64,000 nucleotides of DNA, taken from Alphaproteobacteria bacterium. GTDB lineage: Bacteria; Pseudomonadota; Alphaproteobacteria; UBA8366; GCA-2717185. Made by a program: the position numbers and the translations under genes. The stretch covers positions 105,368-169,367 of the forward strand of contig JBBDQU010000005.1 of the NCBI GenBank assembly GCA_040905865.1, given 5' to 3'. The notes beneath the pieces are model-generated. The model saw nothing but the letters and a program-made list of their open reading frames with translations, searched no databases and was not told where the DNA came from. Shown here piece after piece: positions 1-64,000 of the stretch; the stretch's first letter is position 1; every line of letters starts with the position of its first letter.

Positions 1-806
1 AGGTCAACCCGCTTGTTCTGGCGGCGGCGCGCCTTGCCGGGGTTACCGAGGTATATCGGATCGGCGGCGCACAGGCGATTGCCGCCCTGGCCTATGGCAC
101 GCAAAGCATTCCCGCGGTCAGCAAGATCGTCGGCCCCGGCAATGCCTATGTCGCCGCGGCGAAACGACAGGTCTTCGGCCATGTCGGCATCGACATGATC
201 GCGGGTCCATCGGAAATCCTCGTGGTTGCCGATCGGGAAAACGACCCGGACTGGATTGCCTCAGACCTGTTGTCACAGGCGGAACATGACGAAGCGGCGC
301 AGTCGATCCTGATCACCGATGACCGGGACTTTGCCGATGCGGTGACCGGGGCGGTTGAACGGCAGCTCACAACCATGGCGCGTGGCGTTATCGCGGCCGC
401 CAGCTGGCGCGATAACGGCGCTGTCATCGCCGTGGGCGCACTGGCGGACGCCATTCCGCTGGTGAACCGCATCGCGCCGGAGCATCTTGAACTGGCGGTT
501 GCGGATCCGGATGCACTGGCCGCACAGGTACGCAATGCGGGGGCGATCTTCCTGGGCCGTTATACGCCCGAAGCAATTGGCGATTATGTCGGTGGCCCCA
601 ACCATGTCCTGCCGACCGCACGGACCGCACGGTTTTCGTCCGGTTTGAGTGTGCTGGATTTCATGAAGCGGACGACCCTGATCGGCTGCGACGCGGCCAG
701 TCTGGCCGCAATCGGACCCGCTGCCGTATCGCTGGCGAATGCAGAGGGGCTGGCGGCGCATGCACGTTCGGTTTCAATCCGGTTGAATTCCTCCCGCAAC
801 GGATAG
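1..806 (+). CDS. hisD: histidinol dehydrogenase, C-terminal part (5' end lies outside the window; reading frame starts at base 3)
   Basis: Frame 3 is open from base 3. It reads ...[74 protein letters not shown], the conserved HisD core. Confidence 0.95.
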
Positions 807-819
807 GCGCGCCGTTGCG

Positions 820-1293
820 ATGTCGGATCAGCGCATCGTTCATATTGAACTCGACCGGAAGACGCTGGTCAGCCGCAGCGCCGAAGTCGAGCATGAACGC
901 GCGGCGGCAATCTACGACCTTCTCGAGGCGAACCATTTCGCGCCGGTTGGCGATTTTGACGGACCGTACCGGGTCCGCATGAGGGTCGAGGACGCCAACA
1001 GGCTGGTCATCGATATCAGCAATACCCTTGGTGTTGCGCTGGCCAGTATTTCGATGTCGCTGATGCCGTTCCGGCGTATCATCCGCGATTATTTCAAGAT
1101 CTGCGAAAGTTACTTCGATGCGATCAAACGATTGTCGCCGTCGCAGATCGAGACTATCGACATGGCCCGGCGCGGCCTGCACAACGAAGGTTCCGAGTTC
1201 CTGATGGAGCGGCTGGAAGGCAAGGCCGTCATGGACAGGGATACCGCGCGGCGTCTGTTCACGCTGCTTTGCGTGCTGCATTTCCGCGGCTGA
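820..1293 (+). CDS. UPF0262-family protein (conserved alphaproteobacterial protein usually found next to hisD)
   Basis: 157-aa ORF starting MSDQRIVHIELD...EHERAAAIYDLLE. Its position directly after hisD matches the usual synteny. Confidence 0.8.
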   Translation: MSDQRIVHIELDRKTLVSRSAEVEHERAAAIYDLLEANHFAPVGDFDGPYRVRMRVEDANRLVIDISNTLGVALASISMSLMPFRRIIRDYFKICESYFDAIKRLSPSQIETIDMARRGLHNEGSEFLMERLEGKAVMDRDTARRLFTLLCVLHFRG

Positions 1294-1297
1294 CCCG

Positions 1298-1741
1298 ATG
1301 ATTGAGATGCCGGATTCCGTTCTCTTCGCCTGTACCTGGAACGCGGTGCGTTCTCCGATGGCGGAAGCCATGATGAAGTACCTGCACGGGCACAGGGTAT
1401 ATGTCGATTCCGTCGGCGTGCGGGCCGGGGAACTGGACCAGTTCGCTGTCGGGGTTCTGGACGAGATCGGTATCGATCTGTCGCGCCATAAGCCGAAGAC
1501 ATTCGATGAACTGGAAGACACGTCCTATGATCTGATCATTACGCTCTCGCCCGAAGCCCAGCATCATGCGCTCGAAATGACCAGAACGATGGCCGTTGAG
1601 GTCGAGTTCTGGCATACACTGGATCCCAGCACGATTGACGGCAGCCGGGAACGGCGCCTGACGGTTTATCGGCAAATTCGCGATCAGTTGATGAACCGGC
1701 TTAAAGACCGCTTTCCCATTGCCCCGTCAATAGGCATATGA
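1298..1741 (+). CDS. low-molecular-weight phosphotyrosine phosphatase / ArsC-like protein
   Basis: N-terminal C-X5-R-S P-loop (LFACTWNAVRSPMAE). About 147 aa, the right size for this family. Confidence 0.85.
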   Translation: MIEMPDSVLFACTWNAVRSPMAEAMMKYLHGHRVYVDSVGVRAGELDQFAVGVLDEIGIDLSRHKPKTFDELEDTSYDLIITLSPEAQHHALEMTRTMAVEVEFWHTLDPSTIDGSRERRLTVYRQIRDQLMNRLKDRFPIAPSIGI

Positions 1742-1802
1742 TGGTCGCTACCGGACGGACTGGTTATAATAATACCGTGCATAGGCTTGATGAGAAGAAG
1801 GT

Positions 1803-2021
1803 ATGGCAAAAGAAGAGCTTCTGGAATTCGAAGGCACCGTGAATGAAGTGCTGCCCAATGCAATGTTCAAGGTAACACTGGAAAACGGTCATGAATTGCT
1901 TGCGCATACGGCTGGTAAAATGCGTCGTTTCCGTATCCGGGTCCTCGCGGGCGACAAGGTGACTGTGGAAATGACGCCTTACGACCTGTCCAAGGGGCGG
2001 ATCATATATCGCCACAAGTAA
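1803..2021 (+). CDS. infA: translation initiation factor IF-1
   Basis: 72 aa, [72 protein letters not shown]. This is a near-canonical IF-1. Confidence 0.97.
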
Positions 2022-2023
2022 CC

Positions 2024-2614
2024 ATGCCGCAGTGTAACCGCGCGCCGCGTCTGGTCCTGGCGTCGGCGTCGCCGCGCCGGCTTGAACTGCTGACGCAAAT
2101 CGGCCTGCCGCCAAATGCTGTCATTCCCGCAGACATCGACGAAACGCCCTTGCCCCGGGAACTGCCACGCCAATATGCTGCGCGAATCGCGGCGGCGAAA
2201 TGCGACGTCGTTGCAACGCAATACCCGGATTCGATCGTGCTCGCGGCGGATACCGTGGTGGCGCGTGGCCGGCGGATACTGCCGAAGGCGGATAATCTCC
2301 AGACTGCCCGGGACTGCCTGAACCTGCTGTCGGGAGAACGCCACCGGGTTTACGGTGGTATCGCGTTATGCGGGCCCGACGGTCGCCGATCGGCGCGGAT
2401 CGTCCTGACCGCCGTCGTCTTCAAGCGGCTGTCGCAGGATGAAATCGAATCCTATCTTTCCAGCGGGGAATGGAACGGCAAGGCGGGGGGCTATGCAATC
2501 CAGGGGCGGGCCGCCGCATTCGTGCGCCAGATCAACGGCTCCTATTCGAACGTCGTCGGCCTGCCGCTTTTCGAGACGGCGCAACTGCTGCAGGGTATGG
2601 GATTACGGGCATGA
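2024..2614 (+). CDS. maf: Maf-like nucleoside triphosphate pyrophosphatase (septum formation protein)
   Basis: N-terminal LVLASASPRRLELLTQIGL and C-terminal GGYAIQG motifs. Confidence 0.9.
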   Translation: MPQCNRAPRLVLASASPRRLELLTQIGLPPNAVIPADIDETPLPRELPRQYAARIAAAKCDVVATQYPDSIVLAADTVVARGRRILPKADNLQTARDCLNLLSGERHRVYGGIALCGPDGRRSARIVLTAVVFKRLSQDEIESYLSSGEWNGKAGGYAIQGRAAAFVRQINGSYSNVVGLPLFETAQLLQGMGLRA

Positions 2615-3999
2615 CGACGGATGCAATCGATCTTCTCGTCGAGGTTTCGCCGGGAGAAACCCGGATTGCGCTGGTCGACGGCAAGGGCAAGCTGGTGGAA
2701 CTGCGAATCGAAAGGATCGATCGGCCCTCAATGGTCGATGGTATCTATCGCGGGCGGGTGCGGCGCGTGGAACCCGGTCTCGATGGCGCCTTCGTCGATT
2801 TTGGCGCCGGGATCGAGGGCTTCCTGCGCCGGCACAAGGGGCTGCATGAGGGGCAGGCGATCACCGTTCAGGTCAGCCGGGATGGCAGCGGCTCAAAGGG
2901 ACCGGCGCTGGCCGACCGCATCGCGCTTCCGGGACGCTACCTCGTCTGGACGCCGTCGCGGCCCGGTATCGTGTATTCCGCGCGGCTCGGCAACGGCCGG
3001 GAACGGGCGCGGCTGGAGGCCGTTATGCCGGCAATCCTGCAGCAGGGAGAGGGGGTGGCTGTCCGGGCGGCGGCGGCCTGTGTCGACGATGCGGTTATCG
3101 CCATGGAAGCAGAACGCCTGCGAGCCGCCTGGCGGGCGCTCGGGGAATCCGCACCGGACGCTGCCGTGCCCGGTGTGCTGCTTGCCCCGCCGTCTTTGCT
3201 GGCCAGGACTTTGCGCGACATGGAAACCGGCGACACCGTGATCGACGACCGGCTGGTATTGCGGGAGGCCCTGACACTTGTCGATGAGAGGATGCCGGAC
3301 CGGCAGGGGCGCTTGCATCTGCATTCGGGCACGGTCCCCATTTTCGATGCGCACGGCATCGCCGACGCGATAGACGGTGTCTGCGACCGGGTTGTGTCCC
3401 TTCCGGGCGGCGCAAGGTTAATTTTCGATACCGCCGAGGCGCTGACGGCGATTGACGTCGACAGCGGCGCCGGCGGCCGCGGTTCTTCCGATAGCGCGAG
3501 CCTCAAGACCAATCTGGCCGTCCTGCCGGAAGTGGCCCGGCAGATTCGGTTGCGAAATATTTCCGGGTTGATCGTGGTGGATTTTATCTCCGTGAAGCGC
3601 AAGGATGCCCGTGCACAGTTCCTGCAGGCGGTCCGGCAGGCTTTCCGGCACGACCCGTTGCAGGTCGATGTTCTTGACCTGACGGTTGCGGGACTGGTGG
3701 AACTGACGCGCCGCCGGATGTCGCCGCCGCTGGACGATTTATTGCGCCGCCGCGCCACCGCCACGGCCTCGCCCGAGGCGACGGCCTGCGCCATTTTGCG
3801 GGCCGCACAGCGCCTGAAGGGATCGGGTGTTCCCTGTGCGACGGCGTCGCCCGAGGTGGCGGAATTGCTGGAAGACGGTCCGTTCGCCCCGGCGCTGGCG
3901 GCCGTAAACAGGCGGCTGGGCCAGCCATTGCGCTTTGACCGGTCGGAAGGCGCGGATGACTGGGAAATTGCCATGCGGCCGGGAAAGGAGACATCATGA
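2611..3999 (+). CDS. ribonuclease E/G family protein
   Basis: I place the start at ATG 2611, which overlaps the maf stop as ATGA. The 2470 start in the ORF track is an Arg/Gly-rich extension. Family-like stretches include EALTAIDVDSG and ISGLIVVDFI. Confidence 0.85.
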   Translation: MTTDAIDLLVEVSPGETRIALVDGKGKLVELRIERIDRPSMVDGIYRGRVRRVEPGLDGAFVDFGAGIEGFLRRHKGLHEGQAITVQVSRDGSGSKGPALADRIALPGRYLVWTPSRPGIVYSARLGNGRERARLEAVMPAILQQGEGVAVRAAAACVDDAVIAMEAERLRAAWRALGESAPDAAVPGVLLAPPSLLARTLRDMETGDTVIDDRLVLREALTLVDERMPDRQGRLHLHSGTVPIFDAHGIADAIDGVCDRVVSLPGGARLIFDTAEALTAIDVDSGAGGRGSSDSASLKTNLAVLPEVARQIRLRNISGLIVVDFISVKRKDARAQFLQAVRQAFRHDPLQVDVLDLTVAGLVELTRRRMSPPLDDLLRRRATATASPEATACAILRAAQRLKGSGVPCATASPEVAELLEDGPFAPALAAVNRRLGQPLRFDRSEGADDWEIAMRPGKETS

Positions 4000-4181
4000 G
4001 CGGCAAAAAATGCGTTATCTGCGGCGATGCGGTCGATCTGGCATTCAGGCAGTTTTGCTCAAAACGATGCGCGGATGTGGACCTGCAGCGATGGCTTACG
4101 GGCGGTTACCGCATCATGACGGACGAAGAACCCGATCCGGGCGAACCGATCCCCGTCGATCCTGAAGACAGCCGCCTATAG
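3996..4181 (+). CDS. yacG: DNA gyrase inhibitor YacG (zinc-ribbon protein)
   Basis: 61 aa with C-x2-C...C-x3-C (CVICGD...FCSKRCADVDLQRWL). The ATGA overlaps the upstream stop. Confidence 0.85.
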   Translation: MSGKKCVICGDAVDLAFRQFCSKRCADVDLQRWLTGGYRIMTDEEPDPGEPIPVDPEDSRL

Positions 4182-4244
4182 GTGCTGGACAGCCGCGCCG
4201 TAATTCATTATGTAATCCATCCGCTTCACGTTGAAAGCGGGGAT

Positions 4245-4320
4245 GCCCAGGTAGCTCAGCTGGTAGAGCAGTGGACTGAAAATCCGCGTGTCGGTCGTTC
4301 GAGTCGGCCCCTGGGCACCA
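4245..4320 (+). tRNA. tRNA-Phe (anticodon GAA)
   Basis: Hand-folded cloverleaf. Acceptor stem GCCCAGG/CCTGGGC, D stem GCTC/GAGC, anticodon stem GTGGA/TCCGC with loop CTGAAAA, T stem GGTCG/CGGCC with TTCGAGT loop, encoded CCA. Confidence 0.95.
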
Positions 4321-4330
4321 TTTTTCAAGT

Positions 4331-4381
4331 GTTTGGTTGGATCGCCAGAGGCGATTCCGGCCGAATACGATCTGATCTATG
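4331..4381 (+). repeat. short structured repeat, family 1, copy 1
   Basis: GTTTGGTTGGATCGCCAGAGGCGATTCCGGCCGAATACGATCTGATCTATG. The same architecture recurs at 17026-17080 and 22468-22520. Confidence 0.75.
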
Positions 4382-4398
4382 GGACAGGCAGGGGTAGC

Positions 4399-5427
4399 TC
4401 AAGGCAATTTGCCCTGACAGTGCCGCTCGCGTAACGTGGTCAGGTAGGCCTCCTCGATGGCCACGCCCTCACTCGGCGTTCGCTCGCGAGCGGCATAGCG
4501 CCGATCGGAGGGAAGACGCAAATCGCCGTCGCCCACGATGCGCGCGAACAGCCGTTCGGCCGTTTCGGTCGCGCTCGCCGGGCCGCTGCCGGCGAATGCC
4601 TCCGGATCGAAAGCCATGATGACGTTGCCGCCGTCAGGCGGGCCGCCGTCGCCATTGTCTTCCTCGGCGACCTGGACGCTCAGCTTGCCGCCGCCGAAAG
4701 CCGCCGCCATCAGTTCGACCATCAGCGCGATGTTGGCGCCCTTGTAGTCGCCGAATGGAAGCTGCGCGCCAGCCAGCCCTGCCGCCGCATCGGTTGTCGG
4801 TTCGCCGTCCGGATCGATTGCCCAGCCTTCCGGGATCGGCTTGCCCTCGCGCCGGTGGATCTCGATCTCGCCGCGCGCGATGGCAGCCGAGGCCATGTCC
4901 CAGACCAGCGGGTTCCGGCCCGGCCGTGGCCAGGCGAAGGCCATCGGGTTGGTGCCGTATATCCGCTCGCGCCCGCCCGGATGCACCACCGAGGATCTGG
5001 AGTTCACCAACATCAACCCGATCAGTCCGTCCTTCGCCAGCGGCTCCAGATCGTGCCAAAGGGCGTGGAAATGGTTGGCCGTCTGCAGGGTGGCGATGGC
5101 GACGCCGGTCGCCCGCGCCTTTTCCGCCAATGTGGGGCGGGCCCGTTTCACGGCCAACGCCGAAAAGCCGCGATCCGCATCGACCTTCAGCAGGCTCGGG
5201 CCGAGATCGTGCAGCTTTGGGTCGGCCTGGCCGTTTACCCGGCCGCTGCGCATCGAGCTGCAGTAGCCCGGAATGCGGTGCAGCCCGTGGCTGTGGCAGG
5301 CATCGCGCTCGGCAGCGACAACGATCTCCACCACCGCGTCGCGGTTCGCCTCGTTCATACCGGCGGCGGCCAGCGCCCTGTCCGCGATGTCGCGTACTTC
5401 TTCCAGCGTGATCATCACGACGCTCAA
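4399..5427 (-). CDS. Ldh2-family (malate/L-lactate dehydrogenase type 2) oxidoreductase, for example a cyclic-imine carboxylate reductase-like enzyme
   Basis: 342 aa with ...ERDACHSHGLHRIPGY... and YGTNPMAFAWP, typical of the Ldh_2 family. Confidence 0.8.
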   Translation of the reverse strand: MSVVMITLEEVRDIADRALAAAGMNEANRDAVVEIVVAAERDACHSHGLHRIPGYCSSMRSGRVNGQADPKLHDLGPSLLKVDADRGFSALAVKRARPTLAEKARATGVAIATLQTANHFHALWHDLEPLAKDGLIGLMLVNSRSSVVHPGGRERIYGTNPMAFAWPRPGRNPLVWDMASAAIARGEIEIHRREGKPIPEGWAIDPDGEPTTDAAAGLAGAQLPFGDYKGANIALMVELMAAAFGGGKLSVQVAEEDNGDGGPPDGGNVIMAFDPEAFAGSGPASATETAERLFARIVGDGDLRLPSDRRYAARERTPSEGVAIEEAYLTTLRERHCQGKLP

Positions 5428-5461
5428 CGATCATCCCTCCCGGTTCACGCCAGCAGGCGCC

Positions 5462-6637
5462 TCAGGCGGTGAGGCCGGCCTCCAGCAACGGTCTGTTCTC
5501 CCTGACCCGCCGATAGGAGAAGCGGGTGAGATCGATGGTCTGGTAGCCGCCGTCGATGACCAGTTCCTTGATTGCGCGCCCGATGGCGGGCGCCTTCTGC
5601 AACCCTGCCCCTGAAAACCCGGTGGCGGTGATGAAGTTCTCCATCTCCCCCTCCCAGGGGCCGATGATGACGTTGCCGTCCAGCCGGTTCTGCGCGTAAT
5701 GGCCGGGCCAGGATCGGCCGAGCCTGATCGCCGCGAACTTCGGAACGCGGTGAGCCAACGATTCCCAGATTACCCGCTCGAAGAAATCCGGCACCATCTC
5801 CCAGTTCCAGCCGCCGGGTTCGTTCTTGTCGGTGAAGCCGGAGATGAAGCCCTTGCCCTCGGGCCGCACGCTCACGCCGGAATCGTCCCGGGTGGTGGGC
5901 AGCACTTCGAGCTCCTCGCGGCATTCGAAGAAAAAGGTCATGCGCCGCATCGGCTCGACCGGAATCTTCATGCCCACCATGGCGCAGATCTCCGAGGCCC
6001 AGGCGCCGGTCAGGTTCACGACGAAATCGGCGGCCAGCGTTTCGCCCGATTCCAGGGTGACGCCGCGCGCGAGGCCGCCGCTGTGCCCGACGCCGACGAC
6101 CCGGTCCTTGCGGTATTCCACGCCCAGGCTGGTCGCCTTCTTGCGGAAGCCGGTCAGCGCCGCATAGGGGTCAAGCGAACCGTCGTCGATCGCGTTCGCC
6201 GCGTTGATAACGTCGTCGGTGTTGAGCGACGGGAAGCGCGCCTTCACGGCACCCGCATCCAGCAGGTCGACCCGTGCGCCCTCGCGGGTCTGGATCTTCC
6301 AGGCGGATTCCAGGATCTCAGCCGATTCCGGCTTGGTTGCGATGTTCAGGTAGCCATGTCGGCGGAATCCCAGATGCGGCACCTCCCCGTCAACGGCCAT
6401 GAGGGTATCGAAATCGCCGTAGACTTGCTGACTGTAGAGGGCGAGTTGGATGTTCTCCGGCAGGGAATGCAACGACCGCACACCGCCCGAGGATCGGGGC
6501 GTGGCTGCAAACTCATATGTCGGGTCGGGCTCGATGACCGTGACGTCGGCGGCGGCGCCCGCCATCGCCAGGTGATAGGCCGCGCTGGAGCCCATGACTC
6601 CGCCGCCAACGATAATGATCCTTGCCATAGCGCTCAT
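5462..6637 (-). CDS. FAD-dependent oxidoreductase (DAO / sarcosine-oxidase-beta-like)
   Basis: N-terminal dinucleotide-binding motif RIIIVGGGVMGSSAAYHLA. 391 aa. Confidence 0.85.
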   Translation of the reverse strand: MSAMARIIIVGGGVMGSSAAYHLAMAGAAADVTVIEPDPTYEFAATPRSSGGVRSLHSLPENIQLALYSQQVYGDFDTLMAVDGEVPHLGFRRHGYLNIATKPESAEILESAWKIQTREGARVDLLDAGAVKARFPSLNTDDVINAANAIDDGSLDPYAALTGFRKKATSLGVEYRKDRVVGVGHSGGLARGVTLESGETLAADFVVNLTGAWASEICAMVGMKIPVEPMRRMTFFFECREELEVLPTTRDDSGVSVRPEGKGFISGFTDKNEPGGWNWEMVPDFFERVIWESLAHRVPKFAAIRLGRSWPGHYAQNRLDGNVIIGPWEGEMENFITATGFSGAGLQKAPAIGRAIKELVIDGGYQTIDLTRFSYRRVRENRPLLEAGLTA

Positions 6638-6972
6638 ACTATCGCGACAAAAGCGTTGCGCCTAACCCAATCTGCGGGCTCCACGCCTCATTCCGTCGCA
6701 GCAGCCTCCCGCAAGGACTCAAGTCACCCAGGGACTCTGCTTTTGACTGTATGAAACCTGGCGTTTTGCCACGCCGACCTATCCTCCGCGCCGGGCAGGA
6801 TGAGGCGTCACTGTCTCCGAAGGGCGCTTCAAGAAGCACAAATTAATGGAATATCAGGAACCCGGCAGCGCGATATCGGTTAACTGAAAAAGGCGGTAAT
6901 GCAAAATTCGCCCTGACCGGCGGTGCGGAATGGAAGCCGGAATTTCAGAGGGCGGGAAATACGGAGGAAGGC

Positions 6973-7494
6973 ATGAATGGAAAATTTATTCGATCGATGC
7001 ATGCCGGCGCGGTGATAGGGGCCATGATCGCATCTGTCGGCTCTATCGCGGCGGCCGCGGAAGAGGCGAGCGCCAGCTTGAAAGACAGGGACGGCAAGCC
7101 CGTCGGCGAGGTCAGGTTTGTGGAAACGCCAAATGGAACGCTGCTGCACGCGACCCTCAGGGGACTACCCGAAGGAACCCATGCCTTCCACGTCCATGAG
7201 GTAGGCAAGTGTGAACCGCCTTTCGAATCGGCAGGAGGGCATGCGAATCCAGAGGATACGGCCCATGGCCTTAAATCCGGAAGCGGCCCGCATGCCGGCG
7301 ACATGCCGAATATTCACGTTCCGTCATCGGGTGAACTTGAGGTAGAGGTTTACAACGAGCGCCTCCAATTCGACAATGCGTTGTTCGATTCGGACGGTGC
7401 TGCCGTTGTGATCCATGCTGGCGCCGATGACTACGAAACCGACCCCGCCGGTGCGGCAGGAAATCGGATAGCCTGTGGCGTAATCGAGCGTTAA
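6973..7494 (+). CDS. sodC: Cu/Zn superoxide dismutase, periplasmic
   Basis: Signal-peptide-like N-terminus. HAFHVHEVGKC, GGHANP, GPHAGDMPN and VVIHAGADDYETDPAGAAGNRIACGVI motifs. Confidence 0.93.
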   Translation: MNGKFIRSMHAGAVIGAMIASVGSIAAAAEEASASLKDRDGKPVGEVRFVETPNGTLLHATLRGLPEGTHAFHVHEVGKCEPPFESAGGHANPEDTAHGLKSGSGPHAGDMPNIHVPSSGELEVEVYNERLQFDNALFDSDGAAVVIHAGADDYETDPAGAAGNRIACGVIER

Positions 7495-7611
7495 TGCCCC
7501 ATGCAGCCGGCGAACGGAATTCCTGATCGTCCCGCGACCTTTGTTTGGATAAAATACATGCCATAGGGAAAAGCGCAATCAGACCGTCGGGAAGGATGAA
7601 GGTAGTCGGGC

Positions 7612-8625
7612 ATGGATCCTGAAGCGGGGCGACAGACTCGATTGCTGAAACGGACCGACAATCTCGCCCGATTGCGTATCTGGCAGTCGCTGTTTGCGCT
7701 GGGCGCGATCGCAATCGCGGGGTATCTGCTTCACCGCGCGGTGGAACGCTACGGTATCGACGCCATTGTCGCATCCGTGCAGGGCTTCACCGCGGGGCAA
7801 CTCGTTCCGGTCGGGCTCTTCGCGGTGGCCAGCTATCTCTGCCTCACGGGCTTCGATGCCCTGGCGTTGCGCTATGTGCGGCAGGACGTTCCCTACCCAT
7901 ATGTTGCGATGACGTCTTTCACCAGTCTGTCGCTGGGTCATAATATCGGCTTCGCCGCCTTGAGCAGCGGTACGATCCGATTTCGCCTCTACTCGCGCTA
8001 CGGCCTGACGGCAGCGGATATCGCGCGGCTCATCGTTTTCTGCGGCGTTACCGTCGGCCTCGGCCTGATCACGCTGGCTGGTATCGTGCTGGCGGGCCGC
8101 GCGCAACTGGCGTCGGGGGCGCTTGGGGTGCCGACGGGGGTCGCGGTCCTGCTTGGCGCCGCCTGCATCTGCATCGCTGCTGGCTATGTCGCCGCGTGCC
8201 GTTTTATCCGGCGGCCGGTTTCCGTTCGCGGGTTTTCCCTGTCGCTGCCTTCGCCGGGTCTCGCGCTCGGCCAGATCCTCGTTGGAACGCTGAATTTCGC
8301 GCTGGTCGCCGGTTGCGTCCACCAGGCGATTGGTGTCGCGCACGACGTTCCCTATCTGGCGGTTGTGGCGGTGTATGTGCTTGCCAATCTCGTCGCCGTG
8401 ATCAGCCATGTGCCTGGCGGCCTGGGCGTCATCGAAAGCGTCGTGCTGACGCTGATACCCGGGGAGACGGTGCTTGGCGGTCTCATCGTCTTTCGGATCG
8501 CGTACTACTTCATTCCCCTGATTCTCGGGACAATAATTTTTGCCCTTTCGGAACTGGTGCGCTCGCGGCGCCGGAACGCGGTTAGAGCTGGCTCTCGTTC
8601 GGCAGGGTCGACAATAGGATCGTGA
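7612..8625 (+). CDS. YbhN/UPF0104-family integral membrane protein (lysylphosphatidylglycerol-synthase-type TM domain)
   Basis: 337 aa and highly hydrophobic with multiple predicted TM segments. It neighbours phospholipase-D and EEP-family genes, as in the E. coli ybhP-clsB-ybhN group. Confidence 0.7.
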   Translation: MDPEAGRQTRLLKRTDNLARLRIWQSLFALGAIAIAGYLLHRAVERYGIDAIVASVQGFTAGQLVPVGLFAVASYLCLTGFDALALRYVRQDVPYPYVAMTSFTSLSLGHNIGFAALSSGTIRFRLYSRYGLTAADIARLIVFCGVTVGLGLITLAGIVLAGRAQLASGALGVPTGVAVLLGAACICIAAGYVAACRFIRRPVSVRGFSLSLPSPGLALGQILVGTLNFALVAGCVHQAIGVAHDVPYLAVVAVYVLANLVAVISHVPGGLGVIESVVLTLIPGETVLGGLIVFRIAYYFIPLILGTIIFALSELVRSRRRNAVRAGSRSAGSTIGS

Positions 8626-10162
8626 TGAAGCCGCGCCACGAGGCAATGCCAGGCTCGGTCCTTTTCAGGCGCTTGCCGTCCTTCACTTCGCCGACCCAGA
8701 CGAGGTCGCCGTCCACCGCTTTCAACCGGTAGGCATTGTCCGGCTTCATGCCGTCCGTGATGAATTTTCGCACCTGTCCGGCGAGCCGCTCGTTGCGCAC
8801 GGCCAGCGCTATTTCCGTGTTAAGGCGGATCGAACGGGGGTCGAGGTTGAATGAGCCGATCAGGACAAGCTCGCCATCGATGACGGCGGCTTTGGTATGG
8901 AGGTTGGCGGCGGAGGTGGGCTTCAGCCAGTTCCAGTCTCGCTTCACGAACTCGGCATGCGGCCGCATCTCGAAAATTTCAACGCCGCAGGCCACGAGGT
9001 CCTCGCGGTATTTCCGATACCCGGCATAGGCAGTCAGCACATCGTTCGACAGGAACGAGTTGGTCAGGACTCGTACCTTGATACCCTCGTCGACCAACCC
9101 GCAAAGCCATTCCAGCCCCTTTTCGCCGGGGATAAGATAGGCCATCTCAAGCAGCAGTTCGTGCTGCAGGCTCACGTCGAGCATCGCTTCCATTTTCGTC
9201 AGGACATGGGATCGTTTCGTTTTCGCCTTGTTCGGCCTGTCGGCCAGCAGACGCGCGCTCTCGGTCCAGATCAGGCGCTCGAAGCGGGCGTCGACAAGAT
9301 CGCGCGCGGCGTCGATATCCTGCACCAGGTCATAGGGAGTGTCGCCGAACGCCACCGCTTCCCGCAGGGTCGCCTGCAGGGCGGAGACCGCGCCGTCGCC
9401 GTTCCCGTCCTCGTCGATATAGGCGATGGGAATGCTCCACTCGCTGTTCCAGAACCTGTCGAACGTCCGCGACGCCTCGCGCACGATCGGACCGGCGACA
9501 TACAGGTCGAGGTCGCGGTAGTTCGACTGATCGTCCACGGAGAAGTAGCGGTCGCCCACGTTGCGGCCGCCGATGACGGCGACGCTGTTGTCGGCGATGA
9601 AGGCCTTGTTGTGCATCCGGTGCGTGATGCGCTGGAAGTCGAACAGGATGTCCAGCAGGCCGGCATCGCGGTTCTCGAACGGGTTAAAGATGCATATTTC
9701 GATGTTCGGATGAGCGCTGAGTTTCCGGAGTTCGTCATCCTCCCAGGCGATGTCCATGTCGTCCAGCAACAGGCGGACGCGGACGCCGCGGTCGGCGGCG
9801 GCGATCACTTCCGCCATGAGGAGCCTGCCGGTGCGGTTGGCGCGCCAGATGTAGTATTGCAGATCAAGCGTCTTCCTGGACAGGCGGACCAGGGCGACGA
9901 TTGCCTGGAAGGCATCCCTTCCGGAGGTGAGCAACTCGAATCCCGACGCTCCCTGGTTCATCCCGGAGGCCCTCGCCACGGATTTGCCGAGCGGGGTCGA
10001 TTCCGGCTGCTCAAGCGCGAAACTCTTAACGCGGGGGCCCGTTTCGGGGACCTCGGCGCCAGAACAGCCCGGCAGGCTCGCCATAGCGAACATGCCCAGC
10101 GCCAAACAGACACCTGTGGCCAGACGGTGGGACGTCCTTACCCTGTGGCAACGCTTTTTCAT
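8582..10162 (-). CDS. phospholipase D family protein (cardiolipin-synthase-like), probable lipoprotein
   Basis: Two HKD motifs (HRMHNKAFIADNSVAVIGGRNVGDRY and LHTKAAVIDGELVLIGSFNLDPRS). I prefer the ATG at 10162, which has an AGGA 5 nt upstream and gives MKKRCH...ASLPGCSG with a lipobox. The ORF track start is 10252. Confidence 0.88.
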   Translation of the reverse strand: MKKRCHRVRTSHRLATGVCLALGMFAMASLPGCSGAEVPETGPRVKSFALEQPESTPLGKSVARASGMNQGASGFELLTSGRDAFQAIVALVRLSRKTLDLQYYIWRANRTGRLLMAEVIAAADRGVRVRLLLDDMDIAWEDDELRKLSAHPNIEICIFNPFENRDAGLLDILFDFQRITHRMHNKAFIADNSVAVIGGRNVGDRYFSVDDQSNYRDLDLYVAGPIVREASRTFDRFWNSEWSIPIAYIDEDGNGDGAVSALQATLREAVAFGDTPYDLVQDIDAARDLVDARFERLIWTESARLLADRPNKAKTKRSHVLTKMEAMLDVSLQHELLLEMAYLIPGEKGLEWLCGLVDEGIKVRVLTNSFLSNDVLTAYAGYRKYREDLVACGVEIFEMRPHAEFVKRDWNWLKPTSAANLHTKAAVIDGELVLIGSFNLDPRSIRLNTEIALAVRNERLAGQVRKFITDGMKPDNAYRLKAVDGDLVWVGEVKDGKRLKRTEPGIASWRGFITILLSTLPNESQL

Positions 10163-10381
10163 GGAGTCCTGTCGGTTGTTGCTCAGTAAAAGCGCTTGGC
10201 CAACACATGAACGGTAAAAAGGACTCATTTGTTCCGAAGGGGCCGAAATCAATCGTGGCGATGTGCACAGCCCTTATGGCGGGTAAACGGGTGCAGCTGG
10301 TGCTTTCGCTGACAAAAGTGCAGGATCGTGGCAGGGTGCGGCGGGTGTTCGACGCGTATTATGTAGGGGGATAGAGGGCCG

Positions 10382-11248
10382 ATGACGAATCTCGTCAGTT
10401 ACAATATTCAATACGGAACCGGTAGGGACCGGCGTGTCGATATCGATCGCATCGTCGGCGAAATCGGCGATGCCGACATCGTCGCGATGCAGGAAGTCGA
10501 CCGCTTCTGGACCCGGTCAGGAATGTGCGATCAGGCTCAGGCAATCGCCGAACGGATGCCGGAACATCACTGGGTTTATGGGCCCGGTATCGATCTGGAC
10601 GCGAGCATTCGCGACGCCGATGGCCGATTGCACAACCGCCGCCGTCAGTTTGGCAACATGCTGCTCTCGCGCTATCCGATACTGTCGTCCCGCAACCATC
10701 TGCTGCCGAAACACGGTCTGGTCACGCAGGTCAGCATGCAGCGGGCGGCATTGGACGCGGTGATTGCATGTCCGGGCGGTCCGGTCCGGATTGCGTCGGT
10801 ACATCTCGCGCATTCCTCGCCGGCAGAGCGGCTGGCCCAGGTGCAGCGGCTGCGCGAGCTGCAGCGGGAAGCGGCTTATGACGGCGGCGTCCTCTCCGGG
10901 ACGGGACCCAACTGGCGCGAGGCAGGATTGCCGACGCCCATGCCGCGCGATTCCATCCTGCTGGGCGATTTCAACATGACCCCGGACGACCCCGCCTATA
11001 CGGCGATGGCGGGACCTGACGATCCGAATTACGGCCGTGTCACGACGTTTGACGGCTATCTGGACGCCTGGTTGCACGCCGGCGGCGCGCCCGATGGCGG
11101 ACACACCAGGTTCGAGGAAACCCGGATCCGCCGCATCGACTATGCCTTTGTCAGCCCCGGCCTTGCGGACCGCGTCCGCGGCGTTCGCGTGGATGAGGTG
11201 GCGGACGGCTCAGACCATCAGCCGCTCTGGCTGGATATCGACCTTTGA
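10382..11248 (+). CDS. endonuclease/exonuclease/phosphatase (EEP) family protein, YbhP-like
   Basis: N-terminal SYNIQYG and MQEV motifs. C-terminal GSDHQPLWLDI is typical of the EEP fold. Confidence 0.85.
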   Translation: MTNLVSYNIQYGTGRDRRVDIDRIVGEIGDADIVAMQEVDRFWTRSGMCDQAQAIAERMPEHHWVYGPGIDLDASIRDADGRLHNRRRQFGNMLLSRYPILSSRNHLLPKHGLVTQVSMQRAALDAVIACPGGPVRIASVHLAHSSPAERLAQVQRLRELQREAAYDGGVLSGTGPNWREAGLPTPMPRDSILLGDFNMTPDDPAYTAMAGPDDPNYGRVTTFDGYLDAWLHAGGAPDGGHTRFEETRIRRIDYAFVSPGLADRVRGVRVDEVADGSDHQPLWLDIDL

Positions 11249-11303
11249 ACTGATGCAAATACGCGCGACGCGGCGCGGTATCGAATTCGACGCTGCGGAC
11301 GAT

Positions 11304-12881
11304 TTATCGCTTCCAGATATTCCGGACGTCGCACGTCGCCGGGCCCGCATAGTCCAGTGGACCCAGATCGGGCGAGGCCGTTTTTCGCTTCCTGGCGCAA
11401 AAGTCGACGCCCGGTTCTTTCAGGGGTATCCCGCGTCCGATGACCGCATCCTTCTCGATCAGGTCAAAATTCGCGTTGATGGGGTCGGCGAATAATGCGG
11501 AAATACCTGTGCTCCCGAAAATACCGCCGCCAGGCGTCAGGTTGTTCTCCGCCGTCGATTGGCCGCCGTCGCGCTCCCTGATGCGTCCATCGATAATGTT
11601 GTTGGCAAGATAGGCGGAGGAGGTAGGAAACCGGACATCCACGCCCACTGTGTTATAAATGCCGTTGTGGACGATTGTCGTGTCCTTGCTGCGGTTCAGG
11701 TAAATTCCGACATCCTTTGGACAATTCATGATGACATTGTTCCGAATGACGCCGCCGGTATGTTCGGTTTCGCAACTGAAGTCCCGGCAGTAATTTTTTC
11801 CGGTCCCGCCGCCGCCGAAGGACAGGCCAAGCCGGATCCCGTCCCAGCTCTCCAGGTTCATGTGGCAGATAACCGCGTTATTCTCAAAGACGCCGTTTTT
11901 CCCGTTTGCCTTCATGAAGGCGGCATAGCTGATCTGATCGCCGCGCCCCTTCTCAAAATCGGCGATCAGGTTTGCGCGAACCACCCAATCGTTGCCGCCG
12001 TTGATATTCAGCTTGGTGACCGGGTTTCCGGTTTCCCGGACGCCGCGATCGGCGACCGTGTTGCCTTCGACCAGTCCGAAATCGGGAAAATCGCTGTGGC
12101 GCTTCCCGTTCAGGCCATAGACAGGGCCGTTATTGACCTTTAACTGTGCATTGAAATCGTAGAGGCGGTTGTTGCGGATTACCACCGAATCCGCCTTGCC
12201 CACAACATGAAGCCCGTGTTCGCACCAGGTGTGCTGCGTACAGATGCCTTCGATCTGCAGGTTTTCGAATATCCAGTAAGGCGCCTCGACAATGAATCCT
12301 TCCGACATGTCGAAGCGCAGTGTAACGGTACCCAGCGTTTCGGCGCGGACGGCAATCGGCGCATCGGGTCTGCCCGGCGTTTTCGCGGGAATGCCGCGGC
12401 CTTTGAATGTGTATATACCAGGTTTCAGGGTTATGGCGTCTCCCGGTTGCGCATTACTGACCGCATTCAAAATTGATTCGGTCGTGTCGACGGAGACGAT
12501 ACGCTCCGGAAATCCGCCGGCGACAGTCGTGGGCTTTATGCCCAGGGCAATGTCCGCTTCGGAGACGGGTTTGCCTGACGCGCCGTATGCCGGTCGCCAG
12601 GCCGGGCGGTGAACCGACGCGCCGGGACCACGCCATTCTTCCAGGCCGGGCAGTTTTATGAGCGCAAAACTTTTCGGTGCCTCCTCTTTCACCAGGGATT
12701 CCGCCATGGAACCAAGCGAATGGTTCACGGATTTCAGCTTTCCGGCGGCTATCGCGAATATCTGGCGCGGCGACTTACCGATACGGTCATAAGCGATGAG
12801 TGCGCCCATGCCGACAACGATGTGGCCTGCAATGAACAGAAAAACCAGATACGCCCTGAACAACTGTTTCAGAATTTTCAT
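11304..12881 (-). CDS. membrane-anchored right-handed parallel beta-helix repeat protein (polysaccharide lyase/epimerase-like)
   Basis: N-terminal TM helix (AYLVFLFIAGHIVVGMGALIAY), then PGDAITLKPGIYTF and repeated N/G-rich beta-helix turns (IRNN, VEGN, IRNNVIMN, LANNIIDG). Confidence 0.75.
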   Translation of the reverse strand: MKILKQLFRAYLVFLFIAGHIVVGMGALIAYDRIGKSPRQIFAIAAGKLKSVNHSLGSMAESLVKEEAPKSFALIKLPGLEEWRGPGASVHRPAWRPAYGASGKPVSEADIALGIKPTTVAGGFPERIVSVDTTESILNAVSNAQPGDAITLKPGIYTFKGRGIPAKTPGRPDAPIAVRAETLGTVTLRFDMSEGFIVEAPYWIFENLQIEGICTQHTWCEHGLHVVGKADSVVIRNNRLYDFNAQLKVNNGPVYGLNGKRHSDFPDFGLVEGNTVADRGVRETGNPVTKLNINGGNDWVVRANLIADFEKGRGDQISYAAFMKANGKNGVFENNAVICHMNLESWDGIRLGLSFGGGGTGKNYCRDFSCETEHTGGVIRNNVIMNCPKDVGIYLNRSKDTTIVHNGIYNTVGVDVRFPTSSAYLANNIIDGRIRERDGGQSTAENNLTPGGGIFGSTGISALFADPINANFDLIEKDAVIGRGIPLKEPGVDFCARKRKTASPDLGPLDYAGPATCDVRNIWKR

Positions 12882-12968
12882 GTCATCGCGCCATTCCTGT
12901 TCCGGTCAATTTACACAAACTGTTGTGACAAAAACAGGTCGACCGCTAAAACCGGTACCGGTCGGAGT

Positions 12969-14141
12969 TCAGTTCTTGTTGCGGCGCAGGTCCTCCGGAT
13001 CGTCCCACATCAGAAATTCCGGCAACCGGTCAAGGCTGGTGCAACCCATCTGCCGCATATTTGTCTCGATCTCGTTGCGAAGGATTCCGATCACATGGCT
13101 GGCGCCTGCCTGGCCCGCGGCGGCGGCGCCGTACAGCGTGGGACGGCCCATGAAGATGAACTGAACGCCCAGCGCAAAGGCGGTCACGATATCCGCGCCG
13201 CGCCGGATGCCGCCATCCATCATCAGTGTCATGCGGTCGCCGACCTCGGCCTGTATCGCCGGCAGGACGTCCAGCGGGGCAGGGGCCCGGTCCAGCTGCC
13301 GTGCGCCGTGGTTGGAGATCATGATACCGTCGACGCCAAGCTCCGCCGCGCGCAACGCGTCCTGGGGATGCATGATGCCCTTGAGGACAAATTTTCGGGG
13401 CCAGAGCTTGCGAAAACGCTCGATATCGCTCCAGGTGAGCGTGGCTGCGGTCTGCTGGGTTACGAAAGTGGCGATATCGTCGGCTGTGGCGCCCTTGGGC
13501 GCGTATTTCGCCCAGTTGGATATCAGCGGCGTCCCGTTCTTCAGATACCGGATCAGCCAGCCAGGATGACATAATGCGTCAAGGCGCGTCGCCATGGTCA
13601 GCTTCAGGGGCCGGGTAAAACCGTTTCGGATGTTGCGTTCGCGCCGGGGACGTACCGGAACGTCAACCGTAATGACCAGCGTCGACAGGCCGGCCGCGTC
13701 CGCGCGCCGGATCATGTCCTCCGAGATCGATTTGTCCTTGGCGGTATACATCTGGTACCAGCCATGATCCGGCGCGACTTCCGCCAGTTCCTCGATGGAC
13801 GCCGTGCTGGCGCCGGACATGATGAAGGGGATATTCGCGTCCCGCGCGGCCGCGGCAAGCATCAGATCCGCGCCCGGGCGGAACAGGGCGGCGGCGCCGG
13901 TTGGCGAGATGCCGAAGGGGCTGTCATATTCCCGCCCGAACAGGGTGGTCTTCTGATCGATGTCGCTGACATCGACCATGTATCGCGGGACCAGATTATG
14001 CTGCCGGTAGGCGCTTTCATTCCGGTCCAGGCCATGTTCGTCCTCGACCCCGCCTTCGATGAAATCGAACGCGATCTTGGGCAGCCGCTTCTTGGCCAGT
14101 TGATGCATGTCTTCGACGTTTATGATCCGGTCAAGTCCCAT
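12969..14141 (-). CDS. FMN-dependent alpha-hydroxy acid dehydrogenase/oxidase (L-lactate/mandelate/glycolate oxidase family)
   Basis: 390 aa. N-terminus ...LAKKRLPKIAFDFIEGGVEDEHGLDRN... and C-terminal SNHGARQLD and DGGIRRGADI motifs. Confidence 0.9.
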   Translation of the reverse strand: MGLDRIINVEDMHQLAKKRLPKIAFDFIEGGVEDEHGLDRNESAYRQHNLVPRYMVDVSDIDQKTTLFGREYDSPFGISPTGAAALFRPGADLMLAAAARDANIPFIMSGASTASIEELAEVAPDHGWYQMYTAKDKSISEDMIRRADAAGLSTLVITVDVPVRPRRERNIRNGFTRPLKLTMATRLDALCHPGWLIRYLKNGTPLISNWAKYAPKGATADDIATFVTQQTAATLTWSDIERFRKLWPRKFVLKGIMHPQDALRAAELGVDGIMISNHGARQLDRAPAPLDVLPAIQAEVGDRMTLMMDGGIRRGADIVTAFALGVQFIFMGRPTLYGAAAAGQAGASHVIGILRNEIETNMRQMGCTSLDRLPEFLMWDDPEDLRRNKN

Positions 14142-14333
14142 TTTTTCTGCCTATTCCCCAAATTGCGCACTGCAGTATGCCGTCCGGTCACTGATCTCAT
14201 CCGGAACAGGGTCGTGATACGGTAACAGTCGGGTGCGATTGTCATGCCTGAAGTTGGACGGCAAGAGCCTATCCGCTGGAAAAATTGATGGCAAGCGGGC
14301 CAATTCAGGCCGCAAGCCGCGCCTCGTGACGGT

Positions 14334-14657
14334 TCACTGTGTCGTTGACAGCGAAGTCGGCAGGATGCGCTTCACGACGATCCCGGAACGGTCCATCAAG
14401 GTCGGGACCTGCGGAGAGATTTCAGTCTTCCAGTAGTCGCTTTCGTAAACGGCGGCATACAGCCGGACCCGCTCTTCTTCGCTTTCGAAGCGGCGCATCC
14501 AGATATAGACGGTCTCGTCTTCCTCGTGGCGGAAGCTGCCGGTGATCACCATGCCCTTGGATACCTGAAAGGGAATTATTTTCCCCTCCATGAGCTTTAG
14601 CCAGTCATCCATCTTCCCGGGCAGGATCTTGTATTGCCGTAATTCGTAGAAAGCCAT
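14334..14657 (-). CDS. NIPSNAP family protein
   Basis: MAFYELRQYKILPGKMDDWLKLME... (107 aa). The start ATG at 14657 was verified on the sequence. The 242-aa ORF in the track is a non-protein-like 5' extension. Confidence 0.8.
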   Translation of the reverse strand: MAFYELRQYKILPGKMDDWLKLMEGKIIPFQVSKGMVITGSFRHEEDETVYIWMRRFESEEERVRLYAAVYESDYWKTEISPQVPTLMDRSGIVVKRILPTSLSTTQ

Positions 14658-14712
14658 GCTGTTGTTCCCCCTTTGGCAATCGTTCTCGGTGTAGGCGGAG
14701 TATAACGGGCTC

Positions 14713-15136
14713 TCAGCGATAGAAATGCAATGTTTTCCTCCGGATCGGTTCGAAATTGAATTTCGTGCCGAGACCGGGGCCTGCGGATAATCCATCAGTC
14801 CCGACGGTGATCGTCTCGACCTTACCGCCACGCTTTGCAGGCTCGACGTCGGTCGAACGGGACGAAACAAAAGGTTTTCGCCAGGTTGATCGGCGTCTGG
14901 ACCAGCGGCATGATGGTAGAAGGGATCCCTATGGGAAATGCCAGGGGAAAGGACATGCCGTGCCGAACCGGATTCGCATCGAAGATCATATCGCCTTGCG
15001 CCCGATGGGCGGTATTGAGAACGCCGGTGTGGTAGCTGCCGGCACCCGGGCTGGCGCTGCATGGAAAAAGCGCTGGTATGCGGTCATCGGATTTTGGGGC
15101 AGCCGTCCCGGAAAAACATCCTGAGCGCCATATCAT
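14713..15136 (-). pseudogene. possible frameshifted remnant of an unknown gene
   Basis: ORF 14822-15136 has G/C-dominated third codon positions by eye (..GSYHTGVLNTAHRAQGDMIFDANPVRHGMSFPLAFPIGIPSTIMPLVQTPINLAKTF). A second frame continues with coding-like bias (..GGKVETITVGTDGLSAGPGLGTKFNFEPIRRK..) to a TGA at 14713-14715. I recognise no family. Confidence 0.3.
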
Positions 15137-15345
15137 CTATCTTCATTGAGAAAATTTTTCCGATCCAACTGTAACGGAATAAGGAGTGGTGAAAAATAAG
15201 GAACGGGATGGAGTTGTCAGAAAAAAGATGCGGATTTTTGAATTTTTTACTTGATCTACTTTGCCTGCTTCGATTCTACTCTTATATAAATGTAGTCGGA
15301 TGAGTTATTGATGAACCTGATAACTGAAACTTGAGGGGCAGTGAA

Positions 15346-15489
15346 ATGCACCACGGCGCATCCGTCCTCGACAATGCCAGGGAAAGCGGCGATCGCTGGT
15401 CGATATTTCGGTCCTCCCTATTCGTAATATTATGCGCTGCTGTCTGCTGGGTCCTTATCGGCGCCATATTTTACGCGGTCATTTACTGA
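15346..15489 (+). CDS. candidate 47-aa small membrane protein
   Basis: ATG preceded by GAGGGG. Product MHHGASVLDNARESGDRWSIFRSSLFVILCAAVCWVLIGAIFYAVIY has one clear hydrophobic helix. It lies at the edge of an AT-rich island and is below the ORF-track length cutoff. Confidence 0.3.
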   Translation: MHHGASVLDNARESGDRWSIFRSSLFVILCAAVCWVLIGAIFYAVIY

Positions 15490-15528
15490 TCAACCCGGTT
15501 TCCGAAATTATTCTGATCGCGGGTTCGG

Positions 15529-15957
15529 TCATGCGCCTTGTGGCGAACCCGGGTCGAGTTTGTAACTGACGATCCCGTGCGCTATCGCCGTTGCGTTCGA
15601 GTCGGTGACGCTGATTTCCAGGAAAACCATGCTTCGGCCGCGCCGTGTCACGCGCGCGGCGGCGCGCAACATGTCTCCCTGCGGACTGGCCTGATAATTG
15701 ATGCTGATCGACACGGTGGTGCCGCGCGCGTTGGGGCCGAGTTCGGGACAGGCCCAGGCGGCGCCGGTGGCGGCGGTATCGATCAGGGCGGCAATCGCAC
15801 CGCCATGCACGCGCTGGCGGGCGTTGAGCGCCGTGCCATCGGTAGGCATTTGCAGGATACACCGGTCATCCCCGGCGTCTTCCAGCACCATACGAAGGCT
15901 GGCGCCCAGGTTGCCGCCGATAATGTGGCGGATTTTCGTCAGAACTGATTCGTCCAT
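15529..15957 (-). CDS. PaaI-family (hotdog fold) thioesterase
   Basis: 142 aa with ...NARQRVHGGAIAALIDTAATGAAWA..., characteristic of PaaI/4HBT thioesterases. Confidence 0.85.
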   Translation of the reverse strand: MDESVLTKIRHIIGGNLGASLRMVLEDAGDDRCILQMPTDGTALNARQRVHGGAIAALIDTAATGAAWACPELGPNARGTTVSISINYQASPQGDMLRAAARVTRRGRSMVFLEISVTDSNATAIAHGIVSYKLDPGSPQGA

Positions 15958-16005
15958 CGGGTCTCGTCTTTCTGTCTGTGTTTCGGTGAAACGGCGGTAA
16001 GTGCC

Positions 16006-16917
16006 TCAGGGGGTGAGAGCGGATTGTGCAACCAGCCAGTTCTGGCCAACCCGGATGATCCGCGCAATATAGTCCTCCCGGCTATCCGTTCCGCGCATCA
16101 CGTTGGCAATCGTCATTGGTTCGGGTAGCAGCGTTTCCAGCGCGGATCGCGTGGTTACGGGGATCGCTGTGTCGTTATCGGTGTTGATGACCAGGAAAGG
16201 GCCGGAGATTTCGGGCAGATGCGTTGCCGGGTTGAGGGGGCGGAGCACCTGTCCCGCCAGCCAGGCCATTCCGCCGCCGAGATCCGCGCTGGCGAGCGCT
16301 TCGATATCCGCGCCGCCGTTGATGAAGATCGAAGCCTTCACCGGTTGCCCGGTGGCGGCGGCGCGTCGCCGGATCGCGGGCAGTATGGCCGCACCCAGGC
16401 CGTATCCCGCCAGGTTGATGCGCTTTCTGTCCGCCCATTCCTGACGTCCAATCCAGGCCAGGAGGGCGGAAACCTCCTCCGGCATACGGTATATCACGCG
16501 ACGGGTCTGCCAGAGATTGAACAGGGAAAGCGTTTCGAGCCGCATCTCCGGATCGAAGGGGGGATGGTAGGAGACGATGACATTCTGCCCGGGATGCGTG
16601 ATATGCTGAATTGGATCCGGCGCACCGGGAAATCCCGTCACGACGACCAGGACCGGCAACGGGTTGAGGGGCAGTTTCGTTGGCTGACTGACCCGGAAAG
16701 AGATGGTTTCGCCGTCTGGACCTACCAACCGGATAGCGCGGACCGTGCGGTCGCCGGTAATTTCCGGGCTGGACGTTGCCGCGCCCTGACGGTACAGCGG
16801 CAGCGGATCGCGCAACAGCGCATCGGGACTCCAGATCGCGAGCCAGATAGAAACGGCGACGCCCGCCAGGACGGCGCCCAGCAGGAACAGGATTTCGAAA
16901 GGTCGGACGAGGCGCAT
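16006..16917 (-). CDS. membrane-anchored alpha/beta-fold-like hypothetical protein
   Basis: I prefer the start at ATG 16917 (MRLVRPFEILFLLGAVLAGVAVSIWLAIW, an N-terminal TM helix). The nucleophile-elbow position reads GYGLG, with Gly where Ser is expected, so hydrolase activity is doubtful. Confidence 0.6.
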   Translation of the reverse strand: MRLVRPFEILFLLGAVLAGVAVSIWLAIWSPDALLRDPLPLYRQGAATSSPEITGDRTVRAIRLVGPDGETISFRVSQPTKLPLNPLPVLVVVTGFPGAPDPIQHITHPGQNVIVSYHPPFDPEMRLETLSLFNLWQTRRVIYRMPEEVSALLAWIGRQEWADRKRINLAGYGLGAAILPAIRRRAAATGQPVKASIFINGGADIEALASADLGGGMAWLAGQVLRPLNPATHLPEISGPFLVINTDNDTAIPVTTRSALETLLPEPMTIANVMRGTDSREDYIARIIRVGQNWLVAQSALTP

Positions 16918-16938
16918 GGTTGGCGAGTATATCAGGTT

Positions 16939-17017
16939 ATAGCACATCAGGTTTAAAGGGAACTGCACCAGGTTCCCTTTAAACCTGTGAAGGTGCTATG
17001 TCTTCAATTAGATAGAT
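16939..17017 (+). repeat. long hairpin repeat, family 2, copy A
   Basis: Outer stem ATAGCAC/GTGCTAT. Perfect 15-bp inner stem AGGTTTAAAGGGAAC/GTTCCCTTTAAACCT with 8-nt loop, then tail ..AGATAGAT. A second copy lies at 54814-54890. Confidence 0.8.
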
Positions 17018-17025
17018 CAGATTCA

Positions 17026-17080
17026 CATGGTTTTCTGGATCGCCAAAGGCGATTCCAGCAACCCATGATCTGATCTATGC
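17026..17080 (+). repeat. short structured repeat, family 1, copy 2
   Basis: CATGGTTTTCTGGATCGCCAAAGGCGATTCCAGCAACCCATGATCTGATCTATGC. It directly follows family 2 copy A and ends 18 nt before the next ATG. Confidence 0.75.
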
Positions 17081-17098
17081 GGGCTGCGGAGTAGCGGG

Positions 17099-17854
17099 AT
17101 GTCGGGAACGGATAGAACTATCGTGCCGGGAACCGGTGGACCCTCGGTCATTCTGGTCGAATCCCAGCTTGGCGAGAATATCGGCATGTGCGCGCGGGCC
17201 ATGCTGAACAACGGATTGGGCGACTTGCGGCTGGTCCAGCCGCGCGACGGCTGGCCCAACCCGCGCGCCAAAAGCGCGGCATCGGGCGCCGACATGGTGC
17301 TGGAATCGGCCCGCGTTTATGAGACGACTCCGGCCGCCATCGCGGACCTGACCCATGTCTACGCCGCCTCGGCACGGCCGCGCGACATGATCAAGCCGGT
17401 CCTGACGCCGCGCCGCGCCGTTGCCGATATGCGCCGCATCCTGGCCGAGGGCGGTACGGTGGGCATCATGTATGGCGGCGAACGGGCAGGGCTCAGCAAT
17501 GACGATATCGCCTGCGCCGACACGGTCGTGCAGATTCCGCTCAATCCGGGCTTCAGTTCGCTCAATCTCAGTCATGCGGTCGCGGTGATTTCCTATGAAT
17601 GGTTCCAGTCCGCCGATGAAACCACGCCCGCCGTCCTGCCCGCCGGGCGCACGCAGCCCGCGACCAAGGGAGAACTGATCAATTTTTTCACTCGTCTCGA
17701 AGCCGCGCTGGATGAGTGCGGATTTTTTCATGTGGCGGAAAAGCGGGCGATAATGGTGCGCCAGATTCGCAATATCTTCCAGCGCGCGGGTTTGATGGAA
17801 CAGGAGGTCAAGACACTGCATGGCATCCTGTCCTGCCTGATCCGGCGCCCGTAA
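17099..17854 (+). CDS. TrmH/SpoU-family RNA 2'-O-methyltransferase (TrmJ-like)
   Basis: VILVESQLGENIGMCARAMLNNGLGDLRLVQP and ..IPLNPGFSSLNLSHAVAVISYEW (SpoU motifs). Confidence 0.85.
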   Translation: MSGTDRTIVPGTGGPSVILVESQLGENIGMCARAMLNNGLGDLRLVQPRDGWPNPRAKSAASGADMVLESARVYETTPAAIADLTHVYAASARPRDMIKPVLTPRRAVADMRRILAEGGTVGIMYGGERAGLSNDDIACADTVVQIPLNPGFSSLNLSHAVAVISYEWFQSADETTPAVLPAGRTQPATKGELINFFTRLEAALDECGFFHVAEKRAIMVRQIRNIFQRAGLMEQEVKTLHGILSCLIRRP

Positions 17855-17898
17855 AGGTAAAAGCCGCGCAAACCGGCCGTTTTCGCGCCATTTGGCGT

Positions 17899-17926
17899 TT
17901 GACATCGGGTCGCGAAACCATATACT
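17899..17926 (+). promoter_or_regulatory. sigma70-type promoter candidate for rpsD
   Basis: TTGACA (17899-17904), a 16-nt spacer, then TATACT (17921-17926), about 95 nt upstream of the rpsD ATG. Confidence 0.55.
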
Positions 17927-18019
17927 CCCGCCCGCTTCTGGGATTGCGGGCGCGGTGCGTCCCTCCGTTCGACGGGTACCGGAACAACAACAACACCGTA
18001 AACAACGGGATATATGGAA

Positions 18020-18634
18020 ATGTCAAAGAGACAGAGTTCGAAGTACAAGATCGACCGGCGCCTTGGCGTCAATCTCTGGGGCCGTGCGAAAAGCCCCAGC
18101 AATTCCCGCGACTACCCGCCGGGCCAGCATGGCCAGCGCCGCCGCAAGGCTTCTGACTTCGGCACCCAGCTGATGGGCAAGCAGAAGCTGAAGGGCTATT
18201 ACGGCAATATCGGCGAAAAGAAATTCCATTCCTATTACAAGGAAGCCGTCCGCCGCCCCGGCGATACGGGCGAGAATCTGATCGGGCTGCTGGAACGCCG
18301 CCTTGACGCAGTGGTCTATCGCGCCCGCTTCGTGCCGACGGTGTTTGCCGCGCGCCAGTTCGTGAACCATGGTCATGTGAAGGTCAATGGCAAGCGCGTC
18401 AACATCCCGTCCTACGAAGTAAAGGACGGAGACGTGATCGAAGTCCGGAACAAGAGCCGCGAATTGCCGATGGTGCTGGAAGCGATCGCCTCCACCGAAC
18501 GCGACCTGCCGGATTACATCACCGTCGATTACAGCAAGATGGCCGCAACCTTCATGCGCGCGCCGGGCCTTTCCGATGTGCCGTATCCGGTGCAGATGGA
18601 ACCGAACCTCGTTATCGAGTTCTATTCGCGCTGA
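18020..18634 (+). CDS. rpsD: 30S ribosomal protein S4
   Basis: [22 protein letters not shown]...[15 protein letters not shown]...[21 protein letters not shown] prefer the start at 18020; the track start 18014 adds ME. Confidence 0.96.
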
Positions 18635-18682
18635 TACCTGTTACCCGATATGCCGTCCAACGCGGCGGGTTGTGTCAAAAGG

Positions 18683-18714
18683 GCCGCTCAACGTAGTGTT
18701 GGGCGGCTTTTTTT
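18683..18714 (+). terminator. rho-independent terminator after rpsD
   Basis: 10-bp stem GCCGCTCAAC/GTTGGGCGGC (one G-U pair), 5-nt loop, followed by seven T residues. Confidence 0.8.
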
Positions 18715-18789
18715 GTTGTTTCCGGGTCGCGCGATTGCGCTGGCGAACCTGTCCGGGAACCGGGTTGGCGATAATGTGAAAGTTGAAGC

Positions 18790-19398
18790 GTGAAGCCATT
18801 CGTCATTCTGATCGCGGGCATGCCGCGCTCCGGCAGTACCTGGCAGTACAATGCCGCCAGGCTGATCTTGAACCGGAAGTACCCGGCGATTTATTCGGGA
18901 TGGTGCGCGGATTATGATCCGGCGACGAAAGAACCCGTTCACCTGGTGAAAGTCCATACGCCCGAGCAGGTTCGATTCGATTACTCGCTGGTTCTAACGA
19001 CGAAGCGGGACCTGCTGGAATGTATCGAATCCTCAAAAAGAATGGGTTGGCTGACAGACGATAATTTCTTCATCCAGATACTGATGCAAATGCATCTATA
19101 TAACTACTGGCATGCGCGCTCGGCCGTGGAAACAGACTACCTGACCATTCAGAACAATCCGGAAAAAGCCATTCTCGATATTGCGAACATACTGGAAATC
19201 ACGCTCTCCATCGACGATGCGGGACAAATATCCGAACAGATAAATGCAATGAGCCCACCGGACCCTGACGACATCGGGCCGCACCGGTATGACAGGGTGA
19301 CGCTGCTTCACCCGAAACATATTTCGAATAACGAGCCCGCCCGGTTAACCGAAGAACAAAGACGGTTTTTTGCCGAACAGTTCTCATACTGGAAATAA
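18790..19398 (+). CDS. sulfotransferase family protein (orphan, lower-GC gene)
   Basis: PAPS 5'-phosphosulfate loop-like GMPRSGSTW at the N-terminus and a TKRDLLECIESS stretch resembling the 3'-phosphate motif. GTG start. Composition is visibly more AT-rich than the neighbours. Confidence 0.7.
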   Translation: MKPFVILIAGMPRSGSTWQYNAARLILNRKYPAIYSGWCADYDPATKEPVHLVKVHTPEQVRFDYSLVLTTKRDLLECIESSKRMGWLTDDNFFIQILMQMHLYNYWHARSAVETDYLTIQNNPEKAILDIANILEITLSIDDAGQISEQINAMSPPDPDDIGPHRYDRVTLLHPKHISNNEPARLTEEQRRFFAEQFSYWK

Positions 19399-19453
19399 GC
19401 TGTCCTCTTAACCTTCTTGCATTGCAGAATTATACAGTGGCAAGGAGGACATC

Positions 19454-19615
19454 ATGTCTGGACAAACAACGTCGAAGTCGAAGGTATCGGGCAGTGAGCG
19501 ACGGGATGCATCGACGAAACTGCCGGCGCATCTCCTGAGCGTGCCGGAACAGGCGGTTTTCTCCCGTATTGACGACAGCACGAATATGGACCGTGCGCGG
19601 GTTAGGCGGCGCTGA
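19454..19615 (+). CDS. candidate 53-aa small protein
   Basis: The ATG is preceded by a strong AAGGAGG 6 nt upstream. Product [53 protein letters not shown]. It overlaps the convergent otnI-like 3' end by 14 nt and is below the ORF-track cutoff. Confidence 0.35.
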
Positions 19616-20390
19616 TCCCGTAAGGCGCGGCCCAGCCAAGTCCGGCGCGGGTTTCGCCTCTTGGCCGGTATTCGCAGCCGATCCAGCCGGTGTAACCGAG
19701 TTCGTCGATGACATCGAACAGGTAGGGATAGTTCACTTCGCCGATATCGGGTTCGTGGCGTTCCGGTACGCCGGCGATCTGGAAGTGCCCCACATGGCCG
19801 AAATTGGCGCGGATTTTCATCGCCACGTCGCCCTCGACGATCTGGCAGTGATACAGGTCCATCTGGACCTTCGCGTTTTCCGCGCCGATGGCGGCGAGCA
19901 CCGCCAGCGCCTGGTCCTGGCGGTTCAGGTGGAAACCGGGAATATCGCGCTGGTTGATCGGCTCGATCAGCGCCGTGATGCCATGCGGCGCCAGCCTGGC
20001 GGCGGCGTGTCTGATATTGCGGATATAGACCGCGTCGCATTCCGCGCGGTCCGCGTCTTCCGGCGGAATCCCGGCCATGACGTGCAGGCGGTCGCAGCCG
20101 ATGATCCTGGCATAGTCCAGCGCCTGTTCGATCAGCCCGTCGAAATCGGCCTCGCGGCCGGGCAGGGCGGCGAGTCCGCGGTCGCCGCGGGTCCAGTCCC
20201 CCGGCGGCAGGTTGAACAGGGCATTGACCAGCCCGCTTTCCTTCAGGGCGGCGGCGATGTCCTCGGCAGGATGATCGTAGGGGAACAGATATTCCACCGC
20301 CCTGAACCCGGCGGCAGCCGCCGCGGCGAAGCGGTCCATGAAGGGCACTTCGGTGAACATCATCGAAATATTGGCGGCGAGATTTGGCAT
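19602..20390 (-). CDS. otnI: hydroxypyruvate-isomerase-family protein, probable 2-oxo-tetronate isomerase
   Basis: Hyi-like TIM barrel ([38 protein letters not shown]). Clustered with a DUF1537-type kinase and a class II aldolase. Confidence 0.7.
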
Positions 20391-20409
20391 GGCGGAATCC
20401 TGGTTCGGG

Positions 20410-21045
20410 TTAATCGGGCGGGAAAAACCGGTGCAGTTCTTCGATCTGTTCCTCGGTCAGAATCCGGGGGTTATGCGCCTGCAGCAACAGGTGCAGTTTG
20501 GCGGTTTCCTCAAGCTCCTCGGTCGCGTAAACGGCGGCTTCCAGCGTCTTGCCGGCAACCACAGGGCCGTGATTGGCCAGCAGCACGGCGGTATGGTCGC
20601 GCGCCTTGCCCCGGATCGCGTCCGCCAGCGCCGTGTCGCCGGGTCGATAGTAGGGGATCAGCGGCAGCCTGCCGATTTTCATCACGTAATAGGCGGTGAT
20701 GGGCGGCAGGACGTTGTCCGGATCGACATTGGGCAGGCAGGACACCGCGACCGAATGGGTCGAATGCAGATGCACGATGGCGCCGGCTTTCGGGCGCTCC
20801 TCGTACATTGCCTGATGCAGGAAGACCTCCTTGGTCGGTGCGTCGCCGGACATCAGCCTGCCGGTCCGGTCCAGTCTGGAAATCCGCGCCGGGTCCAGAT
20901 TGCCGAGAGACGAGCCCGTCGGCGTCATCAACCAGCCATCGTCGAGTTGCACACTGATATTGCCGGAACTGCCGCCGCTCAATCCCCGGTCGAACAGGGA
21001 TTTGCCGAAGGCCGCAATTTCTTCACGCAAACGGGATTCGCTCAT
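20410..21045 (-). CDS. otnC: class II aldolase/adducin family protein, probable 3-oxo-tetronate 4-phosphate decarboxylase
   Basis: [28 protein letters not shown] and [11 protein letters not shown] motifs. Its 4-nt overlap with the upstream kinase gene suggests translational coupling. Confidence 0.7.
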
Positions 21046-22319
21046 TTCAGCACTCCGAAGGCCTTGGTGAAGAAGTCCGGGGCGCCGAAATTGCCGGATT
21101 TCAGCGCCAGCAACAACGCCGGGTCGCCAAGGCTGGCGGTCCAGGGAACGCCGGGGTCGATTTCCGGCCCGATGCGCAGGCCGGGCACGTCCAGCGCGCC
21201 GACGACCGCGCCGGAGGTTTCGCCGCCCGCGACGATCAGCCGGCGAACGCCGGCATCGACCAGGCCGCGTGCGATAGCCGCCATGGCCTCTTCGACCAGC
21301 GCGCCCGCCCTGTCGGCGCCGAGTTCCGACTGGATGTTACGCACGTCATCCGGCGCGGCGGTTGCGTAGATCAGGACCGGGCCATTGGCGAGCTGTGGCG
21401 TCGCCCAGTCGATTGCTGCCCGTGCGACCGGTTCGCCCCGGGCGAGCGCCAGGGGATCGACCTGGAAGGCCGGGTGATCTTTCGCCATCAGCGCGACCTG
21501 CTGGTTTGTTGCGCGCGAGCAGCTTCCGGACAGGACGGCGGCATATCCGTCAATCGACGGCAGCGTGTCTGCGGCAATGCCGGATGGCAGCAGCCCCGCG
21601 CGGCGGAAATTCTCCGGAAGGCCGATGGCCACGCCGGACCCCCCGGTGATCAGGGGGAAATCGGCGCAGGCCTCGCCGATTACCGTCAGGTCGTTTTCGT
21701 CCAATGCATCGGTAATGGCGAAGCGGTCGCCTTTCTGCCGCGCGGCTTCGAAGGCGGCTCCGGTTGCCGCCGCGCCGCGCCTGATCGTGTCATAGGCTAC
21801 CAGCCCGACGGCGCCTTTGGTCTGACGATCCAGCACCCGGACCAGATTGGGGTCGCGCATCGGCGTGAGGGGATGGTCCTGCATGCCGCTTTCGTTCAGC
21901 AGCACATCGCCCGCGAACAGGTAACCCTTGCAGATCGTCCTGTTGTTGCGCGGAAAGGCGGGGCAGGCGATGGTGAAATCCGAATTCAGCGCATCCAGCA
22001 GCGCTTCGGCGACAGGGCCGATATTGCCCTCGTCGGTCGAATCGAACGTCGAACAGTATTTGAAGAAATACTGTCTGCAGCCATGCCCGCGCAGCCATTC
22101 CAGCGCGGCCAGGGATTGCGCAATGGCGTCGGCGGGCGCGATGGTTCGGGATTTGAGCGCGATGACGACCGCGTCCACATCGGGTAGCGGCGTTCCCGGC
22201 GCCGGGACGCCGATCATCTGTACCGTACGCATACCCTCGCGGACCAGCGTTCCCGCCAGGTCGGTGGCGCCGGTAAAATCGTCGGCAATACATCCCAGCA
22301 GAAGGCCCATGCGATTCAA
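21042..22319 (-). CDS. otnK: four-carbon acid sugar kinase (DUF1537 family), probable 3-oxo-tetronate kinase
   Basis: N-terminal GCIADDFTGATDLAGTLV is typical of DUF1537 kinases. 425 aa. Confidence 0.7.
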   Translation of the reverse strand: MNRMGLLLGCIADDFTGATDLAGTLVREGMRTVQMIGVPAPGTPLPDVDAVVIALKSRTIAPADAIAQSLAALEWLRGHGCRQYFFKYCSTFDSTDEGNIGPVAEALLDALNSDFTIACPAFPRNNRTICKGYLFAGDVLLNESGMQDHPLTPMRDPNLVRVLDRQTKGAVGLVAYDTIRRGAAATGAAFEAARQKGDRFAITDALDENDLTVIGEACADFPLITGGSGVAIGLPENFRRAGLLPSGIAADTLPSIDGYAAVLSGSCSRATNQQVALMAKDHPAFQVDPLALARGEPVARAAIDWATPQLANGPVLIYATAAPDDVRNIQSELGADRAGALVEEAMAAIARGLVDAGVRRLIVAGGETSGAVVGALDVPGLRIGPEIDPGVPWTASLGDPALLLALKSGNFGAPDFFTKAFGVLK

Positions 22320-22467
22320 CCCGTTTCAACGATGAAAGCAGGCGTCTCCTGCTTGCGGTTCCGCATTGTAACGGGTCAGGTCCATGACGGGGATCGAAAA
22401 ATGCCGGACCATCGCGAAGATGCCCGGCATGTCGTTCGCTGTAGAATCGTCCGCGAAAGTCTCGTCA

Positions 22468-22520
22468 CATGGCTTGTTGGATCGCCAGAGGCATCTCCAA
22501 CAAACCATAACCTGATCTAC
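22468..22520 (+). repeat. short structured repeat, family 1, copy 3
   Basis: CATGGCTTGTTGGATCGCCAGAGGCATCTCCAACAAACCATAACCTGATCTAC. Its 3' end supplies the complement of the grxD stop codon. Confidence 0.7.
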
Positions 22521-22858
22521 GCAGCGGTTTCTGTCGCGATGCCCTTGGTCGCCATCAGTTCGGCCAGTTCACCGGTTTCGTACATTTCCCGCACGATATC
22601 GCAGCCGCCGATGAATTCACCCTTGACGTAAAGCTGCGGCACGGTCGGCCAGCTGGAGTACTGTTTGATACCCTCGCGCAGGCCGGGGTCCTGCAGGACG
22701 TCGACACCCTTGAACTTGACGCCGAGCAGGGTCAGCGCCTGCACTGTCGCGGCGGAAAAGCCGCATTGCGGGAACACCGGTGTCCCCTTCATGAAGAGTA
22801 CGATGTCATTGCCGTCCACATCCTCCTGGATGCGGGCGAATACCGGATTGTCATCCAT
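22517..22858 (-). CDS. grxD: monothiol (Grx4-type) glutaredoxin
   Basis: CGFS active site (GTPVFPQCGFSAATVQ) and WPTVPQLYVKGEFIGGCDI. Confidence 0.93.
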   Translation of the reverse strand: MDDNPVFARIQEDVDGNDIVLFMKGTPVFPQCGFSAATVQALTLLGVKFKGVDVLQDPGLREGIKQYSSWPTVPQLYVKGEFIGGCDIVREMYETGELAELMATKGIATETAA

Positions 22859-22881
22859 GGTTCGATCCTTTCCCTCTGGCC

Positions 22882-23121
22882 CTAGCTGTCTTCCAGCGTG
22901 GCTGTCTGTAATGCAAGCGCATGCAACTCATTGCCCATGCGTCCCTGAAGCGCCTTGTACACCATCTGGTGCTGCTGTACGCGACTTTTTCCCTCGAAAC
23001 TGGCCGAGCGCACATAGGCGGCATAATGATCGCCATCGCCGCGCAAATCCTCGATCTGCACCTGCGCGTCGGGGATAGCCTGCTTGATCATCTGTTCAAT
23101 TTCCGCCTGGCTCATCGCCAT
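22882..23121 (-). CDS. BolA family protein
   Basis: 79 aa, ..DGDHYAAYVRSASFEGKSRVQQHQMVYKAL.. (BolA signature region). Adjacent to grxD, which is the usual arrangement. Confidence 0.85.
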   Translation of the reverse strand: MAMSQAEIEQMIKQAIPDAQVQIEDLRGDGDHYAAYVRSASFEGKSRVQQHQMVYKALQGRMGNELHALALQTATLEDS

Positions 23122-23148
23122 GGTCCACCCTCCCTAATGCGCCTGCCG

Positions 23149-25344
23149 TCAGGACATCGTCATGTAGCCCGGCAACCATGCCTCATGCGCGGTCCGCAAC
23201 TCTTCAATGGATATGGTATACGCTGATTGCACTGTCAATGAAGCGCCGCCGGTTCGCCCTATCACGGTCGCGGGAACCGCCGCTTTATTCGCCGATTCCA
23301 GTATTTTATCTGGATTTTCTGTTGTAATAACGTAGCGCGCCTGGTCCTCGCCGAACAACCATGCATGCAGCGGTGTCGAACCCTCCGGCATGGCAATGGC
23401 GGCGCCGATATTCCCGGCCATCGCCATTTCTGCGATGGCGACGAGCAGGCCGCCATCGGAAACGTCATGGCAGGCTGTTGCACTGCCGTCATGAATGCAG
23501 CCGCGTACGAAATCGCCATTGCGGCGCTCCTGGGCCAGATCGACCGGCGGCGGCGCCCCGTCGTCGCGCTGCTCGATTTCGGCGAGATAGGCGGAACAAC
23601 CCAACCAACCGGCGGTGTCCCCGATGACGACGATGCTCTGGCCGGCGGCGGTGAAGGCGAGGCCGGTGATGCGGTCCATATTTTCAACCAGGCCCAGCCC
23701 GCCGATCACCGGAGTTGGCAGAATCCCGACGCCGTTGGTTTCGTTGTACAGCGAGACATTGCCGGAAACGACCGGGAAATCGAAGGCGCGGGAGGCATCG
23801 CCGATGCCCGTCACGCAGCCGACAAACTGCCCCATGATGTTTTCGCGCTGCGGGTTGCCGAAATTGAGGTTATTGGTCAGTGCCAGTGGCTGTGCGCCGA
23901 CCGCGGTCAGGTTCCGCCAGGCTTCCGCCACGGCCTGCCTGCCGCCGGTTTCCGGTTCGGCCAGGCAGTAGCGGGGCGTGCAATCGGTGGTGATCGCCAG
24001 GCCCCGCGTGGTGCCGTGGATGCGGACAATCGCGGCATCGCCGCCCGGGCCGCGCGTGGTATCGCCCATGACCATGTGGTCGTACTGTTCCCAGATCCAG
24101 CGCCGTGAGCAGAAATTCGCCGTTCCGAGCAGCCGGTGCAGCGCATCTAGCGGATCGTTGGGGGCGGCCACGCCGGTTGCGGCCAGCACACCGCGTTTCG
24201 GCGTCGCCTTCCAGGGACGGTCGTAAAGAGGCGATTCATTGACCAGCGGCGCGACAGGGATGTCGGCGACCAGTTCATCATGCAGTTTCAGGACGAATCG
24301 CCCGGTATCCGTGACATGGCCGACAATGGCGAAATCCAGCTCCCATTTCTCGAAGATCGCCCGGGCGGCATCTTCGCGGCCGGGCTTGAGTACCATGAGC
24401 ATGCGCTCCTGACTTTCCGAAAGCATTATTTCGTACGGAGTCATGCCTTCTTCGCGTACCGGCACGTTTTCAAGGTTCAACTCAATGCCGACGCCGCCCT
24501 TGTCCGCCATTTCCACGGTCGAACTGGTCAGTCCGGCGGCGCCCATGTCCTGTATCGCGACAATAGCGTCCGTGGCCATGAGTTCGAGACACGCTTCAAG
24601 CAGCAGTTTTTCGGTAAACGGATCGCCGACCTGCACCGTGGGACGCTTTTCGTCCGAATCGTCGTCGAATTCAGCCGATGCCATGGTCGCCCCATGGATG
24701 CCGTCGCGGCCCGTCCTGGAGCCGATATAAACGACCGGATTACCGATACCGGCGGCGGCCGAATAGAAAATCCTGTCAGCCTCGGCGATCCCGACGGTCA
24801 TGGCGTTGACCAGGATATTGCCATTATAGGCCGGGTCAAAATTGGTTTCGCCGCCCACGGTCGGCACGCCCATGCAGTTGCCATAGCCGCCGATCCCCGC
24901 GACGACGCCGGAAACAAGGTGCCGAGTCTTGTGATGGTCGGGGCTGCCGAACCGCAGGGCATTCAAGTTGGCGACGGGGCGCGCGCCCATGGTGAAAACA
25001 TCGCGCATGATGCCGCCGACGCCGGTCGCGGCCCCCTGGTAAGGTTCGATGAAGCTCGGATGGTTATGGCTTTCCATCTTGAATACGGCGGCCAGCCCGC
25101 CGCCGATATCGACAACGCCGGCGTTCTCGCCGGGACCGCAGATGACCTGCGGTCCTTCCGTCGGCAGGGTCTTCAGCCATTTCCGGGAGGATTTGTAGGA
25201 ACAGTGTTCCGACCACATGACGGAAAAAATACCGAGTTCGGTCAGGTTCGGTTCGCGGCCCAGGATCGACAGCAGCGTCCTGTATTCGTCGGCGCTCAGC
25301 CCGTGTTCGGCAACGATTGCTTCGGTGATGGCGGTGTTTTTCAT
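23149..25344 (-). CDS. purL: phosphoribosylformylglycinamidine synthase subunit PurL
   Basis: 731 aa, ..[27 protein letters not shown]... Overlaps purQ by 4 nt. Confidence 0.96.
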
Positions 25345-26033
25345 CGTGCCAGCGCCGCCACAAGGCCATCGAACAGGCGCGCGCCGTCGGTGCCGCCGAG
25401 ATACGGGTCAGCCGCCCGTTCCGGATGCGGCATCAGGCCAAGGATGCTGCGCGTTTCATTGAAGATTCCGGCAATATTGCGGGCGGAACCGTTCGGGTTG
25501 CCGGCATCGTTTGCGGCGCCTTCCGGCGTGGTATAGCGGAAGGCGATCAGGTTCTCGCCTTCCAGCCGGTCCAGCGTCGATTCCTGGGCGCGGTAATTGC
25601 CTTCGTTATGCGCAACGGGAATACGCAGCACCTGATTGATCGTATAACCGCGCGTGAATGCGGAATCGGTATTGGCGACGGTCACATGCACGTTCCGGCA
25701 GATGAATTTCAGCCCGGCATTACGCATCAGCACGCCGGGCAGCAACCCGCACTCCGTGAGTATCTGGAACCCGTTGCAGATGCCCAGAATAGGCACGCCC
25801 TGCGCCGCCCTGGCGACAACGTCGCGCATGATCGGCGAACGGGCCGCAATCGCGCCGCCGCGCAGATAATCGCCATAGGAAAACCCGCCGGGCAACACGA
25901 TCAGGTCGGTCGCGGGCAGTTTTGTATCCCGGTGCCATACCATGTCGGCGGGGCTGCCGCAGGCCCGTCCCAGCGCCACGGCGGCATCGCGATCGCAATT
26001 CGACCCCGGAAAGACGATGACCGATGACTTCAT
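25341..26033 (-). CDS. purQ: phosphoribosylformylglycinamidine synthase subunit PurQ (glutaminase)
   Basis: [41 protein letters not shown] motifs. Confidence 0.95.
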
Positions 26034-26272
26034 GACTGCAATTCTATGTCGTAATTTTCAATTACCGTATTGGCCAGCAGCCTCGCGCACATGTCCTCGA
26101 CCTGCGCGCGGGCCGCTCCGGGGTCGTTTTCGGCGATATCGAGTTCGATGAACTTCCCCTGGCGCACGTCGCCAACGCCCTTGAATCCAAGCGATTCCAG
26201 CGCATGCCCTATGGCCTTGCCCTGGGGGTCCAGAACGCCTGGTTTGAGAGTTATATGAACCTTAACCTTCAC
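26030..26272 (-). CDS. purS: phosphoribosylformylglycinamidine synthase subunit PurS
   Basis: 80 aa, [30 protein letters not shown]... Overlaps purQ by 4 nt. Confidence 0.93.
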
Positions 26273-26299
26273 GTTTCCTCCATACCTGCCCGAATCGGG

Positions 26300-27061
26300 T
26301 CACTGAACCATGCGGGGTCCGTTGAGTTCGCCGCCGTCGGGCAGTACGCCGAGCCGCCGCGCCACTTCCTGATAGGCCTCGGCGGCCTCGCCCAGATCCT
26401 CCCGGAAACGGTCCTTGTCCAGCTTTTCGCTTGTCGTGCTATCCCACAGACGGCAATTATCCGGTGAAATTTCATCGGCCAGGATGACGCGCATATCGCC
26501 ATTCTCATCGTAATAGCGGCCGAATTCCAGCTTGAAGTCGATCAATCGCATGCCGACGCCGAGAAAAAGGCCGGTCAGGAAATCGTTGATCCGCAGGGAC
26601 AGCGACAGCATGTCGTCAATGTCCTGCGGCATCGCCCAACCGAACGCCGTGATATGCTCCTCGGAGACCAGCGGATTCCCGAGTTCCTGGTTTTTCCAGT
26701 AATATTCGGCGATCGAACGGGGCAGTTGCGTCCCTTCCTTGATGCCGAGTCGTTTTGCCATCGAACCGGCCACCACGTTGCGGATCACGACGCCGATGGG
26801 GATGATTTCGACTTCGCGGACGAGTTGTTCGCGCATGTTCAACCGTCGTATGAAATGATTCGGGACGCCGATTTCCTGCAGGCGGGACATCAGAAATTCC
26901 GAAATCCGGTTGTTGATCACGCCTTTTCCGGTAATCGTACCGTGTTTCGTATTGTTGAAGGCGCTTGCATCATCCTTGAAATGCTGCACCAGCGTACCGG
27001 GTTCGGGACCTTCATACATGTCCTTGGCCCTGCCTTCATAAACACGTCTGCGTTTGGCCAT
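26300..27061 (-). CDS. purC: phosphoribosylaminoimidazole-succinocarboxamide synthase
   Basis: 253 aa, ..[36 protein letters not shown]..., a canonical PurC. Confidence 0.95.
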
Positions 27062-27185
27062 ATTATTGTGCCCAGGGGGAATGCGGACGCTGCATCGCGT
27101 CAGGAAGCGTCATATAGCAATTGCACCGCCCCGGTACAACGAATCCCGATCCGAACACTTTGTCCGGATTTTGCCGCAGAACGCA

Positions 27186-27947
27186 TCATTCCGGCTTTTC
27201 AGGCAGAATGGTTTCGAAAGGGGTGATGTCCGGGCGGCCGGCGGCAAACCGCCATATGGTCCTTGCGCCGGGTGCGTGGCGGGGCAGGGCGATCAGCGAA
27301 CTGGATACGGTCCCGTAGCCCCGGTCGGTGACGATGCACATGGTGTCGTCGAAAGGCGGGGGCGCGTCCTCCTGGCAGGTGGCCATCAGGGCTTCCCAGG
27401 CTGCCCAGTCTCCCGAATCCGGTTCGGGGGCCGGCGCCTGGCGAAATTTCGGCAAAAACGTGCGGGTTCTGGGCGCATTCGGTTCGTTCATATCCTGTGA
27501 CGTAATGATCGAAGTGCCTTCAGGGACCGGGTGCAGTTCGACAGAAAGGGCGCCGTTGCGCGCGGACAGCCAGTAGGCTTCCCGGTCGTCGGCGATGACG
27601 AGGTTGAAGCTGCGATAGGCATGCGGGTCGATTTCGCCCAGCGCTTCGGCGGCCTCGCGGGCATCGGCATGGTCCAGCGCCTCGAGCACCAGTTCGCCGC
27701 GGCTGCGTTTTCCGGCCTGCGGGCCGAGCGAGCCGGTGCGGTTCAGAACCGCGGCGACGACGCCGTGATCGTTGACGCCCAGCCAGCTGCCGCCTGACAG
27801 CTGGTCCTGTCCGGCAACGGTTTCCGGTCGGTCAGGCCAGTGCCTTCCGGGCGGAAGCCAGGGCCGGCCGGTCATTTCGTCCCGGTTTGCGGCAAGAACA
27901 AGCGGCCAGGCATGACCTGGCCGCCGGAGAATGACGACGGTACACAT
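27186..27947 (-). CDS. NRDE family protein (TANGO2/DUF833-like)
   Basis: MCTVVILRRPGHAWPLVLAANRDE, an N-terminal Cys with the literal NRDE motif. Confidence 0.85.
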   Translation of the reverse strand: MCTVVILRRPGHAWPLVLAANRDEMTGRPWLPPGRHWPDRPETVAGQDQLSGGSWLGVNDHGVVAAVLNRTGSLGPQAGKRSRGELVLEALDHADAREAAEALGEIDPHAYRSFNLVIADDREAYWLSARNGALSVELHPVPEGTSIITSQDMNEPNAPRTRTFLPKFRQAPAPEPDSGDWAAWEALMATCQEDAPPPFDDTMCIVTDRGYGTVSSSLIALPRHAPGARTIWRFAAGRPDITPFETILPEKPE

Positions 27948-28091
27948 GGATGACCCGATAGCACGGCCCGCTCGATGGCGCCATTGCCGGGTGACGATTT
28001 TGCAAATTCATCATTCAAGAACCGATCCCGAGGAACTATATAAGGGGCTGAATTTTGGCGCTCCGCGCGGGCAGGAAAAGGAAGTTTCTTT

Positions 28092-28418
28092 ATGACGCAG
28101 TTCAATGATCGCGAAAAGGCTTTTGAAAACAAACTGAAGCTCGACAAGGAGCTGGATTTCAAGGTCCAGGCGCGGCGCAATAAACTGCTGGGTCAGTGGG
28201 CGGCGACACAGCTTGGACTCGATGCGGCCAGTTCGGAGGTTTATGCGAAGGAAGTGGTCATGTCGGATTTCGATGAACCCGGCGACGCGGATGTCCTGCG
28301 TAAGGTCCAGCAGGATCTCGCGGGCAAGGGCGTGGACGTGTCGGAGCAACTGATCCGCAAGGAAATGGACCGCCTTATGCGGGTGGCGCGCGACCAGATC
28401 ATGGCGGAGACGAAATAG
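28092..28418 (+). CDS. DUF1476 protein (family of the alphaproteobacterial F1-ATPase inhibitor zeta subunit)
   Basis: 108 aa, MTQFNDREKAFENKLKLDKELDFKVQARRNKLLGQWAA..., as I remember the DUF1476/zeta N-terminus. Confidence 0.75.
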   Translation: MTQFNDREKAFENKLKLDKELDFKVQARRNKLLGQWAATQLGLDAASSEVYAKEVVMSDFDEPGDADVLRKVQQDLAGKGVDVSEQLIRKEMDRLMRVARDQIMAETK

Positions 28419-28475
28419 CCGCCCCGCGGCGGAATTGTCGCTGTTTGTGAGAAATACGACGGAACTACCGTTGCA

Positions 28476-30263
28476 TTAGGAGGGCGAAATACCGATGGCG
28501 ACCGCGCCCAGCGCGGCCGCGCGGGAAGCGGGATCCCGTATCTTTCGGGCGGCCCGAATTGCCAGTTCCACCTTGCCGATTCGGGCCGCCTCCTGCGCGA
28601 CCAGCGTGAGCGACCGGTTGCGCGGCGTCTGGCTCAGGCGCGCCTCGGCAACAACATCCGTATCGGGAATGCGCGACGCCGTGTTAAAGGCCTCCAGCAG
28701 CCTGTCGGAAGCCAGCAGCGCCTCGACGATCCGGGCGACTGAGCGCGGATAATCCGGATCGCCGGATTTTCCCCAGGTGATCCGCGATGCCGCGTCGATA
28801 ACCTGGGTTGCCTTCTCCTTGTCGGCGCTTTGCGCATGCGCCCGCGCCAGTAGCGTGAGCAGGCGTACCCGGCCCAGCCCTTCGGGCAGCGAGTCGATCA
28901 GGTTCCGCGCCCGTTCGAACAGGGCCTGCGAGGTTTCGGGATCGCCAACGAGTATCTGCGTATCCAAAACCTCGTTGAGCGCCTGTTCCTGCAGGTCCGG
29001 ATCGGACGGTTCCCGCACGGATTCCAGCGCACGGGCCAGCAGGGCGCTGGCTTCCGTATGTTCACCGCGTTTGCCCGTGGCGAGCGCCACCTGTGCGAAT
29101 ATAATTCCGCGCAGACCCAGATAGGGGATGTAATCGGTCAGTTTAAGGGCTTCGGAATATTTTTCCTGTTCCAGGAGCACATGGCCCATCTGGGCCAGCG
29201 CCTCCGCCTGTTCCCGTTTCTTGCGGATCAGGCCGGCTGTCTTGAACGCGTCCGCGAGTCGGCCGGTGCGGGCCTGTTCCACGACAAGGTGGGTCAGCAG
29301 GCTGTACCGCAACGTTTCTTCCTCGATCCCGGTTGCGGTTTCCACGGCAAAGGTGAACAGCGTGACAGCGGCATCCATATTGCCCTTTTCGCCGATGGCG
29401 CGGGCGACGGAACCGAGCGCCCGGACCCGGCGCTCGGGATCGGCGATGGAGCGGACCAGCACCATGGCGCGGGTCTGGTCACCGGCCTCGGTCTCCGCGG
29501 CAGCCAGTTCAGCCAGCGCCTGTTCGCGGCCTGTGAATTCGCTCTGCAGGATTATGCGGCGGGCTTCGCCCAGAGTCTTGTCCGACTGCTTGGCGTCGCC
29601 GAGTCGGGTCTGCGCTTCGCCGATGATCAACAGCAGCCGGGCGACTTCGGCCTCGTCGTCCTTGATCGCCCTTGTCTGTCGCGATGCTTCGATCAAAGCG
29701 GCCTTGTTGCCTTTCGAGTTCTTGTCATGCGGCGACGGACGACCGATTTCGAGCAGGGTTTCAATACGCAGCTTCCTGTCGCGGATCAGTTTTGTCGCCG
29801 CGACGGCCCCGGCTTCATCGCCCAGGGCATTGCGGCGCACTGCAATTTCGCGGATGAGCTTTTCCGTTTCGGGATTGTCCCGTGCCTTGCCGGCGGCGCG
29901 CATGGCGTCGTCCAGCGCGCTCAGCGCCGGCGCCGCGCGTTTCTTTTCGCTCTCGTAATCGGCAAGCTTGATGAGCGACGCCGCCCGCCAGTACCCGTCG
30001 GTAATCCGCCCGAGTTCCCTGGTGGCTTCCTGGGGATCGCCACGGGCGAGTTCGGCCTGAACCAGCCCGGACAGCGCTTCGCCCTGTTCTTCCGGCGTTT
30101 CCAGCGACAGTGCCGCCAGGCGGATCAGGATGAAGGGGTCCTTGCGCGCCTCCTCGCTGATTGCGTCAAGCTGCGCCACCGCCGGGAGGGCGGTTGCAAT
30201 CAGGCACAGCGCGACCGCGGCGCTACGCAGTATCGAAAACGCGGCTGAAGATCGTATCGACAT
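28476..30263 (-). CDS. secreted TPR/HEAT-like helical repeat protein, unknown function
   Basis: ATG at 30263 gives the signal peptide MSIRSSAAFSILRSAAVALCLIATALPAVAQ. The rest is Ala/Leu/Arg/Glu-rich helical repeats. It overlaps the purB 3' end by 41 nt. Confidence 0.7.
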   Translation of the reverse strand: MSIRSSAAFSILRSAAVALCLIATALPAVAQLDAISEEARKDPFILIRLAALSLETPEEQGEALSGLVQAELARGDPQEATRELGRITDGYWRAASLIKLADYESEKKRAAPALSALDDAMRAAGKARDNPETEKLIREIAVRRNALGDEAGAVAATKLIRDRKLRIETLLEIGRPSPHDKNSKGNKAALIEASRQTRAIKDDEAEVARLLLIIGEAQTRLGDAKQSDKTLGEARRIILQSEFTGREQALAELAAAETEAGDQTRAMVLVRSIADPERRVRALGSVARAIGEKGNMDAAVTLFTFAVETATGIEEETLRYSLLTHLVVEQARTGRLADAFKTAGLIRKKREQAEALAQMGHVLLEQEKYSEALKLTDYIPYLGLRGIIFAQVALATGKRGEHTEASALLARALESVREPSDPDLQEQALNEVLDTQILVGDPETSQALFERARNLIDSLPEGLGRVRLLTLLARAHAQSADKEKATQVIDAASRITWGKSGDPDYPRSVARIVEALLASDRLLEAFNTASRIPDTDVVAEARLSQTPRNRSLTLVAQEAARIGKVELAIRAARKIRDPASRAAALGAVAIGISPS

Positions 30264-31521
30264 GTCTGGTGTGATATTCAAGGTCGAACAGGGATTCCAG
30301 GGTTTCGGCTGTCAGGTAATTGCCGATTTCGCTATCTGCCTTGAGCTGGTCGAGGAACGACAGGTGTTCTTTCCAGGCTTCCATGGCATTGCGCTGAACG
30401 ACCCGGTAGGCGTCCTCGCGGCTCATGCCGGCCTGGGTCAGTTCCAGCAGGACGCGCTGCGAATTGTGCAGGCCGCCCATCTGGTTGAGGTTGCGCTCCA
30501 TCTGCTCGGGGTAGACGACCATATTGTCGATCATTCCGGTAAGCCGGGCGAGGGCGAAATCGAGCGTTACCGTCGCGTCGGGGCCGATCATGCGTTCGAC
30601 CGAGGAATGGGAGATATCACGCTCGTGCCACAGCGCGACATTTTCCAGTGCCGGTGTCACCGCCGAACGAACGATCCGCGCCAGCCCGGTCAGGTTTTCC
30701 GACAGGACCGGATTGCGCTTGTGCGGCATGGCGGAAGAGCCCTTCTGCCCGGGCGAGAAAAATTCCTCGGCTTCGCGCAACTCGCTGCGCTGCAGGTGGC
30801 GGATTTCGACGGCGATGTTTTCGATCGAAGAGGCAATCACGCCGAGTACGGCGAAGAACATGGCGTGACGGTCGCGCGGGATGACCTGGGTCGATATCGG
30901 CTCCACGGCGAGGCCCATCTTGTCGGCGACATGGGCTTCAACCGAGGGGTCGATATTGGCGAAGGTGCCGACGGCGCCGGATATGGCGCAGGTGGCAATT
31001 TCCGCCCGCGCCGCGACCAGCCGGTCCCGGCCGCGCTTGAAGGCCGCGTAATGCCCCGCCAGTTTCAGGCCGAAGGTCGTCGGTTCCGCATGGATCGCGT
31101 GGCTTCGGCCGATGGTGACCGTGTACTTGTGCTCCTCGGCCCGGCGTTTCAGCGCGGCCAGCAGGGCGTCCATGTCGGCCAGTAGAATATCGCTGGCGCG
31201 GGCCAGTTGCACCGCAAGGCAGGTATCCAGCACGTCGGAAGACGTCATGCCCTGATGCAGGAAGCGGGCTTCCTCGCCGACATGTTCCGCGACATTGGTC
31301 AGGAAAGCGATAACGTCATGCCTGGTTTCGCGCTCGATCTCGTCGATGCGGTCGATCTCGAAGGCGCCGCGCTTCCATACCGCCTTTGCGGCGGCTTCGG
31401 GAACGACTCCCAGTTTCGCCTGTGCATCGCAGGCATGCGCCTCGATTTCCAGCCATATCCGGAATTTACTCTCGGGCTCCCAGATGGCCACCATATCGGG
31501 CCGGCTGTAACGAGGAATCAT
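30223..31521 (-). CDS. purB: adenylosuccinate lyase
   Basis: I prefer the start at ATG 31521 (MIPRYSRPDMVAIWEPESKFRIWLEIEAHA...). Contains the GSSAMPHKRNP fumarate-lyase signature. Confidence 0.95.
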   Translation of the reverse strand: MIPRYSRPDMVAIWEPESKFRIWLEIEAHACDAQAKLGVVPEAAAKAVWKRGAFEIDRIDEIERETRHDVIAFLTNVAEHVGEEARFLHQGMTSSDVLDTCLAVQLARASDILLADMDALLAALKRRAEEHKYTVTIGRSHAIHAEPTTFGLKLAGHYAAFKRGRDRLVAARAEIATCAISGAVGTFANIDPSVEAHVADKMGLAVEPISTQVIPRDRHAMFFAVLGVIASSIENIAVEIRHLQRSELREAEEFFSPGQKGSSAMPHKRNPVLSENLTGLARIVRSAVTPALENVALWHERDISHSSVERMIGPDATVTLDFALARLTGMIDNMVVYPEQMERNLNQMGGLHNSQRVLLELTQAGMSREDAYRVVQRNAMEAWKEHLSFLDQLKADSEIGNYLTAETLESLFDLEYHTRHVDTIFSRVFDTA

Positions 31522-31625
31522 GAATACGCTACTCCAGACTTCAGGTTTGCGACGACGCTGCCCTTGCGGGGGCAATTTTCGCCGGACTATAACATAGACG
31601 AAACAGGCATTCGAAAGGCGCAGCA

Positions 31626-32363
31626 ATGGCTACACTGACCGCGGAAGAACTGCAACAGGCGCGAATCGACATGGCGGCGGCGTTCCGCTGGGCGGTTCGC
31701 CACGGGTTGCACGAAGGCATCTGCAATCATTTCAGCCTCGCGGTCGGCGACGACCAGTTCCTGATCAACGGCTATGGCTGGCACTGGTCGGAAATTACCG
31801 CCTCCAGAATTGTCCTGGCGCATTACGATGGCGAAATCATCGAAGGGGACGGCGAGGTCGAGGCGACCGCGTTCTATATCCACAGCCGCATCCACCGCGC
31901 CTGTCCGCAGGCCACCTGCGTCATGCACACGCATATGCCCTACGCAACGGCGCTGACCCTCGTCGAAGGCGGCCGGATCGAACCGATCGAGCAGGGGGCG
32001 CTGCGGTTCCAGAACCACGTCGCCTATGACGATGAATATAACGGTCTGGCGCTGGATTTCGCCGAAGGCGACCGGATCGCGAAAAAGATGGGCAACAAAC
32101 GCGTGATGTTCATGGGCGCGCACGGGGTGACGGTTACGGGTTCGACCATCGCGCGGACCTATGACTGGCTCTATTACCTGGAACGCGCCTGCAAGGCGCA
32201 GGTGCTGGCCCGCTCAACGGGGTTGCCGCTGCGGCGCCTGCCGGACGAGGTGATCCAGGCCACCGTCGACCAGTTCGAAGGCTCGAATACCGACAGCGCG
32301 CCGCTGCATTTCGAGGCGCTGAAACGGGTGCTGGACCGGGACGAGCCCGACTACAGGGATTAG
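31626..32363 (+). CDS. class II aldolase/adducin family protein
   Basis: 245 aa, ..HGLHEGICNHFS..CVMHTHMPYATAL..MGAHGVTVTG... Second of three members of this family in the window. Confidence 0.8.
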   Translation: MATLTAEELQQARIDMAAAFRWAVRHGLHEGICNHFSLAVGDDQFLINGYGWHWSEITASRIVLAHYDGEIIEGDGEVEATAFYIHSRIHRACPQATCVMHTHMPYATALTLVEGGRIEPIEQGALRFQNHVAYDDEYNGLALDFAEGDRIAKKMGNKRVMFMGAHGVTVTGSTIARTYDWLYYLERACKAQVLARSTGLPLRRLPDEVIQATVDQFEGSNTDSAPLHFEALKRVLDRDEPDYRD

Positions 32364-34294
32364 AGGATACCGCGGCTGTAGGAAGGCCGATCCGGCTTCG
32401 GGCCGGGCTGTCCGGTTTGCCCGGCGAAATATTCCGTGCAACTGTCGTTGATGCCCAGGGCATCGAAGCGCATGCGCCAGTATTCCGACGCCGCAAGGCC
32501 GCGGCTGACAATTTCATGGCGTCTTTCCGCTAATTCCGGATGACCCAGTTTTCGCTCGCAGATGCCGAGGAACAGTGCGGCCAGCGGATGTTCGGTGCCC
32601 ATCCGCTGCACCAGTTCATCCAGCATCGCCTTTTTCTTGCGCAATTTGTGCGGCCGCGTTTCGGCGATGATCGGACGGTAGTTGATGAGGTAATCCACCG
32701 TGAACCACACATCGACCATCTGGTCGCGCCGCGGGATGTAGTCGGGGGTCTCTGAAAAAGGGTTGAAGAACGGGGCGGCTTTTTTCTTTTCCGCCAGTTC
32801 GCGCTGGCGCACGGAACCGGTCACGCCGACGGAAAAACTGCCCGCCTTGTTTGGATTTTTACCGTTTGCGGCTTTGGTGACCGTTTCGCCATACTGATCC
32901 TGTTGCAGCATCATCTGCTCCACCGGCGTGCCACCCATCGGCATGACGATCTGGCTTGGATACCAGTCCAGATCCATCTTGCCGGCGAGATCGACCGTAT
33001 CGGCAAGCGCTGCGACAGTTTCCGACGGATAGCCGACCAGCAGGAAGCCCTTGGTGAAGATGGTCGGAAATTCCGTCAGCAGATTGGCGGCGCGCAGATA
33101 GGTCCGGATATTGCCGGGCTTGTTCATGTTGCGCAGGATTTCGGCGTTGCCCGATTCGACGCCGATATTGAAGCCGATGCATCCGGAAGCAACCGCCGCC
33201 TCCAGCAATTCATGGGTCATGGCGGCGGCGATCACGCCGTTGGAGGCATCCCAGGTGACGGGAAGCTTGCGGTCCGCGATTTCCCGGAACATGGCAATCG
33301 TCGCGCTGATATCGAAGAACAGGTCATCGTCCAGCCACATGATGTGGCGGACGCCGTAATTCTCATGGAGGCGCTGAATTTCATCGACGACGGACTGTCC
33401 CGACCGGACCCGCACGCCTTTGCCGGAGACCGTGCGCACGCTGCAGAAGGTGCAGGCGGCCCGGCAGCCACGACGGCTGATAGCGGTTGCCGACGGGGTG
33501 CCGGCGTCGCGCAGGAAGGTATAGGCGCCGATAGTGCCGTATTTGGCGTAATCGGCGATGGGCAAATCCTTGTAGTCGGGCGCGATGTCGAGCGCCGGCG
33601 GAATCGCGGCCGGGGTGGCGACGGGGCCGCTGGCGGGGTCGAGCGTCGCGACGCCTTTCAGGCCGATACCGGCGTCCCTGCCATTGGCGGCGTCGAGGAA
33701 ATGAACCAGGGTCTGTTCCGCCTCGTTGAACAGGACAAAATCGATTTCAGGAAGTTCGTTCAGGACCTTGTCAACCATCAGCGATGCATAGACGCCGCCG
33801 GAAATGATCGGAATATCCGGATGGATGCATTTCAGATGCCGCGCGATGGCGGAAAATTCGGCGGCGCAGTTTTCGAACATGCCGCTCAACCCGATCACAT
33901 CGGGCCGGAATTCCTCTATCTTCGCTTCCAGGGGGACCTTCCATACATCGAAGTCGAATGCGCCGCCCGCCTGTTCCGACGCCTTGCGCAGGACTTCGAA
34001 CTGCAGGTCGATGATATCGGCGGTATATCCGGCGGCTTCGACGCAGCGAACCAGGACACCTGGCCCATAAGGGGGAAAGCACGGATATCGGCCCTGGACA
34101 GCCACATCAATGGAGAAATGGTTACGGTCGATTTCGGGAACGGCGATCATCAGCAGGCGCTGCACCGGTTTCCCAAAGACGCCGGCCATGCGCTGCCGGA
34201 CGAACGGTTCATCTTTTTTCAGAATCGAAACGGGGCTTATGTGTTCTGATTTTGCCGCAACAGCCATGGAAAGCGCCTTTCGGAAAACGGGCAT
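32360..34294 (-). CDS. cobalamin-binding-domain radical SAM protein (class B), 644 aa with about 160-aa C-terminal extension
   Basis: N-terminal B12-domain-like RLLMIAVPE...PPYGPGVLVRCVEAAGYTADIIDLQ. CxxxCxxC cluster motif GCRAACTFCSV. The start is uncertain (M1 34294, M10 34267 or M36 34189). Confidence 0.85.
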   Translation of the reverse strand: MPVFRKALSMAVAAKSEHISPVSILKKDEPFVRQRMAGVFGKPVQRLLMIAVPEIDRNHFSIDVAVQGRYPCFPPYGPGVLVRCVEAAGYTADIIDLQFEVLRKASEQAGGAFDFDVWKVPLEAKIEEFRPDVIGLSGMFENCAAEFSAIARHLKCIHPDIPIISGGVYASLMVDKVLNELPEIDFVLFNEAEQTLVHFLDAANGRDAGIGLKGVATLDPASGPVATPAAIPPALDIAPDYKDLPIADYAKYGTIGAYTFLRDAGTPSATAISRRGCRAACTFCSVRTVSGKGVRVRSGQSVVDEIQRLHENYGVRHIMWLDDDLFFDISATIAMFREIADRKLPVTWDASNGVIAAAMTHELLEAAVASGCIGFNIGVESGNAEILRNMNKPGNIRTYLRAANLLTEFPTIFTKGFLLVGYPSETVAALADTVDLAGKMDLDWYPSQIVMPMGGTPVEQMMLQQDQYGETVTKAANGKNPNKAGSFSVGVTGSVRQRELAEKKKAAPFFNPFSETPDYIPRRDQMVDVWFTVDYLINYRPIIAETRPHKLRKKKAMLDELVQRMGTEHPLAALFLGICERKLGHPELAERRHEIVSRGLAASEYWRMRFDALGINDSCTEYFAGQTGQPGPKPDRPSYSRGIL

Positions 34295-34445
34295 GCCGTA
34301 TCAGCCGCACTTCAACATATCAGATTCGTGGTAACCAAACCATTAAGTCCCGGTTTCCAGGAGCAGCGCCAATTGCTTTCCCCGGCGGGGCAAACACGGT
34401 AACTTCAGTCTCAATCGGGATGCTCATCAGGAATATCGGATCGAC

Positions 34446-35378
34446 ATGGCCGCTCAGAATTCATTTCTCATAAATTCCTGGAACCATGGCAGAAACCCTA
34501 ATTCCGCCACTGATGTTTTCCGCTATCTGCGCAACGGTCTTTCGCTCGCGGGACAGACTGTCGGAGTCAGTCCGACGCTTTTCCACAATGCTGACCTCGT
34601 CAATATTCTGGTGGAGAATTTCAATATAAAGACGGCGGAAAACATTATTTCGATCAAGAAAAATGCCGGCATTCGCTTTGTGCTTGTGGCGACGGAACTG
34701 TTGACCGGTTCCAGCTTCAACGATGTTGGCAGCGATCAGTCCAATACGACCTATGCGGACCTGAACTACTGGCAGGAACGCTATACCGCTTTTGCAATGC
34801 TGGCGGAGTATGCGGAAGCAATCTGGCTGATGTCGGAATACCAGCGGCCCGGCTACGCCAAAAATTTTCCGAACACACAAATTCTGACGCTCCCGATGTG
34901 TTTCGATTCGATTGAAGCGGCGAATGGCGGCACCTTCCGCGCGCCGAAACTTTACGACGCGGTTTTCATGGGAACGCACACGAGTATTCGCATCGAAATG
35001 CTGGAGGAACTGAAAAAGCGCGTCCAGTTGTATACGCCTCATAATGTTCCTCCCTTCATGGTCAGTTCTGTCATCCAGTCGGCGCAGGTCTTCCTGCACC
35101 TGCATTTGAAGGAGGGGTGGCCCTTTACATCGATGATGCGGCACCATGTGGCGCTGACCTATGGCGCATACGTTATCAGCGAAAAATCGGAACTGCCCGG
35201 CGAACTGGATGGCTTCGTTGAAATCGTCCCGCGCGGTTCGTTTGCCGACGTCGTTCAGGAACGCGTCCTGGACAAATCGATTGTCCCCAGAGCCAGGGAG
35301 ATGCAGCGGCAATACGCCGCCAAGGGCGATCTCGGCGCGGAATTCCGGGTTCTCGTCGACGCGATGCCGTCGCCGTGA
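34446..35378 (+). CDS. hypothetical protein with glycosyltransferase-like (GT1_2/CgeB-type) C-terminal region
   Basis: 310 aa, lower GC. C-terminal ..DAVFMGTHTSIRIEMLEELKK...FLHLHLKEGWPFTSMMRHHVALTYGAYVISEKS..GFVEIVP.. resembles the C-terminal half of CgeB-like glycosyltransferases. This is a weak by-eye call. Confidence 0.55.
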   Translation: MAAQNSFLINSWNHGRNPNSATDVFRYLRNGLSLAGQTVGVSPTLFHNADLVNILVENFNIKTAENIISIKKNAGIRFVLVATELLTGSSFNDVGSDQSNTTYADLNYWQERYTAFAMLAEYAEAIWLMSEYQRPGYAKNFPNTQILTLPMCFDSIEAANGGTFRAPKLYDAVFMGTHTSIRIEMLEELKKRVQLYTPHNVPPFMVSSVIQSAQVFLHLHLKEGWPFTSMMRHHVALTYGAYVISEKSELPGELDGFVEIVPRGSFADVVQERVLDKSIVPRAREMQRQYAAKGDLGAEFRVLVDAMPSP

Positions 35379-35525
35379 TAGCGATTTACCGTTGCTGGAC
35401 ACGGCGGGCGATTGTCGGTCATCCTCTCGACAACTGTCGCCGATGCCTTGGTAAAATAGCGTGACAGTGTGTTTATCTGTATAGTGACAGAATGATTTCA
35501 GCCAGAGTCTGAGCCATTCGATAAT

Positions 35526-36458
35526 ATGAAAAACCCCGAGCTGTCATCACTAACGCCTCGCACTGCGACGTTAGGGCAAATTGAGGGTCTGGCGAATCAA
35601 TCATCCCCTGAATTGTCCTGTGAACTGTTCAGACTTATTTGCTTTTCGCGCGCATTCGAATGGCGTGTGAAGGCCGAAGCGGAACGGGGCAATGTCAATT
35701 GTTTGGTATACTTATCGCTGGGGCAGGAGAGTATCGCCGCCGGCGTCGCCGCCGCCCTGCGCGCTCAAAAGCCCTGGATCCTGGGCCAGCACCGGGCGCA
35801 TGCAACCTATCTCAGTTTCGGCGGCGCGCGGGTGCCGCTCGTCGATGAATTGCTGGGCCTGCCCGGCGGATGCTGCGGCGGCATGGCCGGGTCCCCGCCC
35901 ATCCACGATATCGCCAATCGAATCATCGGCCATGTGGGGCTGATCGGCGACCAGGTTCCGGTCGCCGCCGGCGTGGCGCTGACCAATCCCGGTGACCAGG
36001 TGATCTGTTTTTTCGGCGATGGCGCGGCGGAAGAGGACTATGTGCTTGCCGCTCTCGGATTCGCGGCCACCCGGCGGCTGAATATCCTGTTCGTCTGCGA
36101 GGATAACGACCTTTCGGTGCTGACGCCGACTTCTGTCCGGCGCAACTGGAATATTGCCGATGTCGCAACGTCGTTCGGGCTCGAATCCGTCGAGATCGCG
36201 GACGATCCCTGGCTGGTTTCATACTGGGCGGATCGGCTGAAGGGCCGGCCGGCGCTGATGAATGTCAAGACCTGCCGCGAAATCTGGCATGTCGGTACCG
36301 GCAATGACGGTCCGCCGGAATGGGACAGGTTTCAGCTGACGAGGGAAACCATGGCGCATATCGGGCTTGGCCGCAATGCGCGGAGCATTGAAGACAGAGC
36401 TACCGCAGAAATCGAGGAATTATGGGCGAAACGGTTGCAGATACAATCCGTGAGCTGA
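35526..36458 (+). CDS. thiamine-diphosphate-dependent E1 component, alpha-subunit-like
   Basis: TPP-binding motif FFGDGAAEEDYVLAALGFAATRRLNILFVCEDND (GDG...(E)DN). Confidence 0.85.
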   Translation: MKNPELSSLTPRTATLGQIEGLANQSSPELSCELFRLICFSRAFEWRVKAEAERGNVNCLVYLSLGQESIAAGVAAALRAQKPWILGQHRAHATYLSFGGARVPLVDELLGLPGGCCGGMAGSPPIHDIANRIIGHVGLIGDQVPVAAGVALTNPGDQVICFFGDGAAEEDYVLAALGFAATRRLNILFVCEDNDLSVLTPTSVRRNWNIADVATSFGLESVEIADDPWLVSYWADRLKGRPALMNVKTCREIWHVGTGNDGPPEWDRFQLTRETMAHIGLGRNARSIEDRATAEIEELWAKRLQIQSVS

Positions 36459-37327
36459 CGCGACGGCATATCGCTGAAAATAACGGTCTTGTCCTCGGTC
36501 AGTGCCTGTCGGCGGTCGGCTGGGTTCAGAATACCGTGCCGGAACAGGAAGCGGGTATCGAGGAACTGCCGATGACCGATACCGCCGGCGCGGGGATCGC
36601 GGTGGGAGCCGCGTTGACCGGGCGCAGGCCGATTTTCATCCTCCGGTTCCAGAGTCTGGTATGGCTGAACGCCAGTCCGCTCGTGAATCATGCCGCCCGT
36701 GTGAAAGCCATTTTCGGCTATGGTTGCCCGCTGTTCATCAGGGCTTCCGGCGATGAGGGGCATTCCATGGGCCCGGTGCATTCGGGCGCCCACCACGCGC
36801 CATTCATGTATGTTCCCGGATTGACCGTTGTCGCGCCCATGACTCCGGGAGAATACCGGGATATCTGGGCGCATTTCATGGCCCATGACGATCCCCTGTT
36901 CGTCAGCGAACACCGGCTCAGCTACAACAATACCGAGGAACTGCCGGACCGGATCGAGGATGGCGCCGATATCACCCTGTTTGCCGCCTCCGCGAGCCGG
37001 TTTTCCCTCGCGGAAGCGGCGGCGCGGCTGCGGGAGGATGGCATTCGGGTCAACATCGTCCATCTGGTCTGGCTGAAGCCGCTGAACGTGCCGGAAGCCG
37101 CCCTTGCCGCGCTGCGCGCCAGCGGCAATGGTCTGGTCCTCGATTCCGGGTTCGAAATCTGCGGTGCATCGCGCTCCATCGCCTATGAACTGACCCATCT
37201 GACAGGCGTCAGGGTCCACGCCCTCGCATTGGAAGACCGCCCGTCCGGGGTTGCAAAAAGGCTGGAGAACCTGTCGCCCCAGCCGGAACGAATTGTAAAG
37301 GAAGTCAGGAATATACTCGCTGAATGA
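36422..37327 (+). CDS. E1 component beta-subunit-like (transketolase pyrimidine-binding and C-terminal domains)
   Basis: ..IEELPMTDTAGAGIAVGAALTGRRPIFILRFQS.. GAGGAA lies upstream of the ATG. Overlaps the alpha-like gene by 37 nt. Confidence 0.8.
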   Translation: MGETVADTIRELTRRHIAENNGLVLGQCLSAVGWVQNTVPEQEAGIEELPMTDTAGAGIAVGAALTGRRPIFILRFQSLVWLNASPLVNHAARVKAIFGYGCPLFIRASGDEGHSMGPVHSGAHHAPFMYVPGLTVVAPMTPGEYRDIWAHFMAHDDPLFVSEHRLSYNNTEELPDRIEDGADITLFAASASRFSLAEAAARLREDGIRVNIVHLVWLKPLNVPEAALAALRASGNGLVLDSGFEICGASRSIAYELTHLTGVRVHALALEDRPSGVAKRLENLSPQPERIVKEVRNILAE

Positions 37328-38829
37328 ATGTATTGACTGACATCGATGTCGTCATGGTGACGCCGCCCAGCAGGCTCGCGGTGTATCAGGGCCTGTCGAA
37401 CGACCTGGCGGCCATCGAGCCGCCGGTCTGGTCGGGCTTGATCGCGGCGTACCTGCAACAGAGGAATTACAAGGTCGTCATGCTGGATGCGGAAGCCAGG
37501 GGGCTGAACCATGCGGACACGGCGGCAGAGATCGCCGCGTTGAAACCAGGGCTGGCGGTGTTCTGCATCTACGGGCAGCAGCCCTCGGCATCGACCCAGT
37601 GCATGCCGGGCGGCTCCATCACCTGCGCGCGCCTCAATGAAATTGCCGGCATCCCGAGCCTTGCGTTGGGAACCCATCCATCGGCGCTGCCGCGGCGTAC
37701 GTTGGAGGAGGAACCGTTTTCCTTCGTCTGTCAGGGCGAGGGGCCGCGCACGGTGGAGGCCCTGATCCGGGTGCTCCGGGACGGCGGCGACCTCGCGAAC
37801 GTGCCGGGTCTGTGGTACCGGGATGAAGCGGGGGCCATACACGGCAACAGGCCGGCGGCGAATATCGCGGATCTGGACAGTGAACTGCCGCGCCAGGCTT
37901 GGGACCTGCTGGATATGACGCAGTACCGGGCGCACAACTGGCATTGCTTCCATGACCTGGGCAGCCGCGGCAGCTACGCGTCGATCCAGACGAGCCTTGG
38001 ATGCCCCTTTCGCTGCGAATTCTGTTGTATCAACACGCCGTTTGGCGGCAACGGCGTCCGGAACTGGAGTCCCGAAAACGTCGTCGCGCAGATCGACGAA
38101 CTGGTCACCCGCTACGGGGTAAGGAACATCAAGATTCCCGACGAAATGTTCATCCTGAACCGGCGGCATGTGGCGGGAATCTGCGATGTCCTGATCGAAC
38201 GCGATTACGGCCTCAATATCTGGGCCTATGCGCGGATCGACACGTTGCGGGAATCGATGCTGGCGAAGCTGAAAGCGGCGGGCTTCAACTGGCTGGGGCT
38301 GGGCATCGAGTCCGCCAGTTCCTCCGTCCGTGACGGCATGGCCAAGGGAAGTTTTACCGATGACAATATCCGCGACGTTGTCCGCATGGTCCGCGATCAC
38401 GGAATCGCGGTCGGCGCGAATTACATCTTCGGCCTGCCCGACGATACAATGGACAGCATGAACGAAACGCTGGCGCTGGCGATCGAGCTGAATACGGAAT
38501 GGGCCAATTTCTATTGCGCGATGGCGTATCCGGGCTCCCCGCTTTACGAGGAAGCGAGGGCGAATAAATGGCCGCTTCCCGACGATCCGGGTGGGCCGGG
38601 CTGGATCGGTTATTCGCAGCTCGGTTACGACGCGATGCCGTTGCCGACCATGGCGCTAAGCGCCCGTCAGGTTCTTGAATTCCGCGACCATGCCTTCGAC
38701 CGGTACTTCACCAACCCGGCCTATCTGGCCATGCTGGAAGACAAATTCGGCTCCGAGGCGGTCGGCCACGTCAAACAGATGACGGCGCATCGGCTGAAAC
38801 GGCGCCTGCTCGAGACGCCGGCTGCCTGA
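37324..38829 (+). CDS. cobalamin-binding-domain radical SAM protein (class B), 501 aa
   Basis: B12-domain-like N-terminus (VVMVTPPS..PPVWSGLIAAYLQQRNYKVVMLDAE). CxxxCxxC motif GCPFRCEFCCIN. The ATGA overlaps the E1-beta-like stop. Confidence 0.88.
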   Translation: MNVLTDIDVVMVTPPSRLAVYQGLSNDLAAIEPPVWSGLIAAYLQQRNYKVVMLDAEARGLNHADTAAEIAALKPGLAVFCIYGQQPSASTQCMPGGSITCARLNEIAGIPSLALGTHPSALPRRTLEEEPFSFVCQGEGPRTVEALIRVLRDGGDLANVPGLWYRDEAGAIHGNRPAANIADLDSELPRQAWDLLDMTQYRAHNWHCFHDLGSRGSYASIQTSLGCPFRCEFCCINTPFGGNGVRNWSPENVVAQIDELVTRYGVRNIKIPDEMFILNRRHVAGICDVLIERDYGLNIWAYARIDTLRESMLAKLKAAGFNWLGLGIESASSSVRDGMAKGSFTDDNIRDVVRMVRDHGIAVGANYIFGLPDDTMDSMNETLALAIELNTEWANFYCAMAYPGSPLYEEARANKWPLPDDPGGPGWIGYSQLGYDAMPLPTMALSARQVLEFRDHAFDRYFTNPAYLAMLEDKFGSEAVGHVKQMTAHRLKRRLLETPAA

Positions 38830-38831
38830 TA

Positions 38832-39842
38832 TCAGTCCGCTGCCGCGGCGTCCGTTTCCGCCGAAATCCGCGCCCAGGTTTCCCGCAACCAGGTCGCACA
38901 GGCGACAGAGTGTTCGAACAGCGAGTATTTCGCGCCCATGCCGTAATCCGGCCCGGGAATGAATTCGGTGGAAATCTGGCCGAGCGGGCTGGTTTCGGCG
39001 GTGGCGTGATGGCGCATCAACTTGCGCATCACCTCTTTCCAGGGTTCCAGCTTTTCTTCGGACCAGTCGCTGTGCCACTCGCCGGGGGCGGGCCGGAAGA
39101 AGGGGTACTGGATGCCGCGGCCGATGCGGCCGTCCTCATGCTTGCCCCAGATGTTCTTCGGATTGTTCGGCACGGCGGCGCGGGCGTGGCAGTGCCAGAC
39201 ATAGCCGCGGCTGATCCATTCGTCGCAGACATTGCCGGGCTTGCCAGGATCGAGCACCACCTTGCCGGATTCCACATCGGGGCGCATATCGAGCATGTCC
39301 TGTTCGCCCGGATTGTCGATCTTGAAGATCACATGCGAATGATCCAGCGTCATGCGGTAGGGAATGCCCCGCGCCTCGACCAGTGCGGCGACTTCGCTGA
39401 CCCGTCCGTAATGCTCCGACCACATGTTTACATGCACTTCGAAGCACGGCAGGCAGCCGGCTTTCTCGCCGGTTTCATAGGCGCGCAGATAGGCCTCGGC
39501 AACTTCCTCGTTGCTGATCAGGTGTCCGTCCGCGTGGCGCATGGTGATCTGGGTGTTGTGGACCCGGCTGCCGAGTCGTGCGCCGAGCGCAATATTGGCG
39601 TCGAGCAGGGCTTCGTCCCGGCCCAGCGTATAGAACCAGCCGCCGGCACGGATCGGCAGGTCGTATTTCTCGCTCGCACGACGGTAATCGGCTTCTTCAG
39701 CGGCGGGCGGCGTCTTGTCGTAGTAATCGTAGACGCCGGATTCCTTGACCATGCGGAACCGTGTGTCGAGGTCGAATTCGAACTCGCCGCCCCGGTGGTT
39801 CACGCCCTTTTCGGTGATCCCGAATGCCAGTTTCCGCGCCAT
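38832..39842 (-). CDS. xylose-isomerase-like TIM-barrel protein (sugar phosphate isomerase/epimerase family)
   Basis: 336 aa. The family call is by overall resemblance (..FEVHVNMWSEHYGRVSEV..MTLDHSHVIF..) and is moderate only. Confidence 0.65.
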   Translation of the reverse strand: MARKLAFGITEKGVNHRGGEFEFDLDTRFRMVKESGVYDYYDKTPPAAEEADYRRASEKYDLPIRAGGWFYTLGRDEALLDANIALGARLGSRVHNTQITMRHADGHLISNEEVAEAYLRAYETGEKAGCLPCFEVHVNMWSEHYGRVSEVAALVEARGIPYRMTLDHSHVIFKIDNPGEQDMLDMRPDVESGKVVLDPGKPGNVCDEWISRGYVWHCHARAAVPNNPKNIWGKHEDGRIGRGIQYPFFRPAPGEWHSDWSEEKLEPWKEVMRKLMRHHATAETSPLGQISTEFIPGPDYGMGAKYSLFEHSVACATWLRETWARISAETDAAAAD

Positions 39843-40068
39843 AGCCTGTCTCCCCGTCTGTGTCCGGGGATAAGCCTAGCAGAATGCGGCGGCGGCAGGG
39901 TAGGGTCGACGGATCATTGTGGCGGTCGGGAACAGGTGTTTCAAATGGAACGGCGCAAAATCGGGTTGTGCGGTTCTGCCGCGCCCGTTACGGTTCCCAG
40001 TCTGTCGGCGAAGGTGCATGCAATGGTCCGATAAATATTTGAATATCAATGACGTAGGGGACATTTTC

Positions 40069-41868
40069 ATGACGGACAGCAATGAGCTCAATGGCGGCCA
40101 GGTTATCATCGATTATCTGATCCGCGAGGATGTGCCCTATGTCTTCGGGCTTTGCGGGCACGGCAATATCGGGCTGATTGATGCGATGTACGAGCGGTCG
40201 GACGATATCAAGACTATCTCCGTCCATCATGAAAGCGTCTCCGGCTTCATGGCCGATGTCTATTACCGCGTCTCCGGCCAGGCGACCGCGACCTTCACCT
40301 CCTGCGGTCCCGGCTCGGCGAATATGCCGATCTGCCTCGCCAATGCCTTCTTCGATTCCGTGCCGTTCCTGGCGATCACCGGCAATGTGCCGACCAGCCA
40401 GTTCAACCGGGGCGCCTTCCAGGAAACCTACCGCCATTATCAGGCCGATTTTCCGTCCACCGTGCAGGCCTATTGCAAACGCGTCTACCAGCCGACCCGC
40501 GGCGAACAGGTGCCGCTGATGGTGCGGCAGGCCTGGAAGACGATGGTCACGGGCCGGCCCGGCCCGGTGGTGCTGGACGTGCCTTTCGATATCTTCAAGG
40601 AATCCGCCGCGGAAACCCCGGATCCGAAGGAATGGAGCGCGAATATCTCCTGCCGCTGCGGCGCCGATCCCGAAGGCGTCGAGAAAGCGGTCGATATGCT
40701 GCTGTCCGCCGAGAAGCCGGTGATCGTCGTGGGGCAGGGGGTGCGCTATGGCGGCGCCGCCGAGGAACTGAAGGCGCTGGCCGAACGGCTGCAGATTCCG
40801 GTGGCGTCCTCGGCGAGCGGCCTTGGCGCCCTGCCGGTCGAGCACCCGCTGTCGCTGGGCCTCGTACAGCGCGGCGGCACCTATCAGGCGAACCATTCCT
40901 GCCGTCAGGCCGATGTGCTGCTGGCGCTTGGCGTGCGCTTCGATGACCGGACGTCCAGTTCGTGGATACCGGGCTATTCCTTCACAATCCCGCCCTCCAA
41001 ACTGATCCATGTGGATATCGATCCGGAGGAAATCGGCCGCAACTATCCGGTCACCCTGGGGCTGATGGCGGATGTGCGCACCTTCCTGCGCCAGATTCTG
41101 GGCGAACTCGATCGGCGCGGATATTCCGGGGGACCGACTCCGGTGAGCCGGAAATGGCTGGCGGAGATCGATACCTACCGCGCCAAATGGGACGCCTTTA
41201 TTGCGCCGGGCTTCACCGATGATTCATCGCCCATCAATCCGCAGCGCGCGGCCGTGGAAATCGACAAGGCGCTGCCGGAAGACGCGATCCTGGTCAGCGA
41301 TATCGGTGTGCATCACAACTGGCTGCTGCAGTTCTGCAAACCGACCCGGCCGGATTCGCTGATCGGCTCCATGGGCTTTGGCCCGATGGGATTTGGCGTC
41401 GCCGGCGTGCTGGGCGCCAAACTGGCCGCGCCCGACCGGCCCGCCGTTTCGGTCTGTGGCGATGGCGCGTTCTTCATGCATGCGAACGTGCTCGGCACGG
41501 CGGTTGAGTACAATATCCCGGCCGTCTGGGTGGTCTGGAACAATTACGCCTATGGGTCGATCCGGGGGCTGCAGCGCGGCTATCTGGAAAGCCGCGAACT
41601 GGCGACCGATTTCCACCACCCGGAAACCGGCAAGCCCTACAATCCGGACTTTGCCGCCATGGCGCGGTCGGCGGGGGTCGAGGGCGTCAGCATCGACCGG
41701 GCGGGCGATCTGGGCGATGCGATCCAGGCCGCGATTGCCGCCAACAAACCCTTTCTGATCGACGCCAATATTAGCGGCGACCTGAATCCGCCGGGCGCGG
41801 GTGTGTGGGAACTGCCGGGGCTGGGCGTCAACAGGCCGGCGATCGGCGAGCGCTTCGTGCCGAAATAG
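40069..41868 (+). CDS. thiamine-diphosphate-binding enzyme of the acetolactate-synthase/IolD-like superfamily
   Basis: I prefer the start at ATG 40069 (MTDSNELNGGQVIIDYLIREDVPYVFGLCGHGNIG..). C-terminal TPP motif VCGDGAFFMHANVLGTAVEYNIPAVWVVWNN. Confidence 0.85.
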   Translation: MTDSNELNGGQVIIDYLIREDVPYVFGLCGHGNIGLIDAMYERSDDIKTISVHHESVSGFMADVYYRVSGQATATFTSCGPGSANMPICLANAFFDSVPFLAITGNVPTSQFNRGAFQETYRHYQADFPSTVQAYCKRVYQPTRGEQVPLMVRQAWKTMVTGRPGPVVLDVPFDIFKESAAETPDPKEWSANISCRCGADPEGVEKAVDMLLSAEKPVIVVGQGVRYGGAAEELKALAERLQIPVASSASGLGALPVEHPLSLGLVQRGGTYQANHSCRQADVLLALGVRFDDRTSSSWIPGYSFTIPPSKLIHVDIDPEEIGRNYPVTLGLMADVRTFLRQILGELDRRGYSGGPTPVSRKWLAEIDTYRAKWDAFIAPGFTDDSSPINPQRAAVEIDKALPEDAILVSDIGVHHNWLLQFCKPTRPDSLIGSMGFGPMGFGVAGVLGAKLAAPDRPAVSVCGDGAFFMHANVLGTAVEYNIPAVWVVWNNYAYGSIRGLQRGYLESRELATDFHHPETGKPYNPDFAAMARSAGVEGVSIDRAGDLGDAIQAAIAANKPFLIDANISGDLNPPGAGVWELPGLGVNRPAIGERFVPK

Positions 41869-41962
41869 CGCCGCTCCTGGTGCAAGCCGGCCGGATAATT
41901 TGACATCGGGACGGTGCGGGTTTTCTATTCGGATCACCGCAGTCGGCGAGGAAGAAGAGGCC

Positions 41963-42745
41963 ATGACCGTTCATCTGGTAACCAGGGGAAAATCCGTTCG
42001 CGATCAGGTCAGTCCGGAAGAATGGCAGGCGCGCGTAGAGCTGGCCGCCGGGCACCGGGTGCTGGCGCATTACGGCGTCAACGACATGACCTACAACCAT
42101 TTCGGACTGCGCGTGCCGGGCGAACCGGATCATATGCTGATCAAGCGCACGGACTGGATGTTTGCCGAAATCACCGCCTCGTCCTTCCTGAAGGTCGATT
42201 TCGCCGGCAATGTCATCCTCGATACCGATGTGAAACAGATCAAGGGCGGGGCGCTGATCATCCACGCGGGTCTGTTGAAGGCGCGACCGGACCTGAACGC
42301 GACTCTGCACACCCACACCATTGCCGGGATGGGCGTGGCCGCGCATAAATTCGGTCTGCTGCCGATCAACCAGCATGCGATGCGGTTCTGGGGTGAGTTG
42401 AAATACCACGAATTCGAAGGCTTCGAGTTCGACCACGACATGACGCCGAAACTGCTGCGCGATCTGGAAGGCGGCAGCCTGATGATGCTGCGCAACCACG
42501 GTGTGCTGGTCTGCGGCGAAAGCGTCGCCGAATGCGTCGTCAACCATCACTGGCTGGAAATGGCATGTCAGGGGCAGATCGCGGCCCTGTCGGCGGGCGA
42601 GGGCAATTACCTGGTGCCGGACAAGGCTGCCTGCGACTACGCCCACAGCCAGTTCAGGGACGGCGGCAATTTTCTGAAGGGGGGCAAGGACTGGGCCGCC
42701 TGCCTGCGGCTCGCCGAGCGCCTCGACCCCTCGTTCAAGGACTGA
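41963..42745 (+). CDS. class II aldolase/adducin family protein
   Basis: Start at ATG 41963 (MTVHLVTRGK..). ..ATLHTHTIAGMGVAA..LRNHGVLVCGESV... Confidence 0.8.
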   Translation: MTVHLVTRGKSVRDQVSPEEWQARVELAAGHRVLAHYGVNDMTYNHFGLRVPGEPDHMLIKRTDWMFAEITASSFLKVDFAGNVILDTDVKQIKGGALIIHAGLLKARPDLNATLHTHTIAGMGVAAHKFGLLPINQHAMRFWGELKYHEFEGFEFDHDMTPKLLRDLEGGSLMMLRNHGVLVCGESVAECVVNHHWLEMACQGQIAALSAGEGNYLVPDKAACDYAHSQFRDGGNFLKGGKDWAACLRLAERLDPSFKD

Positions 42746-42760
42746 CCCGGAGCGAACGCC

Positions 42761-44101
42761 ATGCGATTTGACGATGCCGCGCGGTATGTCATCGACGATC
42801 CGGACAGCGGGACCTTCAAGGTCCATCGGGACGTTTTCGGCGACGCGGCCCTGTTCGATCTGGAAATACGCCGGATATTCGAGGGCGGCTGGGTCTATGT
42901 CTGCCTGGAAAACCAGATCCCGGAACCGAACGATTTTTTCTGCACGAAAATCGGGCGCCGCTCCATCATCGTGTCCCGCGACGAGGATGGCGTGCTGCAC
43001 TGTTTCTACAATACCTGCCGCCACCGGGGCGCCGCGATCTGCCATGTGGAGCGCGGCAACAAGAAGTACCATGTCTGCGACTATCACGGCTGGGCCTATG
43101 ATTCCTCTGGGAAGAACTTCGACATCAAGGACCGCAAGGCGGGCGGCTATGCCAAATCTTTCGACGCCTGCGACCATGACCTGTTGCCCGTGGCGCGGTT
43201 CGACAGCTATGCGGGACTGCTGTTCGTCAGCCTGAATCCGAACGTGCCGTCACTGTCCGACTATCTGGGCGAGGCAAAACAGTTCCTTGATCTGGTCATG
43301 GACCAGGGTCGCGACGGGATGGAACTGGTGCCCGGCCGCACCAACTACACCTATGCCGGAAACTGGAAGCTGCAGCTCGACAACAGCCTCGATTTCTATC
43401 ACCTGACGTCGACCCATCGCAGCTTCGTCAATATCGTGAACCAGCGTGAAGCGGGCAAAAGCGCCAACCGGCAGGTGACCTCGCCGAATTTCCAGCGCCG
43501 TTTCGCCATGCCGGCCGGCATGTTCAACCTGGGCAACGGCCATGCGGTGATGTGGGCGGACCAGCCCAACCCGGAGACCCAGCCGCTCTGGGGCGAGATC
43601 GAGGAAGTGACGGCACGGGTCGGGGAGGTCCGGGCGAAATGGATGGTGCGGGCGCGCAATCTGACGATTTTCCCGAACCTGCAGATCGCGGATTCGACCT
43701 CGCTGGTGCTGCGCACGATCACCCCGCTCGCCGTCGACAAGACCGAGATGGTGATGTACAGCCTCGCGCCCGTCGGGGAGGCGGATGACCTGCGTTACAC
43801 CCGGATCCGGCAGCACGAGGATTTCTTCAATGTCTCCGGACTGGCGACGCCGGACGACACGATCGTGTATGAGGACTGTCAGGCCGGGTTTGTCAGCGCC
43901 GATGACGACTGGCTGCAATGCTTCGAACGCGGCATCACCGCCCTGCAACCCGGCGCCAACGAACACGCGCGGGAACTGGGCATTTCGCCGGTCGCCAGCA
44001 TGGTGGGTAAATACGCCATGCAGAACGAGGTGAGTTACCATTCCGCCTATCAGGAATGGGTGAAGCGGCTGTCCGGCGCCTTGCCGCTCGCCGCGGAGTG
44101 A
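42761..44101 (+). CDS. Rieske non-haem-iron oxygenase, alpha subunit
   Basis: Rieske motif CRHRGAAICH...CDYHGWAY. Mononuclear-iron motif DNSLDFYHLTSTH. Confidence 0.9.
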   Translation: MRFDDAARYVIDDPDSGTFKVHRDVFGDAALFDLEIRRIFEGGWVYVCLENQIPEPNDFFCTKIGRRSIIVSRDEDGVLHCFYNTCRHRGAAICHVERGNKKYHVCDYHGWAYDSSGKNFDIKDRKAGGYAKSFDACDHDLLPVARFDSYAGLLFVSLNPNVPSLSDYLGEAKQFLDLVMDQGRDGMELVPGRTNYTYAGNWKLQLDNSLDFYHLTSTHRSFVNIVNQREAGKSANRQVTSPNFQRRFAMPAGMFNLGNGHAVMWADQPNPETQPLWGEIEEVTARVGEVRAKWMVRARNLTIFPNLQIADSTSLVLRTITPLAVDKTEMVMYSLAPVGEADDLRYTRIRQHEDFFNVSGLATPDDTIVYEDCQAGFVSADDDWLQCFERGITALQPGANEHARELGISPVASMVGKYAMQNEVSYHSAYQEWVKRLSGALPLAAE

Positions 44102-44115
44102 CGGTTTTGGACCAG

Positions 44116-44610
44116 ATGGACCTGCTGCGCGCGGGCGCGGACCTGCTGGCGCGCGAGGCGCTGTATCTCGATGAGCGGCGCTGGGATGAATGGATCGCGC
44201 TGTACTGCGAGGATTGCGAGTTCTGGGCGCCAAGCTGGCTTAGCGAGGATACGCTTTCCGCCGACCCGGACCGGGAAATCTCGATGTTCTATTTCAGGGC
44301 CCGCGGCGGGCTGGAGGACCGGGTCTGGCGTATCCGGTCGGGGCAGGCGGCGGCGCTGACCCCGATGCCGCGCACATCGCACCAGGTCAGCAACATGGTT
44401 CTGGACGGTGCAGCGACCGGGTGCGCGATGACGGTAAAATCCGCCTTCGCCTGCCATGTCTATATGATCCGCAACAAGACCCAGCATGTCTTCTTCGGAC
44501 GCTACGAGCATGGCCTGGTAAGAATTGACGATGAATGGCGCATCAGGCGCAAGAAGATCACGCTGATGAACGATTTCGTGCCGTCGCTGCTGGATGTTTT
44601 CTGCGTCTGA
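44116..44610 (+). CDS. aromatic-ring-hydroxylating oxygenase beta subunit (SnoaL/NTF2-like)
   Basis: ..LLAREALYLDERRWDEWIALYCEDCEFWAP.. is typical of beta subunits. The alternative GTG start at 44098 would overlap the alpha stop as GTGA. Confidence 0.85.
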   Translation: MDLLRAGADLLAREALYLDERRWDEWIALYCEDCEFWAPSWLSEDTLSADPDREISMFYFRARGGLEDRVWRIRSGQAAALTPMPRTSHQVSNMVLDGAATGCAMTVKSAFACHVYMIRNKTQHVFFGRYEHGLVRIDDEWRIRRKKITLMNDFVPSLLDVFCV

Positions 44611-44638
44611 TACTTCTGTTATATGAACGTTATGGAAT

Positions 44639-45613
44639 ATGTTGTTGAAAGGATTCCGCATGACCGCATTGGATGATGCGCTGGATTTTGCCGCCGAGCA
44701 TGATACGCCGATCCCCTATCGGCAGCGGATCAGGGACTATTACCTGGCGCTGGGTTACGAAAAACCATACCGCTGGGCGAACTATGTCGATGTGCCGTTC
44801 ACGCCGCTGAAGAAGCCGCTGTCGGAATCGACCGTGGCCCTGGTGACGACGTCAGCGCCGTACCAGCCGGACAAGGGCGATCAGGGACCGGGCGCGGCCT
44901 ACAATTCCGCCGCCAAGTTCTATCGGGTCTATACCGACACGACGGATCATGTGCCGGATCAGCGGATTTCCCATATCGGCTATGACCGACTGCACACCAC
45001 TGCAGAAGACATGAACAGCTGGTTTCCGTTGGCGGCGCTGCACGATGCGGCGGCGGCCGGACGGATCGGCGCGGTGTCGAAGCGCTTCTACGGGGCGCCG
45101 ACCAACCGCAGCCAGAAGACAACGGTCGAACAGGACTGCGTCGAACTGCTGGAACGGATACGCGAGGACGGGGCCGATACGGCCGTCATTGTCGCTACCT
45201 GACCGGTGTGCCACCAGACCGTGAGTCTGGTTGCCCGCTACCTCGAAGAACACGGCATTCCCACCGTCATCATGGGCTGCGCCAAGGATATCGTCGAATT
45301 TGTCGGCGTGCCGCGTTTTCTGTTCAGCGACTTTCCGCTGGGCAATGCGGCGGGCAAGCCGAACGATCCGGCATCGCAGGCCGCGACGCTGGAACTGGCG
45401 CTGAAGGTGCTGGAGACCGCGCCCGGGCCGCGTACGACGGTTCAGTCGCCGCAGCGCTGGAGCAACGATCCGGACTGGAAGCTGGATTTCAGTAATCTGG
45501 AACGGATATCGCCCGAGGAACTTGAAAAGCGCCGCCGGGCGTTCGACGAACAGAAGGAAATCGCCCGCAGGAAACGGGAAGCCGAAGGCATCGGGAGCAA
45601 CGCAGCGGAGTAA
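44639..45613 (+). CDS. GrdB-family (glycine/sarcosine/betaine reductase component B-like) protein, probable selenoprotein with Sec encoded by TGA 45200-45202
   Basis: Track ORFs 44639-45202 and 45206-45613 are in the same frame and are separated only by TGA plus CCG. Read-through gives a 324-aa protein with ..GADTAVIVAT-U-PVCHQTVSLVARYLEEHGIPTVIMGC... There is no SD before the GTG at 45206. A hairpin follows the TGA (next feature). Confidence 0.7.
45210..45234 (+). other. putative bacterial SECIS-like hairpin
   Basis: It starts 8 nt after the UGA. Pairs 45213-45219 (ACCAGAC) with 45225-45231 (GTCTGGT), plus two outer pairs across one mismatch. The 5-nt apical loop CGUGA contains G-U and lies 18-22 nt after the UGA. 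Confidence 0.55.
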
Positions 45614-45623
45614 CCGGGTACCC

Positions 45624-46817
45624 ATGAGCAAACCATTCTCGGGCGTGAGGATCCTGGATTTTACCCAGGTCTTCGCCGGCCCGTTCAGCAGTTTCCAGCT
45701 TGCCCTGTTGGGGGCGGATGTCATCAAGGTCGAACGCCCGGAAGGCGAGGATTCCCGCTTTACCCCGCTCAGCAGGGAATGGGCGGATATGGGCATGGCG
45801 CCATCCTGGATGGCGGTCAACGCCAACAAGCGCAACCTGACCCTCGATCTGAAGCACCCGACAGCGGTGGAAATCGTCAAGCGGCTGGTCGCGGATGCCG
45901 ATGTGGTGATGGAAAATTTCCGCCCCGGCGTCATGGACCGGCTCGGTATCGGCTATGACGACCTGTCGAAGATCAATCCGCGGCTGATCTATTGCGGCGT
46001 CTCCGGATTTGGACGGGAAGGGCCGCAGAAAAACGCGCCCTCCTATGACGGCAAGATTCAGGCGCTCAGCGGCGTCATGTCGATTACCGGGCATGAAGGG
46101 GACGGGCCGCTGCGCGCGGGCTTCGCGGTCTGCGATGCGCTGACGGGCATGACGGCGGCCTTTGCCGTTTCCAGCGCGATCTACCAGCGCACCCACACGG
46201 GCAAGGGGCAGCTGGTCGATGTGGCGATGTTCGATTCAACGCTCAGCTTCCTGTCGCCGACGGTGGTCGATTACACGGTCGCGGGGCACCGGCAGCGCCA
46301 GTTCGGCAATCAGGCGATCAGCCGCAAGCCCACGGCCAACCTGTTCCGGGTGAAAAACGGGTACCTGCTGCTGGCTGTGAACAATGAGGGCCAGTACATC
46401 AAACTGGCCAACACCCTGAAACGGCCGGAACTTTATGAGGACGCGCGCTTCCGGGACTGGCCGTCACGGATCGAGAACGAGCCGGCCATGCGGGAAATCA
46501 TCGAGGACGCGCTGAGCGAGAACGACGCCCAGACCTGGGAGAAAATCCTGGAGGAGGGCGGCGCCCCCTGCGCCAGCGTCCGCACCATCGACGAAGCCGT
46601 CGCGCATCCGCAACTGGAATACCGCGACGTGCTCCAGACGGTCGACGGGCCGAAGGGGCCGATGACGATGATCGGGTCGGGCTTCAAGATGGCGCATGGC
46701 GGCGGCAGCATCGACCGCCCGCCGCCGACCATCGGCCAGCACACGGATGAAATTCTCGCCGACGCCGGCTACAGCGCCGAAGAGATCGCGAAGTTCCGCG
46801 CGGACAAGGTGCTGTAG
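45624..46817 (+). CDS. family III CoA-transferase (CaiB/BaiF)
   Basis: Start at ATG 45624. MSKPFSGVRILDFTQVFAGPFSSFQLALLGADVIKVERP is the classic N-terminus of this family. Confidence 0.9.
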   Translation: MSKPFSGVRILDFTQVFAGPFSSFQLALLGADVIKVERPEGEDSRFTPLSREWADMGMAPSWMAVNANKRNLTLDLKHPTAVEIVKRLVADADVVMENFRPGVMDRLGIGYDDLSKINPRLIYCGVSGFGREGPQKNAPSYDGKIQALSGVMSITGHEGDGPLRAGFAVCDALTGMTAAFAVSSAIYQRTHTGKGQLVDVAMFDSTLSFLSPTVVDYTVAGHRQRQFGNQAISRKPTANLFRVKNGYLLLAVNNEGQYIKLANTLKRPELYEDARFRDWPSRIENEPAMREIIEDALSENDAQTWEKILEEGGAPCASVRTIDEAVAHPQLEYRDVLQTVDGPKGPMTMIGSGFKMAHGGGSIDRPPPTIGQHTDEILADAGYSAEEIAKFRADKVL

Positions 46818-46882
46818 GGCTCGGGGCGGAAATTGTTGGCAAATTTTGTCAAATGGTATTCTCCGGTCAAGGAGATGGTATT

Positions 46883-47116
46883 ATGGCCACGATGAATGTT
46901 TCCCTGCCCGACCCGATGAAGCTGTGGGTGGAAGCGCAGGCGCAGACCGGACGCTACAGCAATGCGAGCGACTATGTCCGCGATCTGATCCGCCGGGACC
47001 AGGAACGCGCGGCGCAGATAGCACAGCTACAGTCCCTGATTACCGAAGGGCTGGAAAGTGGCGTCGCGGAGGATTTCAGCATGGAGGCGATCCAGGCGGA
47101 ACTCGATAGCGTCTAA
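46883..47116 (+). CDS. parD: type II antitoxin, ParD family
   Basis: The ATG at 46883 has AAGGAGA upstream. MATMNVSLPDPMKLWVEAQAQTGRYSNASDYVRDLIRRDQER (RHH/ParD pattern). Confidence 0.85.
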   Translation: MATMNVSLPDPMKLWVEAQAQTGRYSNASDYVRDLIRRDQERAAQIAQLQSLITEGLESGVAEDFSMEAIQAELDSV

Positions 47117-47413
47117 TGTCCGAGTTTCGTGTCAGCAGGCAGGCGCGAGACGATATCCGCGAAATCGGTCGTTATACGCAGGCGCTGTGGGGACGCGTGC
47201 AGCGCCGTATTTATCTATCCAACATGGAAATGCTGTTCCGGAATCTGGCCGGGAATCCGGAGATCGCCCCGGAGCGCCATGAGTTCGATCCACCTGTCCG
47301 GCTATGTCGGTATGGCAACCACCTGATCGTATATCGCTCAGAAAATGACCCGAATTCTGATCGTCAGGGTCCTGCACGAGCGGATGGATATTTCAGCGAT
47401 TCTTGGTGGCTAA
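47116..47413 (+). pseudogene. parE: ParE-family toxin gene with a +1 frameshift in a CCC run (47349-47351)
   Basis: The N-terminal 78 codons look like ParE (..RQARDDIREIGRYTQALWG...GNHLIVYRSEND). The expected C-terminus RILIVRVLHERMDISAILGG* is encoded in the +1 frame from 47351 to TAA 47411-47413. The frame in the track runs on to an unrelated tail. Confidence 0.75.
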
Positions 47414-47455
47414 GCGCGCCTTGGAAGATTTGAACCGGTCTGATCGTCCAGACCG

Positions 47456-48304
47456 TTACGGTTCGAACCGCCGGTTCAGTTCCGCGTTTGAAAAACTGTC
47501 CTTCGCATACCCGAATGTGCCGCCATCGCGCAGTTCTGCCGCCGCGTGCTGCACCAGTTTCAGGCAGGCGCGGGCGAGGCTGCCGCCGATGGAGACGCGG
47601 GCGACGCCGAGTTCCTGCAGTCGGGCCGTCGGCGGCGTAGTCGCCCCGGCGAGGATGTTGAGCGGCCCCTCGACCGCCTGCGCCAGCCGCCCGATCAGAT
47701 CCGCATCCGCGATGCCGGGGATATAGACACTGCGCGCGCCGGCGGCATAGCAGGCATTGCAGCGGGCGACGGCGTCTTCGAACATCGCACCTGTCCGTTC
47801 GCCGCCGGCGATCAGGTAGACGTCGACCCGGGCATTGATGACGAAGGGGATGTCCAGCGCATCCGCGACCTCGCGCCCCGCCCGGATGCGGTCCACGCAA
47901 AGCGCCGGATCCAGCAGGTGCGGTTTCGCGGTACCCACGTCATAGACGCCGTCCTCGATATTCGCGCCGATTGCGCCGGCGGCGATGGCCTGGCGCACGG
48001 TTTCGGCCACGTCGTCCGGCGTCTGCCCGTATCCGCCCTCCATATCCGCCGAAACGGGAATGGAAACCGCATCGGCGCATCGCTTTACCTCGGCGGCCAT
48101 TTCCGCGCGGCTGATCCGGTGCCCATCGGCGAAACCGCGTGAAAAGGCAATCCCGGCGCTGGTGGTGGCGATGGCGGGAAAGCCCGCTTCCGCCAGGATC
48201 AGCGCGCTGCCCGCATCCCAGCAATTGGGCAGGACGAGGATCTCCGGCGCGTGATGCAGGGTCAGGAAGGCCTCGGCTTTCGCTTTTTGCGCGATTTTGT
48301 CCAT
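47456..48304 (-). CDS. isocitrate lyase/PEP mutase superfamily protein (methylisocitrate-lyase/oxaloacetate-decarboxylase-like)
   Basis: Start at ATG 48304 with AGAGGGA upstream. ..LVLPNCWDAGSALILAEAGFPAIATTSAGIAFS.. and ..GANIEDG... Confidence 0.8.
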   Translation of the reverse strand: MDKIAQKAKAEAFLTLHHAPEILVLPNCWDAGSALILAEAGFPAIATTSAGIAFSRGFADGHRISRAEMAAEVKRCADAVSIPVSADMEGGYGQTPDDVAETVRQAIAAGAIGANIEDGVYDVGTAKPHLLDPALCVDRIRAGREVADALDIPFVINARVDVYLIAGGERTGAMFEDAVARCNACYAAGARSVYIPGIADADLIGRLAQAVEGPLNILAGATTPPTARLQELGVARVSIGGSLARACLKLVQHAAAELRDGGTFGYAKDSFSNAELNRRFEP

Positions 48305-48513
48305 GGGTTTCCCTCTTTGCTCCCTGTTTCGCAATACGGATCGGTTTGCCATAGTAACGGATCGGATACATGCCGCGAAAATGGAAACCGGATACAGCCC
48401 GTAACACTGGCTACAGGCAAAAGGATGGGCGTTGCTAAGACGGCGGCCGAAGCATTCGCGGCGCGGCACCGTTAAAGGATATATCCAGGAAACAAGGCAG
48501 AAAGGCGATTTTG

Positions 48514-48969
48514 ATGGCAGGCCTGTATTACGAAGAGTTCGAGATCGGGCATGTTTTCGAACATGCGATCACGCGAACGGTATCGGAGTACGATAATGTC
48601 CTGTTCAGCGCGCTGACGCACAACCCGCAACCGCTGCACCTGGATGAAGAGTTCGCGAAGAAAACCGAATTCGGGCAGCGGCTGGTCAACAGTCTGTATA
48701 CGCTGGGACTGATGATCGGCGTCTCGGTGGACGATACGACCCTGGGCACGACCATCGCCAATCTGGGTATGACCGATGTGAAATTTCCCAAGCCGGTATT
48801 TCACGGCGATACCCTGCGCGCCACCACCACGGTGATCGACAAGCGCGACAGTAAATCCCGGCCCAATGCCGGCGTCGTCGTCTTCGAACACCGGTCCTTC
48901 AACCAGCGTGACGAGGAAGTCGCTTTCTGCGTGCGCTCCGCCTTCATGAAGAAAAAGGAAGCCGCATGA
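48514..48969 (+). CDS. MaoC-like (R)-specific enoyl-CoA hydratase/dehydratase
   Basis: [44 protein letters not shown].. hotdog hydratase pattern. Confidence 0.85.
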
Positions 48970-49847
48970 CCCTGCGTTCAATGCTTTTCGTTCCCGGCGA
49001 CAGCGAACGGAAAATGGAAAAGGCGATCACCAACGAAGCCGATGCCCTGATCCTGGACCTGGAGGATTCGGTCTCGCCGGACCGTACGGCGGTGGCCCGG
49101 GGCATGGTGGCGGAGTACCTGTCCGCGCGCGCCGACCGGACGAAACAGCAGCTCTGGGTGCGGATCAATCCGCTGGACACGGACAAGGCAATGCCGGACC
49201 TCGCGGCGGTGATGACCGGCGCGCCGGACGGAATCGTCCTGCCGAAAACCTATTCGGCGAAGGATGCCGTGGCCCTGGCGAACGCCCTGTCGGCGCTGGA
49301 AGCCCGGGACGGTCTGGTGATCGGGTCGACGAGAATTCTGGCGGTAGCGACGGAAACCGCGAAATCGCTGTTCACGCTGAACACCTTTATCGGCGCGACC
49401 GACCGGCTGTATGGCATGACCTGGGGCGCGGAAGACCTGGCGGCGGCGCTCGGCGCCAGCAACAACCGGCTACCCGACGGCAGTTATGACGGCCCCTATC
49501 TGCTGGCCCGGACATTGTGCCTCGCCGCCTGCCGCGCGGCCGAGGTGATGCCGGTGGATACGGTCTTTACCGATTTCCGAAATATCGAGGGGCTGGAGGA
49601 AGAAGCGGGGCAGGCGCGGCGGTCCGGCTTCTTCGGCAAGATGGCGATCCATCCCGACCAGTCGGCGCCGATCAACCGGGCGTTTACGCCGACGGCGGAA
49701 GAAATCGCCCATGCGCAGCGTATCGTCGATGCCTTCGACCGGAACCCCGGGGCCGGTACGATCGGGATCGACGGCATGATGATCGATATGCCGCACCTGA
49801 AGCAGGCGCGCGCGGTGCTGGCGCTTGTGGCGTCGCTGAAGACCTGA
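48966..49847 (+). CDS. HpcH/HpaI aldolase / citrate-lyase-beta-like acyl-CoA lyase (CitE family)
   Basis: [33 protein letters not shown]... The ATGA overlaps the MaoC-like gene. Confidence 0.88.
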
Positions 49848-49862
49848 TCGACGAGAAAGCGA

Positions 49863-50345
49863 TCAGGATTTGAAGAATGGCCGGGCGGATTTGATCGTTC
49901 GGTTGTGGTTGCGGAATACGAGGCGTCGTCGCGGAAGCATGGCGCCGGATTGACCGCGCGGACGCGTGTTCGCCGCCGGCGCGCGGGCCTCGCAGAGGGC
50001 AGCGGCGCGCGGCCGCAAATCGACGACGCCGTCGGGACAGATCTTTTCGAGGTACCGGGCGCTGATCGGCCGGTTCAGTTCGAACACGGCATGGATATTC
50101 TCAATGCCGAAGGTGGCGGCGCATTTGACCGCCCATTTCAGCGTATTTTCAAAACGTTGCGAGTCGCTTTCCATATTGCGCCGAAAGCTGACCAGTTGCT
50201 CGCCCACGCGATAGCTGCAACTCGCGACGGTAATGATGCCTTCGGGTTCTCCGTCTGGGTCGAACGCGCGGCCCGTAAAGACAAAAACATGATCCCCCAG
50301 GTCCGCAGGAAGGCAATTCATATGATTGTACAAGGTTACGATCAT
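49863..50345 (-). CDS. hypothetical small protein, paralogue 1 of a divergent pair
   Basis: The ATG at 50345 has GAGGAA upstream. The core ..GIITVASCSYRVGEQLVSFRRNMESDSQRFENTLKWAVKCAATFGIENIHAVF.. is homologous to ORF 50702-50971. The extra Arg/Ala/Pro-rich tail of about 65 aa may not be genuine. Confidence 0.6.
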   Translation of the reverse strand: MIVTLYNHMNCLPADLGDHVFVFTGRAFDPDGEPEGIITVASCSYRVGEQLVSFRRNMESDSQRFENTLKWAVKCAATFGIENIHAVFELNRPISARYLEKICPDGVVDLRPRAAALCEARAPAANTRPRGQSGAMLPRRRLVFRNHNRTIKSARPFFKS

Positions 50346-50701
50346 GTTGCAATTTTCCTCTGGTATATACCAAGCAATAACCAAAACTTATCTAAGTAAC
50401 AAATATTTTTTATTAATTTAAAATAAGTTAATAGGTATATTTATTTCATTTAAATTAATGAAAAATATTAAATCGAATTTCAACTAAATATACTGAAAAT
50501 TTCGTGGCACATGTCGGAAGATCGTGCCCATTTCTGGTCGGGCGGCGGATGTACGGCGTACCGAACGGCACCGGTCTGAGAGGCCCGCAAGAGGCGCCTG
50601 CCGGGTTTACCGTTAACAGTCGGTTAACGCTTTTTAGCGATCTTCCGGCTTGTGTCGGCTGCGTCCCGACACTGCTGTGTCAATGATCTGTGAGGGGTGG
50701 A

Positions 50702-50971
50702 ATGGAAATACATCTGGTCGATCCAGCCACCGGATTTCCCGGCGATTCAGGGAACCATATCCGGGTACTGACGGTGCCGCATCCTGTCGATCCCAGGAAA
50801 ATCGTCACCAATGTCATTTGCCGTTACCGGCTGGCGGGCGGCGAGATATCGTTTCAGAAGAACCCGTTCGATTCCGACGAAAGCTTCGAGGACGCACTGA
50901 ATTGGGCGAAGTCCTTCGCGCGCGTATACGGCATCGGCGATATTTACGCGGCAAATTTCGCCCGCCGCTGA
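50702..50971 (+). CDS. hypothetical small protein, paralogue 2 of a divergent pair
   Basis: The ATG at 50702 has GAGGGGTGG upstream. ..KIVTNVICRYRLAGGEISFQKNPFDSDESFEDALNWAKSFARVYGIGDIYAANF... Confidence 0.6.
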   Translation: MEIHLVDPATGFPGDSGNHIRVLTVPHPVDPRKIVTNVICRYRLAGGEISFQKNPFDSDESFEDALNWAKSFARVYGIGDIYAANFARR

Positions 50972-50978
50972 GCGGAGT

Positions 50979-52247
50979 TCAGGCGAAGACGGCCTGCTGC
51001 CTCGTTCGCAGAATAAGGCTTCCGATAATCGCCAGGTTCCCGACATTGAAAGCCGCGCCAATCAGGAATGCCGTATCGTACGAACCGGTCAGGTCGAAAA
51101 CATAACCGCCGACCCAGGCGCCCAGCGCCATGCCGCCGCCGGCGCACAGGATGACAATCCCGGTCCGCCTTCCGGCTTCCGATGCCGGCAGGAATTCGCG
51201 GATGATAACGGGATAAAGGGGTAAGATGCCGCCATACCCCAGTCCGAACAGCGCCGCGATAATATAGATGGCGGTGAGGCTGTCCACGAATGCCAGCGTG
51301 GCGAGGAACAACGCCTGCGCGGAGGAAAATATGAAAATCGCCCGTAAACCGCCGAGCCGGCGGCCCAGGAAACCGACGCCGAAGAAGCTGCTCACTGCCG
51401 CACATGCCAGCATGATCGACAGGACTTCCGCGCCGCGCGCCGGAGAATAGCCGAGGTCGCTGACATGCGATACCACGTGGCCCAGGGGCAGCGACATGGC
51501 GATGCAACACCCGATCGACGCAATGGACAATGTCACCTGCATTGCGCGCGGTGACAGGGGCGCACGCGGCGCCGGGGCGGTGTGTCCTGGTTCGGCGGGG
51601 CCGGAAGCCCTCGGTGCGGCAGGCGCCAGTGCCGCCAGCGCCGCCGGCGGTTTCTGGCGCAGCACGAGAACCAGCGGCAGCATCGTGCCCAGCGCGAACA
51701 CGCCGTACCAGAATGAGGTCTGCCGCCAGCCGATTGTGTCATTGAAGTACTGGAATATCGGCGGCCAGATGGCGCCGGACAACGCCTGTCCCGAGCCCAG
51801 CATGCCGGCGGCCATGCTCTTGTTGTGCTCAAACCAGCGGGTAATATTGGCCATCAGCGGTGAGAACAGCGCGGAGCGGCCGAGGAAGCCCATCAGCACG
51901 CCGTAGATAAAGTAAAGTTCCCATTCATTCGTCACGATACTGGTCAGCATGGCGCCGATGCCGATCATTACGGCGCCGGTTACCGCCGGCATGGTCATGC
52001 CGGTCCGGTCCAGCCAGTACCCCATGAAGACGCCGCCGATGCCCGCGCCGAAATACTGCAGGGAATAGGCAAGCGACGGCACGGCGCGCGGCCAGTCGAA
52101 TTCGGCACTGATCAGTTTGAGGGCGACGACCAGGAAATAAACGCTGCCGGTACCGATGAGCATGAATAGCAGCGACGCCCCCAGGACGACGTTTCGTTTC
52201 ATGGCGGCGCGTTTCAATGCGGCGCGTTCTGATGACGAATCTGGCAT
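50979..52247 (-). CDS. MFS transporter
   Basis: About 12 hydrophobic segments. I prefer the ATG at 52247 (AGGAAAG 6 nt upstream) over the TTG at 52277. Confidence 0.85.
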   Translation of the reverse strand: MPDSSSERAALKRAAMKRNVVLGASLLFMLIGTGSVYFLVVALKLISAEFDWPRAVPSLAYSLQYFGAGIGGVFMGYWLDRTGMTMPAVTGAVMIGIGAMLTSIVTNEWELYFIYGVLMGFLGRSALFSPLMANITRWFEHNKSMAAGMLGSGQALSGAIWPPIFQYFNDTIGWRQTSFWYGVFALGTMLPLVLVLRQKPPAALAALAPAAPRASGPAEPGHTAPAPRAPLSPRAMQVTLSIASIGCCIAMSLPLGHVVSHVSDLGYSPARGAEVLSIMLACAAVSSFFGVGFLGRRLGGLRAIFIFSSAQALFLATLAFVDSLTAIYIIAALFGLGYGGILPLYPVIIREFLPASEAGRRTGIVILCAGGGMALGAWVGGYVFDLTGSYDTAFLIGAAFNVGNLAIIGSLILRTRQQAVFA

Positions 52248-52404
52248 TCGGCTTTCCTGTTCCTTAACCGAATACAACTTAAATCATGCCGCGTTTGACC
52301 GGGTGTGGGTGACGGTGGCCGCAACTGCGATTTGAAGCTTGAATGCGGGTGCAATTTATGACTAGTAATCATACTGTTACAGGGTAGGCAAGGGCCAGTT
52401 TAAA

Positions 52405-53583
52405 GTGGCGTTGGAGATTTCACGACAATATCTGAGGTTTGTCGATGACGAACTGATTCGTTTGTGGCGTCTCGGTCGCAACGCCATTGTCGCGTGGAGT
52501 CCCACGGATGAAGGCTTGGATGTTCTGGCGGTGCCGCAATACCTGCTGCCCAACCTTTTCAATAACCATGAGGAAATACTGGTCGGTGCGATGCAGCGCA
52601 GCAGCAAGGAACTGGCGCTGATTTCGGATATCTGTGAAATCGAACCGTACCGGATCGTCATTCCGCCGGCCATCCGCAGCAACAGCATCGGCACGCGGGC
52701 GCTGGAATACCTGACCCGGCGTTTTGGCATTACCAAGCTTGCGAACAAGGCGGTCGTCCTTTTCGATATCGTGGGGTTTTCGCGGTATTCGCCGCTCGAA
52801 CAGGTTACGGCGCTGAACAGTCTGTCCTATTCCATCAACGTCGCCTATCAGCGGACGGTCGAGAACAAGCTGGATGTATCGCTGTGCCATTCGACGACAG
52901 GCGACGGTTTCTATGTCTGGAACCGGGCCGAGGGAGTCGATGCGAATATCGACCTATTCTGTTTTCTGATGCTCGTGCTCGCCGACAACTCGTTGGGGCA
53001 GCGCAAGGGGATTGCGACGACGGTCCCGGTATTGCGGACGGGATTTCATGTCGGTGACTGCTTTGAATATTTTCTGGCGGAAGGCGCCCGACCGGGCACC
53101 GGCAGCTATATCGTCGGTAACGCGACGATCCAACTGGCCCGGATGGTTGAAATTGCGCTGCAGAACCAGATTCTGATCGGTGACTTCAAAGTCACCTCAG
53201 GAGCCGGGGCAGGCGTGAATACGGACATGGAAAATTATGACGCGGTAGCCTTTCTGGAAAAGGCGCAGAAACGCCTGATTGAATTCAAGGATGTAAACCT
53301 GTCCCGGGAAAAAGTGTCCGGAATAAAGTGCTACCTGACCGGTCATGCCGAAGCCGGCGGGAAATTCAATATCTGCCGCTACCGGTTCAGCGACAAACAT
53401 AATTTTCAGCATTCCGTCTTCAATGCCAAGGTCAATGTCTATCGCGCGAATAACGAGCAGATCTTCCTCGGTCGGTTGACCAAGGATCTGACCGAATTTT
53501 CCGCCGATGAAATAATTCTTCGACCGGATGCCGTCGCCGGGCCGAGTGAGGTCGCGGTGCCGGTGCCGGGAACCGCGGAATAG
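52405..53583 (+). CDS. divergent class III nucleotidyl-cyclase-homology-domain protein with an unknown N-terminal domain of about 110 aa
   Basis: The by-eye alignment to cyclase motifs is AVVLFDIVGFS (metal Asp), TTGDGFYVWN (second Asp), LRTGFHVGDCFEY, and GNATIQLARMVEIA (Arg present; Asn position reads Gln). GTG start. GC is lower than in neighbours. Confidence 0.65.
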   Translation: MALEISRQYLRFVDDELIRLWRLGRNAIVAWSPTDEGLDVLAVPQYLLPNLFNNHEEILVGAMQRSSKELALISDICEIEPYRIVIPPAIRSNSIGTRALEYLTRRFGITKLANKAVVLFDIVGFSRYSPLEQVTALNSLSYSINVAYQRTVENKLDVSLCHSTTGDGFYVWNRAEGVDANIDLFCFLMLVLADNSLGQRKGIATTVPVLRTGFHVGDCFEYFLAEGARPGTGSYIVGNATIQLARMVEIALQNQILIGDFKVTSGAGAGVNTDMENYDAVAFLEKAQKRLIEFKDVNLSREKVSGIKCYLTGHAEAGGKFNICRYRFSDKHNFQHSVFNAKVNVYRANNEQIFLGRLTKDLTEFSADEIILRPDAVAGPSEVAVPVPGTAE

Positions 53584-53646
53584 GACGCGACGGTTGGCGC
53601 GTTCGACCTGTCCTCCGTTTTTGCCCCCACCGGTCGGGTATTAGGT

Positions 53647-54282
53647 GTGCGCCGGGTGGGGCCCTTCGCGCCGCTGACGGCGCAGGTACGGCGGCAGAGT
53701 CTCGATGCGATACTGGCAAGGGGGGAGGACGAAATCCGCGTATTCGTTTACGGCTCCCTCATGTGGGATGCGGCATACCGGAATTTTGACCGATCAAATG
53801 CATTATTGCCGGGGTACCGGCGCTCATTCTGCGTCTGGACAGCGCATGCCCGCGGGACTCCGGAATTACCGGGACTCGGTCTCGGGCTGCGCCGCGACGC
53901 GGGGGCGCGATGCGGTGGCGTTCTGATCCGGCTGTCGGCAGTCGCGCATCGCGAGATTCTGGAGGCGTTGTGGGAGCGTGAAATGTGGACCGGCGTCTAC
54001 GATCCCGAACGGGTCGCCATAATCACGGATGACGGCCCCGCGACCGCGCTGGCCTTCATTGTCAACCGGCGACACCCGCAATTTGCCGGCGACCTGGCGC
54101 CGGCGGAAGCCGCGCGCCATATTGCCCTGGCAGAGGGGGTATTCGGCACCTGCCGGGAGTATTTTTACGCGACGGAACGCGCCCTCCGGGATATCCCCGG
54201 GACGACCAAGGAATTTGCACTCCTGGGAAGGCTGGTGCGCCGGGAGGCTGCCCGAGCAGCGGGCGATGCGCCGTCAGGCTGA
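53647..54282 (+). CDS. ChaC-family gamma-glutamylcyclotransferase
   Basis: VFVYGSLMWD motif and about 210 aa, the typical ChaC size. Confidence 0.8.
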   Translation: MRRVGPFAPLTAQVRRQSLDAILARGEDEIRVFVYGSLMWDAAYRNFDRSNALLPGYRRSFCVWTAHARGTPELPGLGLGLRRDAGARCGGVLIRLSAVAHREILEALWEREMWTGVYDPERVAIITDDGPATALAFIVNRRHPQFAGDLAPAEAARHIALAEGVFGTCREYFYATERALRDIPGTTKEFALLGRLVRREAARAAGDAPSG

Positions 54283-54744
54283 CCGCTTGCGTCTTTGATC
54301 CGGACTTTTCGGCGTGCTATCCGCCAAAGGCGTGTCCTTGGCCAGCGCCTTGGCGAGATTGAACATCGATTTGCGGGTTTGCGGGTCATCGATTGAGCTG
54401 TAGGCGCGCAGAAGATCCACCGATACCGGTTCGAACAGCGCGTCTTCCGTTAATGTGCCAAGGTCGCCCGTCTCCCTGGCGTCGGGACTCGTCGCCTGCG
54501 CAATGTCGGCCGGGAGGTCGTCGAAAAAATAGGAAACAGGCACATCCAGAACTTCGCTCAGTTCGAAGAGCCGGCTGGCGCCGATCCGGTTGGCGCCGCG
54601 CTCGTACTTCTGGATCTGCTGAAACGTGAGTCCAATGGATTCGCCGAGCATCGTCTGGCTCAGCGACAGCATCTTGCGCCGGATGCGAAGGCGTTTGCCA
54701 ACATGTGTGTCAATGGGATGGAAAGACTTTCTGGAGGTGGTCAT
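54274..54744 (-). CDS. XRE-family helix-turn-helix transcriptional regulator
   Basis: ..HVGKRLRIRRKMLSLSQTMLGESIGLTFQQIQKYERGANRIGASRLFELSEVLDVPVSYFF.. (HTH_3). Confidence 0.88.
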   Translation of the reverse strand: MTTSRKSFHPIDTHVGKRLRIRRKMLSLSQTMLGESIGLTFQQIQKYERGANRIGASRLFELSEVLDVPVSYFFDDLPADIAQATSPDARETGDLGTLTEDALFEPVSVDLLRAYSSIDDPQTRKSMFNLAKALAKDTPLADSTPKSPDQRRKRSA

Positions 54745-54813
54745 GTTTCCCGTTCCGGTTTTTCTGCATTATTTGTTTACAGCCGTTCAACTAAGCGAAG
54801 CATCCTATTCTAC

Positions 54814-54890
54814 AGCACATCCGGTTTGAAGGGAACCGCGACAGGTTCCCTTCACACCTGTGACGGTGCTTTACTTTCTGTAAGATAGAT
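54814..54890 (+). repeat. long hairpin repeat, family 2, copy B
   Basis: AGCAC..GGTTTGAAGGGAACC-gcgaca-GGTTCCCTTCACACC..GTGCT then ..AGATAGAT. Same architecture as 16939-17017. Confidence 0.75.
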
Positions 54891-55413
54891 ACGGTTGTGG
54901 CGGATCATGACAGTTGGTTAATTTTGTTAATTAATCTGGTTAATTAGAAAAATCTGCTATTTCTGTGATGAAAGTTTGCATTTTAATAAAAAATATCTGG
55001 CGCTTGTTCTGCAAGCCGGACACTGTGCCGGAAAGGTGTCGGCGTTATTCCCTACTATCCCTGTAGCGACAATTACTTTATTGTCGAAGGATTAAATTCC
55101 AATTTAGAATTTGCATATAAATTCTGCAATAACTATATGAAATTAAATATAAAATTTTTCATTTGGCCGTGCCGCGCCGACGTCCGATAACTACATCGGC
55201 GAAGGTGGTGGCCGCAGGTTCCCGGCATCGGAAACGCGGCTCGCCGATGGTCCGGAAAATGGCGCAAGGAGTAGCAGCTTCGATCCTCAATTACCCTGCA
55301 ACGGCAGTTCATCCATTTGGGCGACGCGGAAAACCGCGCGTCAAATAAGGTGTCGCCCGGAATTCGTTCCGCCATGCGAAACGAGTGATCGAGTTGATGG
55401 GATACGAAATAGA

Positions 55414-56676
55414 GTGGCTGAGCGAAAACAACCCGGGCAGGCCTCGACCGGCATGCATCGCCTCTTGGATGAGGCGATGCAGCTCAGTAAGGCGCTGGAC
55501 GTCATCGTTGCCTCTCAGGGTAGCAGTTCGTCAGCCGTGGGGCCGCTTGTTCGGGAACTGTCGGCCATCCACCGTCTTCTCGCCGCCGGATACCGCGACG
55601 CCGACGAGACCGGCGCGGAATCGCCGCCGGGGGCCGGCCGTCCGGTCAACCCTGAAGTGGAGGAACTGAGCGGGCGGATCGCGCGCACTGATGAACGCCT
55701 CGACGCCATCAAGTCATCGGTGTTCCAGCTTATGGAACTGATCGAAAACAGGTCGCGTAACACGCCCCGGCCGAAAGCGGCATCGGCAACCCCGGAAACC
55801 ACCGGCGCGGGGAGATCCGCCACCGCCAAAAGCGACGCTGAGAAAACGGTGACGCGCGCGCAACTGAATCAGCTGAAAAGCCGCAACACCGAACTGGAAC
55901 GCGAAGTATCGCGCCATCGCGATGTGGAGGTCAGCCTGCTCACGACGATGCGGGATATCCGCGCGGCAAGCCAGGCGAAAAGCGAGTTCCTGGCGAATAT
56001 GAGCCACGAGTTGCGGACGCCGCTGAACGCGATCATTGGTTTCGCGGAAATCATGGAGTCGCAGCTGGTCGGGCCGCTGGGTTCCGAACAGTATGTCGGC
56101 TACGCCAAGGATGTGCGGGAAAGCGGCCAGTACCTACTGGAACTGATCAACGATATCCTCGACCTGTCCAAGATTGAATCGGGGCAGCTTGAATTCGTCG
56201 AGGACGTCGTCGACCTGCGCGATTCCGTCGAAGTCTGCATGCGAATGATCGCGGATCAGGCGGAAGAAGCCGGGCTGAAAACGAGCCTCGATATTGCAGC
56301 GGATATTCCGAACATGCGCGCAAATACGCGGATGATCCGCCAGATCTTGCTGAACCTGCTGTCCAATGCGGTCAAGTTCACGCCCTCCGGCGGTGAAATC
56401 GGCATTTCGCTTTTCCGGGAGGACAGAACCGGCGACATCATGGTCGTGGTCAAGGACAATGGAATCGGCATCGCCCAGCGGAACATCGCACGTGTCATGC
56501 GGCCTTTTGAACAGGTGGAAGGTACCGCACGCGATACGACCCATCGCGGCACCGGACTTGGCCTGCCCATGGCGAAGTCCCTCGTCGAACTGCATGGCGG
56601 CACCTTCACGCTGGATAGCGTCGTCGACGAGGGCACGACGATCACATTGCGCTTCCCCGCAAAGCGCGCCGCATGA
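55414..56676 (+). CDS. soluble sensor histidine kinase (coiled coil, HisKA, HATPase_c)
   Basis: H-box SEFLANMSHELRTPLNAIIGF. N, G1 and G2 boxes (LLNLLSNAVKFT, DNGIGI, GTGLGL). No TM segments. The start may be GTG 55414 or ATG 55453. Confidence 0.88.
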   Translation: MAERKQPGQASTGMHRLLDEAMQLSKALDVIVASQGSSSSAVGPLVRELSAIHRLLAAGYRDADETGAESPPGAGRPVNPEVEELSGRIARTDERLDAIKSSVFQLMELIENRSRNTPRPKAASATPETTGAGRSATAKSDAEKTVTRAQLNQLKSRNTELEREVSRHRDVEVSLLTTMRDIRAASQAKSEFLANMSHELRTPLNAIIGFAEIMESQLVGPLGSEQYVGYAKDVRESGQYLLELINDILDLSKIESGQLEFVEDVVDLRDSVEVCMRMIADQAEEAGLKTSLDIAADIPNMRANTRMIRQILLNLLSNAVKFTPSGGEIGISLFREDRTGDIMVVVKDNGIGIAQRNIARVMRPFEQVEGTARDTTHRGTGLGLPMAKSLVELHGGTFTLDSVVDEGTTITLRFPAKRAA

Positions 56677-56761
56677 TCCCCTTGTAGCCACTTCCCCGCC
56701 GGCTGCGGTATGCTGCCCGTTTGAACGGTAAACCCGCAGGCATAAAAGGGGAGCATTATCC

Positions 56762-58153
56762 ATGACCATCAGGACAGTGGCGATTTTGAGCCCGGGCGAT
56801 ATGGGGCATAATGTCGGCATCGCGCTCCGCAAGCACGGGCTGCGCGTGATCACTTGCCTCGCCGGTCGCAGCGACCGTACTCGAAAATTATCCGAAATCG
56901 CCGGGATCGAGGACATGCCGTCGCTCGAATCCCTGGTGACGGAGGCGGACTTGATCCTTTCCATCATGCCGCCCGCCGCGGCCATCGCCACGGCGGAGCT
57001 GGTTGGCGCCGCGATGAAGACCGCGGGCAGCAAACCGTATTACGCGGACTGCAATGCGGTTTCCACCGGCACGACACTGAAAACCGCGGAAATCATCACG
57101 GCGGCGGGCGCGTCCTTTATCGATGCGGGCATCGTCGGTTCACCGCCCGGGCGGACGGCGCTTGCGACCCGTTTTTATGTCAGCGGCCCCGATGCCGAAG
57201 TCATGGACGTGCTGGCCAGCGAGCACATCGCAGTGCGGCCGCTCGGTCCCGAAATCGGCCGTGCATCGGTCCTGAAAATGTGCTTCGCCGCGACCACCAA
57301 AGGGGCGTGGACGCTCTATACCGCTGCCCTGGTCACGGGCGAAGTCATGGGGCTCTCCGATGTCCTGCTGGCGGAACTGAAGAGCAGCCGTCCGGATGTC
57401 GAGGCGGAGATGCGCCGCTGGGTGCCGCGATTGCCCGTCGATGCGGGACGGTGGATCGGTGAAATGGCTGAAATCGCCGCGACCTTCGGTCGTGCCGGGC
57501 TGCCGACGGGATTTCACCAGGCGGCGGGCGAGGTCTTCACGCTGCTGGATCAGACGCCGATTGCCCGGGAAACCCGGGAAACCATAGACCCGAACCGGAC
57601 GCTTGAGGAGGCGCTGGCCATGTATGCCGCGGCGCTGCCGAATCGCAAATTCACCGCACCGCCCAGCGGCGCGCAGACGCTGACGGCGCAGCCGCTGACG
57701 CCGGAAGCCTTCGCGCCATACGGCCATGTCTTCCCCGCCGGCAAAGGCGGCTCCCCGGGCACCCGCGACAGCCTTGTCGCCCGGATGGAAAATCGCCGGA
57801 ACAATGCGCAGATGAACGCCTGCATGTCGTATTTCGCGCCGTCACCCATGCCCTTTACGGTCAAGGCGCTGGAAATTCACCGGTATTCGTCGCAGACCTT
57901 CGTACCCTTCAATATGGGACGCTATCTGGTGCTGGTCGCGCCGTCGGATAAAAACGGCGAGCCGGTCACGGGTGAATTGCTGGCCTTCCACGGCGATGTA
58001 AATCAGGGGATTACCTATAATCCCGATGTCTGGCATCATCCGTTCACGGCGCTGGACGAACAGGCGGAATGCCTGATGCTGCGCTTCGATGACGGCTCGA
58101 AGGTGGATACCGAATGGCACAAGGTTGCGAACGGTCCCGTGGTGACCGCATGA
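56762..58153 (+). CDS. fusion protein: NAD(P)-binding 6-phosphogluconate-dehydrogenase-like/DUF1932 domain plus ureidoglycolate-lyase-like domain
   Basis: N-terminal Rossmann motif VAILSPGDMGHNVG. The C-terminal about 160 aa (..LTPEAFAPYGHV...LEIHRYSSQTFVPF..ITYNPDVWHHP..) resembles ureidoglycolate lyase (AllA). Confidence 0.75.
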   Translation: MTIRTVAILSPGDMGHNVGIALRKHGLRVITCLAGRSDRTRKLSEIAGIEDMPSLESLVTEADLILSIMPPAAAIATAELVGAAMKTAGSKPYYADCNAVSTGTTLKTAEIITAAGASFIDAGIVGSPPGRTALATRFYVSGPDAEVMDVLASEHIAVRPLGPEIGRASVLKMCFAATTKGAWTLYTAALVTGEVMGLSDVLLAELKSSRPDVEAEMRRWVPRLPVDAGRWIGEMAEIAATFGRAGLPTGFHQAAGEVFTLLDQTPIARETRETIDPNRTLEEALAMYAAALPNRKFTAPPSGAQTLTAQPLTPEAFAPYGHVFPAGKGGSPGTRDSLVARMENRRNNAQMNACMSYFAPSPMPFTVKALEIHRYSSQTFVPFNMGRYLVLVAPSDKNGEPVTGELLAFHGDVNQGITYNPDVWHHPFTALDEQAECLMLRFDDGSKVDTEWHKVANGPVVTA

Positions 58154-58165
58154 CGGCATGACCGA

Positions 58166-59380
58166 ATGACAGTCGTGGCGGAGGGGCGCAGCCGGCGCCG
58201 CCGGATTCTCGTCACCTGCAACCTGGCCCATAGCCAGCATGACGGCATGGTGGACATGCTGTACCCGCTGCTGCCGCTGCTGGCGCAGACCTTCGGCCTG
58301 TCCTTTGCCGAAGTCGGTATGATCCGGGCGGCCAACAAGGCGGCGATGTCGATTTTCCAGCTGCCGGCGGGAATCCTGTCCGAACGGCTTGGCGAGCGCA
58401 GCATGCTGGCGCTTGGCACCATCTGCAGCGGCGTCGCCTTCCTGCTGCTCGGCCTGTCCTCCGGGTTTCTGACCCTGCTGACGTTCCTGTTCCTGGCCGG
58501 ATGTGGCAATGCGGTACAGCATCCGCTCTGTTCGTCGCTGATTTCCGGCGCCTATGACGGCGGCGGCCGCCGCGGCGCGCTGGGCACGTATAATTTCTTT
58601 GGCGATGTCGGCAAGATCGCCTTTGCCGGTTTCACCAGCCTGATGATCGGCGCCGGATTCGCCTGGAACGTGCCCGTACTTGTCGCGGGCGGTACGGGAA
58701 TAGCGGTTGGCCTGGCCGTCTTTGTATCGCTCGGTGCGCTCGGCGCCGCCGGCGCGCCCGCCCGGCGACATGATCATGAGGCGTTGCCGGTGCGGCAGGG
58801 CTGGGGCATCCGGGACCGCAGCGGGTTTTCCGCATTATGCGGTATCGCGGTGCTGGACAGCGTGACGCGCAGCGGATTCCTGACCTTTCTCGCCTTCCTG
58901 ATGATCGCCCGCGACGTGCCGGAAGGATGGGCGGCGATGGCGGTGGTCATGGTCTTCGCGGGCGGCATGGTCGGTAAGCTGGCCTGCGGTTACCTGGCCG
59001 ACCGGATCGGCGTCATCCGCACGGTCGTCGTGACGGAAATCGCCACGGGCGTGGGCATCCTGCTGACGCTGGTCCTGCCCAGCCCCTGGTCCTTCTTCCT
59101 GCTGCCGTTTATCGGAGTCGCCTTGAACGGCACCTCGTCGGTGCTGTATGGAACCATAGGCGATCTGGTGGAAGGCGACCGGCAGTCGCGGGCCTTTGGT
59201 CTGTTCTACACGCTGGGATCCGCCTGCGGAATCCTGGCGCCGCTGGGTTATGGCCTGCTTGGCGATATCATCGGTATACCGGCGACGATTGCGGTTGTCG
59301 GTTGCGTTATCTTTTTGACGATACCGCTTTGCTTCCTGCTGCGCCCGGCCATCGGCGCGGCGCGGGTCAGTCCAGTCTGA
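58166..59380 (+). CDS. MFS transporter
   Basis: 404 aa and highly hydrophobic, with about 12 predicted TM segments. Confidence 0.8.
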   Translation: MTVVAEGRSRRRRILVTCNLAHSQHDGMVDMLYPLLPLLAQTFGLSFAEVGMIRAANKAAMSIFQLPAGILSERLGERSMLALGTICSGVAFLLLGLSSGFLTLLTFLFLAGCGNAVQHPLCSSLISGAYDGGGRRGALGTYNFFGDVGKIAFAGFTSLMIGAGFAWNVPVLVAGGTGIAVGLAVFVSLGALGAAGAPARRHDHEALPVRQGWGIRDRSGFSALCGIAVLDSVTRSGFLTFLAFLMIARDVPEGWAAMAVVMVFAGGMVGKLACGYLADRIGVIRTVVVTEIATGVGILLTLVLPSPWSFFLLPFIGVALNGTSSVLYGTIGDLVEGDRQSRAFGLFYTLGSACGILAPLGYGLLGDIIGIPATIAVVGCVIFLTIPLCFLLRPAIGAARVSPV

Positions 59381-60182
59381 AACCGTGTGAATTCAAAAAA
59401 GCCTTGAAGCCCGCGCGTTCCGGCAGGGACAACTGACGGGTGGCATTCTCCGACCAGCCGCAGAAGTCGAGCGCGCCGTATTTGTCCGTGTGGCGCTGCT
59501 TTTCCGGCGGAATGGCGTAGATGGCGTGGCGCCGCCTGTCATAGGCGTCGGTTTCCGCCTCCAGGCTGGAATCGTCGTATTTGTCGCGGTGTACGACACT
59601 GGCCGGCGGCAGACGCATCGATATAAATCCTGGCACCGCGGGCCAGCCGACGGTGAGCCCGCAGATCGGGAAGACGCCGTCCGGCAGCGCCAGCAATTCG
59701 CACATCAGTTCGATCCGGTTGCGGACCCCGCTGATCGGGCAGCAGCCGAGCCCGACCGATTCCGCGGCGTTGATGAAGCACTGCATGGCGAGCGCCGCAT
59801 CGATGCAGCCGTTCATGAAGGTATCGATATTGTCGTTCTGGTAATCGTGCCCCCGGATTTCGGCCAGCCGCCGGATCCGGCGGTTATCGGCGCAGAACAT
59901 CAAAAAGACCGGCGCCTTGCCCTCCCAGTCGCCGATGACCTCGCGGGATTTCGGGTCGGTCACGACGATGATGGAATATTGCTGCAGGTCGGACTTCGCC
60001 GGGGCGGACTGCGCGCAGGCCAGCAGGACATCCAGCAGGTCGTCGGAAACAGGCTCGTCGGTATAGCGGCGGATCGAGCGCCGATTGAGGATCCCGGCGA
60101 CGGCGCCTTCCGCCTTCATGTCCCTGCCGATATCCCGCTCGATGCCGAACCGGGCCTTGTACAGTTCCGCGATTGTTTTCAT
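59367..60182 (-). CDS. nitroreductase family protein
   Basis: The ATG at 60182 has GGGAGAG upstream. ..ILNRRSIRRYTDEPVSDDLLDVLLACAQSAPAKSDLQ... Confidence 0.85.
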   Translation of the reverse strand: MKTIAELYKARFGIERDIGRDMKAEGAVAGILNRRSIRRYTDEPVSDDLLDVLLACAQSAPAKSDLQQYSIIVVTDPKSREVIGDWEGKAPVFLMFCADNRRIRRLAEIRGHDYQNDNIDTFMNGCIDAALAMQCFINAAESVGLGCCPISGVRNRIELMCELLALPDGVFPICGLTVGWPAVPGFISMRLPPASVVHRDKYDDSSLEAETDAYDRRRHAIYAIPPEKQRHTDKYGALDFCGWSENATRQLSLPERAGFKAFLNSHGFRLD

Positions 60183-60302
60183 TTCACTTCTCTCCCATGC
60201 CGCTATCTGACGAGTGTCCGGACAGGTCATAGCATCCGAGGGGCCGATTGCGCGAGGCCGGAGGCGTGGCTAGTCTGCCGTCTTCAAACAGGGAGAGCCG
60301 TC

Positions 60303-61472
60303 ATGAAAATCAAATCCGTCACCGCGACCTGGCTGCATGTGCCGATACCGCCCGAACGGCAGCATGTTACCGATTTCGGCCGGATTTCCTCATTCGATAC
60401 GACCCTGGTGCGAGTCGAGACGGAATGCGGCCTGGTCGGTCATGGCGAGGCGAAGGCGGCGGTGGGCAGCGCCAGCACGAATCATGCACTCGGCACCATT
60501 ATCGAAAAGGAACTGGGTCCCCAGATCATTGGCGAGGACCCGCGCGATATCTCGCGGCTGTGGGACGTGATGTATAACGGCAGCCGCGCCCATTTCGCGC
60601 TGGACCGCGGCCATGTCTTCCCGGTGCTGGGGCGCCAGGGGCTGAATATCTGCGGCATTGCCGGCATCGACATGGCGCTGTGGGATATCCTGGGCAAGTC
60701 GCTCAACGCGCCGGTCTGGCGGCTGCTGGGCGGGCGGCGCCACGAACGGATGCCGGCCTATGCATCGGGCGGCTGGGCGCCGGCGGACCGGATCGCCGCC
60801 GAACTTCAGGGCTTCATCGACAGCGGCAATTTCAAGGCGGTGAAGATGCGCGTCGGGGCGGGGGATGGCGAGGTGAAGAATTCCATCGCCCGTGTCCGCG
60901 CCGCGCGGGCCGGGCTGGGCGACGATATCGATATCATGTGCGACGCGCATGGCACGATGAATGTCGCCGAGGCGAAGCGGTTCTGTCGGGGCGTCGCCGA
61001 TTGCGATATCGCCTGGTTCGAAGAACCGGTGACGGCGGACGACAAGATCGGCCTGGCGGAAATCCGCGCCGGCACCGACATCCCCATTGCGACGGGCGAG
61101 AGCGAATTTACCCGCTTCGATTTTCGCGACCTGGCGCTGTTACGGGCGGCGGATATATTTCAGCCCGACCTCGCTATCGCGGGCGGGATCACCGAGGCGA
61201 TGCGGATCGAGGCCATCGCCAGCGCGCATCAGATCCGCTTCGCGGCGCATCTTTGGGGCGGGGCGCTGGCCTTCGCGGCCGGATTGCAGGTATCGGCGGT
61301 CGCATCCACCGCATTCATTCTGGAGTATTCGCTGGGGGCGAACCCGATCCTTCGCGAACTTGCGGTCGAGGACTTCATCGCCGTGGACGGCTATATCGAG
61401 ATTCCGGACCGGCCGGGGCTGGGCGTGACGGTCGATTACGACTTCGTGAATCGCGTGGCGGTCAGGTCATGA
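60303..61472 (+). CDS. enolase-superfamily enzyme (mandelate racemase/muconate lactonizing enzyme family)
   Basis: Start at ATG 60303 (MKIKSVTATWLHVPI..). Contains ..KMRVG.., ..IMCDAHG.., ..WFEEP.., ..IATGES... The 660-aa ORF in the track is a 5' extension across the antisense nitroreductase gene. Confidence 0.88.
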   Translation: MKIKSVTATWLHVPIPPERQHVTDFGRISSFDTTLVRVETECGLVGHGEAKAAVGSASTNHALGTIIEKELGPQIIGEDPRDISRLWDVMYNGSRAHFALDRGHVFPVLGRQGLNICGIAGIDMALWDILGKSLNAPVWRLLGGRRHERMPAYASGGWAPADRIAAELQGFIDSGNFKAVKMRVGAGDGEVKNSIARVRAARAGLGDDIDIMCDAHGTMNVAEAKRFCRGVADCDIAWFEEPVTADDKIGLAEIRAGTDIPIATGESEFTRFDFRDLALLRAADIFQPDLAIAGGITEAMRIEAIASAHQIRFAAHLWGGALAFAAGLQVSAVASTAFILEYSLGANPILRELAVEDFIAVDGYIEIPDRPGLGVTVDYDFVNRVAVRS

Positions 61473-62342
61473 CTTCCTGCGCCGGGTTTCCCGGTGCAGG
61501 ATATAGAGCCCGCTGGCGATCACGAAGCTGCCGCCGACCAGAATGAACTGGTCCGGAACCGTGCCCCAGATGAAGTAGCCCAGGGCCACGGCCCAGATCA
61601 CGGCGGAATACTTGAACGGGGAGACCAGCGCCGCTTCCGCGACCCGGAACGCTTCGACCATCAGGATATGGGCGACGCCGCCGAGGATTCCGGCAAGCGC
61701 CAGCAGGGAAAGATCGACCCAGCCGACCGCGACCCAGCCGAAGGGAATCGTCAGCAGCCCGACGATGACCAGCCCCAGGGTCGACCACACCATGATGGCG
61801 TTGGTGCTTTCGGTGGCGCTGATCCGGCGGGTGGCGATGTCGCGAAATGTGGAAAACAGCGCCGCGACGATCGGCACCAGGGCCAGGGGCTGCATGGCCT
61901 CCGGCGTTGGCCGCATCATGATGACGACGCCGACAAAGCCGACCAGCACCGCCACCCAGCGCCGCCAGCCGATATGCTCGCCCAGCATCGGTTTGGCCAG
62001 GGCGGTCACGAACAGGGGCCCGGCGAACAGCAGCGTTGCCGCATCGGCAAGCGGCAGCAGGATCATGGAGGTCGCGATCAGGGTTGTGGAGCCGATATAG
62101 AAGAAGGCCCTGATCGACATACCCCGCCGGTCATGGACCCGCAGGCTGGCAAGCCCGCCGGTGCGCGCCGCCAGAATGCCGACCGGGATGAAAATGAACA
62201 TGGCGCGCAGGCAGACGATCTGCCAGACAGGGAAAGTATCGCCCAGCCATTTGGTTGCCGCGTCTGCGAGCGTCAGCAAAAGCAGCGCTAGCACCATGTA
62301 GGCAATGCCGCGCAACGACGATTGCGGTCCCCGCTGCGTCAT
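61467..62342 (-). CDS. DMT-superfamily (EamA-like) transporter
   Basis: 291 aa with about 10 hydrophobic helices in a two-EamA-repeat layout. Confidence 0.8.
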   Translation of the reverse strand: MTQRGPQSSLRGIAYMVLALLLLTLADAATKWLGDTFPVWQIVCLRAMFIFIPVGILAARTGGLASLRVHDRRGMSIRAFFYIGSTTLIATSMILLPLADAATLLFAGPLFVTALAKPMLGEHIGWRRWVAVLVGFVGVVIMMRPTPEAMQPLALVPIVAALFSTFRDIATRRISATESTNAIMVWSTLGLVIVGLLTIPFGWVAVGWVDLSLLALAGILGGVAHILMVEAFRVAEAALVSPFKYSAVIWAVALGYFIWGTVPDQFILVGGSFVIASGLYILHRETRRRKS

Positions 62343-62445
62343 CGAATTTTGGTGCGCCGTGGGCGAAAGGACAAAAATTTGTCGAACATATGGGGTATCC
62401 CTGAAACTAGCTCTTGATCTGTGGAAACTGGCGTATTAAGTCCCC

Positions 62446-62472
62446 TTAGCACTCTGGCTCAAAGAGTGCTAA
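62446..62472 (+). promoter_or_regulatory. CIRCE operator (HrcA binding site)
   Basis: TTAGCACTC-TGGCTCAAA-GAGTGCTAA, a perfect match to the TTAGCACTC-N9-GAGTGCTAA consensus, 45 nt upstream of groES. Confidence 0.93.
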
Positions 62473-62516
62473 ACGATTATTGCATCAAGACAAGATATCA
62501 CCGGAGGGAAGACCAA

Positions 62517-62804
62517 ATGAATTTCAGACCATTGCACGATCGTGTGCTGGTGCGCCGCGTGGAAGAGGAAACGAAATCCGCAGGCGGCATCATCATCCCC
62601 GATACGGCGAAAGAAAAGCCGATGCAGGGCAAAATTGTCGCGGTCGGTTCTGGCGCTCGCAATGAAAAGGGCGAAATCGTGCCGTTGGACGTGAAGTCCG
62701 GCGATCTCATTCTGTTCGGCAAATGGTCCGGCACTGAAATCAAGCTGGACGGCGAAGAACTGCTGATTATGAAAGAATCCGATGTCATGGGCGTACTGAA
62801 CTAA
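62517..62804 (+). CDS. groES: co-chaperonin GroES
   Basis: [46 protein letters not shown]... Confidence 0.97.
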
Positions 62805-62842
62805 TTCAGTACGACGGACATCAAGTGAAAAGGATAAGGTAA

Positions 62843-64000
<1,158 letters not shown>

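Follow-up and report, generated by a model that had tools for sequence, protein, structure and literature searches.

In a 64,000-nucleotide stretch of alphaproteobacterial DNA (hereafter the window), the open reading frame at 52405..53583 (+) raises the question of whether a protein that no sequence-profile library recognises is a nucleotidyl cyclase and, if so, whether it serves phage defence or ordinary cell signalling. A previous reading of the DNA letters (the sequence-only reading) had described it as a divergent class III cyclase-homology-domain (CHD) protein and had raised the Pycsar anti-phage systems as a possible context. The open reading frame it proposed was confirmed, with a GTG start and a length of 392 residues; the NCBI record MEX2614792.1 instead starts at TTG 52516 (355 residues), a choice which would lose the conserved residues W21, G24 and W31.

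Cyclase core and accessory domains

The full-length AlphaFold model (pLDDT 88, pTM 0.86) has a class III nucleotidyl cyclase fold in its central ~200 residues, with the secondary structure elements in the canonical cyclase order. From the model, Foldseek and profile alignment, the core was placed at residues about 109–315 (52729..53349, +), running from β1 to the ‘CYLTG’ strand. The top Foldseek matches in the PDB are class III adenylyl or guanylyl cyclase (AC/GC) domains without exception (50/50; probability 1.00, target TM-score up to 0.72), and the structure matches in BFVD are likewise cyclase domains, with GGDEF domains ranked lower. The fold proposed earlier is thus borne out. Both fold and element order are those of class III AC/GC domains (PF00211) such as CyaC (1wc0), Cya2 (2w01), CyaB (3r5g) and Rv1625c, and the ‘GQILIG’ β6 strand is also present; unlike these proteins, the family described here lies below every Pfam and NCBIfam threshold.

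At the sequence level, an alignment signal was obtained when a 206-sequence family profile was compared with an alignment of four cyclases (E about 1e-4, against 0.04 for an hhalign comparison of the core with GGDEF), whilst hhalign of the single sequence against the L005 cyclase gave no signal. Scans of the query against Pfam, NCBIfam and PADLOC returned nothing significant, nor did searches of PDB sequences using phmmer and the family profile. The query has no Pfam match at E values up to 1, so the PF00211 (Guanylate_cyc) gathering threshold is not reached; PF00990 (GGDEF) likewise does not match it, and PF00211 is absent from all listed homologues. Because no sequence-profile library recognises the domain, the homology assignment rests on predicted structure and one modest profile–profile score. 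On these grounds we regard the protein as a divergent member of the class III CHD group, and it clearly neither falls outside the cyclase fold nor belongs to a family whose homologues have lost the catalytic residues.

The core is preceded by an N-terminal domain (residues 1–108; 52405..52728, +) comprising a long helix, a β-hairpin and then further helices, which folds independently in the model and is retained in all family members, fusion proteins included. A dedicated PDB fold search with this domain found no solved structural relative, in keeping with the earlier description of the first ~110 residues as unknown. The sequence-only reading had also noted an ‘insertion’ near the C-terminus; there is indeed extra sequence, which in fact consists of two parts, a variable loop modelled with low confidence (residues 264–276; 53194..53232, +) and a conserved, family-specific two-strand β extension (residues 316–372; 53350..53520, +), the latter delimited from the model and conservation and containing near-invariant D330-K331-H332 (in a DKHG motif) and N340/K342 (in FNAKVN). 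The obligatory 108-residue N-terminal domain and the DKHG/FNAKVN extension both distinguish the family from class III AC/GC domains. We also considered whether the N- or C-terminal regions are cryptic cyclase repeats forming a pseudo-heterodimer; profile comparison gave no signal, and this idea was rejected.

Catalytic and nucleoside pocket residues

Class III cyclases carry metal-binding aspartates at the end of β1 and in the β2–β3 turn, an arginine at the start of β4 and an arginine on α4, and the family has counterparts of all four. D121 (52765..52767, +), within FDIVGF, is the predicted first metal-binding residue (D in 200 of the 206 members); D167, the second by alignment (D in 199/206), closes the segment S163-T-T-G-D167 (52891..52905, +), which was placed by profile alignment and conservation, as was the segment from Y235 to R246 (YIVGNATIQLAR; 53107..53142, +). 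R211 (53035..53037, +) is the arginine of the canonical ‘RxGxHxG’ strand (R or K in 201/206), and R246 aligns to the transition-state arginine on α4 (R in 198/206). For D121, D167 and R246 the secondary structure placement in the model agrees with the profile alignment to the four cyclases, consistent with the earlier identification of both metal aspartates (in FDIVGF and GDG) and a catalytic arginine. Conservation of the catalytic residues extends across these 206 homologues, which diverge to about 30% identity.

Few signalling enzymes have been studied as thoroughly as the class III cyclases, whose product can normally be read from two base-specifying residues, Lys/Asp for ATP or Glu/Cys-type for GTP. 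Neither pair is present here. S163 occupies the Lys (AC) / Glu (GC) position and is S or T in 200/206 members, confirming the serine reported previously, whilst Y235, at the Asp (AC) / Cys or Thr (GC) position, is Y or F in 190/205; the description of a non-canonical CHD devoid of the purine-specifying pair therefore stands. The transition-state (ribose-positioning) asparagine, expected four residues before the α4 arginine, is not found, its position being taken by I242 (I or V in 196/205); the sequence-only reading had assigned a glutamine here, but was off by one residue (Gln243). The canonical phosphate-binding lysine of the ‘KG’ strand is apparently Thr312 in this protein, and is probably threonine in the family, again in contrast to class III AC/GC domains. 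With S/T163, Y/F235 and I/V242 forming the pocket, the substrate, and hence the messenger, is not predictable from the canonical rules.

One alternative is that the protein is a plain adenylyl or guanylyl cyclase whose unusual base-recognition residues still yield ordinary cAMP or cGMP; it falls within the explanation favoured below, with a messenger that is not new, and we consider it a real but lesser possibility. The intact metal and phosphate residues and the identity of the closest structural matches, all of them AC/GC domains, agree with it, and there is a precedent in the mycobacterial class III cyclases Rv1900c (Asn/His) and Rv0386 (Gln/Asn), which make cAMP without a Lys/Asp pair. Those enzymes are, however, recognised by PF00211, and their replacement residues and accessory domains differ from those of this family. 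Moreover, the lysine, aspartate and asparagine are all replaced here, by hydroxyl, aromatic and aliphatic residues respectively, and the strict conservation of these three replacements points to a separate pocket under selection. Published pyrimidine cyclases also place bulky aromatic side chains in their base pocket (PMC11224242), which likewise tells against a plain purine enzyme.

The same substitutions bear on whether the protein could be a non-catalytic pseudo-cyclase, serving as a nucleotide-binding sensor or scaffold. The asparagine and the canonical ‘KG’-strand lysine are gone, the extra domains could mediate protein–protein contacts, and some members carry the module fused to an enzyme (an EAL domain, see below), as a regulatory domain would be; yet the metal aspartates and both arginines are near-invariant across all 206 members, which is unexpected for a pseudo-enzyme, and we judge this account very improbable. 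The near-invariant catalytic residues, together with an equally fixed pocket, indicate that a specific activity is under selection and that the protein is not decaying. Isoleucine in place of the ribose-positioning asparagine, or Thr312 in place of lysine, could nonetheless mean different chemistry or low activity.

Distribution, genomic context and the defence question

The gene had been called an orphan, a description which does not survive: each of two word-index searches returned more than 2,400 homologues, forming 341 clusters at 50% identity and carried by at least 591 species genomes. A typical member has about 365 residues. The family is widespread among Alpha- and Gammaproteobacteria of marine and sediment habitats and also occurs in some Desulfobacterales, and the genomes come mostly from abundant marine-sediment lineages, for example Woeseiaceae and Rhodospirillales. 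Public records label members ‘hypothetical protein’, the family as a whole has no match in Pfam, NCBIfam or PADLOC, and our literature searches found no description of it; missed by every profile library tried, it merits a Pfam or NCBIfam model.

All family genes are chromosomal, and no family match was found in the phages, plasmids and IMG/VR viral contigs searched, on which basis a mobile or viral origin was rejected. The family gene is syntenic with pheST/IHF in Woeseiaceae, and the gene studied here is syntenic in related metagenome-assembled genomes (MAGs); inheritance of the family is chromosomal and vertical. The earlier impression of a compositionally distinct gene was correct in so far as its GC content is lower than that of the window (0.551 versus 0.611) and its GC3 is 0.68 versus 0.71–0.83 for the neighbours. 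It is, however, a mild trait of the whole family, whose genes lie below their flanks in 75 of 84 loci (median −2.5 points). This family-wide dip, together with the synteny in related MAGs, led us to reject recent horizontal transfer or foreign insertion as the cause.

The gene downstream (53647..54282, +; 63 nt away) encodes a ChaC-like gamma-glutamylcyclotransferase, as previously recognised (PF04752, 2e-27), and is followed by an HTH_3 (XRE-type) regulator (54274..54744, −) which shows the same lineage-specific synteny; a divergent MFS transporter gene lies upstream (50979..52277, −) and is found there in relatives at ≥59% identity. ChaC adjoins the family gene only in relatives at ≥68% identity, and the suggestion that it might be a recurrent partner fails below about that level. 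As linkage of ChaC, HTH_3 and MFS is confined to relatives at ≥59–68% identity, ChaC was rejected as a functional partner. Two small open reading frames, orf93 and orf173, were considered as a hidden family-wide partner and were also rejected, since an iterated profile search did not find either beyond this same set of close relatives. When 2,801 flanking open reading frames from 93 loci were clustered, lineage synteny alone emerged, with no universal neighbour.

These observations bear directly on the proposal of a Pycsar-like anti-phage system, with the protein as the cyclase that would make cCMP or cUMP upon infection and so activate an effector. The family does resemble the Pycsar PycC enzymes (clades A–E) in its class III-type fold and its non-purine-type pocket residues, one of which is aromatic; phenylalanines are used in the base pocket of clade D and E PycC enzymes, and some PycC enzymes have extra C-terminal β structures near the active site, comparable with the C-terminal extension described above (PMC11224242). 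In Pycsar systems, however, a gene for a PycTM or PycTIR effector, containing a cyclic nucleotide-binding domain (CNBD), adjoins the cyclase (PMC11224242), whereas no adjacent TM, TIR or CNBD effector is present either in the window or at more than 90 homologous loci. The PADLOC-DB PycC models give no match at E values up to 1, the neighbours are housekeeping, metabolic or signalling genes in deep vertical synteny, no member was found among phages, plasmids or viral contigs, and the fusion partners of the family are receiver (REC) and EAL domains rather than defence domains. The homologues are thus scattered: they have no partner in common and lie neither in defence islands nor on mobile elements. 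The Pycsar framing offered by the sequence-only reading is already largely refuted, and we assign it a negligible likelihood.

Signalling fusions and proposed mechanism

The fusions instead connect the family with signal transduction. The module precedes a REC domain in nine proteins (P0031, P0033, P0035, P0036, P0047, P0049, P0051, P0052 and P0061) and follows one in P0132, a pairing with receiver domains which it shares with class III cyclases of signalling proteins. EAL-module or REC-EAL-module arrangements (P0150, P0160, P0145, P0269 and P0270) recur in at least five clusters, although these are a small minority of the family; the fused EAL domains retain the EAL, DDFGTG, KID and EGVE/DGVE motifs, and the phosphodiesterases are, on these motifs, apparently active. 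Genes near family members encode hybrid histidine kinases (L087), histidine kinases (L055 and the window), a REC-HD-GYP protein (L048), REC and Hpt proteins (L005) and REC-GGDEF(-EAL) proteins (L003, L011). Such neighbours are frequent, not universal, and are common in these genomes anyway. Overall, the family seems to work in ordinary cell signalling and not in defence against phages.

The EAL fusions, together with the GGDEF-like ‘TGDGF’ motif, would be explained if the protein made di- or oligonucleotides in the manner of GGDEF or Cas10-palm enzymes, or otherwise acted on nucleotides of the c-di-GMP pathway such as pGpG. GGDEF diguanylate cyclases (PF00990) have a related palm-like fold, the acidic TGDGF hairpin resembles theirs, and the family shares their association with EAL, HD-GYP and REC domains, including the REC-HD-GYP neighbour and the nearby REC-GGDEF(-EAL) genes; in profile comparison with GGDEF, the core also has a slightly better score than canonical CHDs (0.04 versus 0.2). 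Against this, similarity to AC/GC domains is well ahead of that to GGDEF in both structure and profile comparisons, the first metal motif (FDIVGFS) is of the cyclase type rather than ‘DxDxFKxxND’, there is no I-site, and R246 on helix α4 is a cyclase hallmark. The EAL fusions are, moreover, rare within the family, and their order, EAL then module, is the reverse of the usual GGDEF-EAL. This reading is therefore unlikely.

Our best explanation, which draws on the observed fold, residue conservation, family size, distribution, fusions and absence of defence or mobile context, is that these proteins form a previously unnamed family of signal-transduction nucleotidyl cyclases, and we hold it to be reasonably probable. 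The dimer mechanism, catalysis, product and regulatory role that we infer would be as follows. By analogy with bacterial class III cyclases, the catalytic part most likely acts as a head-to-tail homodimer, in which one subunit would bind two divalent metal ions through D121 and D167 and the triphosphate through R211, whilst the other would contribute R246 to stabilise the transition state as the ribose 3′-OH attacks the α-phosphate; a cyclic nucleotide and pyrophosphate would result. S/T163, Y/F235 and I/V242 would line the pocket for the nucleoside, in place of Lys/Asp/Asn or Glu/Cys/Asn. Two family-specific elements, the N-terminal domain and the DKHG/FNAKVN hairpin at the C-terminus, are integral to the module and probably either regulate or complete the active site.

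The messenger made by such a signalling cyclase may be cAMP or cGMP, formed via an atypical pocket, or a non-canonical nucleotide. A more specific version, in which this widespread family has the housekeeping role of making a second messenger that is neither cAMP nor cGMP (a cyclic pyrimidine, for instance, or another non-canonical cyclic nucleotide) for normal two-component and c-di-GMP-linked signalling of marine Proteobacteria and not for phage defence, with the novel N-terminal domain as its regulatory input, is speculative, and we would give it only a minor chance. If it is true, it would extend the Pycsar finding that cyclic pyrimidines are real bacterial signals. If active, the family would be a hitherto unrecognised node in the second-messenger networks of bacteria, perhaps one that uses a non-canonical messenger outside defence; even if the product is plain cAMP, a new base-pocket design and a new regulatory domain would be involved.

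The activity of the proposed cyclase is probably tied into two-component and c-di-GMP networks. No cyclic-nucleotide receptor linked to the gene was found. In the window, a soluble HisKA-HATPase histidine kinase is encoded 1.8 kb downstream (55414..56676, +); the closest relatives have it too, and it may provide a signalling link.

Fold and predicted active site of the query protein

The gene at 52405..53583 (+ strand) starts with GTG and encodes 392 amino acids, exactly as the sequence-only reading had placed it. Its product is best read, from the observed fold, conservation, distribution and domain fusions, as belonging to a new family of nucleotidyl cyclases that act in signal transduction. 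Sequence libraries are silent on it: scans of Pfam, NCBIfam and PADLOC gave no match at E up to 1, and neither phmmer nor a family profile found anything among PDB sequences. A 43-sequence family alignment gave an AlphaFold2 model of high confidence (mean pLDDT 88, pTM 0.86), and its 50 best Foldseek matches among PDB structures are without exception catalytic domains of class III adenylyl or guanylyl cyclases (probability 1.00; target TM-score up to 0.72), including soluble guanylate cyclase, Cya2, CyaC, CyaB, Rv1625c and mammalian adenylyl cyclase. A search of viral structures again gave cyclase domains as the significant matches, with GGDEF (diguanylate cyclase domain) proteins ranking lower. 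Together with profile–profile alignment, in which the 206-sequence family profile matches a four-cyclase alignment at E about 1e-4 across 153–170 columns, these results bear out the earlier assignment to a divergent class III cyclase-homology domain. A GGDEF-like dinucleotide synthase is a minor alternative; the same core aligns with two GGDEF domains at only E = 0.04. The fold and probable chemistry of the family are already known.

Profile alignment and positions within the secondary-structure elements of the model give a concordant residue map. The first metal-binding aspartate is D121 (FDIVGF), at the end of β1, and the second is D167 (TGDG), in the β2–β3 turn; R211, at the start of β4, is the arginine of 'RxGxHxG', and R246, in helix α4, corresponds to the transition-state arginine. 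S163, four residues before D167, occupies the position of the purine-specifying Lys (ATP) or Glu (GTP), whilst Y235 (β5) lies at its partner position, canonically Asp or Cys/Thr. The ribose-contact Asn position, four residues before R246, is I242; the Gln previously read there is residue 243, and was off by one.

Across 206 family members (205 scored at positions 235 and 242), the metal-binding aspartates (D121, 200/206; D167, 199/206) and the arginine positions (R246, 198/206; R or K at 211, 201/206) are near-invariant. The pocket positions are equally fixed, with S or T at 163 (200/206), Y or F at 235 (190/205) and I or V at 242 (196/205). W172 is present in every member (206/206), and Q133, N173, T241, Q255, T312, D330-K331-H332 and N340/K342 are also near-invariant. 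Sequence conservation of this kind marks an active enzyme that has a specificity of its own, not a decayed one; a non-catalytic pseudo-enzyme role is a minor alternative, against which the retention of D121, D167, R246 and a basic residue at 211 argues.

If it works as bacterial class III enzymes do, the protein would form a head-to-tail homodimer, and D121 and D167 with two metal ions, together with R211 and R246, would cyclise an NTP. The product is not readable from the canonical specificity rules. One candidate is plain cAMP or cGMP from an atypical pocket, for which Rv1900c and Rv0386 are precedents. The other is a non-canonical nucleotide; in published PycC structures the pyrimidine pockets contain aromatic residues (PMC11224242). 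New chemistry is only a possibility, and the family offers a widely distributed, experimentally tractable target for second-messenger research.

Flanking domains, gene model and distribution

Residues 1–108 form a domain that is conserved family-wide, kept even in fusion proteins, and which folds confidently when modelled alone (pLDDT 91, pTM 0.82). Comparison with cyclase domains led us to reject a cryptic cyclase repeat, and PDB structures include no significant relative of this domain (best E = 3, probability at most 0.07). Within the core, residues 264–276 are a variable loop of low model confidence. The 'CYLTG' strand is the putative counterpart of the canonical 'xxKG' strand, with Thr312 replacing Lys; it is followed by a conserved extension, made up of two strands plus one helix and bearing DKHG and FNAKVN motifs, in which K331 or K342 may have an active-site role.

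The same protein is deposited as MEX2614792.1 ('hypothetical protein', 355 aa) with a TTG start at 52516, which drops 37 conserved N-terminal residues. These include W21, G24 and W31, invariant in homologues, so the GTG start is the better gene model and the deposited start appears mis-annotated. The lower GC noted earlier is confirmed (0.551; the window has 0.611 and the flanking genes 0.62–0.66), with GC3 of 0.68 compared with 0.71–0.83 in the neighbours. This modest dip is, however, shared across the family, whose genes fall below their flanks in 75 of 84 loci (median difference −2.5 points). Related MAGs have the query gene in synteny as well; these two observations rule out its recent insertion into the source genome.

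The supposed orphan has many relatives: each of two word-index searches gave more than 2,400 homologues. HMMER, run exhaustively over 1.84 billion cluster representatives, found 341 clusters at 50% identity, nearly all spanning the entire ~365-residue module (N-terminal domain, core and C-terminal extension), and a one-genome-per-species scan found relatives in at least 591 genomes. Among the matches listed, most carriers belong to marine or sediment Rhodospirillales and other Alphaproteobacteria, to Woeseiaceae, or to Chromatiales and other Gammaproteobacteria, and some to Desulfobacterales; the cultured or named ones include Lentisalinibacter orientalis, Thalassobaculum sp. and Caenispirillum bisanense. 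Source names are 'hypothetical protein' or refer only to a fused EAL (c-di-GMP phosphodiesterase) domain. No description of the family, its pocket, N-terminal domain or C-terminal motif occurs in the libraries and literature searched. One member, 41% identical and on a 1.7 kb contig (CAYFIY010000095.1), has been assigned to a MAG labelled 'Candidatus Hadarchaeota archaeon', probably a binning artefact. Two contigs of another MAG (8_1_July_SF_Bin65) carry one member each, and paralogues may coexist in that genome.

Domain fusions

Of all the evidence, fusions say most about function. A C-terminal receiver (REC) domain occurs in nine of the 120 closest clusters. P0132 has an N-terminal receiver domain; P0150 and P0160 have the order REC-EAL-module, P0269 and P0270 are EAL-module proteins, and P0145 is a truncated EAL-module protein. 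The fused EAL domains retain the EAL, ELTE, DDFGTG, KID and EGVE/DGVE motifs and are therefore probably active c-di-GMP phosphodiesterases. Given its REC and EAL partners, the module behaves as an output or partner domain would in two-component and c-di-GMP circuits. At one locus (L011), a short EAL fragment (5802-6047, +) overlaps the start (6001) of a downstream module-REC gene (P0036); the two could be one frameshifted or mis-called EAL-module-REC protein.

Gene neighbourhoods

The next gene, 63 nt downstream, is indeed of the ChaC family (PF04752, 2e-27), followed on the opposite strand by an XRE-type HTH_3 regulator; the divergent upstream neighbour is an MFS transporter. Further out, the genes belong to ordinary metabolism and signalling (PEP-mutase-like, MaoC, HpcH lyase, a soluble HisKA-HATPase kinase and an NAD-binding/ureidoglycolate-lyase protein), with no mobile or defence genes seen. 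Two paralogous small ORFs, about 31% identical and without Pfam matches, lie at 49863-50384 (−; 173 aa) and 50690-50971 (+; 93 aa), flanking a divergent intergenic region of low GC (about 0.45).

The hinted Pycsar-type defence role fails every context test and is rejected: no TM, TIR or CNBD effector occurs in the window or the homologous loci examined, PADLOC gives no match, tblastn with the query protein found nothing in 50,697 phage or 72,556 plasmid records, and IMG/VR contigs contain no relative. Neighbours are instead metabolic or signalling genes, and the fusions are to REC and EAL domains.

From 93 loci carrying the family gene, 2,801 flanking ORFs were extracted and clustered. Large clusters arose only from vertical synteny within Woeseiaceae, with PALP, FAD-oxidase and Ser/Thr kinase/ABC1 genes upstream and a 151-aa ORF, MerR, IHF and pheT/pheS downstream. 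In 11 Woeseiaceae-type loci (39–42% identity) a clustered same-strand ORF lies a median of 51 nt downstream and may be a clade-specific partner; at L006 the 151-aa ORF (7306-7761, +) is 58 nt downstream on the same strand and has no Pfam or NCBIfam match. Downstream ChaC and HTH_3 genes occur only in relatives at least 68% identical, and the upstream MFS gene only at 59% identity or above. Homologues of the two small window ORFs likewise accompany the family gene only in the clade at least 59% identical to the query; L003, L004 and L015 have one copy 128 nt upstream on the same strand.

Elsewhere the immediate neighbours vary (TPR proteins at L021, L024 and L009, an MR_MLE enzyme, an acyl-CoA ligase, an AI-2E transporter), and signalling genes recur: PAS-HisKA-HATPase(-REC) kinases on both sides at L087, a histidine kinase at L055, a REC-HD-GYP protein at L048, and REC-GGDEF(-EAL) genes near the family gene at L003 and L011. 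In the alphaproteobacterial MAG locus L005 (member 45% identical), with REC and Hpt genes upstream, canonical and non-canonical cyclase genes adjoin, a 1,106-aa Guanylate_cyc (PF00211)-AAA_16-TPR protein being encoded directly downstream (7271-10591, +). L005 (696-1823) and L068 (9201-10343), alphaproteobacterial loci that are only distantly related, both have a DUF2336 protein in the vicinity of the family gene.
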